Notes: generated by a model from the letters alone, not told the origin. A stretch of 64,000 bases of DNA from Parasitella parasitica NRRL 2501 (GCA_025201805.1 MU619251.1:248001-312000), one strand, 5' to 3'; shown: positions 1 to 64,000, numbered from the stretch's first letter. A program made the numbers and translations.

Positions 1-499
1 AGATTTTCATGCATTAAGCGCTGTTTCATATAAAATGACAGGATCACCATCATTAACTTTCAGTTGAATGCATTCATTTCATGTAAAACAAAGGCAATAG
101 AGTCTCGGGGAATATCGATCAAACACCTCAAGCCATATGGTTGCTTTTACCGATAAAAAAATTCCCGAATTAAGTCAAACATCTATTCAGTGATGCAAAG
201 CCTATTGTTTGGCATGACGATTCCAGTCAAATTGTGCTGTAACCAGGCAACAGAGATGAATAATACCAATGTGAATTAGGAGCAATAATTATTTCTCGGG
301 AACTATACCAACATATGGGAGGTAATCCGTATAGTATGCATTATAGCGGACAAACATAATTGTTCGTATCCGAAGGATGGTTTAGTGTATATTAGAAAAC
401 AGTAAAAAGGTCTCGGGCAAATATAATTCAACGACCTGATTTGGCCCTTATCGAGATGCAAAACCTCAAAAGGCACCGTATCTTGTTTCCGTTTCTTCT

Positions 500-535
500 T
501 CCTCTCTCTCTCTTTCTCTCTCTCTCTCTTTCTCT
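500..535. repeat. (CT)n microsatellite / pyrimidine tract upstream of the C2H2 gene
   Basis: Interrupted ctctct run seen directly. Confidence 0.85.
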
Positions 536-572
536 ATAGGTGTTTGCTTTTATTTTCGTTTTTCTCGCAAGT

Positions 573-1900
573 ATGTTTAACATGAGTTCTGCTGATTTAC
601 AAAATCACAATGAAAAATTCAACCAAAACATATTGCCACCTTGCTCTTCTACTGCAACATCATCATCATTCATGAAAACACATCAGCATCAAAAAGACCA
701 AGATTTATACAGCAGTCAGGACAACAAATCCGAGACATCTTTGAAAAACGGCAATGTCAAGTCTAAAATGTTCCAATGCACCGGCTATGGCGAATGCCGT
801 ATGGTTTTTACCCGCAGCGAGCATTTGGCTCGCCACATGAGGTAAGTGGGTCTATTAAACACACACACATACACACACAGACATTTTATCATGTATTCAC
901 TGATTTATACCATAGAAAGCATACTGGAGAAGTAAGTTAAGAGTCGTCCTTGCAGCTGTCCATATATACTAATTACCACATTATAATGTGCTTATAGAAG
1001 CCCTTTCAATGTGTGGTCCCTGGCTGCGAACGAATGTTTAGTAGATTTGACAATATGATGCAACATACACAGACACACAGCAAACCTCGCGGTCCAAGAC
1101 GTCCAAAGCCAAGCTCGACCAAGTCTAAACGGGGCGGTAAAAAAGCGGGCAGTAATTTATCTCGACGCACAGCCAGTTCATCGTCAAGTGACTATGATGA
1201 ATATGGTCCGTTCCCTTCACCCCCTCCTTCCCGAAGAGGATCGTCGAATAATATTGTAAAGGAACATCAAATTATCGTGCCTAATCCTAAATATCTCGAG
1301 GTAGACGAAGACATGGATGAGCTTATGAGCAGTGATGATGATTACGAGGAGTACGAATACGACTATAAATCAAATGCTGCTACCAAGCGAGCAATAGTAT
1401 CGACATCTCGCCTTCCTGACTCGCCAGCGTCTTCTGATTCATCGGCAAATAATAACAATAATAATGAGACGTTCCCTCGTCGCAGATCAGCACCCCAAGT
1501 GCGCTACCAGCCTTATCCTTACAATCAATCCGCAGAAAGCTATACTAAGCCAAGTCTCCCTCGTCGTAATTCTGCCTTGTCTGAATTGGCTACGTATCTC
1601 GTGGACCACCCAGACCAGTCTCCTGAAAGCTATCTTACTAATTTCCATGACAAACCCGCCCAGCAGAGCCAGCGTTTGCCACCCAGATTACCCACTCGAA
1701 GATTGTCTATTCAAGATCTGTCCAATCCGATCGAGAAGCTCGATAAAGCAAGCCAGCACATTCAAAAAGCAGAACAGCAGAAGCAGCAGCAGCAGCAGAA
1801 GCAGCAGCAGCAGGACGGAGTTGACCTGACAGAGGATGAATTTCAGGCGATTCAAGGGTTCGGTAAATTCTACAAGAGCGCCATTACATGTAATAAATAA
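573..1900 (+). CDS. C2H2 zinc-finger transcription factor (USV1/RGM1-like two-finger type)
   Basis: Exons 573-841, 916-931 and 998-1900 joined by GT-AG introns give [56 protein letters not shown], followed by a low-complexity S/Q-rich tail. Confidence 0.92.
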
Positions 1901-2107
1901 GTTTTGTAATTTAAAAGTAATAAAATATCAAACCTGATCGTTGTTTGTTTGTGTTCACTGTTACATTTTTTTGTGGTCGCTTTGGTCTGTTCCCGAGATA
2001 GTTTTACTCCTTGAATTTAATACATGATTAAAAGCTCTCCCTTGTTTTCATTATCATACGTTTTTCCCTCTCTTTTTTTTTTTTTTTTCTACAAACAATA
2101 GCGTAGC

Positions 2108-2965
2108 ATGGGCTTTTTCAACAACAAAAACCTGATTTTCGTGCCTGCCGTCGATCCATTCGCCGTGCCAAAGACACCCACTGAACCGTATTTTCACCGC
2201 ACTCAAAATGCTGCAAACAACAATCTGACACATGCTATGAATCTGTTTGAGGAGAAAAACAAGTATCCTGCGGTTCCTGTCGACGGCCCTTTGCCTATCA
2301 AAGCAAACGGTGCCATCGTCGTCAACCGACCCAAACTGTCGCATGATCCGCAAGATTTGGAGAGCGACGACGAGGAAGCAGTGTGCGCCCAGGAGAAGGA
2401 GGAGTCTGCAGAGGAAGAAGGATACCACACCACAGCCGAGGAATCTTCCATCTCTGACAACACAAGCAGCGACACAAGCACGTCCAATGCCCTGCATCTA
2501 GTCCATGAAGAGAACCACAGATTGCGACAGCAAATACTACTGGAACGAGAGCAGAACGAAAGGCACAGACTTGCCAAAGATCAATCTGACCAAGAGCTGC
2601 AGTTTGCCAAACAGCGCATCCAGAATTTACAGCGTACAGCAGATCGATTCCAAAAGATGCTGTGTGCGGAGATCGAGACTAGCAACACGACCTCGCAAAT
2701 ATCACGAAGACAATCTACAGGCACTCGCGTCAGTGACGCAGAAGCCCTCTTGTTGCCTTCAAATACAATGATCTTGTCGTATGAGCACAAAATACAAATT
2801 CTTTTAAACGAAATAGAGGCCATGGAGCAGGATAAAATGGAATCTACCAACGACATGACACTACAGAAAACTAAATGTGATAAATTGGTGCGCAAGATCA
2901 AGTTTAAAGATGACATTATTCGACAACTGGCTTATGATTTGCAGTACGAAAAGGGTCTTCACTGA
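2108..2965 (+). CDS. Hypothetical coiled-coil protein, 285 aa
   Basis: Intronless ATG ORF after a T-rich leader, with an acidic middle and heptad-rich C-terminal half. No family recognised. Confidence 0.75.
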   Translation: MGFFNNKNLIFVPAVDPFAVPKTPTEPYFHRTQNAANNNLTHAMNLFEEKNKYPAVPVDGPLPIKANGAIVVNRPKLSHDPQDLESDDEEAVCAQEKEESAEEEGYHTTAEESSISDNTSSDTSTSNALHLVHEENHRLRQQILLEREQNERHRLAKDQSDQELQFAKQRIQNLQRTADRFQKMLCAEIETSNTTSQISRRQSTGTRVSDAEALLLPSNTMILSYEHKIQILLNEIEAMEQDKMESTNDMTLQKTKCDKLVRKIKFKDDIIRQLAYDLQYEKGLH

Positions 2966-2995
2966 CCTGTCAAACACACAGTGATACTTTAGCTG

Positions 2996-2997
<2 letters not shown>

Positions 2998-3026
<29 letters not shown>
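2998..3026. repeat. (TA)n microsatellite
   Basis: About 14 TA units seen directly. Confidence 0.9.
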
Positions 3027-3029
<3 letters not shown>

Positions 3030-3311
3030 CGCATATTATACCTTATTCTGCATGTAAATGCATTTTTTTATAGTTTTCTCATAATTCTAACCGCCTTATA
3101 TGTTCTACCGGTGCATTATACAATATTTGTATGTGCCCTGTTCCTGCCATTCATTTCCCCACCCTTTTATTTCGATTGACAAATAAATGAGTACAAAGCT
3201 GCTATCGTGTGAGTTGCAAACGCATTTAACTAATATGCTTTTCACGTCTTTTTTCTTGCCTTCTTTTCTGTTCTCTTATCTTTTTCCAAAATAAAACTAG
3301 TTGCCCGTAGT

Positions 3312-4400
3312 ATGTCCACTGCTGCTGCTCAAAGACCTAGTATAAGACCCTCAGCGTCATTGATTATTGCTGCCCCAACTCCTGAAGATGGAGCAAAAGA
3401 CGGCAGTAACTACCGCGTTTTGATGGTTAAAAGGTTTGCATCGATTGGCCTGTGCAGCGTATGTATTAACGATACACTTGCACTTGTAGGAATGCTCGAA
3501 GCAGTTTCATCAATGCGCATGTGTATCCCGGTGGTGTTGTCGATGCAGCAGATCATTATTCAAATTGGAGTCAGGATAAAACCATCTCAGAATCAGAGTA
3601 GTGTATAATTTGCTTGACTTGGGCTATGCGCAGCACTCTTAACATTTGTCCACAGACAGAGCATTCTGACAAACAAGATTTGCGCTATCCGCGAAACATT
3701 CGAAGAGTCAGGCTTGCTTTTATCCCACCCACCCGCCCACACCATCAAAGCATTGGATGCCAATGTTTGGAGACACAAGGTTCACAACAATGCTTCTCAA
3801 TTCAAAGCCATGTGCGATACGTTTTCGATTCGTCCTGCTGTGGATAAGCTGATTCCCTTTTCGAATTGGATCACTCCTGTCGAAGAAAAGAAGAGATACG
3901 ACACCATGTTCTTTTTGACCGTTTTGGACGAGCACAAGACACAGCAAGAGCAAGATTTGCATCTGAACGCAGTGTCCGCTGACGGCACTGAAACCGTTTT
4001 GTTTGATTGGCTTAAGCCTGAAGAAGCGTTGCAAAAAAAGGAGGAAAAGCAAGTCGTCATGATCCCACCTCAATGGTACTCGCTTACGCTTATGAGTCAA
4101 GTCAAAGACTACAGAAACCTGGTGTCTCAGGCGGGTGTGGGATCCTTCAGGACGCAATCCGATCAGCTCATCAAGATTTTACCGCAAGCATGTCAAACTG
4201 CCCCTGAATCTGTTGAGGCTAGTGAAGGCTATCAGTTGTTTTTGGCTTATCCCGGTGATGAGGTCTACAAGAGCACTGAATATGTGTCAAAGAAGGGCAA
4301 AAGACATAGGCTTTATATAAGGGGACGTATGCAAGATTTCCGTCTTGAGAAGAATGTGAATGTTTCTGATATTGTCAAAATACACCCATCAAACTTGTAA
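3312..4400 (+). CDS. Nudix hydrolase, NUDT19-like acyl-CoA diphosphatase, with PTS1-like C-terminus SNL
   Basis: Exons 3312-3433, 3490-3597 and 3656-4400 give RPSASLII..VLMVKRNARSSFINAHVYPGGVVD..CAIRETFEESG (Nudix box), NWITP..KRYDTMFF and IPPQWY. Confidence 0.88.
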
Positions 4401-7400
4401 TGAAATCCGTTATGTACACAAGTAATAAATCCGAAAAGTGAGATATATATAAGCATATGTTTGAAGTCATTAAGCATGGATACATAACAGCTACCCTTAA
4501 ATACTTTTTGATGTTTAAAATAAATACTTATATAATATCTATCGTTTAAACATACCTTTGTAAAATGTACCTGTAATACTTTTTTTGATTTCAGGACTTG
4601 AAGTACTGAGCGAGACCTTTTGCTAAGCGAAAAATTAGAAGGAGTATCCCTCTTCTTTCATATTATTAAATAATGTTGTTCCATATATATTAAGCCTGCA
4701 AATTAGTATAAAAAAGCATAAAAGCTTTTAGTACAAATACTGGAATGTTGGTCTACAAAAATTTAACTTTAGAGTAAAAAAAAAAATATAATCAATTTTT
4801 ATCGATTTACCCAAAAAATAAAATAAATTAAAAATAAATGATAATATCAGATAAATTGATGATTCTGTCAATAACTACAGTGAGTCATGACATTGACGTT
4901 ATTACCATGTATATAGTAAGTAGCAATAAAAGCTCAAATAGCAAGGTTATAACTTATTACCATCTAAAAGAGAACAAATGGTGCAAATAGTTTGTTGTAC
5001 TGGCCTATATTACAGTTTCTTGTAAGGGTGATGTCTCTATCCACAGAATAAACAGAAAAATGTAGTGATTTTGACACATTAATTGCCATACCTTACGTTA
5101 ATCAAACCCATATTATGCCACCCAAACTATTCCGCTTTATTTGCCTACATTACGTCAATTCTTTTGTAGATTTTCGTGTAAAGACTGATGTTTCTATCTA
5201 GAGTAATCAGTGATTTTACCGTAAAATATCATACTATCACCCATAACATACCATCGAAACGAGACCAAAAACTACACAATGGTTTACTGAATCAGCCAAA
5301 CTTGCCACTATCTTATCCATATTATTTTGTGTATTAGTGGTGTCTATCTAAAGTAATCAGCATATCGAATATATTTTGCGTGTAAAATACTACTACAATA
5401 TGCCCCGTGTATAACCTACCTAGATTACATCGATTTAATCGTCTCTTCTAGCAAAATTTTGTATTTTCGATTTCGTTTCTGGTATGAGTCTATCACACTG
5501 GATGAAAAGTTTCATGCATATCAAAACAATCAGTTTGCAAAGCCAACCATAAACCCTTCAAGAACTCAATGTATTCTTTCCCAACATGACCAAACTAGCA
5601 CTATTTTCGCTCTCGTACTTACTGAACTCAATTAAGAGTGTTGATCCAAAATTAACTCCAAGACGTGTCAAACTCCCTTATAAAGAAAACAAATGTGTTG
5701 CTAAATGGATCAATAACAGTTACAAAAATAAATTGCCAAGGCTTAGATCCGTCACCCCCCCCCCAGAAACAGTTTTAATGAATGTCTTGAAAAAATATAA
5801 AAAGTTTGAACAAATCTATGAATAGTTCCAGGGGGTTGGCTGCCCCGTTTTATCATGAATGGAGATCGCCAACTACTTGTGGCTATTATTCGTCGTTCAA
5901 GATGACTACTGATTGCGATTTGTAAAGAAGCCAGCGCCGTAAAAGGTCAGGAAAATACAATACTCATTATTAGATCAGCTAGACCAACTAGCATCGGATA
6001 CAGCCATAGAGAAGTTTGTGAAAGATAGCATTCTTTAGCATTTACCATCACTTTTCGAATTTATTAGCCATTCAAGAACTTACCAAGAGATGTCCAATCC
6101 TAGATTGTGCGAAATTAAATTAGTATCCTCGAGCGTAGGATTTCATGGAGTGGATCGCAGCGCTGAGGAATGCGGCCGACCAAGAAGATTGCATTATCAG
6201 AATCGACCTGATACATAGATAGTAGTTCCAATCCACCCCCAACTCGCAACGATATTTATCTCTAAAGCTCAATCGTTCGGCTTAAACGTAGCTTCAAGGA
6301 TATTTTCCAAATCAATGTGTAATCCAGTAAAAAATTGCTTCACATTTGTATTATCGTTGATTCTAAGGACAAAGGGAAAGAAAAATTTCAACGGGCACTC
6401 CAAAACTCGAAAGGTCAGGGTTTTTTTGAGCAAAGGGAAGAGAGTCTTTGCTCCAAAATCACTGCTCGTATTATGCGGATTTTCTGATCATAGCACAAAA
6501 TCTAAATGTTATTATGACGTTTGAAACAGGTGGAGAACGATTAATCTGGCAAGTAGATAACAAGCCTACTTGCTAAAAATTACAGCAATCACTTGGACGC
6601 ATTACTCTTACAGTCGGCACATGTAACGAGATCTGACACAAATCAACATCACTGTCCAGGAAGTGCATACATTTTCCAATAAAGCGTGCCTTGGAGAGCT
6701 TGTTGCACCAGTATTCACGCTAAACACCGTAACTTTTTGAGTCTTGATTGCATCTGCAAGACTTTGCAATGAGTTATGAGATTTGTTGGAATATTTCCAC
6801 ATTTAGCTCTTGCTTTTATCACAGCAACTTTATCCAAAGCAATTTCCTTCTTTTTAGCATAATAAGAGCTATTATTGTAACCAACACTCAGTATATTTAT
6901 ATCTTTGGATCTTCAAAAAAAAAAAAAAAAAAAAAAGATTTTCAAGCTACTTACGGTTGAAAATATTTAGATTATTCTTTGTTCCAAATAATCGTTTTAG
7001 TCTTTTCGCAAATCTTTCCTAAATAACCTGATAATATAGTATAAACAAAAATCTCACTTTTATTGTACACAAAATTAAGAAAAAATCTGCTGCCTCTACT
7101 CGTAAACTGATTTTGACTTCCAGGTATTCCAAACAGCAGAGATGCTGTTTGTTAGAGGTAATGAAGCGGCAACATCTTTTGGATGTCCGTTGAACAAAGG
7201 ATGATTGGCAATATTGATTAATTGATTCGAGAATCATACAGGACTTGAGCTACAATGTATGAATCAAGTTGTAAGAGATTGTCTGTAAAAAATTGTTAAT
7301 AATGATGCATAATATCAATTCCAGGGTATTATGAATGAGTTTGATGGCCCTACATATATTGTATCTGTGTCACAAAATTCATTCGCTAGTTTTGATCGTT

Positions 7401-8288
7401 CAGATAAAACATTATGTAAACCAAGAGCAACTCATCCTGAAACAGGAAGCTTGCTTTAGCATTTCCTTTGAGTAATGATAAAGAAAGTGATGGTGCATTT
7501 CAAAAAGGTCATCATGGTGGTAAATTGCTGTATATAAATGAAATGTGTCATATTATAATGAATGTTTCGTAATAGAAACCATTTGATAAACAAGATATAA
7601 TGTATTTATATTTTTAAGGAGGCTAATATTCCATGTACCCACTGACCTCGATTTTAATTTCAAGGCCTTTTTTTTTTTCCATTTAGTTGGTGGACATGTA
7701 TTCGTTTGCATTTAGCATAAAGGCACAAAACAAAAAAGAGCAGCTATTTTTCTGCCAAGGCATAAGCATAAACAATAGTAGCAGTTGGCAAAAAGATGGA
7801 AATATATTACATACACGAGGAAGATAGCCCTCTGAAGAGAAGGAGAGTGCGGAAAGACAAAGTACAAAATTGTGTTACCAAAAGGAAACCGTTTAATATA
7901 TATTCGCATGTTGGTTTTTCTCGTTTTCTCATTTCTTCTTCTTTTTCATTCCACTTTTTTTTCTTTTGCAAGAAACTAACCCCCTTACATTCATTCATCT
8001 TTAAAAGGCTCTTTTCTCTTTTGATTATAACTTGATACTTTCCTTTAGACAAAGTTACATCACAACAGAAAATTTCAACATCTTGACCCCTTTTAAAGTC
8101 AACATTATTACTCTCCTTTAGAATTCAACACGCACACTTGCTGCTCAACACATTCATTTCATTTTCATATCCTCCTCCCTCACTCCTATATCTTAATTTT
8201 TTAAACTACTTGATTACCTTTTAGCTTTAAAAATCCTTTTTTTTTCTCTTGCAACTATCATTCTTTTTACTAGTATTTTTAATCAAGA

Positions 8289-10073
8289 ATGACCATCATC
8301 TCCCTCACAAATACCAGTAACCGTTTGCGTTCCTCTGAAAAGGTAATATATCCTTTTATATCATGATCTATTTATTTTTGTAATAACAACAAATATAGTC
8401 CATGGCTTTGATGCAAAAGTCTAGATCAGAACCCAACTGTCAAAGTAAATCGAAAGCTACTTTCCACCATTCAGTCTACCCCAAACGTAAATCAACTGGA
8501 AATCTTCGCCAATCAATCAGCCAGCAATCATCTATTTCTCGATCCACGAGCAATAACAAAGTAAGGCTGAACAAACAACCCAGCTATTATTTTGAATTAT
8601 GTACTAACATGATAAATACAGATTTGGCGTCAGCCTGGCCATTGTGAAATTCCTGATATTTTGGGCAATGCTTACCTTAAGCCCAGTCCTCCAGTTGCTT
8701 TTGATTTACGCCCAACTGACATTGCCAAGCAAGTATCCAAGGTAAATATAAATAAAAATAAAAAAATATCGAAAAAATTCATGCAAATGATATTGCCATG
8801 TCAAATAATATATGAAAAAGAGGGGCCGGATCACGTTTACTTGATACATGAACAAAGAAAGCCCTCTCTGTATTTATGTTGGAACATGCCTCCTCCTCCT
8901 CCTCCTCCCCTCCCCCCCCCTTTTTTTTTTGTCGTTCTATCAAGAGGAGTTTCTAACGATCATTTGTCTCTTTTTGTTTATAAATGGAAATAGCGTCCGT
9001 GGTATCCTCCTAGTCTGCACTGCAAAATCCCCGACCTTCCACCTCTCGTTCGCAACGAAAACAAATTGGAATCAAAATTGAGAAAGCTCTTGCCAAAGAT
9101 CTCGGTTCGTTCATCTGATCCCGGCACTCGTTATGCAAACTTCAAAGAGATTGGCACAGGTGTCAATGGCGCTGTAGTCCGTGCTTCATACCGCAGAAAG
9201 CCCAATGTGCGTGTTGCTATCAAGCGCTGCAAATTGGATCCTGATCGCGAATACCGTGCTGCTATACTCAGAGAGCTAAAGATCATGGCATCGGGCCATA
9301 GCAACCTGATCAAGCTCCGCGAAGTAACCCTTTGCCAAGATGACATCTGGATGACTATGGATCTCATGCGCTGCTCTGTATTCGCCGTGCTCTGTCAACG
9401 AGGAATTCCTGAGGAATACACTGTTTACATGGCATGTGAAACATTGAAAGGACTGGCCCACTTGCATTCTCAAGGCATTTTGCATCGTGATGTTAAATGC
9501 GAGAATCTTTTGTTAGGCTGGCATGGCGAAGTCAAATTAGGTATGTAATTTTTCTGCTAAAACGTGTATTTTTAGGTCACTAAATATTGTCTTGGTAGCT
9601 GATTTTGGATTATCAGCACGCATCAACCGTCCAAATCATGAAAGATTAGGAACAACCAAATGGTACTTATACAACAAGGATGTATACGAGTGTTTCTTGT
9701 GATTAACCTGATTAATAGGATGGCTCCTGAAGTAATCAGAGAAGAATACTATAATGAAAAAATTGACATGTGGTCACTCGGTATCACCGTTATTGAAATG
9801 ATGGACCGTGTACCACCTCATTACGCTATCAAAGACGAAGAAGAACTGTTCGACATCATCGCAACTGAGCCCAGCCCAACATTCACCTACAGCTACCCTA
9901 CCATGTATATGAGAGGACTCGTAGCTTGGTTATTAGACGAAGAGCCTGAAACTAGACCCACTGCCCGTGATGCACTTTTAGAAATTGAAGCCCACGTTCA
10001 GTCGAATCTTTTGCCTTGTTCAAATGCTCAGGACATGACTAGATTCTTGAATCAAGTCTTGCCCACATGTTAG
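8289..10073 (+). CDS. STE20/PAK-family Ser/Thr protein kinase
   Basis: Six exons (8289-8342, 8399-8560, 8622-8741, 8994-9540, 9599-9662, 9719-10073). Motifs IGTGVNGAV, VAIK, HRDVKCEN, ADFG, GTTKWMAPE, DMWSLGITVIEM, PPHY. Confidence 0.93.
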
Positions 10074-11124
10074 ACTCCACGTTTTTCTTTATGTCTGGTA
10101 TAACTATTTATGTATTTTTCTTTCTCTCGTACTTTTTCTTTCTATATATGCATCCTCCCTCATCCTCCTAATGACCTTTAATTATGTTCTCCCCCTTTAT
10201 TATTATTTTTGCCACTATCCACATTATTATTGTTCTCTTCATTACCCTAAATTTATTATTATTATCATATGTGTGAAATTCAGAGTTAGATATTAAATTT
10301 CATTCAAATCTCAACATTGTTGAATCATGTGTTGCTTGGCGTACAATGACAATTAATTGACATACAAATATTGCTGCATTTCATCAATCTTTATCATTTT
10401 TTTTTTTTATATCATTTTGCCGTATGTGCATAACATCAAACACTTGAGCGCCCTTTAATATAAAACAGATTTGCTTTGCAGGACTCACATGACACTTGTA
10501 GATGCTGTTTTATCAAATGATGAAACACACATTAGGAACGTTTTTTGAACCTAATAGGAGAGATTGCTTGTTATAGTCGTCTGCAGCTCCTACAAAAATT
10601 TACATACATTCTATGACGGAGATAGCCTTCATTCGACGTTATTTACCGTAGCTTATTCAAAATTAAGATGAAAACGTCCTCTCGATACCTTTTATATGGC
10701 TAATACTACTAAAACTCTTGATTTATTTATTATTCACAATGATCGTATTGTTTGCATGATTTCATGCTTTATACGGGGTTTCGAATGCATCAAAGCAAAA
10801 CGAACAAAAAAAAATCCGGTGTCTCGCAAGCATGCAACTAACACTCACTTCAACTATTTGAATTCATGTCAAAAAAAAAAAAAACTCGTCTTTTTTTTTG
10901 CTCTGGAATATACCAAATATGTGTTTTCTCTTGATAACCATTTTATATCTTGGGTTAGCTTTGTCTGTCTTTGCCTTCAGGTACTTTAAATCGTTCATAT
11001 TCCCGATCCAAGAGCCAATCCGCGAATTGAAAGGTATGTAGCACACAGCCCACGTCGTTTGCCAACTGGTATCCAACAGTAAAAATATGCATATCCAGAG
11101 CTTGAACTTTATTGCCAGAAAATC

Positions 11125-11571
11125 TTGATTTTGATCAAGCTTATAGAGAATTTATGTGCCAACGTACGGGGAGAAATACAAGATATGCATACTATGAAAA
11201 TCATGCATCATAATACATTGTTAAGCCAATTGAATGTTTTGGAAACACAGTATGTGGAAAGCACTTTCCAGTTGAATGAGCTTGGTGGCAAAATCAACGC
11301 CATGGAAAACCACTTTACAAAATCTATTGAAAGCATCGAAAATCAACGGAATCACCAACAACAAATTATCGGAAGTAACTTTATGGCTCTTACAAAGTAT
11401 ACAGATGGCATTAGGGAGTATCTCGAAGAGCAAGAAAGAGTTCTGGAGAATTTTATGTTTCCTGATGAGATGATTTTATTATTAAGGGCCATACGAGATA
11501 CTTTTAACGAACGTGAAACAAGATTTAATGATTTAGAACCAAGTTGCAAGAAACAAGCTCAAAGGCCGTAA
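11125..11571 (+). CDS. Hypothetical coiled-coil protein or gene fragment
   Basis: 148-aa open frame with coiled-coil-like composition. Start and exon structure uncertain. Confidence 0.35.
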   Translation: MILIKLIENLCANVRGEIQDMHTMKIMHHNTLLSQLNVLETQYVESTFQLNELGGKINAMENHFTKSIESIENQRNHQQQIIGSNFMALTKYTDGIREYLEEQERVLENFMFPDEMILLLRAIRDTFNERETRFNDLEPSCKKQAQRP

Positions 11572-12514
11572 GAAGTTTGTAATTGCAGGCTGTAATCTGT
11601 TCCGAAAAGCACACCTTGATTAATAACAATAATGCTTCGTGATAAATCGGTGTCTCTAGCTACCCCCTCTCAAATAAACATACGTGCTACTGCAAAGTAA
11701 CCATATTGTCCATAGCATCGCAAATACCATTCTGTGAATAAACCACCTTCGAGTCAATGTAATCTCTATACAACTAATATGAAAGAATAATATGCATAAA
11801 CAAGTACGGTACAAAGTGAGCGCTAATCTGCTTAGTAAGTGTATTAAGAGTAAATCGACGTGTTACCGTAAATGTGAATGTATTGAGCGTAAATAAGATC
11901 GTCCGTAGCCGTCCCCCAAACTGCACAAGTACACAGAGCATTTCACCGGATACATACGACACTAAATGCTGCTTGTCTGTGTTATAAAATCATCATATCT
12001 ACATGTAAAATGTTTTGGCAATGTAATTAGTTTCGCCGAATATACCGTGTGCGACATTAGTATTTGATGCTGTCGTGATGTCAGGCTTACGATTCTATTT
12101 AAAACATGTGCAAGGTGATTCCGGATTCAGGAGATATACACAACTGCTCGATTGCAGGCACGTTTTTAATTTCTGTGGTTGTTGGTTTCAATGTATTTTT
12201 ATATACAGGTTAACCAACAATCAGGGGTTACATAATAATGACATCCAAGCAAAAATACCATTTTCGCACGTGTTTCTTTTATTGGGTTAATTTTTTTTTT
12301 TTTTTTATGCGAGTGCAATACGGCATCAAATGCCCATTACAAGTCGTAATAATATAATGGCGTGGGTATACCAAGTCTAAAATATTTACAAAATGTTTTG
12401 TTTGGGGGGTGTTACAATCTAAAGATTGACAGTTTATTGTTAATAATAGCACTGATGTGGTATATTTATATGATAATGAAATATTTACAAGCGAATAAAT
12501 TAAAGATAACAAGG

Positions 12515-13854
12515 CTAATTTGACCATCCCAAGCCAGACTTAACCCAGGTACCGTCTTTTGAGAATAGTGCCAGTGTATTGATGATTTCAAAGCACAATG
12601 GCTCTAATTGAGAGTGCTGGGATCTAGCGTTTAAAACAGAGTCTAATGCCAAGATAAGTTTCGGATTGTCAAACGCATTTTGAACTATCGTGGAGGTACA
12701 AGATTCCCAATTTTTTGTTGCTAATGGATCTGACGACGACGATGGCACATTCACTGGCCGGCCTTGAACAACAAACGTGCAAAGGGTGGACAAAAATTGG
12801 GCATTGACCCAGTTTTCCAATTGATCAGACCGAATCACTTTTTGTATAGCTATTGCAGAGTCGATCAGTTGTCCACCGGCTAAAAACCAATCTAGCTCTA
12901 CATGTGTTTCTTGCCGTCTGGAAGCTACTTTAGCAAGCGTCGTTGCTGTATACAATAGTGCACACAGTTTCTGCTGCGGGCTCTGCGAGTAGCTGTTTGA
13001 CCACACAGCCATGTAGGTCTTGATCAAGTCAGATTTGCTCTTTAGCAAAAGCTTCACTGCTGACTGGAATGTATTGTTCCCGTCAATCTTGCCATCGAAT
13101 CTCTGGTCAGCACGGATCAGATCAAACAGGATGGTGTTGACAAAATGTGTATTGTTGACTTGGTTTTCTCCAGAGTAGGGCTGGCAGTAGTCAAGGATAG
13201 CGGAAGCATCCAGATAGGAAGAGGCATAGTATGCTAATGCCTGCGTGATAATTTCAGGCAGATCATGCTCGATACCAAAGGATAGCTGGACTAGCGGTTG
13301 TATTTGAGACCCAATAGATGGATTGATAGAGTAAAAGTATCTGTCCATTGTCTCTTCCAAACCCAATGCAGACAGCTGTCTATCAAAGAAAGCCAGATAA
13401 TCGCCATATGAACTATAGCAGGAATAGAGTGAGAGAAAGCCGGTTATCATTTTATGGAGAGGGTACTATACCAAGACATCCCGAGAAATTCAGTCCAGTT
13501 TTGCTCATTGATCTTGTCGCACGAATCCGAGACATGGATGGTTGCAACATCCAGTTTTGTCTTTTCGTATGCAATGGCTAGCTGGTCTTTGGTAGCTGTC
13601 AGAGCAAAAAGAAACCAGTTAACTTTACGCACCTCGCAAGCAAGAACAATAAATATTTATATACCTTGAAACCTGTGAAGATTTACAAGCACTCGGATAA
13701 TGTTATTGGGCCGATCTCTTTTTTCCATATGATACAACAAGTGGTTTTCATGTACGATATCCAGCAATAAAGACCTGTCGATAGATAAATTTTCCTGAAT
13801 GTACTCTAGAGATGAGAAAGGCGCTTGTTTTTGAGCAATCGTTTGACGAAGCAT
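12515..13854 (-). CDS. Questin oxidase/HypA/AflY-like (DUF4243) protein, divergent
   Basis: Exons 13854-13665, 13595-13472 and 13412-12515 give INEQNWTEFLG..YGDYLAFFDRQL..GLEETMDRY..QPLVQLSFGIE..IITQALAY, which matches the family pattern as I recall it. Confidence 0.72.
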
Positions 13855-14255
13855 TGTTTAAAAAGTGTAGATGAAAAGGATAAAACAGACAGGAAGATGC
13901 TCTTGCACCATGTATTTATATGCGAATCAAAAAAGTCACCCTGCCTGCTGCTGCTTCATTTAGTTGTTGTAACACCAATCTCTAAATGTAGGATAAAAAT
14001 AGGTTAGATGGTCTTGAATGCTTCTATTCTTATCTCCTTTGCGATTGGTAAGGCTTTGTGATTCTCTGAAGATATCGACATTATGAAGAAAAAGAAATGA
14101 ATTACATGGTCTTATCAGATTTAGTGCACAACTGCTTCTCATCACACGTTCAACTCTCAGAAAAACAAGGCCATAATACCACAGTACCACAAATAATATT
14201 ATAATAATTGTGCTAACTTGTGCTTTCATCGACTTTATGGAAGGAGGAAAAACAG

Positions 14256-14279
14256 ACACACACACACACACACACACAC
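14256..14279. repeat. (CA)n microsatellite
   Basis: Seen directly. Confidence 0.9.
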
Positions 14280-15378
14280 CGTGTTCTAGATGTCTGTATA
14301 TCCTGATTCCAGCCGTATTTAAATCTCCCTCATTTCGATAAACGTTTGCCCTGGATACAAAATGATGCGGCAGAGATTAAGCATCCCCTAAATGTGATAT
14401 ATAGTGTGTATGCACACAAAAATGTAATCCATTTCTCTTCCAAGCACAAGTACACATCAACACATTTGAATTCGTCTCTCTCCTCCCTGGGGTTGCTTTC
14501 TTGATTTTGAAACAACCTCAAGGTGAGTTTTGTCACATTGTTTTAGTTTCCTTTGAATTGGGGGCGCCATATCCCACAGCTTAAATAGTCATTGTAAATC
14601 GGCTACATTTACGATAATTTTGTATATCGGCAAAATGAAATGATCGTAATGCAACAGATAAGCATGCGATTCATATTAGTTTTCTTTTTGGATGCAGGCA
14701 CATAGCCCTAACTTTGCTCATCATAGGAGATTATAGTAGACACAGACATAAAACGAGCCAAACTTTCAAGGTAATAAACTCTTACATTGGTCGCATATAC
14801 CTCAGCATTAGTTTTAATATTAGCGGTTAATCAGTGCATATGGATAAACATTAGTATCATCAGAGTGGGTAGATGTATACTCTGTCAATCTCAGTTAAAA
14901 TTCGGAACATTACATGTCGCAGGGAAAAAAAAAAAAAAGAGCGCAAAACCTGCCTGCTTGACTGTTTCAAAGTACTAGGCTGTTTCAACGTATATGAAGT
15001 GGTAGTAGTATAGATCTCCCGTAGCAGGCAGAGGAAGAGGTCTCTAACTGAAGCAGTGTATACATATCATCTAGCAACATTATGGCTACATTGCTTTATA
15101 CTTGGCCTTGTGCATATAATTTCCCTACGTACACAAGATTTTAGCCAGAAAGTAATATTTTTGAACGAGTACAATGAACACATCAACAAGTTGAATAAAG
15201 AATGGAAATAGGAACCTGCATTACAACCTTTCATGACACACTAGAAACTAACAATATTGAGGCAAGAGGTACAGTTTATATTTATATGTAAACAAGGTGT
15301 TTACGTTCTTGAAAGGGTTGTCACGCAAATAGAGCAAACCAAAGTTTGCGTGTCAACAACATGCTACTGTGCTATTGT

Positions 15379-17195
15379 TTACAAAGGTATGCTTCCATGT
15401 TTCTTCCATGGATTCTGTAGCGATTTCGATTTCAGCAATTCCAGCTGCTCTATTAATCTAGCCCTGGTTTCTCTGCATTGGAAAACGGGTGAGTAAAATG
15501 GCCATCGAGTGTGAAAGTACAACATGTACCTTGGGGGGATAATGTCATCCAAATACCCTCTTTTTGCAGCAAACAAAGGCGTGGTAAATTTGTCCTTGTA
15601 CTCTTTTCTCATAGCTTCCTTGTCAGGATGATTTCTAAAAATGATTTCCACAGCGCCTTTTGCTCCCATGACAGCAATTTCAGCTGAAGGCCATGCCACA
15701 CTATCAACCGCACTAAGCAGGACGTCTTCAACCAAAATATGCAAACTTACTTGTAATCGCCCCGCAAATGCTTTGAGCTCATGACAATATAAGCACCACC
15801 ATAAGCTTTACGTGTGATAACTGTTAATTTGGGAACTGTAGCCTCGCAGTAGGCATACAGCAATTTGGCACCGTGTCTTATGATGCCTGCATGTTCCTGG
15901 GCTGTCCCAGGCATAAATCCAGGCACATCGACTAATGTGACCAGGGGAATATTGAATGCATCGCAGAATCTAATAAATCGAGCAGCTTTTACAGAGGCGT
16001 CCATGTCGAGTGCGCCTGATGAGACAAGGGGCTGATTTGCCACCACGCCTACAGATTCTCCATTCAACCTTGCAAACCCAATCAACATGTTGCTAGCAAA
16101 ATTGGGTGATATTTCAAAGTAGGAATGCGCATCCACTATTCTTCCAATCACTTCCTTCATGTCGTACGCAATGTTTGAGCTTGCAGGGATGATGGTGTCC
16201 AAGGCAGCATCTTGGCGATCGACGGGGTCGTCGCAAGGCTGATTTGGTAGCTTATCTCTGTTGGATGAAGGCAGGTAGGGGAAAAAGTCCCGCATGCCTT
16301 GAATGGCTTCGATGTCATTAGCAAACGAACGGTGGGCGACTCCAGTTTTTGTGGTGTGTGTCCGAGCTCCACCAAGGACCTCCTGCGACACATGCTCGTT
16401 GGTAACAGCCTTGACGACATCTGGGCCTGTGACAAACATGTAGGAAGTATCCTGCACCATAAAAGTAAAATCCGTCAAGGCAGGCGAGTACACGGCACCA
16501 CCTGCACAAGGGCCCAAAATGAGTGATATTTGGGGCACTACACCTGAAGCAAGCACATTTTTCTGGAATATGTCTGCATATCCTGCCAGTGAATCAACGC
16601 CCTCTTGGATACGAGCTCCACCAGAATCCTGCAAGCCTATAATAGGAGCACCAACCAACATGGCTTGATCCATCACTTTTAATATCTTGTTGGCGTTGGT
16701 TCGGCTTAATGAGCCTCCTAGAACTGTGAAATCCTGGCTATATACAAACACACGACGTCCGTGAATAGTGCCATGACCGCTAACAATACCATCCCCAGGA
16801 ATCCTGTTCTGTGCCATGTTGAAGTCAGTACAGCCATGTTCAACAAAGGCGTCGTATTCTCGAAAAGAGTCTTTATCTAACAGCAATCCAAGTCGCTCTC
16901 TCGCTGTGAGTTTACCCTATTAAAATTTAAGTCTTTTTTTTTTTTTTTTTTTCCCTCAGGGATACGCTTTTTTTTTTACCTTGGCATGTTGAGCGTCTTG
17001 CTTTGCTTTCCCTCCACCCAAAATGCTCTCTTTGCGTTTCTTGTCAACCGCTGCTGCTGTTGTGTAATAGATATAACACGTCTATTTTGTGCGGTGGTAA
17101 ATCAGATTGGCCATAGCACGATAATGAATGTTTACTTTGTATGGTTTGATCAATGGCTTGTTGATAATTCGCTTGATTGTAGGTAATAGTAGCAT
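15379..17195 (-). CDS. PCCB: Propionyl-CoA carboxylase beta subunit, mitochondrial
   Basis: Multi-exon. Basic N-terminal presequence [13 protein letters not shown], then [14 protein letters not shown]|[73 protein letters not shown], and C-terminal [10 protein letters not shown]. Confidence 0.95.
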
Positions 17196-19902
17196 TACAC
17201 GATAGAGCAGGATGAAAAAGCATTGCCGGAACCCCCTTCCAAAAGCAATTATTATTCGCATCATTCAATAGCCGCCCTCGACATCTCGAAAGATGCTTAC
17301 TACGATGGGATCCCGTCAAACAGTGCTATGGCTTGCAAAATCACTGCTAATCAACCGCAAAACGCCAAAGAAACGCGATAAATAGACAGATCGGCCTCTT
17401 ATTTTTCAGGCAACAATGTAAGTATTCTCGTCAGCTGAATATTATCAAGCTCAAGTTAAAGATTAGAAAATAAGCTTCATTCTCTGCAGCTTTTGATGGC
17501 CTATATCATGACTTTTTTTTTTTAACCGATTCAAGAGCTCAAAAACGACATCCTGCTCCAATTGGAAATTCTTCTGGGCATTATCTCAGAATCTACCATA
17601 GTTTAACGAAATGCCATGTATAGACTTATTACGCACACGGTTCCCACTAAATGTCTGATTCTCTCTTTTGCCCCATCTGTAACCTCGAGAAAAATGCCGT
17701 TCATTTTCTTTTCCTCTATCCCCGTCTGCATGGCAAGCCATCATCTTCGAATTTCTGTGGCCTACTGTCTCTGTCAGTGATACCGTTTGTGCTTGCTTGT
17801 CTCTGGACTTCACGGATATACAGTGTGTGTCCAAAAAATACGCTACTGTACCCATGATAGTTCTGGTCACACTGGGTAACATCTAGAGGGTCCTAATGAA
17901 AGTAATCTTTCACTCGGCACCCTTCAAATGACCTGATGTAGTCAAAAGAAATCAAAGAGAATATACTTTCAATCCATGACAAAGTAGAGATACATAACCA
18001 GCCTCTCTCTTTTTCAACACGGCCATTTTTGTATCTAGATCTTTCACTGACTTCAATAGACTTTTACTTTTCAATTGCGCCCGCCTCTTGATAGATCCCT
18101 AGGAACCTATCTACACGGAGCAATCAATAAAACCAATTTTTTTTCACCAAGAAAATTCCTTCCTCATGAAAAACGATAGATTTGCTATTTTTCAAATGAG
18201 GTTTTTCACTATTGGTCTTTATAAGTCGAAAATAATCAAATTAGCTCCCATAAAAAAAAAAAACTACAAAATTGCTATTTAAAGCATTATTTAGATTTTT
18301 AAGCAAAAACCATTCTTTCATTTAATCTAAATTTTTTGGATATGAATCAGCTAAAACTTGTACGGCTAGATGCTAAATATATATATATATATATTACAAA
18401 GTTTACTTATTTACAGTATCCACTGTTTTTAATCATTTTTAAAGATTTCCGACGAAAATATCATGAAATAATCTAGGATCATCCCAAATTCATCAACATG
18501 CAGAAAATGAAAGCATGTACTTTGAAGCACGTTGGGCAGTAGCGGCAGCAGCCGTCTTGTTTTTCAACCATCGAGATGCTTCCGGTATCAAATCTAACAT
18601 CCAAAATTTCAATACTAGTCCTGATTAAGATATGTTCAAAGTTATTGTCTCTGCGGTAAAAATAAAAGATATGTATATATATATATATGTATACATATAT
18701 GACTTTATTTACAAAATAATTCAGTGATGGAGTGTACATTGAGAAAGCTAGCTATCAAATTTTATTCATAGCAATAGACATTGAGCAAAAAATACAGGTA
18801 AATTATATTATCGTTTACGTAGTAGAAGCTGGTCTGAACAGCGATTTTATACAAGTATGTGTTATCACTAACTCTTCTGGTTTTTTATGTCGCAGCATTT
18901 ACAATAACAATGATGACCCCAACAGCAACCTGGATGACCATCTATGATCAGGCAACTGTGCATGGATGCAATTGGACATGAAAAAAATAAATAAAAATAA
19001 AAACAAATAGATGATTGAGCAGTTGAAGCTGAAACTGTATTCTCCTCTTCCTTTTCCTGACATAGCAATCAGAACATAATCCAAAGACATACACAATTAT
19101 TCATAATCTATTATGTATGATGCAACTTTTACATGAAAGAGAGAGAGAGAGCTTTATTCGGGTTCATGATAATAATCACTTATGTTTCTGTGGCCAATGC
19201 TACATTAGGGCTCTGTTCAGTATAGTAATGTGACGAATGGAGCGTTTTGTATAGATAAATTAGTATTTGACAATAGCTATGAAAATCGAGTTAATTTTTC
19301 TTTTTTGTTCGCATGTTACGAAATTAAGCTTACAGTGGCTATATATGCATAATAGAGAGAGCGTTAGCAAGCAATGTTATCTGGTTTTTTTTTTTTTTAC
19401 ATAAATCAACCACAGAGACACTTACACAATCACTAGAGCGATGTGATGCTAAAATATAAATTGGTTACAAATTTCATTGCCGACAACAGGGAGTTGAACT
19501 TACATGAACCACAGAAAAAACAATTGATGGGCGCAGACTTTTTTTGTTGTATTTGCTGTCGTCTTTTCGCTATAACCATAATACTTTGTGAAATGAATGG
19601 ATGAAAAAAGGGAGGAGAAAGAGAATAAAAAAGAAGCTTTATTTCAAGCAAGATGTGTATTATTATATTCATATTCTAGGCTCATCATCTTGACACTTTG
19701 GAACCTAAAAAGAGAGAGCACACAGACACATGATACGAAATGTACCAGTGATAACGAATTTGTTTATTTAATCGAAACATCAAGCTGACCTAGTTGAAAT
19801 AAAGAGAAATTTGATATAGAAGCTTGCAGAAGAATCAACGTATATATATATCCTGCTGTGTGTTATGGTTGCACATTGATAGTGTATGCATACATGTGTA
19901 TG

Positions 19903-21011
19903 TTAAAAGTTGACCAAGTGAATATACTCATCACTCAAGCTATAGATTTGGCCATCATCGGCCAACTCGTCAAGCGACTTCAGTACTTCGGCCTCAGTGA
20001 ACATGTTTTTCAAATGCGAGATGATGTTTGAGATGTGGCTTCCTGCTTCTTCATCCCCACACACTTTGATTGCACGCTTTACAATGCTGTTGATGTTGTT
20101 TCTGCCGATTTGATGCGAGAAAAACGGCGAAAAAGATGGCTTCTGCATATTGTTGGCATTTAGTTGTAAAAAAAAAAAAATCACTGCCGATAGTCAGCAA
20201 GCAATATGTATACCTTTTCGATCGTCATCTCCAAATGGGCATGAAGAGCATTAAGGAAATGAAATGAAACTTCATTACCATTCTCAATACGAATGATGCT
20301 ATGTGAAACACAGTACATGCGATCAGAAAATGATTGAAGGCGACCGAACACTTTCACATATACGTCGCATCTGTTATGTAAAAGCTTAGTGCTAAGTTTC
20401 GTGACAAAAACTAATGCCAAGCGTATGTACATCCTTACGTTTGCATTTCTGGTGAGTTCAGCTCAGCTTGTTGAGCCAAACCTTCGGCTTCAAGCATGTT
20501 CCATTGCTTGATATCGATAGAGCCTGTGCCATCTTCTATCATATAAGTGTTGTATGATTGTTGTTGCACCATGGTGCGAATAATGCCAACCAAGCACACC
20601 TATTTTACCAGTGAATGACAAGATTAGAACATGTACATTTTTACAGGCATTTCAAGGATACTTGCATCAGTCAATTCCTTTCCTTCGAGTAAAAAACGAT
20701 CTTCTACCGGCTTTACCCGTCTCTTTACCTGAGCAATTGTCAACGGGATACATGTTCTGATATTAGTAGCTACTTTTTTCTTGTATGTACGGGTATTTAG
20801 CTCAGTATTATATATATATGTATATATATACCATGTGCTTTTACTTACTCCTTTGTAAGCATCAGTCCCATTACTGAGATTATCAGTGGTGGGCGAGGTA
20901 AATGTTTCAGCTTGAAATTTGTTATAAACAGCTTTAAAGAAATTATCAGTGTTATTTTCCTTGTGAGCATACGTCAAATCTGTTTCGATCTCATAGCTTA
21001 CCCTGCACCAT
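19903..21011 (-). CDS. Replication protein A 32-kDa subunit-like (OB fold plus C-terminal winged helix), divergent
   Basis: Spliced: MVQA.., CIPLTIAQV, VCLVGIIR..YMIEDGTGSIDIKQW, YVKVFGRLQSF, NEVSFHFLNALHAHL, and ELADDGQIYSLSDEY (RPA2 winged helix). One intron is GC-AG. Confidence 0.85.
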
Positions 21012-21215
21012 AATACAGGGTATTATTTTGTATCGATGAATTGATAAAGAGTTTGGAAAACACATTTGGTTTGAAATCGTTTTCAATATACTTTATACCT
21101 GATGTGTCGGACGCTAAAATTGAAAATGTGCTTAAAATGCATCGATTCATGCACACACTTTTTATTAAATTTCCTTCCCTTCGCTTTTTTTATTTTTTTT
21201 TCAAAAAAAAAAAAA

Positions 21216-23021
21216 ATGGAAAACAAAATGACAAACGAAATGTTAAACACAATTGATGAATACGTGGGACTCCAAGGAGCATCCATTGCGCTTTTGTCCT
21301 TGGCTGTTTTACCTATTGTAGCTGGTTCGATCTGCTCACTCAAATTACTGCAAAGCGCAAGCAGTGAACCCATCAAAACTGAAAAGAAATCGCCGTCTCC
21401 CGGTAGCAGCATTGGCCGTTCACGCTCACGCTCACGCTCAAATTCGGTTAGGACTCATCGCTACCCCACCAGAAACCTTGACCGCGACGATAGCAGCGAT
21501 GATGACGAGGGTTTGATCGAGAAGATTGACATCTCAAAGGTAATCGATATCAAGGATACATTTTTATTTCCTATTATTGCGTCTGGGTTGGTTTATGCGG
21601 CATCCCATTTGGTTGAAATTGTGGACCCGTTATATGTCAATAATTTCTTTATGGTATCGACCTCAATTCTGTCAATGACAGTGTTATCAAGTACGGCTAC
21701 TATTTTAGCAGAGGCTCTTTTGCCTAAGCGTGTGTTTGATAATATCGGGAGATTCAAGTTTAGCTATACCAAGAAGGACAAGAGTAAGTGAACTGAATGC
21801 GGTGATGAACAAAAAGAGAGCGAGTTAATTTAAAGCTCATCCACAGAATTGTGTCATTTGAATGTCACTTTGATTCACTTGTTCATTATCGCTGTTTCCA
21901 TTCAGTTAGCTGCAACTTATGCATTAACTCAACATTGGGTCATTGGTAACTTGTTTGCCATCAGTCTCGCTATTCAAGTTATCCGATGCCTTACTTTGGA
22001 TTCGCTTGGTACCGGTTATCTGTTGCTGTGTGGTATGTTGGCCTTTGACTTCTTTTGGGTTTTCGGCACGGATACGATGGAACACCTCTCAAAGGTTTTG
22101 GTCTATGCTCCAACAAGTGTTGTATGGCCAAGAAACATCAACACCTATGTTTACGACACCTTTCTGAAGAAGGACCACTATTTTACCATGTTTGGGTTAG
22201 GCGAAATAATTGTGCCAGGTTAGTTTAGTGTACGTACATGAAAAGAGGTCAGATTGACATCCGTCGCACTAGGCATCTTTATTGCTTATTGCTTGCGAAT
22301 CGATAAACTGAACGCATGGAGATATCACAAACGCGATACCTCTTTCAGAAAACCTTACTTTACGTTGGCTTTGGTTGCTTATACGCTTGCTGCCGGTGCT
22401 TCCATCTACGCTGTTCATTTCACTAAAAAGGCACAGTCGGCGTTTTTGTATGTCGTACCTGCATTGATCTTGACAACACTTGTTTTGGCCACCTACAGAG
22501 GTGAATTGAGAGCAGTCTGGGACTATTATGATGTTTTGGACACGTTCAAGGAAATCAACGGATACCGCGTGGAAGAATACAGGCCTACCAGAGAAGAAAG
22601 ATTGGCTGATCGTTACAATACAAGATCAAGCCGCAGTGCTAGTGCAGGTGCAAGAAGAAGCTCAACCGTTGGCGTCGTTGAAGAAGCGTTTGACGAGACA
22701 AGAAAGATGGTCGCACCTATTCTTGGAGAGGCTGCCGAAGCAACTTTGAGCGCAGCTGAGGAAGCTAGAAAAGCAATGACTCCTTATTATGAAGAGGCCG
22801 TGAAAAACACAACCCGAGCTGTTCACGCAGTTGCTACAAAGGTCCAGGAACAGACAGCACTGGATCAAGATACAACCATTGAGCAAGATGTCATTGCGGC
22901 GCATAGGAATGATCCTGTAAAACCCGCCACAAGAGGTCGTGGCCGAGGACGTGGAAGGGGACGAGGCAGGAGCCGATCAACATCTGTCGCTGCAAGAAAG
23001 AGAGCTAGTAAACGAAATTGA
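21216..23021 (+). CDS. Signal peptide peptidase-like (A22B) polytopic membrane protein, probably catalytically impaired
   Basis: Exons ~21216-21784, 21848-22218 and 22273-23021. Motifs HWVIGNLFAIS, LLLCGMLAFDFFWVFGT, FTMFGLGEIIVPG|IFIAYCLRID, KPYF, AQSAFLYVVP. Confidence 0.88.
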
Positions 23022-23441
23022 TTTACAACCAATAGTACCATAAAAAGTGTGTGAAATAGGCCTATATACTTGTGTTCTTGTTTGTATCTTTAGCCAATCT
23101 CATGAGCGATTGTTGCTGGCATGTAGTGATGGTTCTATTGAGAAGCGTTACGATTGAGGTTGTGTGCTATTGTTGTCAGCGAGGAAAACACAGCACATAG
23201 CCATCCTCAAATGCAGCAAGCGTGCATTTTTTTTTTTTTTTTTTGCAATGTTCTGAATACAAGCACCGAACAAGTAGCATTTTGTACAAGATGTCAATTT
23301 ATTTTTATATGCATGCAAAGAAATGGATATTATTCAGCCTCTAAATTTGTACAGTAACTGAGTGAATAGTCGTGGCATTTGGGTGACGATGGATAGTATG
23401 GACTGAATGCGTATAAAGAGGAAGGGCATTCTTCAACTATT

Positions 23442-23814
23442 TTAGATGGCAAGTCTATAAACACCAGCGGATATGAATGCTGCGTCGCATTTAGATTTCT
23501 CTCCAACATTCAATCATTAGCATGTAAACTTACCAGCACCAGCGACGCCCAACCCAACTGCAGTCTTTGCTCTTCCTGGTACTTTATTTACAACGGAGGC
23601 CTCTCGAAGAGCATAGGCGCCTAGCCCTCCAAAGCCTAGTGCACCAGTGATTTTACAGGGTAAGCAGTCTTGATAGACTTGTTGTTCATCGTTTAATGTA
23701 GTAGTGGCAGTGGATTCATTCCCACCGGTCAACGCCGAGTAAATTTTCTAGGGTTGCCATGGTAATTAGCTTTGCCAAGAGCAGCTCAAGAATAATTGTG
23801 CTTACATTTATCAT
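23442..23814 (-). CDS. Small membrane protein, DUF4536/DMAC1-like
   Basis: Exons 23814-23806 (MIN), 23747-23534 and 23479-23442 give QDCLPCKITGALGFGGLGAYAL...AFISAGVYRLAI. Confidence 0.8.
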
Positions 23815-23990
23815 TGCTTGTGCTTGAATCATGAAAAAAAAAAAGAGCTGTTTCTTTTTGTGGAGGAAGCGCTTCATGTTGACACAGAGGATCCGGTCAC
23901 AGACGCTTTCAAAGTATTTTAAAAAATGGTGAAATGGGCCAGAAGAAAAGATGGTGGTTTCTTTTGTATTCAGACAACATCAGATAAAAT

Positions 23991-25352
23991 ATGAAGCCTG
24001 CTCGCGTGCAAGTAAGTGCTCGCTTACTTTTTGCTTGCCACTAGATGGCGCTAATTTTGATCAATGATAGGTAACTCAAGCTCAACTTGACGAATACCTC
24101 AAGGAAAAACGACCTGAAGGTGGAACCTACAATATTTGGCACCACCGTTACTCTGGCCTTGAGAGAGATTTCAACAAAACAAGGTAAGTACCAGTCTTTC
24201 ATTTATACTCCCAATGATACACAGATAAGCTAAAGCGTATATATATATATAAAAAAAAAAAAAAGCGTAAGACCCAAATTCAAGGTCGATATTGCTAGAG
24301 ACGCCGGCGAAACACTAGGTTCTCGAAACAAAAACGCTTACTTTTGTCTGTTCTTTGCAAAGGGGATGTGCTCCAAGGGGTCCAAATGTACCATGTGGCA
24401 TCGAGTACCTACTACAGAAGATGTCTTGGAAACTACCATTGATTGCTTTGGACGTGATAAGTTTACGTAAGTATCTAATTTTGTAAATGGGAATGTTGGT
24501 ATATTAACTCGCTGCCATGTCCCCTGCAGAGAGTTCCGTCAAGATATGGGTGGTGTTGGCGGTTTTATCCGTGAAAATAGGACACTATACATTGGTCGTA
24601 TTACCGTTACAGACGATATAGAGAATGTTGTGAGACGTCAATTTGGCCAATTTGGACCTTTGGAAAGAGGTAAGGCACATGCATCAATGCGACAAGCAAT
24701 TTAACCACCTTTTATAGTAAGAATTTTGCGAGGACGAGGTGTTGGGTTTGTAACATACAAGACTAGAGCAAATGCAGAGTTTGCTAGAGAAGCCATGATG
24801 AATCAATCTCTCGAAAATAATGAAATTGTCAATGTTCGATGGGCTACGGCCGATCCCAATGCTATTGCAAATCGGTTGGACGCAGAAGATGATCGTAAGG
24901 AAGCCGAACGACTTGCAGCATTACAAGCCGAGCACAATATCAATGATGATGATACAGACTACCAGGAAGAAGAGTCTGAGTTGCCAGCACAATCTACTAG
25001 TCTTAAACGCGACGTGGGCGAGGATGGAGTTGGACAGATGGAACAAAAAGCCAAAAAACAACGAACAGATGCTGCAACAGAGGATCCTCCTGCTTACGAA
25101 TACACACAAGAAGACTTTGACAATTATTACAAACAAGAGCAAGAATACTACAAACAGCAGGAACTGGAAGCACAGCAAAACGTAAAAGTGGCAGGAATCA
25201 TTCCTCAAAGTGTACTGTCTAATTTAAAAGCTTTTTCAAAAACTACTGCACCAGCACCTGCGTCTGTCTCTGCGCCATCAACCACAAAATCAGTATTAGG
25301 TAGCTTGGCAACCTATAGCAGTGATAGCGAAGATGATGATGATGATAGATAA
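23991..25352 (+). CDS. CWC2: Pre-mRNA splicing factor Cwc2 (CCCH zinc finger plus RRM)
   Basis: MKPARVQ|, TYNIWHHRYSG, DIARDAGETLG, FCLFFAKGMCSKGSKCTMWHRVP, DCFGRDKF, DMGGVG, NRTLYIG, GFVTY..NAEFAREAM, NVRWATADPN. Confidence 0.93.
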
Positions 25353-25746
25353 TAATAATAAAAAAAAAAGAAAAAAACTTATTCACTCAGCCTTTGAATT
25401 GTGCTTTCGCATCGGGCCACTCAACAGTTGTGCAGCTTTGCAAATACAAATTATTTGCTCTGAACAAGGATGGAGAATCATCATCATGAATAAGTTTTTT
25501 TTTTGTTAAAAGAAAAAGGAAAAAAAAGGGGGGGGGGGGAGGGAGGCTTTTGCTTTATACGAAAAGGTGTACCTATAGGGGATAAAACAACAGAGATGGC
25601 CCGACGTGTTGTTGTGCATCTGCTGAATAATGAAATGCTGCTGGCATCTTTCTGCCGGTAATTAGCCGTCCTCCTGTTGCAGTGGTGATCAGCAATCGCA
25701 AAGGCTCAGTCCAGGTTGTGTACATTTTTATTTTTACAACAATACC

Positions 25747-26808
25747 ATGAGCGAGCTATTATACTGCGAGAACCCTGAATGGAAAGACGTAACGCCTATA
25801 CCCCAAGATGATGGGCCAAATCCTCTTGTTCCTATTGCTTATGCCAAAGAATGTAGGTAAAAAATAAAAAAAAATGGACGCGGGCGACTTTGCAGCACAG
25901 GCTTACACTGTTTCTTCTCTGCACAGATGCCGATGCTATGGATTATTTCAGAGCAGTTACTCGTGCAAACGAAAAATCAGAGCGCGTATTGCAGCTTATC
26001 GAAGACATTATCGACATGAACCCTGCACACTACACTGTTTGGAACTACAGACAGCAAGTTTTGTTTTCGCTCAATGCAAACCTAGACAAAGAGCTTGATT
26101 ACATTGACGAGATTGCGGCTGACCAAGCCAAAAACTACCAAGTGTGGCATCATCGCCAAGTAGTTGTTGATCGACTGAACAAGGGCGACAGAGAGTTGCC
26201 CTTTATCAACTCAATCCTGGACGAGGACTCTAAAAACTACCACGGCTGGTCGTATAGGCAATGGGTGGTGAAGCGGTTCAACTTGTGGGACAGTGAGCTG
26301 TCGTACACGGACGACCTTTTGTTGCTTGACGTCCGAAACAACTCTGCTTGGAACTATCGCTACTATGTACAGTTTAATAACCCAAAGGCGCCTTCAGAAG
26401 AGCTGATTCAGTCTGAAATCAAATTCACAGAAAAGCAGATTTTGTTGGCCCCGAACAACTCGAGCAGCTGGGCCTATCTCAAAGCGTAAGTTTGTGTGGT
26501 TGCTATGTGCTGGATAAAAGGGTTAAAGGTCTTTGTTTAGGCTGCATGAAAAGACCGGCAAGCCTTTGCGCTTGATCGAGCCTTTCTTGAAACAACTCGT
26601 CGATGCTAAAGTGGAATCACCCTTCTTATTGTCAATGTACATTGACATTTACGAGCAGAATGCAAAGCAGCAGAATACAGTCATTGATCCAGCTGCTTTA
26701 GACATGTGCAATGTGCTGGCACAAAGAACGGACGCTATCCGTGAAAAATACTGGAACTATAGGCAAGGACTACTACACAGATTGAATAATGCTTCTGCCC
26801 AACATTAG
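25747..26808 (+). CDS. RAM2: Protein farnesyltransferase/geranylgeranyltransferase-I alpha subunit
   Basis: [26 protein letters not shown] repeats ([47 protein letters not shown]), and DAIREKYW. Two introns. Confidence 0.95.
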
Positions 26809-26972
26809 TCAACAGGAAAAGTTCTATAAATGTGCGTGTGAAATCTACAATTATTCTTTTCCCCGTTCCTTTGCATTTTGGTGTAATAAATACCTCTTCT
26901 CTCTTCAGTCTCTTCTTTACATCTATTTTTTNNNNNNNNNNNNNNNNNNNNNNNNNNNNNNNNNNNAAAGAA

Positions 26973-27915
26973 ATGATGCGTATTGCCGCTGTTCAATTTC
27001 ACATTGATCATAAAGACAAGCAAGTCAACTGGTCAAGAGCAGAAGAGTTTATGGCAAAAGCTGCCAAACAGAATGCCGACCTTATTGTATTTCCAGAGTA
27101 AGTAACCAATGCACAACATACATAAATACAATGCAGACATGTGTATAACAAACATCAGATACTTCATCGGTGGCCCTGGTAAGCACATGGTGGAAAAGAC
27201 TGCTCCCGGCGAAGCGGTCAACCACTTTAGTGCCCTGGCCAAAAAGTACCACATGGACATTGTTCCAGGCACCTTGACAGAGCGTGATCCCACGGACGGG
27301 CATGTATACAACACTGCTTACTATATTGACAAGTCGGGCCAAGTTTTGCTGTCTTACCGTAAGGTGCACTTGTGGCATCCTGAACGACAATACATGAAGA
27401 AGGGCGAGAATGGCTTTTCCACCGTCAGAAACAGATTTGGCATCGAGATTGGGCTCTGTATTTGTTGGGACATTGCCTTCTCTGAAGTCTTTAGAGAGCT
27501 GGCAATGAAGAGGAAGGCGCAATTGATCATCGCACCCGCTTATTGGAGTCTGGATGATGGCGGTGAATTAGCTATCGCTCAGGACCCGTTATCCGAGGCC
27601 AAAATGTTGAATTCTATCAGCACTGCTCGCTGCTTTGAAAACGGCATTGTTTTTGTGCTATGTAACCCTGCTAATGAAAGCGACGTCAAAAGAAAACAGC
27701 CCTATGGCAATATGGCCGGACGCACACAGATCACCGTTCCATTCAAAGGACCTATAGCCCACTGCGACCATGAGCGTGAAGAGATGATTGTTGTGGACGT
27801 TGACATCAGATCGCTCACGGATCATGCTGAAGAGGTCTACAAGGTTAGAAAAGATTGGGATGAGGGGTTGGTATACGGTGGCCATGCAAATTGCGGAAAA
27901 CCAAGCAAACTCTAG
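26973..27915 (+). CDS. Nitrilase/carbon-nitrogen hydrolase with peroxisomal PTS1 (SKL)
   Basis: RIAAVQ, catalytic triad Glu (VFPE), Lys (YRKVHLW) and Cys (ICWD). One intron at 27099-27158. Ends GKPSKL. Confidence 0.92.
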
Positions 27916-28008
27916 TATGAAAAATGTCTCCTGATGAAAACAACAAGTTCAGCAAAAAGACTGTAGATTCAAATAAAAACATGGTTTTCCAATTATCTAA
28001 TATTTTTG

Positions 28009-29499
28009 CTACTTTTTTAATGAGGCAAACTTTTCTATGGCTCCAGAAAAGCGAGCAACTCCTTCTCTTGCTTCTGCTTTTGTTAAAATAAGAGGAGGAA
28101 TAATACGAATTGTGCTGTTACCGGCTGTTACCAGCAGCAAACCTCTTTCTCTTGCGAATTTGATCATAGGTTCAGGGTCTTCAAAGAATTCTACCCCTAA
28201 CAATAAGCCCTCACCTCGGACTTCTTTGATAATTTCAGGATACTCGTCTTGTAAAGCTTTGAGATCACGGACAAGAGCATGGCTTGTTTCGTCTATTTTT
28301 CTGAGAAAATGGGGGCTTGTAATTCTATCTAAAACACCCAGTGCGACCGCCGCTGCTAGCGGGTTTCCACCGAATGTAGTTCCATGATCACCTACACGGT
28401 GCAATCAGTTTTGGATAGACTTACGCACATGCGTCACTGTTTGAAGATTCGTTACTTTACCTATTTTAATTGCTTCCACGACCTTGTCAGTAGTCATCAA
28501 CGCACCAATTGGTACGCCATTTGCTAATGGTTTCGCCATGGTAAGTATATCCGGCGTGCAGCTGTCATTGTAAAATTGATGGGCCCACATCTTTCCAGTT
28601 CTCCCTAAACCACACTGTAAAAAAAGACATTAGATTAATCCAGTCAATTGATAAAATCCTGGCAGGAAAATTACCTGGATTTCATCGAATATCAGCAGGC
28701 TGTTTGTCTGCGTGCACCTTTCCCTCAATACTTTGATAAACTCCTCATCCGCAACGTGAACACCGCCTTCACCTTGAATAGGTTCAACAATAACACCAGC
28801 AGTACGTTCATCCACCTCATGCAGTATTTCATATACATTATTGAAAGGCAGTACGCTCACATCAGGTACAAGTGGAGCATACGGATGCTGGTATTTCTTG
28901 TTTGGGGTAACTGATAAAGCACCCATTGACCTACCATGGAAAGCATTTTGAAAGCAGACCAGTTTCGTCTTGTTCTCTCCCCCGACCATTTTACCCCACT
29001 TGCGGGCAAACTTGAGAGCTGCTTCGTTTGCTTCTGTACCAGAATTGCACAAAAAGACTTTGTTGGCCCATTCCTTCTTGCTGTAAAGGTTTGTCGTTTC
29101 CACCAACTTTTCAGCCAACAGACTAGACTGAGTAGTATGGTAGAGATTACTGGTATGCACAAGTTTCTGAGCTTGATTGTATAGATCTTTTGCGACCTGA
29201 GGGTCGGCATGACCTAACGCATTGACAGCGATGCCCGCGGTGAAATCAAGATAAGCGCGATCATTGGCATCGTAAAGAAAACAGCCTTTGCCGTACTCGA
29301 AAACAATGTTGGGGCGATTATATAATGCGAGAGTGTATTTCTTGAGTCGATCAATAGTATCAAATGAAGATTGTGGTACTTGATTGTCCGGATGCGTTAT
29401 CTCGGTAGTAGCTTTTGGAAGAGTGGCAATTGATCTTGTTGTAGACTGACCAAGTCGACAACAAGTGACAGGTCGTTTGAGGAAAGCTGAAGAGAACAT
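28009..29499 (-). CDS. ARG8: Acetylornithine aminotransferase, mitochondrial
   Basis: [53 protein letters not shown]|CGLGRTG, PLP lysine in [18 protein letters not shown]. Two introns. Confidence 0.95.
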
Positions 29500-29581
29500 G
29501 ATTGATGAGGTGCAAGAAAATTGAACGGCTCATCGTAAAATTTTCGTATTTTTATATTGAACGAAATTCTAAAACCTTTGA

Positions 29582-29583
29582 TT

Positions 29584-29644
<61 letters not shown>

Positions 29645-29658
29645 TTTTTTTTTTTTTG
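29582..29658. repeat. Long poly(T) tract next to a small assembly gap
   Basis: About 55 plus 15 T residues, followed by N run 29690-29705. Confidence 0.85.
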
Positions 29659-31072
29659 GTTGTTTATGCTTGTAAGAGAAACACACGAANNNNNNNNNNN
29701 NNNNNCATTGGTTTGATGTCAGTTATATGCCTCTGACACCCATTAGTCTTTTTCTTGAAATGTAGTTGCGAAGGTTTGTGCTGACACTAGTCCCTAGTCA
29801 ACTGTATATGTTTGTATGCACATTACCCGTCCTAGCATTTCATTTGATATGAGCATTTTTAGCTTGACATATGATTGTCAAATTACCCTTTAAAACCGCG
29901 TAACATTCATTTTTGATACTATCGCTACCAAGCGCGGTGAATTTTTGCAAACAGCAGTGAACTACAATGCCACAGTGACACGGTAATAACAAATTGTATT
30001 GACTTCTTAAGCCAGCAACGTGACATTTGACGGGAGAAAACAGTATGTATAAGGTCTATTGCTCATTCGCTCGGATTTACACTGCTTTAAATAAAATGTT
30101 TCGATGACGATGAACTGACAACGAGGCCAATGCGACACCAAGCTGAAATAAAAATAATCAAACTAATGAAGCAAAAGTATAGCATAGGCGCCTCAATAAT
30201 CAAGAAATTGCGTACAAAAAGTAAATAGAGCCTGAGGTGGGATATGCTCTGCTTGAAAATATATACAACCTTCATGTCACTACAGTAAAGCATCATCACA
30301 AAGCATATAATACGGTATGCTAAATCAAAAATGAACCATCTGATCGGATAGGTATACAATGTCAGAAGAGAAAAAGTTCCAAACTAATTTAAATGGATAA
30401 ACAATTAATTTTGTGGATGTAACCTTCCAAATTTGTCGGATGTATCTACACATTCGTCTTGTCATTTGACATGTTCTTTACATTTCTGAAGAACCAGCCG
30501 ACATTATAAAGGGGTATAATAGCAAATAAGTTTGATCAATTTATATACCTAAAATACTCTTTGTCAAGACATGGGATCTTGCATCTGCAATTGATACATA
30601 ACCATCACCCACATCCAGTTTGCAACGCTGTGGAAGACGACTATTCGGTAGTTGAACTCCCACGGTAGTCTGTTAAAATGGTTGCACAAAATCATTTTAC
30701 ATTTTGCTTTGTTTGGTTTGTTTGTTCACTGTCTTACTTTTTCAATGCAAATCCGATTTTTTGTTATTCTGTTTGTCCAAAATGTGACTCCAGCACAATG
30801 GCAATCTTCACACGTTATGCAGAGAAGCCACACAATAATGCTGTGCAAGCAATCTTAGCGCCATGGATACTAAAAAGAGAAAAAACGAGGGGTAAAAAAG
30901 AGGTCAACCAAACATAATCCGGGGAAAACAGGGACCCAATCATTCAAATGCCTAAAAGTGTAGAGGTATAAAATGGAAGAGAAAATTTTTCTTGACCCCT
31001 TCCCCACTCTTTACATTTCTCTCTTTTTCTATACTTTCTTTTTTTTTATTATTATTATTTTTAGCTTGAATC

Positions 31073-31522
31073 ATGATGGATTATCATCATACTACAAACA
31101 CAAGTCATCCTTATAGTGCTTCTTGCGGCTATTGCCATCACGATGAAATTACACATTATACTTTTGGTGAAGATTCAAGTATGACTAGTTCGCTTTTCGT
31201 AAATACCATTGTAAATCAACCAAAGGAAGAGCCCTATCGCTACTATTATCTGCTCAATTTAATGACTGCGCCTGATATGAGTGCCTATTTATCAGTGGCA
31301 AACGATGATATCTATGCTTTGCCTATTCATTTGCAAAAGCTAATCATTGAAGCTAAAGAAGAAATTACGTTGAGCCATGTTGAAAAGCCAGCTCAAATGC
31401 GATTACAAAAAGTTAGAAATCACATCTGGAGACGATCGGATGGGGATTTTGCTATTTTGATGAATCTGTTGATTGAACTCGTCTCTGATGAAGATGAATT
31501 AGAGGATTTATTGAGAATGTAA
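31073..31522 (+). CDS. Hypothetical protein, 149 aa
   Basis: ATG ORF preceded by TATAAAA (~30967) and a pyrimidine-rich leader, with an A-rich 3' region. No family recognised. Confidence 0.6.
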   Translation: MMDYHHTTNTSHPYSASCGYCHHDEITHYTFGEDSSMTSSLFVNTIVNQPKEEPYRYYYLLNLMTAPDMSAYLSVANDDIYALPIHLQKLIIEAKEEITLSHVEKPAQMRLQKVRNHIWRRSDGDFAILMNLLIELVSDEDELEDLLRM

Positions 31523-31672
31523 AAAAATCCCAACTCTCGTTCTGTTCTCCATTGTATATACACCTCTTACCCAAGTACACTTTCTCTCCTTATACCATCA
31601 CCATGATAACGATAACAATAAAAACAAAAATAAAAAAAACAAATAAAAAATGAAACTTAAAATGCTATTTAT

Positions 31673-32419
31673 TCAGCTCTTCTTTTCTTGGATCATACGT
31701 TTTCTTGTATCAATTACTAGTTGAGTAACATCTATTCCTAATTGGGTCCAGCTAATTTCGCCTGGTTGTGGACCTGCGGCACTTGGTCTACGTTCACCCG
31801 CTTTGACCCGCTGAGCATATTCCGGGGTAGGATTATCTAGCCATTCGCTCAACTCCTCATAATTATAAAGGTTGGCTTTATAGAACATGTGGAGAAACCC
31901 ACCCAGTAGTGGGATGCAGGTGAATGCAAAATCAATAGTAATATTACACATCATACGCAGGATGAGCCAAAGGGGGATGCCAAAAGTAGTGGATAAATAG
32001 ACTTTTTGTTGCCTCTGATTAGTTGCTGTTCAAAACATAAATACAAGTTATTCACTTACTTTGATACAACGATAAAAACCATCCCAAAAAGCCTCCAATG
32101 ACAGGAATAAAGCCCTGCGAAAAACTTGTATCAAAACTTGGACAAATCATTGTCTAAATAATTTTACCAAAACGGTATCAACGCCAATAGGTATAGGGGA
32201 ATATGGAATAGCGTTATCCAGACCGTTTGCAATTCTACTGACTTTTTCTAGCAGTTTTTTGCGCTGATTTTCAGTCATTCTTTTTGGCGGGACCGATTGA
32301 TCGAGATATGGGTGCTTTTTTTCAAGGCTGCTTAAATGTTTAATGCCCTGTTTTCTGACTTTTTCAGCGAGCTGAGGCACATGTAAGCCAATAGCTATTT
32401 TCTTTTCAACATACTCCAT
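31673..32419 (-). CDS. DUF4112 domain membrane protein
   Basis: Three exons give IANGLDNAIPYSPIPIGVDTVL|GFIPVIGGFLG..YQ|IYLSTTFGIP..RMMCNITIDFAFTCIPLLGGFLHMFYKAN. Confidence 0.85.
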
Positions 32420-32507
32420 CTATAAATTGTACAAGTTGTTCAAAAAAAAAAAAAAAAAGGAAAGAGAGAACTATTTATTTGTTTGTAATAAAAGAGGTTT
32501 CATGTCG

Positions 32508-33971
32508 CTAAACCGTCTTTTTGTTGGTATTTGTATTACTACCAAGCAATTCTTGATCAGTTTCACGCTCAACCAATTTTGCTCTGCGGCACCAGCGGCG
32601 TCTTCTTGTAAATGTCTGCATACCAGGCGTGCCACTTAATTGTTTCCACGAATTATTGCCATATTCCCAACCGTTGTGATCTATTTTTCCAGTCATCTCT
32701 CCAGTCATGTCCACCCACCAGTCTCCATCAGCCCAACTCCACACCTTGTTGATGGTTCGTTCAACAGATCTTCCTTCTTTACTAATGATCGCTGTCTTGA
32801 TGGTGGGCTCGGGTAACTCAAATTCTTCTTTGGCAGGGATCGCTTTTAGCTGATTATCTGTCCATGGCCCTCTTTCACTTGGCATCATGTTGGTCGTCCA
32901 ATTAACGCCCAACCACCATCTTTGATTCTCGTAGACTTCAAATTGAAACATCATTTCACTGCGCGTACCCTTATTTCCATCTTGTTCTAATTCTTTCTTG
33001 CTTTCAATAACTTTCAGCGCCTTTGATTTTTCAGACTTGGCTCGAGTCATCATAGACGAGATCCAGTTCTTTACAAGAGTCCTCCTTTTTTGTTTTTTGA
33101 TTTTTGATGTTGATGCTCTCTTGGGGTTGAATAATGCTAACGATGTGGTGATAAACGCAACGCCGTAAGCCCAAGCAGCAGCCAAAACGTGCTTCAATAC
33201 AACGTTATTGCGCAATGACATGGAAATAATGCTGAACCAAGGAGATGGACTTACAAGCAACAATGCACCGGCAATGGCAAATATCAAATGAGCTCCAGCA
33301 GCCCAGCAAATCAAGATCCACAAAGGCCAGGAGTACATCAAGAAACTAAGACAACTGATAGCTATGTCAGCACGAGATCCATCTACATGATTCAGGAATC
33401 TTTTGATTTGCAAGTGAACGTGATCAATAAAAGCATTGACAACGGCCAAGTCTTCCAATGTATCGTCCAGCGACACTTCCCCCTCGGGTCGAATTTTACG
33501 ACTGATTAATTCGTTTTCTTCCTCCCTCTGCTGCTCTAATCGAAGCTGGGTAATTCTCTCATCATCGCTGTAGTCTTCTTCCAACTGTTCTTCACGCTTT
33601 GTACGTTGTTCTCGGCGCTTCATCTCCAAGGCTTCTCTACGGCTTTTACTTGTCTTGACGAATAACCAGTCGCGAGCCAATTTGTACACGACAAGGATAG
33701 GCAATCCAAACGCTAAGCATTGCCACGTCCAGAGACACAGACATATCCAAACCAATACTACAAGCACAGATTGGCGGGGCTGTCTGGTGCGCCACATGAG
33801 GATGTCCACGATTTTGGCTGTGCTTTGCAATGTAGGGCCTAAAACTACTAGTAATTTCAGTATAGGTGTTGGTATCTGGTCCAACGTTTGCACTTTGTAT
33901 GGCGATGAGAAGCTCAATGTGTTTTTGCTACGGCTATAATTGGTATCTGATGTTGCTGTTGATTGAGACAT
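32508..33971 (-). CDS. Pex24p-family peroxin (Pex28-32-like; reticulon-like TMs plus dysferlin domain)
   Basis: Hydrophobic segments, then FEVYENQRWWLGVNWT, WSWADGDWWVD, GWEY, and FTRRRRWCRRA. Confidence 0.9.
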   Translation of the reverse strand: MSQSTATSDTNYSRSKNTLSFSSPYKVQTLDQIPTPILKLLVVLGPTLQSTAKIVDILMWRTRQPRQSVLVVLVWICLCLWTWQCLAFGLPILVVYKLARDWLFVKTSKSRREALEMKRREQRTKREEQLEEDYSDDERITQLRLEQQREEENELISRKIRPEGEVSLDDTLEDLAVVNAFIDHVHLQIKRFLNHVDGSRADIAISCLSFLMYSWPLWILICWAAGAHLIFAIAGALLLVSPSPWFSIISMSLRNNVVLKHVLAAAWAYGVAFITTSLALFNPKRASTSKIKKQKRRTLVKNWISSMMTRAKSEKSKALKVIESKKELEQDGNKGTRSEMMFQFEVYENQRWWLGVNWTTNMMPSERGPWTDNQLKAIPAKEEFELPEPTIKTAIISKEGRSVERTINKVWSWADGDWWVDMTGEMTGKIDHNGWEYGNNSWKQLSGTPGMQTFTRRRRWCRRAKLVERETDQELLGSNTNTNKKTV

Positions 33972-34656
33972 ATTTATGATGATGGAAGAAAAAGAAATGC
34001 CTTTTTTTTTTCTTTCTTTCTCGCTCTCGCTCCCTCTCTCTCTTTTCTCTCTCTCGTTTGTCTAAATCAAAATTGACTTGCATGTGATAAAGGACCTCTC
34101 TCATGACGTAATTTTTAATTGGCTTACTTTGATGTTTGGTGTGAAGAAGAGGCTGCATAAATACCGCGACGCCGAGACGTCAAAAAGGATTATCATGTAG
34201 TAAAAGTTTATGAATAGGAGCTGCCATATCTGTAAGTATTTATTCTGAGAAGAGAAAACATTGAAAGAATATCTCTAGTCAATGCAGTCGCAATCAAGCA
34301 TTTTGCTTGTGCGCCTATCGTCTTTATTCTGGATGTAGGTTGCGGGGATCGCGAGATGGTGCAGACGTATAGAGAACAAGAGTATATTTCGCTAAAACAG
34401 CATGCAAAAGAAATGAATGGAAACGCAGCTCTGAAATTTCACTGCTGCTTGAGATTTACATCTTCTAGAGCCATGTATAGTATACATACCAAGCTACCGC
34501 GACAAACCTATTACTGATCCATCGTGAAAAAACTCTTTTTTCTAGAATAAATAAAATGTATATTTCTTTTTCGTAGTGTATTTGATAATAGAGGCATTAT
34601 GTACAAAAGAGATGACTTGGGTAGTATATGATATTATTCACGTCTTTCTAATTTGA

Positions 34657-35813
34657 TTAGAGGTTTTTCCAATCGTCTAATTTCTTTACGACCATCTCGT
34701 ATGTGAGAATCGTCATTGCAGAAGAAGGTACAGTTCGAACCAAATTTGTCGACAAGCCTTTGTAAAATCCACGGATTCCTTCCTCCCTGGACATAACCTC
34801 GATCGCATGTAATATCCCCTCGTATTTGTACGGTTTTCTAGTTTGATTCTGTAAGCGTGTTCGGATTACTTCGTGCGGGTATGTGGCCAAACTTGCTGCC
34901 ATCTTGGACAGTGCAGACGCCAACAATATGGAGGAGGATCCAGATGTAATGTCTCGATCTACGTCTAATTGATATCATGAATTAGCCAAGCTTGCCGTTT
35001 CAAATTCTTGGTATACTTACGAAATGCTACTTTCAGCTTTTCGTACAATGGGAATTGTACGGCGACATGGCTGATGCCGATAAGCGATGGCCCCAGTCCT
35101 TTGTAAAATCCTCTAAACCCTTCTTCCTTTGCAATTGTGAAAAAGGCGTGCAAAGTGTTTTTATATCTATAAGGCGTTCTTTCATTTTGTGTCTAAGTAA
35201 AAGTCGAATTTGCGTCAATGAACACTGTGTATCCATCAATCGCTCTTTTTCTTACCATCAGTCTGGTCTTTATGACCCATAAAGGGTTGGTTAGCATTGT
35301 AGAGGCGGCGCCAGCTGACATTGCAGAGCTGATGTGTAATAACCATTCTTTGTCGTGCCCTACAATGTACACTTAGCACATGCAATCGCCCTCATAATTG
35401 CTATAATACAAGATTTTACCTAATTCATCAGCCCAATGGCTTTTGCAATAATCATATGCTGTGAAATAAATAGCCCATGTTGGCAAATAACCTAAAACTG
35501 TTGGACCTAAACCTCGATATAACCCGCGAATGCCTTCTTCCTGCCAAATTCGAGACAAGGTTCCAACTGTGCCTTTATATAGTTTTTCTCCGGGCTTTGC
35601 AATGCTTTGATTCTGCAGTCTTGTCTTTGCTACATCCAGAGGACAAGTTACTATAGATGAAACAATGCCTGCGCCTGCGCCTGCGATTGAGTGCTTCAAA
35701 TTTTCATGACTTTGACTATTGACGATGGTTTGATTATTTGTTAAGTTTACAGTAAAACTACATGATTGATCTTACGCGAATTCTTTCCACCAGTTGACGG
35801 CTGCTGTGCCCAT
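34657..35813 (-). CDS. Mitochondrial carrier, NAD+ transporter (Ndt1/Yia6-like)
   Basis: Three carrier signatures: CPLDVAKTRLQ, NPLWVIKTR and YPHEVIRTRLQ. Also LGYLPTWAIYF and HVAVQFPLYE. First exon MGTAAVNWWKEF at 35813. Confidence 0.92.
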
Positions 35814-35825
35814 AGCAATATTTGT

Positions 35826-35868
<43 letters not shown>

Positions 35869-37423
35869 TAAAAATTAATTAAATCAAGCTTGTTATGTTA
35901 TAAATAATGTTGGATGTTGAGTGCTGGATCTTTCTGCCTCCCTCTTTATTTCGTCCCTTTTTTATCTTTTAATATATGCGGTATCAAATATAAAAATAGC
36001 AAGGTGTAAGCAGTAGGTATTGGATCAGTTATCAAAAAGGGATTTTCGGAAACTCAGGGTATCGAGGAAAAAAAAACTGATTTCAAATCGTCTTGTGGGA
36101 AGAAAAAGAAGCCCTATACCTTTTACTGATGCGGGGGAAATTTATATTGACATTCAGGTGCAAAATTCACGTCACCGTGTTGAAGGAAAACCTTCTGTTG
36201 ATTCAAAAACCAAGGTATCTCCTATATACAACGAGATGTCTTTCTTGAGCTGTAAACAGACTTTATTTTTCAGCTTATGGGAGATGATGGTTTCTATAAC
36301 AAATTGTGATGGCAATACACAAGTTTGGTAATAGAGTAGCACTTTACAGAGATTATTAATATCAAGTCCCACTGAATATATGGCATTAAACATATATGAT
36401 CTTGAGGGAAGGTCTCATCACTATATACACAAGATGAATTCTTTGTTTCGATTTACAATATTGGATTATTGACAAAACAGCTGTAATGTATTTTAAGAGA
36501 GTTTTTCTTCCAGTTCGGGAATCTTGTGTGGAAACGCAAAGATCCTCCGATTGTTCCCATTGACAGCAAGTTGTTTTATTGAACAGATATCCATCCGCTG
36601 AAACATGGTGTTGATAACATTTTTAAACGCAAGCAGTGACCAGTGTTCAAAATCGCATGTGATTTGGGATTGAGCCATATTAGGAACTGTATTGAAAGTT
36701 CATGTAGAAGAAAAAGAAAGGAAAGTATAGAAAAATAAAAGGATTCAACAAAATTGAAGAGGTCCATATTTTAAATTGAAATACATTGCAGCAGTGATAC
36801 CGTATATTGACGTTGTTGCAAAAAATAAGAACCAGGATGCTATATATACTCACTCTGTTGACGGCTCACTCTTTTTAACTCAATTTTAACACTTCAATAT
36901 GTCAATAATGCCAATTTATTTATATGAGCCGACCAACTTTATTTGTTGCTACGGTAGTAACACAGATTTGAGCGGGAATCAGTCTTGTCAATTAGTAATC
37001 TAAATGAGCCGCCATAAATTTATGTAAATAGCAGATGCAATTTCGATCTTAAATAAAGCATCATAAAGTTTTCATATCTCGGTATCCTTTAGTTTTTATC
37101 TTTTTGTTTCTAACAGAGACCGTAACGGAAAAAACTATTAGGTGATAGCATCTTATCACTATCGATGCACAGGATGAAAATCAGACATACCAAATATTTG
37201 GGACCGTGTTGTGTTAGTGGATAAAATCCGCTTTATTTTGGTGTAGATATAGCTGCCAAAATATTACGCTATTCAGCGTCAGTGAGATATTGTACCGACT
37301 CATGTCTGACACAATCATTTAATATACTAGTAGTAAAATAGGATGCTATGTAATACTTGTAGGAATTGATAATGTAGATGTAACAAAAAGAGAAGAGGAG
37401 AAATTTCATATATCATGGATATA

Positions 37424-38881
37424 CAGGATTTCGCATTCAAAAGGATGAAAATCAATAGTTTTTGGTGAAAGTCGCCTTTGAAAAAGAAGAAAGTCTAAAC
37501 TAAAAATGATGATGGTGAAGTAAAACCAAGTACAGATTTCGCATGAAAATCAATAATTTTTTGAAAAGAAGAAAGTCTTGACAGTTGATTTTATTTGTTT
37601 AATAAATCTCTTCTTCTGTTAAACATCTAGGGAAAAAGCTTATAGTATGTTCAACCCAACCATGGCAGTTTTCTTGAGCTATTTTGTGGCTGCATTCCCC
37701 AATGTATTTTACCAGCTCTGCTGTTGTNNNNNNNNNNNNNNNNNNNNNNNNNNNNNNNNNNNNNNNNNNNNNNNNNNNNNNNNNNNNNNNNNNNNNNNNN
37801 NNNNNNNNNNNNNNNNNNNNNNNNNNNNNNNNNNNNNNNNNNNNNNNNNNNNNNNNNNNNNNNNNNNNNNNNNNNNNNNNNNNNNNNNNNNNNNNNNNNN
37901 NNNNNNNNNNNNNNNNNNNNNNNNNNNNNNNNNNNNNNNNNNNNNNNNNNNNNNNNNNNNNNNNNNNNNNNNNNNNNNNNNNNNNNNNNNNNNNNNNNNN
38001 NNNNNNNNNNNNNNNNNNNNNNNNNNNNNNNNNNNNNNNNNNNNNNNNNNNNNNNNNNNNNNNNNNNNNNNNNNNNNNNNNNNNNNNNNNNNNNNNNNNN
38101 NNNNNNNNNNNNNNNNNNNNNNNNNNNNNNNNNNNNNNNNNNNNNNNNNNNNNNNNNNNNNNNNNNNNNNNNNNNNNNNNNNNNNNNNNNNNNNNNNNNN
38201 NNNNNNNNNNNNNNNNNNNNNNNNNNNNNNNNNNNNNNNNNNNNNNNNNNNNNNNNNNNNNNNNNNNNNNNNNNNNNNNNNNNNNNNNNNNNNNNNNNNN
38301 NNNNNNNNNNNNNNNNNNNNNNNNNNNNNNNNNNNNNNNNNNNNNNNNNNNNNNNNNNNNNNNNNNNNNNNNNNNNNNNNNNNNNNNNNNNNNNNNNNNN
38401 NNNNNNNNNNNNNNNNNNNNNNNNNNNNNNNNNNNNNNNNNNNNNNNNNNNNNNNNNNNNNNNNNNNNNNNNNNNNNNNNNNNNNNNNNNNNNNNNNNNN
38501 NNNNNNNNNNNNNNNNNNNNNNNNNNNNNNNNNNNNNNNNNNNNNNNNNNNNNNNNNNNNNNNNNNNNNNNNNNNNNNNNNNNNNNNNNNNNNNNNNNNN
38601 NNGTCACTAATACGAGTGTATCTTCTTGTTATTTGTTTTTTTGAGGAAGAAGTAGCAGAGTTATCATTATTAGAAGACATTTGAATAGCGGTGGTACTTA
38701 TCGTAAATGAGGAAAGAAAAAATGCAGGCGACTACTACCGGTACTTAGCAACAAACTCTTTATTTATACTGTACTTTACTAATCAATGAGCTACGTTTTA
38801 CATCACCATCATCATTTTTAGTTTAGACTTTCTTCCTTTTCAAAAACTATTGATTTTCATCCTTTCGAATGCGAAATCCTG
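37424..38881 (-). mobile_element. Tc1/mariner (IS630-Tc1-mariner) DNA transposon
   Basis: TIRs at 37424-37526 and 38795-38881: 87 aligned bp, 3 mismatches, and a 16-bp insertion in the left copy. Both start CAGGATTTCGC and are flanked by TA (37422-23, 38882-83). The centre is an N gap (37728-38601). Confidence 0.9.
37599..38680 (-). CDS. Tc1/IS630-type transposase, mostly in the assembly gap
   Basis: N-terminus MSSNNDNSATSSSKKQITRRYTRISD. C-terminus TTAELVKYIGECSHKIAQENCHGWVEHTISFFPRCLTEEEIY* resembles the C-terminal tail of Tc1/IS630 transposases. Span is ~360 codons. The DDE core is not visible. Confidence 0.72.
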
Positions 38882-39180
38882 TATTATCTGGAATATTTAA
38901 TTTTTTAAAACCGTCTTCCGTGAAATCTTTTATGCGCTCACAAGACTATGATACATATTCTGTGCCTCTCTTTCAAAACCTAGAAAAAATCTAATAAATC
39001 AACATTTAAATGTGTCGATTTATATTTATAAATTTGTCATTTTAAGTAAAAAGAAGTAAAAGCAAAAATAAAATCAAAAGTGTAGTTTTATAGGTCGAAT
39101 GTAATCTTGCAAACGTTGTTTAAAACGACAATCCACTAATTTAGATTCGATTAATTCTTTTTTCAAGTTTTATATCGCAA

Positions 39181-42100
39181 ATGACTATACAATTGCTTGA
39201 CAAAAGTACTATCCAACATCTGCATTCAGGACAAGTTACCGTAGATCTGGAAGCTATTGTAAAAGAACTGATCGAGTAATTTCATTTTGAAAAAAAAGTT
39301 TTATTTGGAAGATCATAATAACTGACCACCAAAAATAAAATCGAAAAAGAAATTCGTTAGATGCTAATCCAACTTCCATTGAAGTCGTATTTATCAATAA
39401 TGGGTTGGAATCTATTCAAGTATGCTACATTCAAATAAAAGTATGTCGTGTTTATTAATTATCTACGCAAAGGTTAAGGACGATGGCGATGGTATAGATG
39501 AAAAGGATAGATTTTGCATAGCCAAAAGACACTACACTTCCAAATTGGTCAACTTTGATGATCTGGAAAGCATTTCCACCTATGGCTTTCGTGGGGAAGC
39601 ACTCAACTCAATATGTACTGTATCAGACCAGGTTATTATAATGACAAAAACAAAAGAGGATGTCATTGGAAAGCAGTATGATGTAGACAAAGAAGGATGT
39701 TTATCAAAGTATGTGCCTGAATCAACAGCAGTTGCTTTTTATTCATTACTATTGTCTATGTATATAGTGAAAAGCCCACAAACTCAATATCAAAATCAGG
39801 TACAATTGTTACATTATATAAACCATTTTACAATCTTCCTGTAAGAAGACAGTTGGCAAAAAAATATATACCACAAAGCACCAAGAAGTTTCAAGATCTC
39901 CTTGTCAAATACGCATTAGCACATCCCAATGTCAGATTTTCGTCATACCAAGCACGAGATACAGTAGGATACACAGTCAATACCAGCAATAATTCTTGGG
40001 TAAAACCAGTAACTGCATCAATCGAAAAGACAGTTGGTATCATATACGGGTCCCAATTGTCGAATATGGTAGAGCGATTCATTGAAACAGATACAAAACA
40101 TCCTACATTAACCATCGACATGATAATACCAAAACGAAACTCAGGTATTATTGCAAGATTACAGGTTTTATATTAATAATACTTAACAAATCATCCTTTG
40201 CATTTGCAAGATCCTTCTGTCGTTTATAAAGGAGGCGATCGTGTATTTATTTACGTGAATCAGAGACCTATCAATTATATAAAATCAGACATGAAGGAAT
40301 TAGTTGCATCTGTCAGAAACAGATATAGAGAGGTTATTGGTCTAAGTGAAAATAACAGAAAGAACCCATTCATGTATATTGATATTCAATTACCACCAGA
40401 TCAATACGACGGTAAGCCAAGATTAAGGGCCATTAATACACATAATAAACTTCTAAAAATAGTGAATATTGACCCAAATAAGACAACCATTTATTTTCAC
40501 AATAAGCAATTAATCTACAACCTTATTGACAAAATACTGGACACAGCCTACCCCAACAAGATAGATTCCTTCTTTATTAAGCAGATGCAAAAGGGATCGT
40601 AAGTAATTTACATGGTTGGATTATCTGACGATCTAACAAAATCATAGAACGAACGTAGCTTCCGTGGAGCAACAATCAGAAGAAGGGCCTTTGTTTGCAT
40701 CAGAATCACCAGCAGTGAAAAAACACCATATTACTGAAGACTCAATGATTTTGCCAGAGAGTATGTCGCCAGAATCAAAAGAATACGCCCTCCCTGGGCC
40801 GTCTGCATCTCGATCACCATCCTCATCTGTTATGAATCACAGTTGGAGCTTCTCCATGATGAGCGACGGCGATGAAGAAGAGGAGGCACTAGATGATGTT
40901 GCGATTGTAGAGCCCCGTGAAACAAGTAAATGTGCGAAAACATTCAATACTATGCCTGCGATAGATTGGCAAATCGACACTGTATCATCTGTAGTTGGAC
41001 CTACCACAACACCTCTTAGAGTGAATAATATACCATCATCCCCGCCAATCATAGCTATACCAGAGAACGACACGTATTCACCAACGACAACAGCTCCCAC
41101 TATCCATACTTTCGCCATCCCACAGAAACGATCCTTGCCAGACAATTTATCAGTCGATGAGATTTCTAAAAAACATGGTAATAAGCGTATCACTCTACCA
41201 TATGCTAATAAACGACAACAAGTTGCAGCGACACAAGAGGCAATAGATAATGTCGAAGATTTTATTTTACCACCATCCCAGCCAATGGTCTCGGCATCAG
41301 TGGATCGTTTGACTAGTGAACCATCGTTTACTCCAAAACAAGTATTGACCCAACAACGAGCTTCATCTTCTTCAGTTGCACAACCGCAGCAAAGAGAATC
41401 ATCTACCTTAAAACCAACAACCCAATTGAGTTTACTACAGGCGTTTAGCCAGAAAGCTCGCATTCGAAACAAATTATCTTCTCCTTCTCCTGCTATGAAC
41501 CTTTCTCATAAGTCAAATATTTCCACATTGAATCAATCACTTGAAATTCAGTGCAACGTCAACGAAATCATAGCAAATTACCCACATTTCAAAAAACAGC
41601 ATGATAATACATACCAAGCAAGTGTTGAAGATTACCTGACGACTTCTCACCGCCAATTAATGCCAACTGATGAAGCGAGTGCACGATTGATATCAAGAAC
41701 AGCAATTAATGGATTGTCATTTTATTCTCGCAGTGGTGTATCTGAATTAGGTGTAGTTAGGTTAAAAGCCTTGCATATTGACACCATCTATAATCAACTG
41801 TGGAGAGATCATAAAATTACCTGTAGAAAGGCATTAGAGAGACCTGTGCAGATTCAATTTCGGTATGAATAGAATGCTCAAATACTAATGCCACTTTACT
41901 CATTCTCAAGATAGGGAGGATGACCCATTGTGTGCTGCTCTCATAGCTCTAGATACGAGAGAAGTAATAGTGAATGATGATCTTCATGGAAATAAGCAGG
42001 TTTCCTATTATGATATCACTGAAGATTGCATTGTATGGAATGGATTCGCAGCTCGTTGGCGCAAAGGTGAGTCCATGCTAACATGGCAGATAGACAGAAG

Positions 42101-42453
42101 CTTACTTATTTCTGTGTTTATCCTATCAACTAGATTATGATTCTCACAACTTGATCATTCAGTTCACTGGCATTTATTCTCTTGACTCAGGTTACAGTCC
42201 TGCTGACTTTAGAGAAATATTGAAACTATTAGACGAGTCCAAAAAATTTGTTCGACCAAGAAAAATCTGTGATTACTTATGGTCGCTTGCTGAGAAGATG
42301 TATGAGCAAGATGAAAGTAGAAATATGCCTAAATTACAAGATATGCTTCAGAATTTAGAGTGGAAAAAAGACGAGATTACGGAAGATTCAACCTGGGAGT
42401 TGGGTACTTCTATTAATGGACATGTATTAGCTTGTAAACTAAAACATTCATAA
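39181..42453 (+). CDS. MutL-family mismatch repair protein, vertebrate-PMS1/MutL-beta type
   Basis: Multi-exon. GHKL ATPase motifs SGQV..VKELIE|NSLDA, VKDDGDGI, HYTSKL, TYGFRGEALNSI; transducer domain with IYVNQRPI and VNIDPNKT; long S/P/T linker; C-terminal domain with ADFREIL..RPRKICDYL. Confidence 0.9.
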
Positions 42454-42509
42454 CTGTGATTTATATCAAAAACATTTTATTACGTAAATAGTTAATAAAA
42501 TTGCAATAT

Positions 42510-43769
42510 CTATCTTGTCATTCCATCTGAACGAATATTGTTGCTATCATCTTGTTGGCTTGGCTGTTGTTGCTGCTGTTGTAGGATAACATGGCCATCA
42601 CTTTTTGCTCTTTTAATGATGCGACTCATCTTTCTGAACAATTTGGTAGTAGCTGGTGTCCTTTTCTCGGGATCTTGTGGCTGTGCAATCATTTTCTTTT
42701 TATGCATTGATCCTAGCATGGACATCAGAGTGTGTCTACGCTGAATTGAGCGTGAACCACTAGACGTGTTAGCCGAGGCGGACGCTGCAGTTGTTTGCAA
42801 TGACCTATGTCTAGAGCTTAATAACGACAATGGATCTCTTTCGAGTATATCCTCTAACTCTTGCAACAGCTGCAAAATTAAGTCCCATTTTACGTCTGCG
42901 TTTTTACTACGAGACTGATGTTCCTTGACTAGCGTCTGAGCATAAACAATTTCATCCTGGTTTACAACTCTGCGCAGTTGGTGCATTGCCACGGTTGATC
43001 TGATAAGCAATGATAAACAATCTAGACGACCGTACTTTGCCGCTTGCAGTACAATGGTTCCAGGCCTAGTTTTACGACTAACTTGATCCAAGAAATCGCC
43101 TCGGATTCCAACATCGGCTTTGGCAGAGTGGATCAAGAAATCTAAAGCGCTTGTCAAATCTCCATTAGCTAATAGTCCAAATAGAGGCGACTTGTGCCCT
43201 GCATCTGTCAGATTGACATCTGCTCCCTTGCTTACGAGTAATCGGAGGACAGGATCAGGAGGATGGCAAAATCGAGCAGCATAGTGCAATGGCGTCCAAC
43301 CATCGCCGTCTCTGGCATTTGGACTAGCTTTATGATCTAATAGAAGTTCAATGGAGGCTAGCGGATCAGGACAATGCAAAGAGACCATGTGAATAGCCTG
43401 TACATTGTAAACATTGCGTGCTGAGGCATCAGCACCATGTTTCAATAAAAACTTGACTAAAGGCACTGTATTTTGATGGTTATTTGACACCACTAAATGC
43501 AATAGGGTGCAATCAGTGTCTGGGTCTCGGGTATTCAAAAGCGTCGTGGGATCGACACTGGTGGTGTGATGCACATAATATTCCAAGGCTGCGAGATCGC
43601 CCAACTCAGCTGCCTTCCATATTGACACATCTGGCTTTTTATTATGCTTTGAAAGCTGTATAGGTTGTTCTGTGTCTTCATTGACCACTGTAAGCACATT
43701 TTCCTGATCGATTGCTGGTGGTTTGATATTGTTCAGTAGAGCAAATGTTCTGGTTAATAGAGTTGGCAT
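42510..43769 (-). CDS. Ankyrin repeat protein
   Basis: IWKAAELGD, TLLHLVV, GADASARN, DGDGWTPLHYAAR, GADVNLTD, SPLF. The likely start is MPTLL at 43769. Confidence 0.9.
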   Translation of the reverse strand: MPTLLTRTFALLNNIKPPAIDQENVLTVVNEDTEQPIQLSKHNKKPDVSIWKAAELGDLAALEYYVHHTTSVDPTTLLNTRDPDTDCTLLHLVVSNNHQNTVPLVKFLLKHGADASARNVYNVQAIHMVSLHCPDPLASIELLLDHKASPNARDGDGWTPLHYAARFCHPPDPVLRLLVSKGADVNLTDAGHKSPLFGLLANGDLTSALDFLIHSAKADVGIRGDFLDQVSRKTRPGTIVLQAAKYGRLDCLSLLIRSTVAMHQLRRVVNQDEIVYAQTLVKEHQSRSKNADVKWDLILQLLQELEDILERDPLSLLSSRHRSLQTTAASASANTSSGSRSIQRRHTLMSMLGSMHKKKMIAQPQDPEKRTPATTKLFRKMSRIIKRAKSDGHVILQQQQQQPSQQDDSNNIRSDGMTR

Positions 43770-44342
43770 TTTCTGTTTATTAAATAAATAAAAAAAAAAA
43801 AAAGAGAGAGAGAGATGTGTGCACAGAAAGGGAATTAATTCAAAGTGACATTTTAGTCTGGTCATTATATTCCGATAATTTTAGTTCGAATACCAATTTA
43901 TACAATAGTATGACAACATAGATCAAATAATCGCCCGTACATCGATAGGCTTCAAACTTCAAAATCAAGATTCCAGCACCAACGTCCATTTCATGTTTAA
44001 AATACAAACAGCATTTACTTTTGAAAGGGTCAATAATTTTGTCTAGATAGTAGATCAGATATTGAAAGACAAGTTTTCCTTTTTCATATAACATTTTGAA
44101 TATAGAAAGAGAAAAGCCATGTTGGCAATACATTCCCAAGTGACAAGACTTTGTATTTCGGTGCAAGCATTTACTAGATAATAAAGACATAGAATATAAA
44201 CATTGATGTTTACAAATTGACCTGATGAGTCTACTGCTCTTGAGGCTGACTTTAGATCACTGGTTAAACTGTTTGGCATTTATTGCCATCCCCGCTGGGA
44301 TGCTACCATTATTCTCTTTCTTTCTGTGTACTTTAAAACAAA

Positions 44343-45708
44343 ATGTCTAGCAAGGGATTGGAAAAGACTCTAAAAAAACTGAGAGATTCAGTGAATAATG
44401 GAAATTACTATGAGGCCCAGCAAATGTATCGAACTGTAGCTCGTAGGTATGTGTGTATTGCAATAAATACGTCGCGCGTTTTTTACGTTTACTGAAACCC
44501 CCTTTCCTTTGTAGATACAACAAGCAACAAAAGTATGCTGATACCATCCGTTTATTGCACGATGGTGTTATTTTACTGTTTGAGCACAAAAAATATGGTT
44601 CTGCGTCTGATTTAGCCAACTACATGCTCGAAACCTACAATTTGGCCCATTTACCGGTCAACGAGGAGTCATTAGGTAATGTACTTTCAAGAAATCCACA
44701 TGGCAGTAGCAGACGCTAATTAATTTATAGATCGAATTGTTGAAATTTTATCTCTATTTCCAACCACAGAAGTTGGTCGTAAGGCATTTATTAGCAGTGC
44801 GTTCAGGTAATTGATTGCAATCAATACCAACAACTATTTATTCAAACAAACTACAATTAGATGGACAAAGGCCGAGGGTGAGTATCCTGAAGGCGACCCT
44901 GAATTACACGATTTTGTCGGAACAATGTTTTATAACGGTAAGCGCGTAAAGATGATGTATAAAAATTACAAGACTAAGTGCAATCGCTGTGCGTAGAGAA
45001 AAAATACAGTTTGGCCGAGGACCACTTGCTCGTGGGTACAGACCACAGCGCTGAACTAATTGGCAAATTAGCTTATCATTGGGCCGCCGAAGAAAACGTT
45101 CAGTGGAAGGGCATCTATCTTGCTCGTATTTTACTCCAGTGAGCACAACTCTTTCTTTTATACACTGAGATACACTGCTCATATACTCAAAAATTAGGTT
45201 TTTGGCATCAAAGGATATTCATCATGCAACGCTGGCCTATAAAAACTTTATCAACGCCGGGCCTCAGCCTGTCGCAGCCGAATCCAAAGTTCGCCGTGCT
45301 CCTGCTGAAGAACCGATGCCCTTCCCCGTGTATGCAGATCCCTGGATGAATTTTACGCAAATGCTTTTGTTGACTGTACAAAGAGATGGGAAAGATTTGT
45401 TTATTGAACTGAAAACAAAATACGAAAGATTATATGGCAGCGAGGCAAATTTTGTAGAGGTAATTATACAAGTAGAAAAAGGGGAAAGGGGGGTTATATA
45501 GGCTTTTGGTTTAATCAAGAAAACTCGTAAATAGCTTGTAAATGAAATCGGTACTGTGTTCTTCGACATCCCAAAACCTAGAAAACAAGGTAATATGATG
45601 CAAGATTTAATGGCTAGTTTGTTTTCTGGAGGTGGAAGTGGAGGTGGCAACCCATTGCTTCAGTTGGGTGATGCAGCTTCAAAATCTTCTGGGGAGGATC
45701 TCGATTAG
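44343..45708 (+). CDS. GET4: Golgi to ER traffic protein 4 (GET pathway)
   Basis: NGNYYEAQQMYRTVARR|Y, GSASDLA, WT..GEYPEGDPELH, AEDHLLVGT, NFTQMLLLTVQR, IGTVFFDIP..GNMMQDLMASLFSG. Multi-exon. Confidence 0.93.
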
Positions 45709-46558
45709 TTTTAAAATTTGTATAGTAATAAATATTTGTGCGGTCGATTCCACCTGCGGAGCGACTGTAAAACCAGCAAAATGCTCGCTCTAATCCAGAT
45801 AAAGTGCACAACAGGGTTAGTATTAAGTGTCTCTAATGCAGTTTTGATTGCGCATCGACTGGCATAAGTTGCACACAGATAGCTAAATCGTACGATAAAA
45901 ATGGCCTTAGTTTCAAGTGTTCAAGAGGCCAACCCATTCAAATAATTTACAAAAACTAACAATGAAAATCACTCCGTATAATTAGATGTTATTCTATCTT
46001 CAAGTTACCTTTATGGAAGAAGCGAAAATGGAAAACAGACAAGGAAGTTTGATAAATTGCATTGAGACAAGAGTGAGGCTCAAAATTTATTTGTATATAA
46101 CTTTCACTTAGGTCGAAAGGCCTTTATTGTTTAATGATGAAAGCGGATCGAAACGAGCATGTATTATTAGACAATTGTAGGTATGTCAATGAGTCTTTTA
46201 ATTGTCTTTATTAAGAATTGAAGGACGAGCTTATCTACCAAAGCAAAGATTGATTATAATAGCTTGAACATATATGAGGCATGTTGACATGTATAGCTTG
46301 TATACATGCAACATAGCTATTGGTTCAATTAGTGTCTTTATACGAGAATCAAGTGCAATAATAAGAATATAAGGCAAAGTAGTGTGGATTAAAAACCCAT
46401 CATGGACAAAATCCTGGTTTTTAATTAGTTTATTTGTACCTTCTCAAAGCATTCAACAGTACATTTTCTAATCACCATTTGATAAAGACTATCTTGAACT
46501 CTCTTTTTTTTTTTTTAATTATTATTATTGTTCCTCTTTCGATATATTTAAATCAATA

Positions 46559-47737
46559 ACGCCTCATACACCTATTTATTCTGAAGTTCAGCAATTTTAT
46601 TATCCTCAAAAAACGGGCAAAATGGGAAAAAATTCTATCTGAAGGTAATAAGGAAATATCAAGTACTCAATATTCTAAGACGATAAGTAAAAAAATAATA
46701 ATAATAAAACAGAAGAAATACTTGATGTATTTGCAAGGTACTTACAAGCTGATTTACATAAAGCTACCGAGAAGGGAGTTAGCCCTACTATAAAAATTGC
46801 AAAATCAGATGCAGAGAAAAGACGTCAAGCTACTACTTCAACAGCGTCATCCTCTACAAGTACAATAATGTGAAGTTCTTGTCAAAAGGAGGGAAACAGT
46901 TGGGCAAGAAGTTGCAATTGCAAGAAATACAACCTAATACTAACAGAGCGTTTACAAGTTGGACTTGGACCAAATAATCGAAAATATTGTCTCTGTCACA
47001 TTTGCAACGTTCTGCAAGAATACTCCCCACAAAGCCGATTCTTTGGAAAAGGGCAAGGCGGTATCAAGCTTCAGCCGCGAAGTCATGGTAAAGACACAAC
47101 CATTTGTAAATTATTTCATTCTACAACACCCAGACAAGTTGTCAAATGGCTTTTCTGAACAAATTTTTGGTACACTATTTCAAAAACTGTTAGGAGTATT
47201 TCAGATAATATAGTGTTACTTCTCAAAAACTACAAGAGAAAGAATAATTTAGATGTGGATCAACTGGCAAACTCTTTTGCTAACATATCTGCAACTACAG
47301 GTAGTAGCTTGTTTGTTCACAGCAATGGGCTTACGAATTACGAACAACATCTCTCAACTGCATGACTGTCGCAACATCATACAATAACTACTATCTTGAG
47401 AATTTTGATAATTTTGTATAAAACCTCCAAGGTCAGTACAATAATTTCTATATCACATGCTCTAAAAAGCATTTTTATAAATCTGCAACTCTTGCTTGCA
47501 TCAAGACCTAAAACATCTGAAACGTGGCGAAGGTGAAAATGCCTAGCGAATCTACTTAGTATTGAAGTAGAATACTTGCAATATTTGGTGCAATCGTGAC
47601 ATGTTATGGCTGCCAGGAATATGTTTACCGTTGCCACTTCAATCTGGAGTGATAATAGCCGCCCCTATGTCTTTCAAAGACAACACGCCACCTCCAATGC
47701 GATTGCCTCGACTCACTTCGGTGAGTTGACGACTTGA
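46559..47737 (+). pseudogene. Decayed, internally deleted Fanzor (eukaryotic TnpB-like RNA-guided nuclease) gene
   Basis: Manual translation across stops and frameshifts. C-terminal part: YKTSK (47417-47431) | intron-like 47432-47480 | ICNSC..VLK*NTCNIWCNRD(+2 nt)VMAARNMFTVATSIWSDNSRPYVF..*. This is the TnpB/Fanzor YTS-CxxC..CxxC-(D/N)RDxxAAxN signature. N-terminal part has a degenerate zinc knuckle (*SSCQKEGNSWARSCNC) and helical segments. Confidence 0.75.
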
Positions 47738-47860
47738 AGGTTTTGCAGGTAAGAAATCTTTACAAGCTATAATTACGATTCGTCCAAAGAAACCGACATT
47801 CTGTCTTTGTCCTTTTTCGTATCTGCATACCTGAACCTATAACACAAGGTTTGATCGAGC
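47700..47860 (+). ncRNA. Candidate Fanzor omegaRNA scaffold (relic)
   Basis: Overlaps the ORF end. 9-bp stem with cUUCGg loop at 47708-47729, plus nested stems 47738-51/47828-38, 47774-78/47817-21 and 47785-98/47802-09. Confidence 0.5.
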
Positions 47861-49355
47861 TAATTTTTTTTTTCATGATTTATATGCATTTAGCCAAGAT
47901 ACTATATTCGCAAAATCCAAAATAAGGTCCAGATAAGAAAAGTGGAGAAAGATCGATCGAATGTATATATTTATATAAACCGTTCATGCCATGATAACAA
48001 CTTGCACCTGGATATTGCTCGTCTGTACATTCCCAGTGTGGTTTCAATCCTTTTAGGAATAAAATCGTACATTTGGTTGTTTTAGGCCAAAAAAATGTCC
48101 AGTTTTCCAAAAAAAGAATTACTCCTTTCAAAACAGAAGAAAATGGTTATATGATACGGGGTACACATAGCGCATCTTTAGCAAAAAAGAAACCATTCCG
48201 ACACCTTGTTTCAGGCAAGCCATGTTGCGGAATTAGCCTGTATTTCAAGGATATTTCAAGCCTTTATTCTCGCAAAGGGTTTATTAGATATTAATATAAT
48301 GATTATGAATGATTCCTTCCCCCCCCCCCCTCTCCTTCATTTACTAGTTCTCCTGTTCTAACAGCTCAGCAAATTATTTGTTTGTAAATTTTGCATCGGC
48401 AAAAAGTTGATTTTTCTTGAAATAGTAAAAATTGTTTTCGCTTACTGTGTTACATTACAATGTCAAGTTTAAAGTTTGATCGAGGTTTTTAAAGCATGTA
48501 CATGTAATGTATAGTGAACTCATTTCCTCACTGACCGACTCTGACGATGTCCTTATTTTGGGCTTCGCTAAAGGGGTATAAGCGATGAATCTTTCTTCCC
48601 TTCCCCCACTTGCACAATTTGTAATCAACGTTCTTGATCCAATGTAATGTAGATGTTTCGATTCACATCATGTTACGGGGAAGCTGGGTGTAAAGGAGAT
48701 CTTGTTTATCTTTGTTAAACTATCTCTCACATGCGATGCTAAATTACTGATGTTTCTCGCAACAATATAGATATAGTACAATGGATCGACCCCTAGGCTT
48801 TGCCTAGAGTACAATTGTTGGTTTTTTTTCTGGTGACAACAGGTTGCACTCAAGGTTCTACATCTATAATACAGATTCATATAAACAGCAAAGAAATTGT
48901 CAAAATACTTTACCATGTGAGCATTTTCGTTATATTAACTTGCCAACGTCATAGATGGTCGTTGTAATAATAACAACCCTAGTTTTGACGTCGACCAAGA
49001 TAGTGTTTTCAGGGATGATTCTATGGAAATTATATCTGTATGTGGAAAATGCTCCCTTCTGTATCCCCCTTACGTGTTATTGTAAATTATCTTTTCTCGT
49101 CTTTTGTAGCAGTAATTTTTCAGTAAGCAAGGTAGCATAAAGCTGCAGTTTTCGAGTATTCTTTGCAGTTTTGAGATTTCTCGCAGCAGTATGATTTGTC
49201 TATTGAATTTCCATAATGTGTTCAGGTCGGCCCCAAAAGGTAAATATAATTGATCTCTTTACTAAATGTTTATTAAATCATATATATTACATACAGAGAA
49301 CTAGGTGAGAAGATATACATAGATTGTACGAGCGTGTGGTTATAAAATCAAACCA

Positions 49356-49410
49356 TAATAATAATAATAATAATGGTAGTGATAATGATAATGATAGTGA
49401 TAATGATAAT
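49356..49410. repeat. AAT/GAT trinucleotide-type simple repeat in the LONRF 3' region
   Basis: ataataataataa..gataatgataatgatagtgataatgataat seen directly. Confidence 0.8.
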
Positions 49411-49509
49411 AAAAGAAGAATCTTTCATAAAGGTATAAATAATAAATTAAATGTTCAATGATGGGAAGGGGATATGAATGGCATATAAAAAGGGGCATAA
49501 ATAAAGTAG

Positions 49510-51177
49510 TTATCGCAACTGCTGGTACTGGTGCTGCTGATGTTGTGCCCTGTCAAACCAATGATATACTGTCAGTAGCCTTTCTCGCAGTGTTGATATA
49601 CCAAGTAAGCAAATTTTTTCTTGCTGGTCTAAAGGCAATACGTTTGCAATCCACCACACAATTGTTTCTTGATCAGATTGCTGTAAATGCCAATCGTATT
49701 GCATGATCCAAGCATGGTTTGCTGTGCTGGATAGGTACTGTACAAGCCGTGGATGAATCTCCTGATTAAAGAAAAGATTGATATTGGGAGGAGTACACGA
49801 TGTTACTATGGGCGATTTCTTGGGCGGTTTAAAATAGTGGTGAGTAATGGTTGTGCCAAGTGATTGAGGTGGTGGAGAGGGTGGTTTTATTCCTCCAAAG
49901 TGCATTGTCGATGCCCATGTTTTCCTATTCATTAAGCCAGGTATGTTGTTAAACGAAGGAATATGGTTTGGCGCAGAACTCGACAACCGCATTGAACATG
50001 GTCTCGGTCTAGCCATCTGCTTGTTATTGTTCGCAGTGACTGAGCTGCTGCTAGTAGATATTGGTCGAGTCATTGCGGTAGATGCTGCTGTTGCGTTATT
50101 CAGAGTTGGCATAGTCCAGCGTTTTCTCTCCACTGGCAAACCAAAATCAAAATCATCACTGTGATTGATATCATCGAAGCGGGTTATATTGCCCACATAT
50201 AGTCCTTCTTGGTCAATGATCAAATTACTTATTTTCAGTCGAAATAGACCGAACGCTTGTACAACAGAATGTCGAATATCTGCCGAGTACTCAACATGGC
50301 TCACCTGCAGCATGATGCCGTAATCGTAAAAGTTGTTTGGGCTACTGTCTTTGGTGAAAACACATATAGCATAGTGTTTTTGGTGTGGTCTGGTAGTCAT
50401 TTCCTGGAGTAGCGAGCTTTTATCGTTTGTGACATTAATGTGAAATAGACAATACTGGTTAGGAAATGCAACAGCTGAAGACACTTGGATTAGCGGTGTG
50501 TGCTGCTGTAAATTCATCGTTGACACTGTAAAATCATTGCTATCAACATTATTATAGATATAGTCGATCCAGCCAGAGACAATTTGGTTTACTTTTCCAA
50601 TTCGGATCAGCTCATGTCTGCAAAATGGACATGATCTAGTCTTCATATCGGTCATAGTGCGAAGCAAGCATTCTTTGCAAAATGTATGTCCACACTGTGT
50701 TGTGATTGGATTCGATAATGGCAAAAAACAAATAGAGCAATCCAACGATTGCTTGATGTAATCGATATCTTGTAGATTGTTCATGATATTTTCGAGAAGG
50801 ATGTTGGGTCTATAATCGTTGTTATGCTCGCGGAGACATGAAAATGAAATGCATTGGTAAGGTTCGTTTGACGGTAGACAGTCGTAGCAGGATGTAAATC
50901 CGCATGAAAGTGTTGTTGGTTGCTTGAATGGCTGCAAACATCTCTGGCAATGAGTCAGGGCATTTAGTTGATTTGGTTGCTCTTTTGATGAATATGGAGT
51001 CAAGACATGAGATGATTTGTACTCTTTAATCACCGCTTTACCGACATTTAGGTTGTTCCCATGGTTATTATTGTTGCCAACTAAAAAAAAAAATTAATTG
51101 AATATTTTCCAGAAACAGTAAATATTTTGTCTACCAGTAAAAGCACTGTGAAAGGAATTCTCCCAATCAATTTGCAT
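49510..51177 (-). CDS. LON peptidase N-terminal domain and RING finger protein (LONRF-like E3 ligase)
   Basis: Exon 1 MQIDWENSFHSAFT (51177-51135), then exon 2 from 51080. Degenerate RING CQRC..CGFTSCYDC, C3HC4 RING CSIC..CGHTFCKEC..CPFCR, and LON substrate-binding domain (AFPNQ..DYGIML..GLFRLKI; WWIANVLPL..LRERL). Confidence 0.88.
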
Positions 51178-51475
51178 AAATAATATTAGATGTAATAAAG
51201 TACGAATATATAAATATCTAAAAAAAGAGAGATAAAGAGAGATAAGTAGAGAAAGAGGGGGGGGGGGATTTGTATGAAGAAAAGGAAGAAGAAAAATAGC
51301 AGAAAATGCTTTGATCCTTTTTATAATATATTTTGTCAAACCATGGTCCTCCGAAAGATCTTCGATCGATTTGTGCATTTTTTTTATTTTTCTGATCAAA
51401 TCAGACGAATGAAAAATTTGAAAAGGCTTTTCAAAAAACAATGAATGCAAATTATGCATTGAAATTTTATTTACA

Positions 51476-53002
51476 TTATTTACCCATAGATTCCAGATAA
51501 TCTAATAAGCCCATCACTTGCACTGATTTGCCAGTGTAAACAGGGTGTAGTTGTCTCTCGATATAACTCGTGAATGTGCTGTGCGGTGTACCCAGAAACG
51601 TATGCCCATGAGCAGAAATCATGGCATCCACCATAGGGATTAAATAAGACTCCAGCTTTACCCGTTCCTCAACGACCTGTAATCTCTTGATGTCGTCCAG
51701 TTCATTGACAAAGTCTGACAGGGTAAATATACAGGGAAAAACTCGAAATAACTTGCGTAGCAGAGGATGATTCCGTGGATCCGGCGCATCAGTGGCAAGA
51801 TAAACTACAGTATTTCGGAATCTATGGGTAATGTGATCTCCAGGTTGACATTTGAGGTGTGAGGCAATGTTTGGATTCGTATCTACCACAGTATCCGGAT
51901 TGTGATGTATCTCGATAGGTTTTGTATAGTTTGTTTCATCGATCGGATGAAAACTTCGAAGTTTGATCTCATACTCTGTTGATTCACTTCGATCCAAATC
52001 ATGTTGTTCCACGCCACCTTCATATTCAGCAACCTGGTCTACAGTCAAATCGGTAAACCTGTCTACTAGTTCGTGGTAGATATCATCAACTAAAATCGAA
52101 GCTCTCAGCTTAAAAATACCGTCGCCGACACGGACATGCAAACCAACAAAATTGTTGGCTCCACCCAGCTGTTGCACAATCCTCTCTGCTGCACCAAATA
52201 ATACGGGATTGTTAAATATCATTTTTGATCGGATATGGCGCAGGAGGTCTGCATGCTGCTCAGTCTCTGCCAGAATTCTGTATGAACCAAACATGGAACC
52301 AAAATGCAAGACGCGATGTGGAATATTTTCAAGCGTCACCAAATCGATACGGTAATTGAATCGATCAAGCGGTAAATCTGTGGATCTGTCATCGTGGATC
52401 TGGTATTCGTAGGGCGACATGTCCTTGAAAAAATACACATCTTGCTCCGTCAAACTGAACGTCCTGTAAAGCCACTGATAATCCAATCCAGGTCTGAAAA
52501 TAACAGGCACTTGCTTTTTGATAGACTTCAAGTCGTAAAAGAAAGACCAGGGTATATTTGTCCAGCGAAAGTTGTTGAGACATTCGCTAGGCAACGGTAA
52601 TCCAGCTGCATCCAATTCCACGCAATGATCCAGACCATTCTTGGTTTGAATTAAGAGTCGTTCATGTAATTTCTCGTATCGCAACCACGGCATGGCTGGG
52701 CTGGCCAAATAAACAGGCGGTACCAGCAGTGTTCTGTTTAAATAAGATGCAAGCAGCAGTGCATTCTCCAATTCAATTCGCTGGTTGTGGAATCCAGAGT
52801 GAGGTAGGTATGATAGAAACTTTTCGTTTTTGGTGGGCTGATGTAATGAAAAGGGTTTTGGAAATTCGACTGGGATGGCTTCTTGGTTCTCTCTAGTCAT
52901 TGGCCCTTTTGCATGCAATTTAATATTGTATTGGAAATAAACCACACAAGAGATAAAGAATAGTAAGACTAGACTTATTACTGTGTTGCCTCTTCTCTTC
53001 AT
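51476..53002 (-). CDS. GDP-fucose protein O-fucosyltransferase-family glycosyltransferase (CigA-like), type II membrane protein
   Basis: N-terminal TM, YLPHSGFHNQRIELENALLLASYLNRTLLVPP, GLHVRVGDG, VYLATD, FLGTPHSTF. Confidence 0.85.
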   Translation of the reverse strand: MKRRGNTVISLVLLFFISCVVYFQYNIKLHAKGPMTRENQEAIPVEFPKPFSLHQPTKNEKFLSYLPHSGFHNQRIELENALLLASYLNRTLLVPPVYLASPAMPWLRYEKLHERLLIQTKNGLDHCVELDAAGLPLPSECLNNFRWTNIPWSFFYDLKSIKKQVPVIFRPGLDYQWLYRTFSLTEQDVYFFKDMSPYEYQIHDDRSTDLPLDRFNYRIDLVTLENIPHRVLHFGSMFGSYRILAETEQHADLLRHIRSKMIFNNPVLFGAAERIVQQLGGANNFVGLHVRVGDGIFKLRASILVDDIYHELVDRFTDLTVDQVAEYEGGVEQHDLDRSESTEYEIKLRSFHPIDETNYTKPIEIHHNPDTVVDTNPNIASHLKCQPGDHITHRFRNTVVYLATDAPDPRNHPLLRKLFRVFPCIFTLSDFVNELDDIKRLQVVEERVKLESYLIPMVDAMISAHGHTFLGTPHSTFTSYIERQLHPVYTGKSVQVMGLLDYLESMGK

Positions 53003-53560
53003 TTTTTTTAGTTAAGCTATGGGAAGAAGAAGAGCAAAAGAAAAGCAAAGACTTAAATAATGATATAATTAACAAAGGTGGTACGATTATTAAAAAAAAA
53101 AGATCGCCAATTTTTACCAAAAGCTTATTAATAAATGTAGATTGCAATATACTATCCGAATAAAGACTGAACTCGTCTCTTTATAGATCCTGATATCAAT
53201 CTTTTATATTTATAATTTAATATAGCCCCACAAAAAAAATTTTTTTCTTGATAACCAGACAACGGTATGAATGTCATCTTTATATCACAAAGGGGCGGAA
53301 AAAAAACAACATTTCTTAATTTATGTAACAGAAAAAAAATCTCTCTCTCCTTTTCTAAATCGAAATCGTCTATTGAGATTGTCTCCTTTTGTAATCAGTG
53401 AAAATGTATTCAAGTAGTTTAATTATTCCAAAAGACAACATTTGAAAAAAAAAAAAAAAAAAGTGCTAAATGACTAATAAATGAGAAGACAACGTTCAAG
53501 AAAGATCTTTTCACTAAGCAGTCATTTTATACTAATCGTACTCGACCACTTGCTCCCAAA

Positions 53561-53587
53561 TACTCGCACTCGCACTCGCACTCGCAC
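53561..53587. repeat. (ACTCGC)4 hexamer repeat upstream of the FYR gene
   Basis: tactcgcactcgcactcgcactcgcac seen directly. Confidence 0.85.
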
Positions 53588-53682
53588 GACACAAGAGGTT
53601 CCTTCTGTTCATATAGCTTTCACACACTTTTTTTTATTCACTTTTTTTTATTTTATTTTTCTTCTTCTTTTTTCCTGCTTAA

Positions 53683-55187
53683 ATGACTAATCCATCCCCA
53701 CAACATTCAATGATATCGAATAATAACAAGAATCTAGGTACAATTGCAAGGAAGCCACCTGTCACATCGCCGTCTAACAGCAATGATAATGAACCAACAG
53801 AAGACACATACAAGCAATTAAAACGGAAAATCAAAGAGATTACAGAACTGAACGTTGCTATGAGTCGAGATTACTTTCATGCAAAAAGGAAAATTCGTAC
53901 ATTAACATTTGAGAGAAAGTAAATTGTTTAGATTGAATTTCTGCTTGTATGTATTATATTGATAAGCATGTCTGTAGTTTGCTACTTGATAACATTGGCC
54001 GTATGGAATCTTCATCAAATTTAACAGACGATAGTGATAGTGATATCTGTAGCGATTTATCAGGTTCGGATGATGATATTGATAGCAGCAGTAAGTTAAA
54101 AATAGTAACTGGCCACATAATCTGTATATTGATCCTCAAGCGGCATTTTGCAGCAGTAACATCATCCAGAGCTATCACAACCACCACAAAACCATCATTC
54201 TCATCCGCAAAAACATTAAAGAAGTTGATAAATAAACCTGTCACCACCTCCTCCATCGCCGCCAGCAGCAGCGGCAATAGCGCCTATCATGCAACATATG
54301 CGAGTGACACTGCAAACCTACCAACCATCAGCAGTACATCTCCTCATCCTCCTCCTCACAAAAGATCCAAACTAACTCCCCAATCAGTGAAAACGCGTCG
54401 GGTTCAACCAATTGAAAGGGATGCTCAAGGTCATCCCAAACTGCCTCAGCAAATTGGTGTTTTAACAGTACATCACCTAGGTAAAATTGTAACCGACAGA
54501 CCTAATTACCACAATGAACGATACATTTTCCCAGTAGGATATGCTGTTAGCAGGTTTGTTTCAACAAGCCCCGACTAGAAAAAGAAATACTAAATGAACA
54601 ACAGAACATATCCTAGTATGGTGGATCCCAATAGCAATACTGTTATAACATCATCCATCATTGACGGAGGAGATTACCCTCGATTCCAGGTAGTAGCTGC
54701 TGACATGCCACATGAGCCTATTGTGGCCAATTCCGCAACAGGTGCTTGGACTGTAGTGGTTCGTCGCTCTAATGAAATTCGTCATAGAGAGCACTCTAAT
54801 TCGGCATCAGGCCCAGATTATTATGGATTTAAGCACCCCACCATAGCCAAACTGATTCAAGATTTACCAGGTGCAAAGAATTTGAAGCATTACGTTTGGC
54901 AAACTTTTGAGGAGATGGAGCCTAGAGCTGCAAAAGGTGTGATGGCTGCTGCTGAGAAAAAGAGAGGAAATTTAGAACAAATGGGAAGTGCAAATCGTAA
55001 AGTACCACCAAATCAACCTTTTTCCTCTTCTTCTTCCTCAAAAATCGCTTCTGAACATCATCGATCTGCTTTTATTTATGAAATAAATGATGCGGAAGAA
55101 GACCAAGTGGCAAGAGCACCAGCAGAAACAGATGATGAAGAAGAAGTTGATGAATTAGCTGCTAGTGATAAAGAGGAAGACGCATAA
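53683..55187 (+). CDS. FYRN/FYRC domain chromatin protein (TBRG1/NIAM-like)
   Basis: N-terminal coiled coil YKQLKRKIKEI..AKRKIRTLTFER; LTVHHLGKIVTDRPNYHNERYIFPVGY (FYRN); SATGAW..SGPDYYGFKHPTIAKLIQDLPGA (FYRC). Multi-exon. Confidence 0.88.
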
Positions 55188-55379
55188 TTATACAAACATC
55201 TGTTCTTTTTTTTTTTTTTTGTACATATATTATTATATTTTGGGGATTGAGTAATTGCACAACATACATACTGCTTTTAACCCCATTTTTTTAATGCTTG
55301 CTGCTACATTATTTCTGATTTTAATAATGGTATGTTTGGATTTTTGTGCCTGAATGGCAGTTGCATGATACTTTAGAAA

Positions 55380-57526
55380 ATTAAAACCACAAATGTACAT
55401 TAATATTGATGTCCAATCATATTCATGCAGAATATAGAGAAATCGCCCAATAATGTTTATGCAAAGTATTGTCCAATAAGATCTGTTTAATTTTTACCCC
55501 ACCTCAACAGCATATAAAAACTCATTGCAGAATTCCCGAATAGCTAAACTCTTTTTTCTTCGCAAGTAGGAATAACATCTGACTGAATCAATAGTAATAA
55601 TTCATTGGAGAGAAACAAATATTTCTGTGCTTCTTTGCAAACTTAGCGTGATCAGTACTTTGTGTTTCCAAGATACGTTTTGAGATAGCAGGAATAAGAA
55701 CATCTTGAACGAATCTATTGCGTTCATTTATGATCTCATCAGCCATTTCAGAACTAGGAGTTGAATCGATCTTTGAATAGTCAGCGAATAGGTTGAAATA
55801 CATGTTGACATATTAACCCAGTGATACTAATACCTAGTTTGGATAATATACACTATGCATTCCAAACAGCACATGTTGCATTTTCCTCAGAATAAAATAA
55901 AAAACATTTCAAACAGATAATGTTTAATAAATTTATTTTTTTCCAAGTTCAAAGATACCGTGCCTATACGATGTGCAAAGGTTATTTGATGAGCCAATTG
56001 TACAAAGTTATCTTCTTTAGTATTAGGCGCAACTGTAGTGAGAACAGTTCCTCCTTAAAATGTAAAAAGCTCTTCACAGTAACTCAACTAAATGTAGCGC
56101 CCATATCTACTGGGCCGAAACATACTATATCACATCAACCGGAGCACATTTAGATTTCTTAAGCTCAGCTGAGGCTTCCACGTTAGCAGTTTGAGATAGA
56201 CCATGTTTTTTCTTAGAACTACCATTATGTCGATTGTCTACAGACAATTCAATGCGACGGGCAACAGAGCAAACAAATTCAACATCATAGAAGGATGCTT
56301 CGTTCGATCGCCCCATAGCAACAATCATCAGATGACTAAATTCCGTAGAAAAGGCATCAAAGAAAACTTTGGCAATAATATACTTGTCAGATACCTTCGA
56401 ACGAACCTTAAGGCCTTGAAGCGTTCATAGAAAGCATCAACAGTTTCAAATTCCTACTTAGTAGTGTACAGACGAGGCATTCCGTAACAAGCGATGAAAG
56501 CAGTTTTGAGAACAGGCCTTGACATCGATGAACCCTTCACATTAATGATTCCGTTGAGCCAATCCCGAAGGTCATTGCTCAAGCAAGGAGGCAAGAGACG
56601 AGCCCAGTTAGCGTCGAGACCCAGATTATGGCTATTGAGAACATCCTCGAAATGGCGGATGCATTCTTCCACATCAGCAAAAGATTCTCTCTTGGAATCC
56701 CGTATACACCCAGTCGACTGAAACAAAGGAAGACCATGAGGAACGATTGATCCAGGGGACTAGCCAGTAGAGTTAGCTGAACTAGCAACAGCAACAGAAG
56801 GAGGAGGAGAAACCATTGAAATAACTTCAAGCAATCGCTGAAGATCAGCTTTCTTTTCGGCCAAACGTGCAACCAGCGGATCAATTTCTTCTCTTGAAGC
56901 ATTTCCAGCAGTACCAATATGAATAGCGAGCTTAGAACCTTTAGCCCGAAGACGTTGAACAGCCTCTTCAACAGTAGAGACAGAGGAAGAATTTTCAGCG
57001 ACATCAACATCCATTTCAACCACAGTAGGATCCGAATGTTGAGAAACAACAGAGGCAGTTTCCAGATTGACTGTATTAAAGGAAACAGATGGAGGAGGCA
57101 GAGACAAACATCCAACTGTGGAAGTAGCAGGAAAGTAAAAATCTTAGAAAATATTGTGCTCATTCGCAAGACCTGGCACAACAAATAATCACACATATCA
57201 CATATTTGCTCGTAACTTCTGCTAAAATGACCGTAGAACCGAGATCTAACTCGGAAAACTTAGCGTTGATTTGGCGCTATCTGGTAACAACATTTTCATC
57301 CAAAAAATTTCAGCTGATAACACTAACTTTCATATGAAAATTGCATATAATTGCAGATTGATTTCGATAAAGAGCAAAATTAAACATTTCTTATGCGCCC
57401 TGAAAACAAGCATGATTGTCGCTTTCTGATGAGCATAACTTGGTTTCCACTAGGTGATGTGTCTATGGTTGGCGACTGTTCTTGGTGAGGCTGTTCCTCT
57501 GGCGTCACTGATTGTACTATATAACA
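55380..57526 (-). mobile_element. Degenerate Ty3/Gypsy-like LTR retrotransposon relic (gag, aspartic protease, possible RNase H fragment)
   Basis: Gag-like FADVEECIRHFEDVLNSHNLGLDANWARLLPPCLS (56454-56726). Protease-like PVDMGATFS..RIGT..HYLFEM..LSKLGISITGL (~55830-56115). IIGRFLYILHEYDW (~55410-55460) resembles the RNase H C-terminus. Many stops and frameshifts. Possible LTR TG..CA at 57526-57315 (weak). Confidence 0.7.
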
Positions 57527-58792
57527 GCAGCAGAAAGTAGAATGACTCAAGATTTTTTGCTATGAAAATGGCAAAAAGTGAGATTGAATTTACTTGTCCC
57601 TTCCATTACACAAATGGCTGGTCTTGCAGTGATTTTTTGAAAAGTGCGACAGATTATGCATTTTCGAATAGCATTCCTGTAATAATAGAAAAAAAAAGCT
57701 TGTAGCATGTGCCTCGTTTTCTTCAAAGTGTACAAAAAGCTTTCAACCAAAGTTTTAGCGACATGAAGAGGTGTGTATTTTGCAAAATTTCATAGAATGT
57801 AAAAAAAAATGTTACTTTCTTGCAATACTGACCATTTTAATAAGAGCTGACAATCAGGTTTATGACAAGAGTTGCACTTTTGCTATGACAAAGGCAAAGG
57901 CCTTTTCGCGGTTGCCATGGTCGAAAAGATAAAATAAAAGCGAATAATTCTAGTTCCTTCCTCTTGAGAACTACTTATTATTAAAACGAAAATGAACCCC
58001 CCCCCCCACAGAAGTGTTTTATTTTCATTAAAAATCACAATCTAACATGAACAAGAGTTCAGTGCCACGGTGATTAAGAACTCGGCATCTTATCTGATCT
58101 ATTAAGCTACAGCTGTGAGACAACATCATCCCTTGAAAGGAAACATAAACATTTAATTCACTTTTCCACTTAGGAAATGTGTCATAAAACATCAATCATC
58201 AGGTCCTCCAATACTAAGGCCATGCCTGTAAATGAAACATATAAGTAGAAAAGTATAGATAGTTGAACATATTAGAACTAGATTAGAATCTCTCATTCTG
58301 TATTCGTATACTAATATATCGTACCAAGTGTCAAATACTATTCTAAAGATCCTTTTATTAAAATACAGGGAATTCTACAAGAAATGGACCATGACATGAC
58401 TTGGAAGTAATAAGTCTATGTTTTCTATGATTGGAACAACTCTGTTATTGCTTATATAATAGATTCTGGATTCACTGGCATTGAACCAAGTTTAATAATT
58501 ATAAACAATTGTTTTACTCCCATCCCAGAAAGATCTTCTAATTCTGAATGATGTATCAAATATAAAATTAAAAAGCATAACATTACATTTGGGATAATAA
58601 ATACAATCTACCCTATTATCTCCCAGACCTCATCACTAAACCTTTATCTTCTCATTGCTTCCATCAACTCGTAAAAAGTATATAAACCTTCTATTTTGAA
58701 TATAATAACGGATCTTTTACCTGATTAATTTCTGATAAATCACTGAGATTTTAAATATTGAAATGACTTTACTTGAACATTTATTGAAATAG

Positions 58793-60570
58793 TTATTTTT
58801 TTATATCAAATGCTACATTTACATCTGCGTTATTTGTTTCAACAACTAAATCCCCTTTTCCTTTTCCTTTTCTGTAACCACGCTTGAGGTTCTCAAGCTT
58901 TTCTCGATATTCAATATATTGCTCGTTGCTAATACCAACATCGCCATGAGAAGTACTTAGCACAAATGATCCTTCAAATTCTTCGGTCTACGTATATACA
59001 CATGTCGTACGCACACATTAGACTATATAAAATTTACTTTTTGGAGAGTTACTTACCATGTGCAAGTTTATATTCGCATTACTATTGATAACCTTGACTT
59101 GATTGTTCTTTTCTCCAGCAACAGAAAGTGTGACAGGACCGTTTGACGATGTGGCCAGGACTTGAGACTTGGCCTCAATGTAGTCCACTTGGATCTCATT
59201 ATTAGCGTTGGATATAGAGATATCCTCGGCAAACAGTTTAGAAAGCCTGATGAAAGCGTTGGTCGTTTCGACTTTGATGCTATCATCTGCGCGTAATGAA
59301 CCCAATGCTTCAATCATGCCATTCGAGTTCTTTACACTTAAAATTCTCTTGGCATCGATATCTTCTGCAAGGCGCACCAATGCATTGGCATTTTCCAAAT
59401 ATATGGAGCCACCGGATATCAATCTGCCCAACTTCATCTCCCCATTTTGTGTCGACAACTTTAGTGATTCTCCAGTCCAGTGGTCCAAGTTGATCATGCC
59501 GTTGCTAGTCTTAATTTCAACATCGTCAACATCCTTGACAAAAGGTTGCACCTCAATGTCTATATTTTTAACATTGACAAACAATCGATTGGCTGCATAA
59601 GGTAAGCGAACCTGGATGTTGGCACTAATACAGTCCTCGTTTTCGTCCTCAAACTGCTGGGGCATTTGTATAACCAATCTCGTGGATTCGCCATTGTTGT
59701 AATTATGCTGCACCTCAAAAGTCATTTTTTCTTGTAACGATGGTGGGTACACTTGAATGTCACTCAAGATGGCGCCTTCGTGTCGATCTTGTACGGGAAT
59801 GACTGTAACCAGCCCGTTAGAGACACGACCCTCAATCACCAGCTCTATATTGTCAGTAAACTCGATAGTTCCAGGAATGTCATTCCATTGGACAGAGTTA
59901 CTGTTACATCCTTGATGTCCATCGCCGTAGGGAGGAGCAGGAGCGGAAAACCCAAGCTTGTCACTATACATGTAAATGACCAGCCAAAACAAGATGGCTG
60001 CAACAATATACTTGCACCATTTTTTACAGCATCCTGGGTCCTGATAAGCCTGTCTTCTTGTAAATGAAGGGGAAGATGGAGCAGCTGCAGCTTCTTGATC
60101 ATAAGGCTCTGATGTAGATAGTTGCTGATAATCAGAATCTACGTATAAAACGGCTTAGTTCATTTAAAGTGTAAACAAATACGTAAAAGTAGTATTACGG
60201 GAATTCCAATTTCTCTTTGGTGGTGGAGGGGAGCCACTGACATCACTAGCGTTTCTAGGTAAAGATGGTGCCAACAGACCATGTTGTTGTTGTTCAATGC
60301 TATTTCTGACAGATCCATAAGCAGAACTGCTTGTTCCCTCAGTATTTCTGCCCGTGTGGTCAGGGGAATAAGGTGGGGGCGGTACCAAGTCTGCAGAAGT
60401 AGCTTCGTCTGGCTTGTGAAGGATCTGCTGCTGTGGACCATTTCCTGCGCTACCACCAGCAGTGTAATCTTGTAAATTATTTAATACGATGTATGAAAAT
60501 CTTTATTAGATCATGTTAATGGTTTACCAGGTTGGTTATAAAATGATTTTGGGTTAGGGTTATTAGACAT
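58793..60570 (-). CDS. DUF4097 (putative adhesin, beta-solenoid) type II membrane protein with PPxY motif
   Basis: Four exons. VPPPPYSP, GCCKKWCKYIVAAILFWLVIYMY (TM), and repeated IKTSNGMI / LSTQNGEM / VKNSNGMI / VETTNAFI units. Confidence 0.85.
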
Positions 60571-60753
60571 TTGCCATCCACTAGTATGAGAAAGAGAGAG
60601 AGAGGAAAGGGAGAGGAAAAAATAGGGGGAGACTATCAAGTTACACTATTTTATAGATGGAATTAATGCAACCTCCTTGATTATTGTTGATATAAATATA
60701 TGATGTTATGGATGATATGAAAGGTTAGACGCCAATTACCAAATTAGCAGAGC

Positions 60754-62342
60754 CTAAATATACAGTGTTGCAGGTGCATTTGTTGTTTTGATGCTGATCT
60801 CAATGTTGGACTTGATGCCAAGTTTCTTGCATCTTCCTTCCTTTTTACTTTTTTCATCTGTTTCAAACCAAAGCTCACAGCTTTCACTGTCTTTAGCCAC
60901 CACAGACGCGGACGCATTTGAATTAGTCTTGACTGAAAAGTAACCAGAAAAGCTTCTTGGTAAGTGAACATTGACAGGCGCATTTGATGATTCAATTTCA
61001 ACAGTAGCAGAATTACTCGCAATATCATTGATGTGGATTTCGATAGATGCATTGCAGGTTTTAGTATACATCTCAGAGCCTACATTCACGGCATTCAAGA
61101 GAATGGGAGCATTCTTGCTCTTGAGGTCAATACGTTTTGCTTCGATAATACCGTCGTATCGAAGAGGTGCATTGGTTGTAGAGATCTTTAATTCCTTGGT
61201 ACTGATGGAGGAGCCTTGTAGGGTGAACACGCCGTTGGTTGTCTTCACTGTAATTGCGTTCGTTGCCATTAATTGACCCTGCACCGTTATGTTGGCATTG
61301 GTGGTTTCTAGGTTGATTGTATGAGATGCTGTTAATGAACCTTGAACGCTGAGATGGCCGTTCGATGTTTGTATCGAGCACTCTAAACCACTCCAGCTAT
61401 GATCAAAAGTAACCGGTTTGTTAGAATCTTTGATAAAGAGCTTTCCGGAATCTTGGTATGAGGAAGAAGAACAACCATATTCTTGACGAGGTTGATGAGG
61501 TTGATGAGGTTGATGAGGTTGATGAGGTTGATGAGGTTGGTGAGGTTGATAAGGCTGGTGGCTGCTGCTACCATAGTCGCTGCTCTTGCGATCAGAGCAA
61601 GCCCGTCCTTCTTGACACATAGTAGCCTCGCGTTGTTCTAGCTTTATTTCTCTTTGCTGACATTTTGCATCCTTACGAAGGCTTCTGGCTCGCATACGCT
61701 CATCTCGTTTTTCCATTTTAGAATTCATATAATTTTCTACCATACCCATTGCTGCTCTGCAAGAGTCAGATGCGGAACGAGCAGAGCTGGAAGCGATACT
61801 GGTAGCATGGCCAACAGAGCCTAGAGCAGCACCTGTTGCGAACGATGTTGCTCCAATTGCATGATTTGTCGTGTATCCCACAATATTACTTGCTAGACCG
61901 ATCACGTTGCCAATTGGCCCTCGATTAAGATCGTAGCCAAATCCTTTGATATTGATTCCACCGAGATACTGTGGTGTGTAACTATCGTTGCTTGGTGCTT
62001 TACCTTTTCTATCGAAAGAACTGTTGCCGTTGTTACCCAGAAAACCATGTTGTTGATGCACTGTGCTGTGATCGGTAGGAGAAGGATGATATGGTGATGG
62101 AACCGAACTGTTGAAGGCTTCATTAGTTCTTGATGCAGTTGAGGGCGCTTCCTGATATTGATTCGGTGATTGATGGCTACATGATAAAGATGCTTGAGAT
62201 GCTGTATCCGAAACCGTATATGGTGGAGGTGGATCACTGTTATGGTTTAGCTGATTGTCAAAGCCCTTCGATTTAAATATAATACTTACTGAAAATCTTT
62301 GTCTAGTTTAATGGGAGAAGATGAAGGTTCTTTAATAGGCAT
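60754..62342 (-). CDS. DUF4097 domain protein with PPxY motif and QPH repeats, no clear TM
   Basis: Exon 1 MPIKEPSSSPIKLDKDF (62342-62290), then exon 2 from 62237 with DPPPPYTV. Repeated IQTSNGHL / LETTNANI / VKTTNGVF / ISTTNAPL units. Confidence 0.85.
61491..61556 (-). repeat. 9-bp tandem repeat encoding (QPH)n
   Basis: About 7 copies of tgatgaggt on the + strand, encoding QPYQPHQPHQPHQPHQPHQPHQPRQ. Confidence 0.9.
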
Positions 62343-64000
62343 GTTGTTGATGAGCAGTGTGCAAATTACCTGACATTTTTTCTGCTCTTTTTATACCGCA
62401 AGAGGATAAAGAAGATATTCAATTGCTTGGCGTACAAAGACTTGACAAACCTCTATGCAAAATGACTGACTGTTGTTTGTTGCTGAGCAGCATTTCAGCC
62501 AATGTAGTGGTAACCATCTGTTTATATTCGGCCAATAGTCTCCAAAAAAGGAAGATGATTTGGCCTTGACTTTACTATAACGCTCTACTACACAACATCG
62601 CATTGTTAAGCAAAGCGCCACTTGGTACACCATCCCTTGACAGCAGATATCCAATGCAATATCAAGTTTCAAACTGTTGTAAAATGCCATGAAATGAAAT
62701 GCGTTAGTGGAACTAAATCTGTACCAAACGTTGATACATAACCAATAGATGCAATCATTTTTTTTTTTTCACTTTTGATCCTCTTTAAACAGTCTGTTCA
62801 TTCTATACTCATTGTTAAATTCATCTAGCAAATACACAGTAAACGTGGCGCTGGTTATAAACAATAGGTAATTGTACAGTACCTTGATATCACATAATGG
62901 TCTATTCTCCAATCAGCTGCTTACCTTATTTTGTATTGGTCTGGGAAATTATAATACATTGAAGCTCACGCGTCTTTTTTTTTTCCACAAAGTTGGAAAT
63001 ACGCTAATGCATTAAAAACATCGTATGAATGATATTTATATAGCACAATAAAGCTGTTTTCTTTTTATACATGTGTACAGATTTGATAGAAGATATTGTA
63101 TGTTTACAAATAAACACGCAAAATTCCGTAGAGCATAAACCAGGACCGTGCAGGGCGCTTGTTTATTTTATGGCAGAGATTACCATCGCATCGGGAATCA
63201 ATGATACGACTTTTGATTGCTATTGTGTCAGATCGTCAGGAATGTATAAATATATACGACATTGTGGTTAGCCCTTCATTAACAGAGGCCAACATAAGAA
63301 GAATATGTTAACACTTTTTCGGTTATATCTTGATATGATATTTACAATCTGAAATTACTATCTTTGCATATGAAATCTGGAGAGGATCTGATAAGAGATA
63401 TTGTGCAACCATTAGACGAAGATTGTTATTACCTATCCATTTACTGAAAAATGATGAGCCATGCGGATGGAGGAGAAAACTTAAAGATAATGCAAAAATC
63501 AAACGTGTGAACTTTGAACCTTAAAACAGCTTCAAATCTGTTACTCTGAGACGGAGCAGCGAATACATGTATACATAACATATAAATGAAACTGACGAAG
63601 AATACTATGCGGTACAATAAGAACCGTAGCGAGCCAAAACAGCCATGTGCCTTGCCAGACGAAGAGAAATGGCGGCCCTTTGCTTAGTTGCCATGCATTG
63701 ATAACATTTACCCCCCCCTCCCCAAAAAAATTATCGTATCAATTTCGTCTTCCTGGGTCTCTGCCAATAAGAATCAAAGATTTTTGCTCTTTCCACTTGG
63801 ATATTCTCACTGTCCTGCGTTATGTGCATGTATATTTTGTTGGGTTTATGAAATGCTACAATTTTAGACTAGTGTAGAGGACAGGGCGATGAAGCCCCGC
63901 TGATATCATAGCTTTGGCATGCGTTTTGATTGCACCATGGCTAATTGATGATGTACATATAAAATTATTAGAGTACTGTATACCAGAATGGCGTCGTAGT

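Follow-up and report, generated by a model that had tools for sequence, protein, structure and literature searches.

Fanzor1 elements were described in 2013 from Mucor circinelloides (10 families), Rhizopus and Phycomyces, where they are carried by Mariner, MuDr and other transposons, and their protein follows the motif D-x(125,275)-[TS][TS]-x-x-C4-x(5,50)-RD (PMC3627910). In Fanzor proteins a Glu precedes the zinc finger by six residues, and guide function falls to the 3' transcript (2026 review, PMC13565253). RNA-guided DNA cleavage is known from the literature for SpuFz1 and others (PMC13565253, PMC11423790), and the RNA-guided nuclease activity and structures of Fanzor were published in 2023-2024 (PMC11423790; 10.1101/2023.06.13.544871). 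In the IStrons, which combine a group I intron with TnpB, splicing and guide-RNA formation occur at the same transposon end (10.1101/2023.11.20.567912).

The window analyzed here is a stretch of 64,000 nucleotides of the Parasitella parasitica NRRL 2501 genome (contig 15, 248001-312000; 32.8 Mb in 450 contigs), and window positions are counted from its first letter. A sequence-only reading had proposed that positions 46559-47737 (plus strand) hide the relic of a Fanzor gene. We consider the window from about 46080 to 47900 (plus strand) to be, with a probability of roughly 0.93, an old dead copy of a non-autonomous transposon with terminal inverted repeats (TIRs) that carried a Fanzor1 gene; judged from its homology, 46559-47737 is the Fanzor1 pseudogene within a relic of at least 46080-47830.

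The family to which this copy belongs resembles the Mucorales Fanzor1 elements of Bao and Jurka 2013 (MCi, ROr and PBl families; PMC3627910) in having a TnpB-like gene with D...[TS][TS]-x-x-C4...RD and a variable N-terminus, in being a passenger of a TIR DNA transposon without a transposase of its own, in showing TA duplications like the Mariner-borne examples of that study (PMC3627910), and in having a host of the same fungal order, with a related copy in Mucor flavus KT1a. [quoted passage not shown] Four short peptide motifs were absent from the supplementary files of PMC3627910, and no named Repbase family was matched.

Comparison with SpuFz1 of Spizellomyces punctatus (PDB 8GKH, 9CEU-9CEZ) shows that the last exon of the family aligns with the RuvC-III region and tail at the C-terminus of this protein (8GKH, E 1.2e-4; YWNRDAMASKNML...GRPQVF with YWNRDMLSTCNML...GRPEVF), and both have a collinear RuvC-I DPxxRD stretch and a Glu adjoining the zinc finger. 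The RuvC-I match, TVDPGRRD with VIDPNKRD of 8GKH, is collinear and weak (E 0.96); overall similarity is low, and the N-terminal and middle regions could not be aligned by sequence alone. The family differs from SpuFz1 by a CCHC knuckle near the N-terminus and by spliceosomal introns, one of them between KTSK and the zinc finger. It may also be likened to the bacterial TnpB elements of IS200/IS605 and IS607 with their omega RNA, whose scaffold overlaps the nuclease gene at its 3' end and whose guide is supplied by flanking sequence, an arrangement that the family would share. In contrast to bacterial TnpB elements, neither TnpA nor a serine recombinase is present here and the window copy is dead; in contrast to IStrons and TnpB, a DDE-type TIR is removed here, by spliceosomal splicing (GT..AG, ACTAAC branch box).

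Results

The relic and its relatives in the genome

A DNA search of the same genome with 46400-47900 matched 27 other places, and the window matched this multi-copy family with blastn E values of 1e-30 to 1e-122, which by sequence is far more than chance would give. The homology is directly visible as two collinear blocks in sensitive blastn, 46534-47411 and 47419/47441-47823 (47872 for one copy), both matching the same elements at 67-79% DNA identity (72-73% in the N-terminal and 68-71% in the C-terminal part), which lie about 1.6 kb apart in the elements versus about 10-30 bp in the window. At the protein level, window pieces matched P0001, the family member of Mucor flavus, with E values of 9e-26, 4e-17 and 3e-5, the first two from the N-terminal remnant, and the C-terminal tail matched the C-terminus of P0076 (NMMTISKAVWSGQGRPQVF; E 5e-4 in a three-sequence search). 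Upstream of the coding remnant, just two patches still match the 5' part of the element, and the first of these corresponds to a place about 320 bp inside the left end of the parent. The features of the relic, all on the plus strand, are as follows.

46080..46126, 5' non-coding homology patch, 79-81% identical to L041 2766-2812, L043 and L044
46481-46521, second upstream patch homologous to the 5' non-coding part of the family element
46559..46561, lost start codon, ACG for the family ATG (window T-PHTPIYSEVQQF)
46559..47416, N-terminal coding remnant spread over three frames, 72-73% DNA identity to the family
46871..46921, CCHC zinc-knuckle remnant, by comparison with CSSCQEEGHSSARSSQC of the family and CSKCKRRGHRSARSPLC of P0076
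47088..47300, cryptic alternative GT..AG intron of 213 nt, joint in RNA contig 4
47411..47419, internal-deletion junction, the two halves about 1.6 kb apart in L041, L042, L043 and L049
47420..47431, KTSK, remains of RuvC-II and the pre-zinc-finger region (family INEFKTSK)
47432..47480, relic of the ORF intron with GT donor kept and acceptor AG changed to AA, by alignment to L043 and L044
47481..47600, remnant of the zinc-finger and RuvC-III exon, ICNSC and NRD kept, two TAG stops
47597..47600, 2-nt insertion directly after NRD with frameshift, by family alignment
47603..47737, C-terminal tail VMAARNMFTVATSIWSDNSRPYVF..., stop codon at the stop position of the family
47708..47729, 9-bp hairpin with UUCG loop at the ORF end, fold kept in five copies
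47749..47893, spliceosomal intron of 145 nt (GTAAGA...TTTAG), joint in a mismatch-free RNA contig of 742 nt
47830..47903, strongly decayed right TIR by weak alignment to the TIRs of L047, L048 and L041, inferred end near 47902 followed by TA

The nearest relatives are the short relics L047 (contig 88) and L048 (contig 10), which are 76-77% identical to the window by sensitive blastn in the 3' part only and 79-84% identical over shorter stretches in the first DNA search. L047 (3518-3934, minus strand) is a 3'-terminal fragment of the relic's own subfamily, keeping the zinc-finger exon, the hairpin and the right TIR; the stretch from donor to TIR is lost, its donor reads ACGAG/GTAAGAA and it has no ACTAAC box.

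Searches with the window itself were blank: contig 15 gave no PF07282 match in a profile scan of the whole genome, four window pieces gave no TnpB-related match in Pfam, and the C-terminal piece found nothing among PDB sequences at E up to 10. Since these pieces are too short and decayed, the Pfam and PDB blanks are not evidence against homology. The assignment to Fanzor depends on homology to the relatives.

Fanzor1 hallmarks of the parent family

Read exon by exon, family copies start with MPRIPIYPEV..., followed by the CCHC knuckle, and continue with ...AQLFVNHFILQHP...QNFWYTIS...LSTACETVATAYNNYYIENFE... in the N-terminal part, ...FRPCTVDPGRRD... with the RuvC-I Asp (...TVDPGRRD...) in the middle, and ...LLLVDINEFKTSK, a 65-nt intron and ICNNCL...CKSCNIYWNRDAMASKNML...GRPQVFKR... 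at the end. A Glu lies six residues ahead of the first Cys of the CxxC...CxxC zinc finger, and NRDxxAxxN is present. The exons were searched singly rather than as a joined spliced protein. Against PF07282 (Cas12f1-like TNB) the last exon reached E 0.0017, a score that stays below the cut-off because the domain is interrupted by the intron, and against the mimivirus TnpB-like protein L79 it reached E 0.1; in tblastn both exons matched paralogues of the same genome that are PF07282-positive (E 1e-13 to 1e-17).

When the N-terminal 162 aa of the family were searched with HMMER against 1.84 billion representative proteins, 106 matches, mostly fragments, were obtained. One of them, P0076, is an uninterrupted protein of 690 aa with a CCHC knuckle, LFVNYY / QNFWY / ATSYTNNIVENFEN, LDPGR and EFKTSKTCNLC...CCHHC...QRD, matching PF07282 over the cut-off (E 2e-7). 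Its LDPGR stands about 185 residues before FKTSK, and the protein conforms to the Bao-Jurka motif D-x(125,275)-[TS][TS]-x-x-C4-x(5,50)-RD. Homologues of the N-terminal part thus carry a C-terminal RuvC domain, both as collinear genomic copies and in P0076, a point on which the sequence-only reading had staked its case; being homologous end to end with elements that bear Fanzor1 hallmarks and match PF07282 and 8GKH, the relic keeps the Fanzor identity that had been proposed for it.

The supposition that the genome has or had a family of such elements was also borne out, as the profile scan gave 79 PF07282 matches, 36 of them over the cut-off. As to intact copies with the D-E-D triad, the search for which had been suggested as a check, related copies with the Asp, the Glu and NRD were found; many stretches of the other copies read N, and the visible copies L041, L042 and L049 each carry stops or frameshifts. 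Frames of 554-1124 aa beside PF07282 matches were considered as intact genes and rejected, being runs of N at L045 and L046.

Two side observations concern the N-terminal region. An in-frame TAA within a GTAAGT-like string just after codon 44 is common to the family copies (L041 3446-3452; L049 5133-5140) and could be either a shared nonsense mutation or a small intron. The gene model of P0001 skips the whole CCHC-knuckle region as an intron.

By analogy with published Fanzor1 work, the parent would have had nuclease and guide-RNA function. Intact relatives would encode a TnpB-like RNA-guided endonuclease with a split RuvC, made up of the Asp of VDPGRRD, the Glu before the zinc finger and the Asp of NRD, and the 3' end of the gene together with the sequence after it would encode the scaffold of the guide (omega) RNA.

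Lesions of the window copy

Direct reading of the plus strand over 46559-47737 recovered all the motifs that had been quoted from it, as well as the stops, the 2-nt slip and the ACG. ACG-PHTPIYSEVQQF begins at 46559; the N-terminal strings SSFSREVMVKTQPFVNYFILQH, FWYTI, HLSTA and TVATSYNNYYLENFDNF are spread across three frames; TAT AAA ACC TCC AAG (YKTSK) occupies 47417-47431; ICNSC begins at 47481 and is followed by TAG stops (47544-46, 47568-70); the codons of CNRD end at 47600, before the 2-nt insertion; and VMAARNMF... (VMAARNMFTVATSIWSDNSRPYVF...) begins at 47603 and is closed by the TGA of 47735-37. Of the open pieces the longest has 84 aa, and no ORF above 86 aa is present on either strand in the relic region.

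The largest lesion is an internal deletion of about 1.45 kb (about 1.43-1.53 kb; junction 47411-47419), which removed the middle of the gene and which the earlier reading did not mention. It lies between two short similar parental sequences (AACTAYTA.CTTG.AGA.TTT) and took with it the RuvC-I Asp segment TVDPGRRD (L041:4322-5254; L049 6502-6789) and the RuvC-II Glu codon of INEFKTSK, so that the window reads ...ILYKTSK and the RuvC-II motif is left half present. The YKTSK that had been read as RuvC-II is therefore correct in its KTSK; its Tyr lies on the deletion junction and the catalytic Glu before FKTSK is absent.

Smaller lesions extend along the whole remnant, which has at least five frame-breaking indels and three in-frame stops. 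The start codon is changed from ATG to ACG at 46559 (compare MPRIPIYPEVEKF of L041 and MPRTPIYPEVENF of P0001), and the family ATG (MPRIPIYPEV / MPRTPIYPEV) falls exactly on this ACG, in agreement with the mutated start noted before. Frame-breaking indels are found near 46592 (+1), 46690-46742, 46981 (+1), 47161 (-1), 47364 (-4) and 47597-47600. The zinc-knuckle remnant that had been recognized from the sequence corresponds to C-x2-C-x4-H-x7-C of the family, with a stop (TGA, 46871-73) for the first Cys and Asn (46895-97) for the His. In the zinc finger the first CxxC (ICNSC) is intact and the third Cys is changed to TAG (47568-70); the zinc-ligand losses of the window copy include two residues. 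The (N)RD motif is kept and is severed from the downstream part by the 2-nt insertion, and the acceptor of the ORF intron is changed from AG to AA (family acceptor ...CATAG/ATCTGC in L043 and L044).

KTSK, the first CxxC and NRD are the only catalytic motifs that survive. Since three of the four (RuvC-I Asp, RuvC-II Glu and the C4 zinc finger) are lost and RuvC-III alone is retained, the copy is a pseudogene and not a functional member of Fanzor1. According to the proposed course of decay, the central 1.45 kb would have been lost by deletion between the short similar sequences, and point decay would have come next, with loss of the start, stops, frameshifts and a dead intron acceptor. With two of the three catalytic residues deleted and these later lesions added, no nuclease could be made, so that the window copy, as read, is dead.

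Carrier transposon and element ends

The best-preserved copy, L041 (contig 99), is an element of about 3.7 kb with TIRs of 133 nt (88% complementarity), bounded as TA/CAGTTGACG...CGTCAACTG/TA. TA is found on both sides at L041 and L042 and directly after the right end in 11 copies, in which the third base is variable; this indicates that the duplication is TA, as in Tc1/mariner. The family has both the TA duplication and the TIRs of the Tc1/mariner type, and the carrier would thus appear to be Tc1/mariner-like, with ends that begin with CAGT. In the TIRs of L041 (2445-2600 and 5997-6143) a GTCCCATTTTCGTA-like unit recurs several times as a subterminal direct repeat; the units are probably bound by the transposase, and their number varies between copies, with one extra in L014 and some lost in L016. 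A further copy, 81% identical to L041, was found in GCA_040367835.1 (BAABUK010000002.1), accessions assigned to Mucor flavus KT1a (PMC11385716), in keeping with the Mucorales setting from which the sequence-only reading had argued.

At the window copy no left TIR could be recognized upstream of the relic, probes made from the family TIRs matched nothing in the window with up to 3 mismatches, and the inverted repeats found in a search around the relic were all A/T-rich or at chance level. A right TIR aligns weakly to those of L047, L048 and L041, to about 47903. With no left TIR and a doubtful right one, the element ends given for the window are putative, as is the arrival of the relic by transposition.

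Transcription and splicing of the relic

The relic sits between the 3' ends of two convergent genes.

44343 to about 45708, plus strand, GET4 gene, neighbor of the relic
ORF 49510-51033, minus strand, gene with RING and LON-substrate-binding domains, neighbor of the relic

RNA information came from one small public run, X1, as assembled contigs that do not give strand and abundance directly. The contigs remove all five GET4 introns (GT..AG), which indicates that X1 is RNA. Across 44672-45533 they confirm these five as short introns of 54-75 nt, where the ORF list shows fragments. The relic is covered over about 46471-48307 at a contig depth of 4-9, versus 118-224 for GET4, and is thus transcribed weakly, at about 3-5% of the GET4 contig depth. 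On the other side, an RNA contig of 2538 nt and depth 567 covers the ORF-poor stretch 48609-49239 and leaves it at 49239; the contig probably represents a long 3' UTR, with introns, that belongs to the RING/LON gene on the minus strand.

Two GT..AG joints were observed on the plus strand, 47088-47300 (213 nt) and 47749-47893 (145 nt). The former is alternative, as contig 4 is spliced and contigs 2 and 3 run unspliced through the same stretch; it has a CTAAC box 16 nt before the AG, and the gene model of P0001 reads through the corresponding stretch. The ORF intron at 47432-47480 is retained because its acceptor is mutated, contig 4 being continuous over 47300-47746. The 47749-47893 joint is contained in a 742-nt contig that has no mismatches and runs on to 48160, so that the spliced RNA extends 270 nt into the flank.

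A second RNA contig is 90-95% like window 47662-47748, and its loose ends match L048 on contig 10. It is spliced from the same donor to ...CATTAG/CTCAAC..., 22 nt before the end of L048 (about 3936-4115 of contig 10, minus strand). In these two decayed copies the acceptor is located about 9-22 nt before the right end, and the right TIR is removed.

The hairpin and the splice at the right end

The stretch common to most copies corresponds to window 47559-47755 and ends in the hairpin at the stop codon. Among five copies from three sub-lineages the sequence of the lower stem differs and its pairing is kept, with compensatory pairs at alignment columns 150/176 and 151/175, and the z-scores of the hairpin range from -1.8 (window, L047) to -4.6 (L049). 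From this conservation of fold, the hairpin at 47708-47729 is probably the putative scaffold stem of a guide RNA (omega RNA).

About 20 nt past the hairpin follow the donor CAG/GTAAGAA, which is conserved in all family copies and in Mucor flavus, and an ACTAAC box. GGTGAGT near the stop had been considered as a splice donor and was rejected, as it is the 3' arm of the hairpin and the RNA uses the GTAAGA donor 20 nt on. Among main-family copies with a full end, 10 have their first AG after ACTAAC exactly 12 nt from the transposon end, and in L018 the distance is 16 nt. The right TIR is free of AG for 131 nt, and 226 of 20,000 mononucleotide shuffles were as good. The donor, the ACTAAC box, the AG-free TIR and the position of the AG fit selection for a splice of the right TIR, and this splice is kept by the dead window relic and by the truncated copy on contig 10. 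The transcript of the dead copy still uses the 3' donor of the family, splicing out its decayed right TIR.

We raise the tentative possibility, to which we give less than even odds, that the spliceosome removes almost the whole right TIR, which sets the scaffold hairpin 12-22 nt from the host flank, and in this way builds the guide RNA independently of the TIR of the carrier. The splice may instead be an ordinary 3'-UTR intron. No description of a splicing-based guide-RNA mechanism at the right end of Fanzor was found in the Fanzor literature searched.

These observations bear on the best-surviving alternative to our reading, namely that the relic is dead as a gene and works as an RNA: its spliced transcript, in which the scaffold hairpin is joined to host flank, could serve an intact Fanzor1 paralogue as a guide in trans. 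In favor of this, the window copy still has the UUCG-looped hairpin, splicing takes place at the conserved donor in a transcript that reaches the flank, and the genome has many PF07282 loci without internal stops; however, the ACTAAC branch-point box of the window is mutated, the scaffold region is 24-30% diverged with the 2-nt insertion upstream of it, RNA depth is very low, and the nearest paralogues are only 70-80% identical, so cognate recognition is doubtful. We therefore regard a guide function in trans as improbable.

Discussion

A protein function, with the locus being a domesticated or truncated zinc-finger gene rather than the remnant of a nuclease, seems hardly credible. Transcription, splicing and an open piece of 84 aa are what such a gene might leave to be seen, but the start codon is lost, the frame is broken by the indels and stops described above, ligand residues are gone from both zinc modules, the mutated acceptor leaves the conserved intron in the RNA, and divergence is even along the remnant with no protected frame apparent. 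Likeness to TnpB/Fanzor through chance short motifs in AT-rich intergenic DNA, or through an unrelated zinc-finger transposon gene, would agree with the lack of Pfam and PDB matches to the window pieces themselves, but is already refuted by about 1.2 kb of collinear homology to elements whose C-terminal exon matches PF07282 and 8GKH, by protein E values down to 9e-26 against P0001, and by the N-terminal homologue P0076 with its PF07282 match over the cut-off.

Read as a dead Fanzor1-carrying transposon, the relic is ordinary, being one more dead copy in an order in which such elements have been catalogued since 2013. It documents a path of decay, in which an internal deletion between short similar sequences is followed by point decay. 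A useful by-product is the RNA evidence at two loci, the window and contig 10, for a splice of the right TIR beside the presumed scaffold; nothing but this retained 3' splice merits following up, for which full-length copies are better suited. Should the splice belong to guide-RNA biogenesis, this would account for the ability of Fanzor1 genes to switch between unrelated transposon ends, and would matter for the design of Fanzor guide RNAs.
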